DNA of 4,207 bases, taken from a virus. Taxonomy: Duplodnaviria; Heunggongvirae; Uroviricota; Caudoviricetes. Positions 1 through 4,207 of this stretch are shown here, piece by piece. Where the stretch lies: IMG/VR virus record IMGVR_UViG_2534681674_000014, positions 1 to 4,207 of that record, one strand, 5' to 3'. The position numbers and the translations under genes were made by a program. The notes below the pieces were generated by a model. It was not told where the DNA came from, searched no databases, and saw only the letters and a program-made list of their open reading frames with translations. Each line of letters starts with the position of its first letter. Position 1 is the first letter of the stretch.

Positions 1-97
1 AAACTGAAAGAGGGCTGGCAGCCGTTTGGTAGTCCGGTGGCCATAACCCCTTATACCCTGATGCAGGCGATTACAGCAGAAGGTGATGTGATGGTCA

Positions 98-319
98 GTG
101 GTGCAACTGAGCCGGATTGGGTACTACGTCATCGTACTGGCCGGGCAGTCCAATGCCATGGCTTACGGTGAAGGGCTTCCGCTGCCGGATTCATACGATG
201 CTCCGGATCCGCGCATTAAACAGCTGGCGCGCCGCAGTACGGTGACGCCGGCGGGGCTGCCTGCAGATATAACGATATTATTCCGGCCGACCACTGCCTG
301 CATGATGTGCAGGATATGA
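98..319 (+). CDS. Esterase N-terminal fragment carrying the GQSN catalytic-serine motif (out of frame with the rest of the gene)
   Basis: ORF-track frame-2 ORF (GTG start); translation contains VIVLAGQSNAMAYGEGLP, the block I motif of SASA/SGNH esterases. Confidence 0.5.
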   Translation: MVQLSRIGYYVIVLAGQSNAMAYGEGLPLPDSYDAPDPRIKQLARRSTVTPAGLPADITILFRPTTACMMCRI

Positions 320-1782
320 GTACGCTGAATCATCCGAAGGCAGACCTGAGCAAAGGGCAGTACGGCTGTGTCGGCCAGGGCTTACATATTGCCAAAAAAC
401 TGCTTCCGTATATCCCGAATAACGCGGGGATCCTGCTGGTACCATGCTGTCGTGGTGGTTCGGCATTCACCCAGGGCGCGGAGGGGACATTCAGTGCGGA
501 CGCGGGGGCCAGCCAGGATTCGGCACGCTGGGGTGTGGGTAAACCGTTATATCAGGACCTGATTGCGCGCACCAAAGCTGCATTACAGAAGAACCCGAAA
601 AATGTGTTGCTGGCGGTGTGCTGGATGCAGGGAGAGTTTGACATGAGCGCCGCCACCCACGCACAGCAACCTGCGCTGTTTACAGCCATGCTGACACAGT
701 TTCGTGTTGACCTCTCCGTGTTTAACGCGCAGTGCCATGGTGGCAGTGCTGCAGATGTGCCGTGGATTTGTGGTGACACGACGTATTACTGGAAAAATAC
801 ATACGCTACCCAGTACGACACCGTGTACGGCGGGTATAAAAACAGGGAGAGTGAGGGCGTTTATTTTGTGCCCTTCATGACAGACGGTAACGGCGTCAAT
901 ACCGCCACTAACGCGCCGGCAGAAGATCCGGATATTCCGGCATCAGGATATTACGGTGCGGCATCGAGAACGAATGGAAACCAGGTATCATCAAACCGCC
1001 CGACACATTTCAGTTCATGGGCGCGCAGGAGCATTATTCCGGATCGTCTGGCAACCGCTATTCTGAACGCAGCCGGGCGCACCTCAGCCTTCATCAGTGG
1101 TAAGGCACCGGAAATCAAACCCTCGCCCGGCGGCAACACGCCATCGGGTCCGTCTGCAGATACGTCCGTTCGCACAATCTCCCTGCTGCCGGCAGCCGGA
1201 GAGGCTGCTGCGCAGGGCTGGAGCATTAAGGATGGCGGAATTCAGTTGTCAGATGGTGTATTTAAGATCACCAAGCAGAGCAATAAAACCTGGTCCCTGA
1301 CGCATCCGGTGGATGACGCAATTACCCTGCTGACACAGGGCGGCAGACTGACCTGTAAGTTCCGCCTGTCAGGCGCACTGACCAACAATCAGTTCGGGCT
1401 GGGGATTTATCTGTATACGGATGCTCCCGTTCCTGATGGTGTGGCGATGACGGGTACCGGTAATCCGTTCCTGATGTCGTACTTCACTCAGACCACTGAC
1501 GGCAGAGTGAATCTGATGCATCACAGGAAAGCCGGAAACACGAAGCTGGGGGAGTTCGGCGATTACGGTAACGACTGGCAGACGCTGGAGCTGGTGTTCA
1601 CCGCCGGCAGTGCCACGGTTACTCCGAAACTGAATGGAGTGGCTGGCCCGGCATTCCAGGTTATAAAAGACAGTCTGACACTGGGACTGAATGCGCTGAC
1701 GCTGACGGATGTTACAAAAAATGCAGCGTATGGCGTTGAGATAGAAAGTCTGGTGCTGGAGATAAATGCACCGGCAGCATAA
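307..1782 (+). CDS. SASA-domain sialate O-acetylesterase, C-terminal 491 codons (NanS-p-like); true translation start uncertain because of the upstream frame breaks
   Basis: 1476-nt ORF; CWMQGEFD block (SASA block III-like); long Gly/Thr/Ser-rich C-terminal domain; sits immediately upstream of the holin, as in Stx-type lambdoid phages (from memory). Confidence 0.7.
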   Translation: MQDMSTLNHPKADLSKGQYGCVGQGLHIAKKLLPYIPNNAGILLVPCCRGGSAFTQGAEGTFSADAGASQDSARWGVGKPLYQDLIARTKAALQKNPKNVLLAVCWMQGEFDMSAATHAQQPALFTAMLTQFRVDLSVFNAQCHGGSAADVPWICGDTTYYWKNTYATQYDTVYGGYKNRESEGVYFVPFMTDGNGVNTATNAPAEDPDIPASGYYGAASRTNGNQVSSNRPTHFSSWARRSIIPDRLATAILNAAGRTSAFISGKAPEIKPSPGGNTPSGPSADTSVRTISLLPAAGEAAAQGWSIKDGGIQLSDGVFKITKQSNKTWSLTHPVDDAITLLTQGGRLTCKFRLSGALTNNQFGLGIYLYTDAPVPDGVAMTGTGNPFLMSYFTQTTDGRVNLMHHRKAGNTKLGEFGDYGNDWQTLELVFTAGSATVTPKLNGVAGPAFQVIKDSLTLGLNALTLTDVTKNAAYGVEIESLVLEINAPAA

Positions 1783-1790
1783 TAAAAAAG

Positions 1791-1823
1791 AGCCAGCGAC
1801 TGACCTGAAAGAAGACGCTGGCT
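1791..1823 (-). terminator. Hairpin (8-bp stem AGCCAGCG/CGCTGGCT, 17-nt loop) with a T-run on the minus-strand side; candidate minus-strand intrinsic terminator or 3' stabiliser of the esterase mRNA
   Basis: Stem arms at 1791-1798 and 1816-1823 are exact reverse complements; plus-strand AAAAAAG at 1784-1790 gives CUUUUUU after the hairpin on the minus strand. Confidence 0.3.
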
Positions 1824-1937
1824 AAAAGGCCTTATATGTTTGTAGAGACTTATTTTTCACAGACAGCAATGATGCCTGTCAATATATTATCAATATGCGG
1901 ATTGTTTCAGTTACAGATGCTTTATTAAGGAAAAAAC

Positions 1938-1972
1938 AGCCAGCACTGACTTTCGGTGGAGAGGTGCTGGCT
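1938..1972 (-). terminator. Second related hairpin (9-bp stem AGCCAGCAC/GTGCTGGCT, 17-nt loop), minus-strand T-run
   Basis: Arms at 1938-1946 and 1964-1972 are exact reverse complements; plus-strand AAAAAAC at 1931-1937 gives GUUUUUU on the minus strand; left arm plus start of loop (AGCCAGC.ACTGAC) is shared with the hairpin at 1791-1823. Confidence 0.3.
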
Positions 1973-2042
1973 CAGAAGGATAGTTGGATTTCACATGATA
2001 CTTATGCCTGGCGGTATATTTTCTGACAGACAGTGACGGGTG

Positions 2043-2069
2043 TTGTCAAGATATTGTGTCATTTATAAC
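2043..2069 (+). promoter_or_regulatory. Candidate sigma70-like promoter (TTGTCA - 15 bp - TATAAC)
   Basis: Hexamers at 2043-2048 and 2064-2069; spacing is suboptimal (15 bp), so this is weak. Confidence 0.2.
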
Positions 2070-2147
2070 CTGAATCAGGGGGTGGCCGGAATGTTATCTG
2101 GCATTTTTAGCAGAGCCTGAATGCCATAATCACGGCTCCCGGAGTTG

Positions 2148-2184
2148 GCCGTCAGTGGGTGACACTGGCGGCTTTTTTGTTTTT
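2148..2184 (+). terminator. Rho-independent terminator about 50 bp upstream of the holin start
   Basis: 10-bp stem GCCGTCAGTG (2148-2157) / CACTGGCGGC (2163-2172) with one G-U pair, 5-nt loop, followed by TTTTTTGTTTTT (2173-2184). Confidence 0.65.
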
Positions 2185-2228
2185 CTTTACTTGCATTTTC
2201 TGTCGGCGGTGACGGAGACATACATCAG

Positions 2229-2435
2229 ATGGAAAAAATCACAACAGGTGTGTCATACACCACGTCAGCGGTGGGGACGGGATACTGGTTACTGCAGCTG
2301 CTGGACAAAGTCTCTCCGTCCCAGTGGGTGGCAATAGGTGTGCTGGGAAGTCTGCTGTTTGGCCTGCTGACGTATCTGACTAACCTGTATTTCAAAATCA
2401 GAGAGGACCGTCGTAAGGTGGCGCGGGGAGAGTAG
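2229..2435 (+). CDS. S: Class II holin (phage 21 S21 / pinholin-like), 68 aa
   Basis: ATG at 2229 with GGAGA 12 nt upstream; two hydrophobic segments ([10 protein letters not shown] and [18 protein letters not shown]) and a charged C-terminus [13 protein letters not shown]; closely resembles the S21-type holin as I remember it; sits upstream of a SAR endolysin. Confidence 0.85.
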
Positions 2436-2690
2436 TCGATGAATAAACAATACGAACTGGTTGTAAAATGAATATTTCTAACTGAAAAAACGTTCCATGA
2501 GGTAAGAAAAGGTCACAGGCAATCAATAACAGGACGTGATGAAAGACCCTTGCATTTGTGCGCTTTCTCTTTAGATAGCAGCAGATACTGAAAATCTGAG
2601 TTGTCGGGGAGTCAGGGATACAGCTGTGCAAGAGTTGGTCATTGTGATTCCATTGAAATCCTGTATGCCATGAAGGGCAGGATTTTATGG

Positions 2691-3005
2691 CTACCTGAGC
2701 TTTGGTGATAGTAAGTTGAAAATTCGCATTTTTTGCTGACATGCGTAACGAGAATCCCATAAGCAGGGAGGACTTAATTCTTCATTAACCCATGCGTTGA
2801 TATTATGTTTCAGCCGTTGAAGCATCAGCGGTGTTAATGTTGTGGTAATAATATCCAGCGTTTTATGTGAGATCTTACCGTAAGGGTCTGCAAGAATGCT
2901 GCTTGTTGCTTCGTTATTATCTGCCATCAGAAGAAGTAACTCTGATTTAACGTTTTCTGTCATTAGTTGTAAAAATCTTCTGCGCAAACTTTCTTTACTG
3001 TTCAT
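2691..3005 (-). CDS. Hypothetical protein, 104 aa, antisense to the lysis genes, inside an AT-rich insert; no recognisable domain
   Basis: 104-codon open frame in roughly 32-40% GC DNA (hand-counted 60-nt blocks), where stop codons are frequent, so an open frame this long is unlikely by chance. Against it: no clear Shine-Dalgarno before the ATG at 3005 or before internal Met codons. Confidence 0.4.
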   Translation of the reverse strand: MNSKESLRRRFLQLMTENVKSELLLLMADNNEATSSILADPYGKISHKTLDIITTTLTPLMLQRLKHNINAWVNEELSPPCLWDSRYACQQKMRIFNLLSPKLR

Positions 3006-3077
3006 TTATATGGCTTCATTTGTTGTAATCTGCTGCGTCTCAAGGGATATGTTTATGAGAGCGACCATGAGTGTTGG

Positions 3078-3083
3078 ATTATA
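3078..3083 (-). promoter_or_regulatory. Perfect -10 hexamer TATAAT on the minus strand, about 75 bp upstream of the antisense ORF start; no good -35
   Basis: Plus-strand ATTATA at 3078-3083 is TATAAT on the minus strand; best -35 candidates (CTAATC/TCTAAT) are poor. Confidence 0.2.
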
Positions 3084-3122
3084 TACCTAACATATCAAGG
3101 GATTAGAAATCGATAAATCCCC

Positions 3123-3656
3123 ATGAACGAAAAAATAAAATACGGCCTGTCGGCTGCCGTTCTGGCGCTGATTGGTGCAGGTGCTTCTGCGCCTGAAATC
3201 CTCGACCAGTTTCTGGATGAAAAGGAAGGTAACCACACCACGGCATACCGTGATGGTGCGGGGATCTGGACCATCTGCCGTGGTGCCATTCTGGTGGATG
3301 GTAAGCCTGTTATTCCTGGCATGAAGCTGTCAAAGGAAAAATGCGACCGGGTTAATGCCATCGAACGTGACAAGGCGCTGGCATGGGTGGAGAAAAACAT
3401 CCGGGTGCCGCTGACCGAACCCCAGAAAGCGGGGATCGCGTCATTCTGTCCGTACAACATTGGCCCCGGTAAGTGCTTCCCGTCGACGTTTTATAAACGA
3501 ATTAATGCAGGCGATCGAAAAGGTGCCTGTGAGGCGATTCGCTGGTGGATTAAGGACGGTGGCAGAGACTGCCGTATCCGTTCAAATAATTGCTACGGTC
3601 AGGTCTCACGGCGTGACCAGGAGAGCGCGCTGGCGTGCTGGGACATCGACAGATAG
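3123..3656 (+). CDS. R: SAR-type endolysin, GH24 (T4-lysozyme family) muramidase, 177 aa
   Basis: N-terminal weakly hydrophobic Gly/Ala-rich signal-anchor-release segment (YGLSAAVLALIGAGASAP) followed by an E-x8-D-x5-T catalytic pattern (EGNHTTAYRDGAGIWT); paired with a pinholin-type S upstream. Confidence 0.85.
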   Translation: MNEKIKYGLSAAVLALIGAGASAPEILDQFLDEKEGNHTTAYRDGAGIWTICRGAILVDGKPVIPGMKLSKEKCDRVNAIERDKALAWVEKNIRVPLTEPQKAGIASFCPYNIGPGKCFPSTFYKRINAGDRKGACEAIRWWIKDGGRDCRIRSNNCYGQVSRRDQESALACWDIDR

Positions 3657-3744
3657 CAGAATATTTTCCTGAAAAATGACGTTGGCCAACGCGGGTGGAT
3701 AACACGAAATCCTGAAAACTGGTAAAACCTAAGTGAATAAAAGT

Positions 3745-3786
3745 AAAAACCCCGTTTGTTGGCAGCAAGCGGGGTTTTGTGTTTTC
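3745..3786. terminator. Intrinsic terminator downstream of the endolysin, possibly bidirectional (A-run before, T-run after)
   Basis: 9-bp stem CCCCGTTTG (3750-3758) / CAAGCGGGG (3766-3774) with one G-U pair, 7-nt loop TTGGCAG, then TTTTGTGTTTTC; AAAAA at 3745-3749 precedes the stem. Confidence 0.6.
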
Positions 3787-3876
3787 TGACCTTGAGTAAG
3801 GCAAGGGAGAAATTATGGGTAGGGAGGTACTTTCCCTGTGAGGAAGTATAAAAGATTCTTTCTGAGGTTGTCCATT

Positions 3877-3947
3877 ATGAAAGGCATTGAAGTGGAGACG
3901 CCAGCCAGTCTGGATTTAACAAGAGCGGCAGCTTTTGCCATTCGTAT
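3877..3947 (+). pseudogene. 5' fragment (first 24 codons, MKGIEVETPASLDLTRAAAFAIRI) of an unidentified gene interrupted by the IS element
   Basis: ATG at 3877 with GAGG 9 nt upstream; the frame runs straight into the IS terminal repeat at 3948 and stops inside it (TGA at 3985-3987). Confidence 0.35.
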
Positions 3948-3989
3948 TGAACCGCCCCGGGTTTCCTGGAGAGTATTTTATCTGTGAAC
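3948..3989. repeat. Terminal inverted repeat and end region of the IS element
   Basis: TGAACCGCCCCGGGTTTCCTGGAGAGTATTTTATCTGTGAACTC lies directly 3' of the transposase stop codon (plus 3990-3992). Confidence 0.55.
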
Positions 3990-4207
3990 TCAGGCTGCCA
4001 GATCATTATTTCCGATGGAAGCATAATAAGCTTTTTCTGCTTCTGCCGGAGGAATATGGCCCAGCCTTTCCAGCAATCGTCGATTGTTATACCAGTCCAC
4101 CCACGTTAGTGTGGCCAGTTCCACTTCTGTCCGGTTTTTCCAGCTATTACGGTGTATTACCTCCGCTTTGTAAAGACCATTGATGCTCTCAGCCATCGCG
4201 TTGTCAT
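3990..4207 (-). CDS. IS3-family transposase OrfB, C-terminal ~72 codons (partial; N-terminus is off the right edge)
   Basis: Translation ...MAESINGLYKAEVIHRNSWKNRTEVELATLTWVDWYNNRRLLERLGHIPPAEAEKAYY... shows the AES(F/I)NG..K.E motif and C-terminal region typical of DDE integrase-core transposases of the IS3 family; the frame is open to the window edge. Confidence 0.75.
   Translation of the reverse strand, partial: DNAMAESINGLYKAEVIHRNSWKNRTEVELATLTWVDWYNNRRLLERLGHIPPAEAEKAYYASIGNNDLAA

Follow-up and report, generated by a model that had tools for sequence, protein, structure and literature searches.

The stretch of DNA analyzed here (the window, 4,207 bp) is the entire contig AEZJ02000024.1 of the draft assembly GCA_000194215.2 of E. 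coli 97.0246, an STEC strain of serotype O5:H- (PMC4551483). From left to right, it holds a gene for a prophage 9-O-acetyl-sialate esterase of the nanS-p type on the plus strand (1–1782), broken by two 1-nt indels, followed by a class II holin gene (2229–2435) and a lysozyme gene (3123–3656), both of the late region. Between these two, in antisense orientation, is a conserved hypothetical gene (2691–3005, minus strand; WP_000138558.1, phrog_1853). The right end (3948–4207, minus strand) belongs to an IS3-family element (IS629/IS1203-like), which starts with the terminal repeat TGAACCGCCCCGGG and within which the contig stops; its called gene matches the Pfam families rve_3 and rve_2. The contig is thus bounded by repeats: on the left by the conserved 5′ part of the multicopy nanS-p, and on the right by the IS3-family element.

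The location of the esterase gene is that of the late region of a lambdoid prophage, between Q, stx or tRNA genes and the S-R lysis genes, and it is syntenic with annotated prophages. Megablast found the region in Stx1a-converting phages with identities of up to 99.3%. The E. coli prophages with this region number in the thousands, and the gene is listed in them as SASA family carbohydrate esterase, yjhS or 9-O-acetyl-N-acetylneuraminic acid deacetylase; a single E. coli genome may hold nanS-p at up to 13 places.

Some observations on the surroundings of the gene can be recorded at this point. In the spacer between the esterase and holin genes (1783–2228) there are two loosely similar segments about 132–147 nt apart (AAAAAAGAGCCAGC and AAAAAACAGCCAGC; ATGCCTGTCAATATATT and ATGCCTGGCGGTATATT), and several terminator-like hairpins, the strongest of them (2147–2173) directly before the holin gene. 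The same spacer contains a run of six A at 1784–1789, which is of seven A in nearly all the relatives; the six-A form was found in one complete genome, that of O121 RM8352. Concerning the gene at 2691–3005, its slot is taken in YYZ-2008 by a plus-strand gene of the YdfR family. The IS3-family insertion (junction 3947/3948) lies some 290 nt past the lysozyme gene, within a small ORF that precedes Rz in related prophages. The IS end is 100% identical to IS3-family copies of O26:H11 genomes, and thousands of copies of it exist across E. coli. The exact 3947/3948 junction, in one piece, was found in no complete E. coli genome; in F3113-type genomes the IS junction is instead 18 nt upstream of that in the window.

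The closest intact allele of the broken gene is that of E. coli NZRM3614, with 1851 nt and a product of 616 aa (WP_115333669.1). The start of the gene in the window is cut by the contig end, with 69 nt (23 codons) gone. In the intact protein, Pfam recognized DUF1737 (residues 3–50), SASA (from residue 66) and DUF6645 (467–577), while the matches to proteins of known structure were E. coli NanS/YjhS (PDB 3PT5) over residues 59–379, with an E value of 2.4e-121, and the NanS-p C-terminal domain (PDB 6YP6) over residues 421–613, with an E value of 8.6e-30. Two of these domains were also recognized in the window as it stands: nucleotides 1–168 matched positions 22–53 of the DUF1737 profile (PF08410) with an E value of 1.1e-6, and the product of 316–1782 contained the lectin-like C-terminal domain DUF6645 (PF20350) with an E value of 3.3e-18. 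The combination of DUF1737, SASA and a lectin-like C-terminal domain is known from the nanS-p family of Stx phages (PMC10462455). According to a preprint, DUF1737 is a capsid-decorating domain, cleaved off after about residue 54–57 in phi24B gp84.

The manner in which the gene is broken was analyzed by three-frame translation of positions 1–330 and by alignment to intact alleles. Frame 1 reads KLKEGWQPFG...GATEPDW, continues as VLRHRTGRAVQCHGLR and stops at TGA (169–171, plus strand); a second frame-1 stop, TAA (214–216, plus strand), follows it. Frame 2 encodes YYVIVLAGQSNAMAYGEGLPLPDSYDAPDPRIKQLARRSTVTP, which is an exact match to intact NanS-p proteins. It includes the GQSN motif of SASA/SGNH block I, the nucleophile serine of which is encoded by TCC at 149–151 (plus strand), as shown by the translation together with the alignment to the AGQSNAMAYG block of NanS (3PT5). 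The two frame-1 stops and the frame-2 location of the GQSN block had been pointed out in the preliminary description of this DNA, and both were confirmed. The motif is moreover not a chance occurrence, since the peptide is identical to that of intact NanS-p and homologous to NanS/YjhS.

The alignments placed the two indels precisely. The first is the insertion of one G in a run that is GG in the reference and GGG in the window (119–121, plus strand), which moves the true frame from frame 1 to frame 2. The second is the deletion of one G from a run that is GGG in the reference and GG in the window (250–251, plus strand; 81% G+C context), which brings the true frame back to frame 1. The extra and the missing G are 131 bases apart. 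Between them, at 241 (plus strand), the window has an A-to-G substitution with respect to the closest alleles, which leaves the amino acid of the reference frame unchanged (ACA to ACG, Thr), with G241 being found also in the divergent F3113-type allele. These three positions (119, 241 and 250) are the only ones that differ from the intact NZRM3614 coding sequence in 1782 nt. When both indels are undone, the translation becomes identical to residues 24–616 of WP_115333669.1. So, the preliminary description was right in proposing two indels that cancel modulo 3 and in estimating their places at 110–125 and 240–300; the alignment to homologues that it had recommended as a check also showed that the 13 intact alleles aligned are all read in one continuous frame. 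From 217 onward, frame 1 meets no stop before that at 1780–1782, its true coding being resumed at about 250. That the two shifts cancel is without functional meaning, given the two stops that separate them.

The consequences for the predicted products are as follows. Read from the native start, the deposited sequence gives 79 aa, of which 63 are native (the DUF1737 domain plus linker) and 16 are out of frame. After the shifts, the first start codons available are a GTG (307) and an ATG (316), the second of which is the one chosen in GenBank. The database entry splits the broken gene into three pieces: a partial PF08410 domain protein, a 53-aa ORF (158–319, plus strand; EIG92415.1, hypothetical protein EC970246_5673), which is a frame-2 fragment running from just after GQSN into an out-of-frame tail, and a 488-aa ORF (316–1782, plus strand; EIG92413.1, PF03629 domain protein). 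The latter begins downstream of the GQSN serine codon and keeps only SASA profile positions 58–157 together with DUF6645, so that the downstream product lacks the catalytic serine, as had been anticipated. As deposited, the GQSN block is out of frame with the N-terminus and with the rest of the SASA domain, and it is in frame only once both indels are repaired. Judged by its DNA, the gene belongs to the known NanS-p family and has the location usual for it, but as an ORF it does not have the GQSN motif in frame, a defining feature of the family.

Among known genes, the most similar are the NZRM3614 allele (WP_115333669.1) and the alleles near-identical to it in the Stx1a phages YYZ-2008 (YP_002274178.1) and Stx1a_EH2115. 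All of them occupy the same place as the gene of the window, after the Q antiterminator, tRNA or stx genes and before a class II holin gene. With respect to NZRM3614, the window differs by the additional G at 119–121, the A-to-G change at 241, the G missing at 250–251 and the first 69 nt cut by the contig end. The NanS-p proteins of 933W and phi24B (gp84, or vb_24B_21; 6YP6) share the architecture of DUF1737, SASA and lectin-like domain. They represent, however, a different allele, the C-terminal match to 6YP6 being homologous but visibly divergent, and the frame is interrupted in the window. The chromosomal NanS (YjhS, 3PT5) is homologous in its catalytic domain, over residues 59–379 and including the AGQSNAMAYGEGLPLPD block, but it has neither DUF1737 nor DUF6645 and is not phage-borne.

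Other copies of nanS-p are also broken. In the complete genomes of 7_56_38A (432–3596 of locus L012) and O103:H2 FWSEC0007 (432–3595 of locus L013), the gene is split by IS3-family insertions at two different positions, and the halves are annotated as separate DUF1737 and DUF6645 pseudogenes. N-terminal fragments frameshifted at other positions are likewise on record (proteins P0024, P0025, P0026 and P0048), some of them from megabase contigs. In the H-19B record AF034975.3 (3001–4796 of locus L003), single-base gaps occur at six scattered places of nanS-p with respect to all the other alleles, and no coding sequence is annotated over the gene. These gaps probably go back to old errors of sequencing, which concealed the gene, and they provide a precedent for errors of that sort. 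A frameshift in common with O111:H11 CVM9553, in which a 32-aa ORF clustered with the frame-2 ORF of the window, was considered and rejected, as the contig concerned shows a different 5′ truncation: in AKAY01000284.1 (1019–1152 of locus L011) the nanS-p homology starts at about window position 118 and is joined to unrelated AT-rich phage DNA. The same junction is present in two complete O111:H11 genomes (NZ_CP077567.1 and NZ_CP077491.1), this truncated form of the gene being specific to O111:H11. The O111:H11 truncation is a real rearrangement unrelated to the additional G, and the nearness of its breakpoint to the insertion site looks coincidental. The IS-split, O111:H11-truncated and H-19B copies have their frames broken by other causes or at other positions, and none of them carries the indels of the window.

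The two indels were sought in other sequences by several approaches. Megablast of positions 90–280 against 5,426 complete E. coli genomes returned 4,710 homologous places in 1,487 genomes. Neither indel was present in these places, the best identity being 98.4%, which corresponds to exactly three differences over 90–280. Neither was found among phage records with the same query (best identity 97.9%). In collections of viral, genome and metagenome contigs, an exact 30-mer over 119–121 gave zero matches, and so did an exact scan across the 250–251 junction. When the predicted 79-aa product was compared with protein sequences, numerous N-terminal fragments were retrieved, and the frameshift tail WVLRHRTGRAVQCHGLR occurred only in the protein of the contig itself. 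In summary, neither lesion was reproduced in independent records, contigs or proteins. A second assembly of the strain was sought by exact look-up of ORFs of 491, 488, 73 and 48 aa and of the 39-aa IS-junction ORF, and only AEZJ02000024.1 was retrieved. Literature searches for the accession and for sister strains yielded the serotype but no description of the sequencing method used for the assembly.

The pattern of the changes private to this contig was then considered as a whole. Four changes are unmatched by the closest alleles: three are 1-base changes of run length (G2 to G3, G3 to G2 and A7 to A6) and one is a transition. The third run-length change corresponds to the six-A run at 1931–1936 (plus strand, intergenic), which is of seven A in every relative examined; the best of 3,312 places was still one position off, and in the one top match that was aligned (2013C-4974) this position was the A-run. 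By comparison, positions 2194–3949 are identical to strain E105, and positions 1203–3949 differ from 2013C-4974 only at two A-runs and at 1377 (common to NZRM3614). The private changes are clustered: three of these four fall in the terminal 250 nt of the contig (P about 0.006), with no more than 131 nt separating them (P about 0.011).

From these data we infer that both frame changes are probably errors in the deposited consensus and not mutations of the bacterium. The changes have the features expected of such errors, since they are single-base length changes in mononucleotide runs or GC-rich context (119–121, 250–251 and 1931–1936), and they occur in a single draft assembly, close to where a contig ends or a repeat begins. 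Most errors of pyrosequencing and of compression concern run length. The proposal is that homopolymer-length or GC-compression miscalls would have gathered at the end of a contig that lies between repeats, where support is poor. It is favored because such miscalls at the contig end account at once for how many changes there are, of which kind they are and where they lie. On the other hand, there are arguments against it. Homopolymer errors classically affect runs longer than G2 and G3, a consensus with three errors in 4.2 kb has a high error rate unless the coverage was locally poor, and real inactivation of nanS-p copies is common. If the frame changes are indeed errors, the true gene probably encodes an intact 616-aa NanS-p identical to WP_115333669.1, with a predicted esterase activity on 5-N-acetyl-9-O-acetyl neuraminic acid. 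From its domains, this protein would consist of an N-terminal capsid-binding DUF1737, a SASA/SGNH esterase with the GQSN serine as the nucleophile, and a C-terminal lectin-like DUF6645, and its gene would belong to a lambdoid late operon, in which the holin and lysozyme genes come shortly after it.

The main alternative is that the copy of strain 97.0246 truly has one G more at 119–121 and one G less at 250–251, i.e., that it is a genuine, recent pseudogene. Its products would be a 79-aa peptide with DUF1737 only and, from the ATG at 316, a protein that lacks the GQSN serine and is predicted to have no esterase activity. Given the two stops between the shifts, these would cancel by coincidence, and the loss would be tolerated because intact copies exist in other prophages. 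The reading frame is certainly broken when compared to intact homologues, and the depositors annotated the sequence as it stands. The multicopy character of nanS-p, with up to 13 places per STEC genome, implies a weak selection on any single copy. Disruption of the gene is frequent elsewhere, through IS3 insertions as well as through frameshifts located differently, and the prophage of the window is itself already damaged by the IS3-family insertion just downstream of the lysozyme gene.

Nevertheless, a pseudogene would need two independent frameshifts, plus the third 1-nt indel at 1931–1936, against one substitution in 4.2 kb. In spontaneous mutation of E. coli, there are roughly ten substitutions per indel. 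Since substitutions outnumber indels about tenfold, a pseudogene old enough to have acquired a second frameshift and a third indel should carry several substitutions. No such relaxation of constraint was observed: besides the indels, the 1782 nt contain a single difference, a synonymous one when read in the reference frame. The other 1,650 nt or so agree fully with the intact allele, so the gene presents no other sign of decay. The clustering of the changes at the contig end and the absence of either indel from every other isolate, phage or metagenome searched also argue against real mutations. The preliminary description had left open the choice between a pseudogene and a sequencing or assembly error; the evidence now favors the error, and a real pseudogene is somewhat unlikely, though it keeps an appreciable share of the probability. 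The paralogous copies bear on a further point, the possible origin of the consensus as a chimera of paralogous reads: the G at 241 belongs to the F3113-type allele, but the neighboring F3113-specific bases are absent from the window.

A different interpretation of real shifts is that the +1 change at codon 64 uncouples the structural from the enzymatic role of the protein, giving a stand-alone 79-aa DUF1737 capsid decorator in which the esterase has been given up. This idea arises because the insertion falls just after DUF1737 and after the cleavage site reported at about residue 54–57 of phi24B gp84. The putative 79-aa product can be likened to the many natural proteins that have DUF1737 as their single domain. 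We regard this interpretation as very improbable. Programmed ribosomal frameshifting across both shifts, or a downstream start with a coincidental GQSN motif in frame 2, has solely in its favor that the two shifts cancel, and it was rejected as having a practically negligible probability: all 13 intact alleles aligned are in one continuous frame, the frame-2 peptide is identical to intact proteins and aligns with the NanS crystal-structure sequence, two frame-1 stops lie between the sites, and Rfam gave no match to a recoding element, or to any other RNA family, within the window.

Concerning the meaning of these results, if the frame changes are errors, GenBank and UniProt hold three spurious protein fragments (the partial PF08410 protein, EIG92415.1, and EIG92413.1/A0A8E0FLI1), and the count of functional nanS-p genes for strain 97.0246 is one too low. 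If the shifts are real, the strain provides another case of inactivation in a prophage gene that exists in redundant copies, an outcome well documented for nanS-p through IS insertions and other frameshifts. Neither explanation, that of an error in the databases or that of an ordinary pseudogene among redundant copies, implies anything new, and the biological importance is small under either reading.

Follow-up and report, generated by a model that had tools for sequence, protein, structure and literature searches.

The S-R gap and its flanking genes

The stretch of DNA analyzed here (the window; 4,207 nucleotides) represents the late region of an E. coli prophage of the lambdoid, Stx-phage-like type and carries a nanS-p type esterase gene, the holin gene S, the endolysin gene R, and a fragment of an IS3-family transposase gene (Table 1). 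The product of S is named "class II holin family protein" by PGAP in an identical locus. The N-terminus of R is hydrophobic and looks like the signal-anchor-release (SAR) type known from phage 21 R. Between the end of S at 2435 and the start of R at 3123 lies a gap of 687 bp (2436..3122). These coordinates agree with the original prediction, as do the 104-codon minus-strand ORF within the gap (2691..3005) and the AT-rich composition of the segment, which has a GC content of 39.0% compared to 53.1% in S, 54.3% in R, and 55.4% in the esterase gene.

Table 1. Features of the window in order of position
Feature	Position	Strand	Basis or remark
Sialate O-acetylesterase, nanS-p type (SASA + DUF6645)	end at 1782
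Holin S, phage 21 class II pinholin type, 68 codons	2229..2435	+	PF04971, E 1.3e-32; left edge of gap
X stub, 10 codons (MNKQYELVVK) then TGA	2439..2471	+	Identity to DUF1327/YdfR-headed genes
Decayed 3' remnant of X (C-terminal core, PHROG 1085 type), in-frame stops	about 2512..2643	+
Gene Y, intact, 104 codons	2691..3005	-	PHROG 1853, E 3.5e-47
Upstream mini-ORF MKPYK*, 5 codons	3019..3002	-	TGA overlaps Y ATG (ATGA)
Y-R spacer, presumed Y control region	3006..3122	-
Endolysin R (phage lysozyme), 177 codons	3123..3656	+	PF00959, E 7.6e-24; right edge of gap
IS3-family transposase fragment, 3' end (rve_3 + rve_2)	3990..4196	-

We divide the gap into three parts: 255 bp of pseudogene remains of a late-strand gene, here designated X; the intact antisense gene, here designated Y; and a 117-bp spacer between Y and R. 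The GC contents of these parts are 40.4%, 38.4%, and 37.6%, respectively. It had also been claimed that no plus-strand ORF of 60 codons or more lies between S and R, which is incorrect: a 64-codon ORF is present at 2896..3090 (+). On the minus strand, a 120-codon ORF (2398..2760) overlaps the left end of the gap. Neither was accepted as a gene. The plus-strand ORF, which has no counterpart in the L007 allele and is matched in L004 by a 70-codon ORF at a similar place, was read as a shadow ORF given its absence from L007, and the 120-codon ORF was judged to be a shadow ORF by its position. Because an ORF of at least 104 codons appeared in 81 of 2000 dinucleotide shuffles of the gap (4%), ORF length alone is weak evidence for a gene; judged by homology and selection, the 104-codon ORF is real.

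The flanking genes show several further features. The esterase gene has a 1-nt deletion at about 250-255 (ACGCC-GGCGGGG, compared to ACGCCGGGTGGGG in two intact homologues) that splits it into two frames (ORFs 98..319 and 307..1782), and it is probably a pseudogene in the source strain of the window. At the holin start (2217-2231), the sequence is ATA CAT CAG ATG and the upstream start of the dual-start motif is absent; phage 86, phage 12E129, and the L004 allele have ATG TAC CAG ATG (MYQM...) at this position. Because the upstream start is missing, the holin of the window would be made in the 68-codon form only. In phage 21, the longer form of the holin is the antiholin. The R ATG has no recognizable Shine-Dalgarno sequence upstream (window 3090-3125; ...GATAAATCCCCATG), and a block 5' of R, TAACATATC(A/C)AGGGATT...GATAAATCC, is kept in most alleles located between S and R, even in those in which Y has diverged to about 50% identity. 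Between R and the transposase fragment lies a strong terminator-like hairpin (3746..3778, +), and no Rz/Rz1 spanin genes were found downstream of R (window 3657-4207). In strain PV15-279, R itself is truncated by a different IS3-family insertion. The prophage of the window is probably defective.

Junction states between S and R

Adjacency of S and R, from which the original prediction started, is true of many relatives but is only one of several junction states. Of the 357 matching phage records, we surveyed 60, chosen as a spread sample. S and R were adjacent (span of about 744 bp, as in 933W) in approximately 38 of these; a 114-codon YdfR/DUF1327 gene lay between them (span of 1139 bp) in approximately 11; and larger inserts of about 1 kb were present in a few. 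This comparison, which had been proposed as a check, identifies the segment as an accessory insertion that is missing from relatives with the adjacent arrangement. The S-R junction is a hotspot for cargo and occurs in four or more states: unoccupied, with YdfR only, with both X and Y, or with Y only.

Other cargo occupies the same slot in the Stx2a phage Stx2_499 (L011), where a 162-codon late-strand gene has an X-type coiled-coil head and a different tail. An unannotated antisense ORF of 233 codons (L011 745-1446, -) overlaps the 3' end of this gene, and the two form a second convergent pair that is unrelated to Y.

Many complete E. coli genomes contain the gap of the window at 100% identity, and 626 of 5426 contain 80% or more of it. 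Among the carriers are O157:H7, O111, O103, and O121 strains as well as some isolates that are not STEC, and their copies nearly all share an identity of 99% or higher. Given this near identity, the high prevalence of the window allele reflects recent spread. A search of 50,697 sequenced phage genomes with the gap and the window allele, at megablast sensitivity, returned no match.

The left part of the gap holds the remains of gene X

In relatives, the late-strand gene X has 189-268 codons, the first of them only a few bases past the S stop. Its C-terminal core of about 110 residues is conserved (PHROG 1085), and its N-terminus is variable, being either a DUF1327/YdfR domain or a coiled coil. 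Directly after S, the window reads ATG AAT AAA CAA TAC GAA CTG GTT GTA AAA TGA. The encoded stub matches the first ten residues of two 287-aa DUF1327 proteins, P0093 and P0104, at 100% identity; at the nucleotide level, it is 87% identical to the corresponding genes of phage 86, Stx2_95, and YYZ-2008 at their 5' ends. No intact DUF1327 domain (PF07041, about 90 residues) is present in the gap, only codons 1-10 followed by TGA, and a Pfam search across the gap gave no match, where intact DUF1327 relatives score about 1e-45.

The middle part of X is deleted in the window, and what follows is a 3' remnant that matches X proteins by tblastn at 36-41% identity (E 1e-6 to 3e-4). Its translation, NQ*QDVMKDPCICALSL*IAADTENLSCRGVRDTAVQELVI, aligns with NKKQGLMKRIGRCMGYLQVAAEIEALACGADRDTAVREALL. 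At the nucleotide level, the remnant is 54-59% identical to intact X genes, which are 76-92% identical among themselves; because this places the remnant on a long branch, the pseudogene is judged to be old. Read from its codons, X is dead in the window. The original prediction, which described a single-gene moron, had named a decayed remnant of a known gene as an outcome that would speak against it. That description applies to the left 255 bp, which belong to a second, late-strand gene (X, YdfR/DUF1327-headed), but not to the antisense ORF, and the single-gene reading is accordingly abandoned. A structure model of X was too poor to be used (pLDDT of 48.8).

At the junction of the Y stop and the X remnant, we also observed an inverted repeat, AAATCCTG ... 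CAGGATTT, followed by TTAT (+; window 2655-2684). The folding energy of this repeat was not significant (z of -1.7 on the plus strand and -0.9 on the minus strand).

Gene Y belongs to a narrow orphan family

Residues 1-102 of Y match profile positions 57-158 of PHROG 1853, a phage protein family of unknown function, and orf6 of Stx2 phage 86 matches the same profile at 8.4e-50. This protein and its counterpart in Stx2a phage 12E129 are homologues of Y at 53% identity. The exact 104-aa sequence is the EDL933 "unknown protein encoded within prophage CP-933O" and has therefore been annotated since the first release of that genome; it occurs on at least 995 contigs. The caveat that the ORF might be a conserved hypothetical of related prophages was well placed, as PHROG 1853, the EDL933 annotation, and the RefSeq entry WP_000138558.1 all attest. 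Y is a conserved hypothetical of a familiar kind that had been annotated before; what the analysis shows is the decay of X, the conservation of Y and the selection on it, the anatomy of the module, and the linkage of the two genes in distant relatives together with their separability.

The RefSeq entry is a 90-codon version that begins at Met15 and is 14 codons short. Full-length homologues of Y are 104-107 aa long, with length and N-terminus kept down to 21% identity. Because residues 1-14 are conserved among them, we place the start at the ATG at 3005 and correct the gene model from 90 to 104 codons.

Y is basic (pI of 9.3) with a GRAVY of -0.33, and inspection of the sequence revealed no hydrophobic segment of any length. 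AlphaFold2 returned a confident model with five helices (mean pLDDT of 84.7, pTM of 0.74). Y is predicted to be a small, soluble, basic five-helix bundle, and it has no catalytic or DNA-binding signature. A role as an antiholin or other membrane lysis regulator was considered and rejected on the basis of the GRAVY value, the soluble predicted fold, and the lack of a holin family match. The profile searches and structure prediction that had been called for thus yielded PHROG 1853 and a five-helix model and no recognizable function. Y had no match in Pfam (to E 10) or NCBIfam, and neither Y, two Y homologues, nor two X proteins hit any family of PADLOC-DB 2.0 at E <= 1; Y does not appear to be a known anti-phage defense protein. 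Similarly, Foldseek searches of PDB and BFVD with the Y model returned no structure at E <= 0.001, and a PDB sequence profile search gave nothing credible (best E of 0.039, to a designed protein).

An exhaustive HMMER search of 1.84 billion cluster representatives recovered only 20 proteins, mostly of about 105 aa or fragments thereof, which argues that Y has no distant annotated relatives. By these searches, Y belongs to a narrow orphan family whose members are carried by lambdoid prophages of enterobacteria. In the literature, we found no paper mentioning WP_000138558, and a search on genes between holin and endolysin returned data for YdfR only and nothing on the Y family. The family is present in 674 of 5426 complete E. 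coli genomes (about 12%), 627 of which carry the window allele with its dead X. The GC content of Y is 38-47% across all alleles, and truncated or frameshifted copies occur (P0001, P0013, P0016, L074, and L076).

X and Y form a convergent, separable module

Phage 86, Stx2a phage 12E129, and several assembled contigs share the order S, X, convergent Y, R, with the stops of X and Y -33 to +19 nt apart. The tail-to-tail pair persists in members with Y identities of only 21-41%. In distant members, it lies upstream of the holin gene instead of between S and R and is accompanied by other holin families: the order in L018 is Q, a HicAB pair, X, convergent Y, S, R, and in L015 and L016 the pair is found with a lambda-type holin. 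L014 carries the pair as well. Because the pair is kept in distant relatives, we regard X and Y as a conserved, separable module that travels with lysis genes. Judged from this distribution, the linkage of X and Y is ancient.

Each gene also occurs without the other. Y without X is found in three allele groups: the window allele; L066, in which an intact Y accompanies a C-terminal remnant of X and a DUF1327 stub of its own that ends in a stop; and L072, L073, and L076, in which only 99 bp separate S from Y and no X remnant is visible (Y is intact in L072 and frameshifted near the C-terminus in L076). In L004, an intact Y lies beside a frameshifted X. X without Y is common, as in Stx2_95, where Y is absent and R starts 36 bp past X. 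Of 5426 complete E. coli genomes, 787 contain the X core, in as many as 5 copies, and most X copies are without Y, as most Y copies are without X. An hhalign comparison found Y and X to be unrelated. Taken at the level of sequence, a two-gene accessory module has left its remains in the S-R gap of the window. The site of the module, which is polymorphic, lies within the lysis cassette of Stx-type lambdoid prophages or beside it.

Y has remained under purifying selection since the loss of X

Pairwise dN/dS between Y alleles was 0.13-0.30; for the window compared to L007, dS was 0.67 and dN was 0.117. A lack of purifying selection had been named as grounds for doubting the ORF, and such selection was found instead, which supports the view that it is a genuine gene. 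A within-lineage test used three related, divergent haplotypes (L061, L062, and L064) with the same dead-X structure as the window. Compared to the window, these have 15-20 differences in the 255-bp X remnant (5.9-7.8% of sites), 9-13 in the 117-bp Y-R spacer (7.7-11% of sites), and 7-11 in the 315 bp of Y. Within this X-dead lineage, pS in Y was 0.076-0.106 and pN was 0.008-0.016, for a pN/pS of about 0.1-0.15. In L064, the synonymous sites of Y differed from the non-synonymous sites (Fisher p=0.002) and the non-synonymous sites differed from the flanks (Fisher p=1e-4), and synonymous and flank sites were alike (p=0.64), i.e., synonymous divergence is at the flank rate.

Since haplotypes that share the dead X show low pN/pS, these data indicate that the Y protein has been under purifying selection after X was lost. 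Being intact and selected since the death of X, Y appears to work on its own; it has been selectively maintained and has outlived its partner gene.

Candidate expression signals of Y

The original prediction gave the antisense ORF its own convergent transcription, which our scans do not support: a search for consensus sigma-70 promoters and terminators found neither for Y, including after the Y stop. The Y-R spacer holds a TATAAT box (3083..3078, -) approximately 75 nt upstream of the Y ATG, without a convincing -35 element. Despite diverged surroundings, TATAAT or TACAAT occurs at the same position in L004, L005, L007, and L065; L066 has GCGTAAT there. The Y ATG is not preceded by a good Shine-Dalgarno sequence. 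It is overlapped by the stop codon of the 5-codon mini-ORF, an arrangement that recurs with different codons in L004, L007, L066, and L065 and that suggests translational coupling or leader control of Y. Phage 86-type alleles have instead a conserved GC hairpin approximately 55-70 nt upstream of Y, with a T-run after it in the copies of phage 86, 12E129, and L081. An Rfam search of the whole window (E <= 1) gave only a sub-threshold rimP match outside the gap, and no local RNA fold was significant.

A terminator-like hairpin is also present upstream of S (window 2147-2173, +), with the structure CGTCAGTG-loop-CACTGGCG followed by a T-run. In distant alleles and those of the phage 86 type (L002, at 3896-3917, L003, L015, L018, L078, and L081), the same stem recurs on the Y strand, in the hairpin that precedes Y by approximately 55-70 nt; the stem is invariant and the loop variable. 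The shared hairpin could be a terminator module common to both sites or a protein-binding palindrome.

Proposed role of Y

We favor, with moderate confidence, the reading that Y is an autonomous, moron-like prophage gene with its own transcription that is expressed mainly in the lysogen and acts by binding in the cytoplasm, set in the anatomy of a module whose X is dead. We infer its promoter, the timing of its expression, its action by binding, and its benefit to the lysogen as follows. A weak promoter of its own in the Y-R spacer would transcribe Y; transcription would be independent of the Q-antiterminated late operon and so would take place mainly in the lysogen; in the cytoplasm, Y would act via binding to another protein; and the gene would benefit the lysogen or prophage instead of being a lysis component. 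Independence from the late operon is suggested by the opposite strand together with the conserved upstream TATAAT/TACAAT box, by the intactness of Y in a defective prophage (truncated R, frameshifted terminase and portal), and by the presence of the allele in 627 of 5426 E. coli genomes yet in none of 50,697 phage genomes. The moron-like reading is further favored by the distinct base composition and by selection that persists past the loss of X; the poor promoter and ribosome-binding signals, the near identity of most copies of the window allele, and the reliance of the within-lineage test on three related haplotypes were counted against it.

Alternatively, Y might be a dedicated partner of X, made in the lysogen as an inhibitor, immunity factor, or regulator that neutralizes late X. 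The orphan Y of the window would then have been kept and would act in trans on the X of co-resident or superinfecting lambdoid phages, which would make Y an inter-phage interference factor. The tight tail-to-tail linkage of the two genes, which survives great divergence and relocation, is in keeping with such a partnership, as is the spread of the X core, with up to 5 copies per genome in 787 of 5426 complete E. coli genomes. One IMG genome has a Y-only prophage along with an X+Y prophage (L020 and L095), and the YdfR head is reported to bind RNase E (PMC13232886), so X is plausibly worth controlling. However, X and Y are mostly apart in complete E. coli genomes, X evidently needs no Y in Stx2_95, where R follows X after 36 bp with no Y, and hhalign finds the two proteins unrelated; we therefore consider a dedicated partnership unlikely. 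A related and rather less likely proposal is that lysogen-expressed Y would bind and disable X/YdfR-type late proteins of rival or co-resident lambdoid phages, or else some other factor, from phage or host, that lytic growth requires.

Two further explanations tie Y to the lysis genes themselves. The unit could function at the RNA level, with convergent Y transcription damping leaky read-through into S and the SAR endolysin gene in the lysogen and the protein being secondary. Y is always antisense and immediately 5' of R or S, and because there is no space for a terminator between convergent X and Y and no minus-strand terminator past Y, its transcripts should run antisense into X and S. The constraint, however, falls strongly and specifically on the protein (pN/pS of about 0.1-0.15, with synonymous sites at the neutral flank rate), and ORF length and N-terminus are conserved to 21% identity, where an RNA-only function predicts otherwise, making this explanation very unlikely. 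Equally unlikely is that Y is a lytic-cycle protein, e.g., a lysis-timing or late accessory factor, expressed on induction. The position of Y, which in all observed contexts is inside the lysis cassette or just upstream of it, and the presence of Y homologues in functional Stx2 phages (phage 86 and 12E129), would fit such a role, but its orientation opposes the strongly antiterminated late transcript, it lacks a membrane segment and so is unlike an antiholin, it is kept in a defective prophage, and no sequenced phage genome contains the window allele. Finally, the Y ORF could be a non-functional relic that has yet to be disrupted, given that 4% of shuffles contain an ORF this long and that some copies are truncated or frameshifted. 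Against this stand the dN/dS of 0.13-0.30 across alleles, the purifying selection inside the X-dead lineage, and the intactness of Y in independent Y-only alleles while the neighboring X decayed. The relic reading was rejected by the selection tests, and we give it almost no weight.

Y is carried by about one in eight complete E. coli genomes, including prophages of major Shiga toxin-producing lineages (O157:H7, O111, O103, and O121), and has been labeled "hypothetical" since the first EDL933 annotation. Selectively maintained, having outlived its partner, and part of a conserved convergent module tied to lysis genes, it offers a concrete and cheap target for work on prophage-encoded interference, lysis control, or host fitness. 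If Y does disable such proteins or factors, it would be an unrecognized single-gene inter-prophage interference or defense factor inside the lysis cassette, present in about 12% of sequenced E. coli and in most O157:H7 strains. If it is merely a small moron of unclear benefit, its importance would be modest.

Comparison with known systems

Morons, in the sense of Hendrix and Juhala, include lambda bor and lom and HK97 gp15. The moron reading of the original prediction holds insofar as AT-rich accessory DNA has been inserted between two genes, S and R, that many relatives have side by side; it does not hold for a single gene, and transcription of its own was not supported. As expected of a moron, the Y region separates two genes that are direct neighbors in 933W and in most of the matching Stx phage records, and its composition is distinct, with a GC content of 39.0% for the gap compared to 53-55% for the flanking genes. 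Like Y, lambda bor is oriented against the late operon, and in phage 86 bor lies antisense downstream of Rz. Unlike the products of these morons, Y is predicted to be cytoplasmic and not an envelope protein, and unlike a classical moron, it arrived in a two-gene convergent module.

Toxin-antitoxin and immunity pairs resemble X and Y in consisting of two small, tightly linked genes whose linkage is kept across divergent relatives. In contrast to toxin-antitoxin pairs, X and Y are convergent instead of co-transcribed, and each is often alone. A search for toxin or antitoxin domains in Y or the X core (Pfam, NCBIfam, and PADLOC) gave no significant match. The toxin-antitoxin reading of the pair was rejected because co-occurrence is not obligate, with X and Y occurring apart.

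A known occupant of the site is YdfR/DUF1327, which takes the same S-R slot in the Qin prophage (essQ-ydfR-rrrQ) and in YYZ-2008 (gp44). In the window, YdfR/DUF1327 is represented only by the stub with its stop, and Y is unrelated to it and on the other strand. YdfR has been reported to bind the catalytic domain (catalytic half) of RNase E and possibly RNA (PMC13232886).
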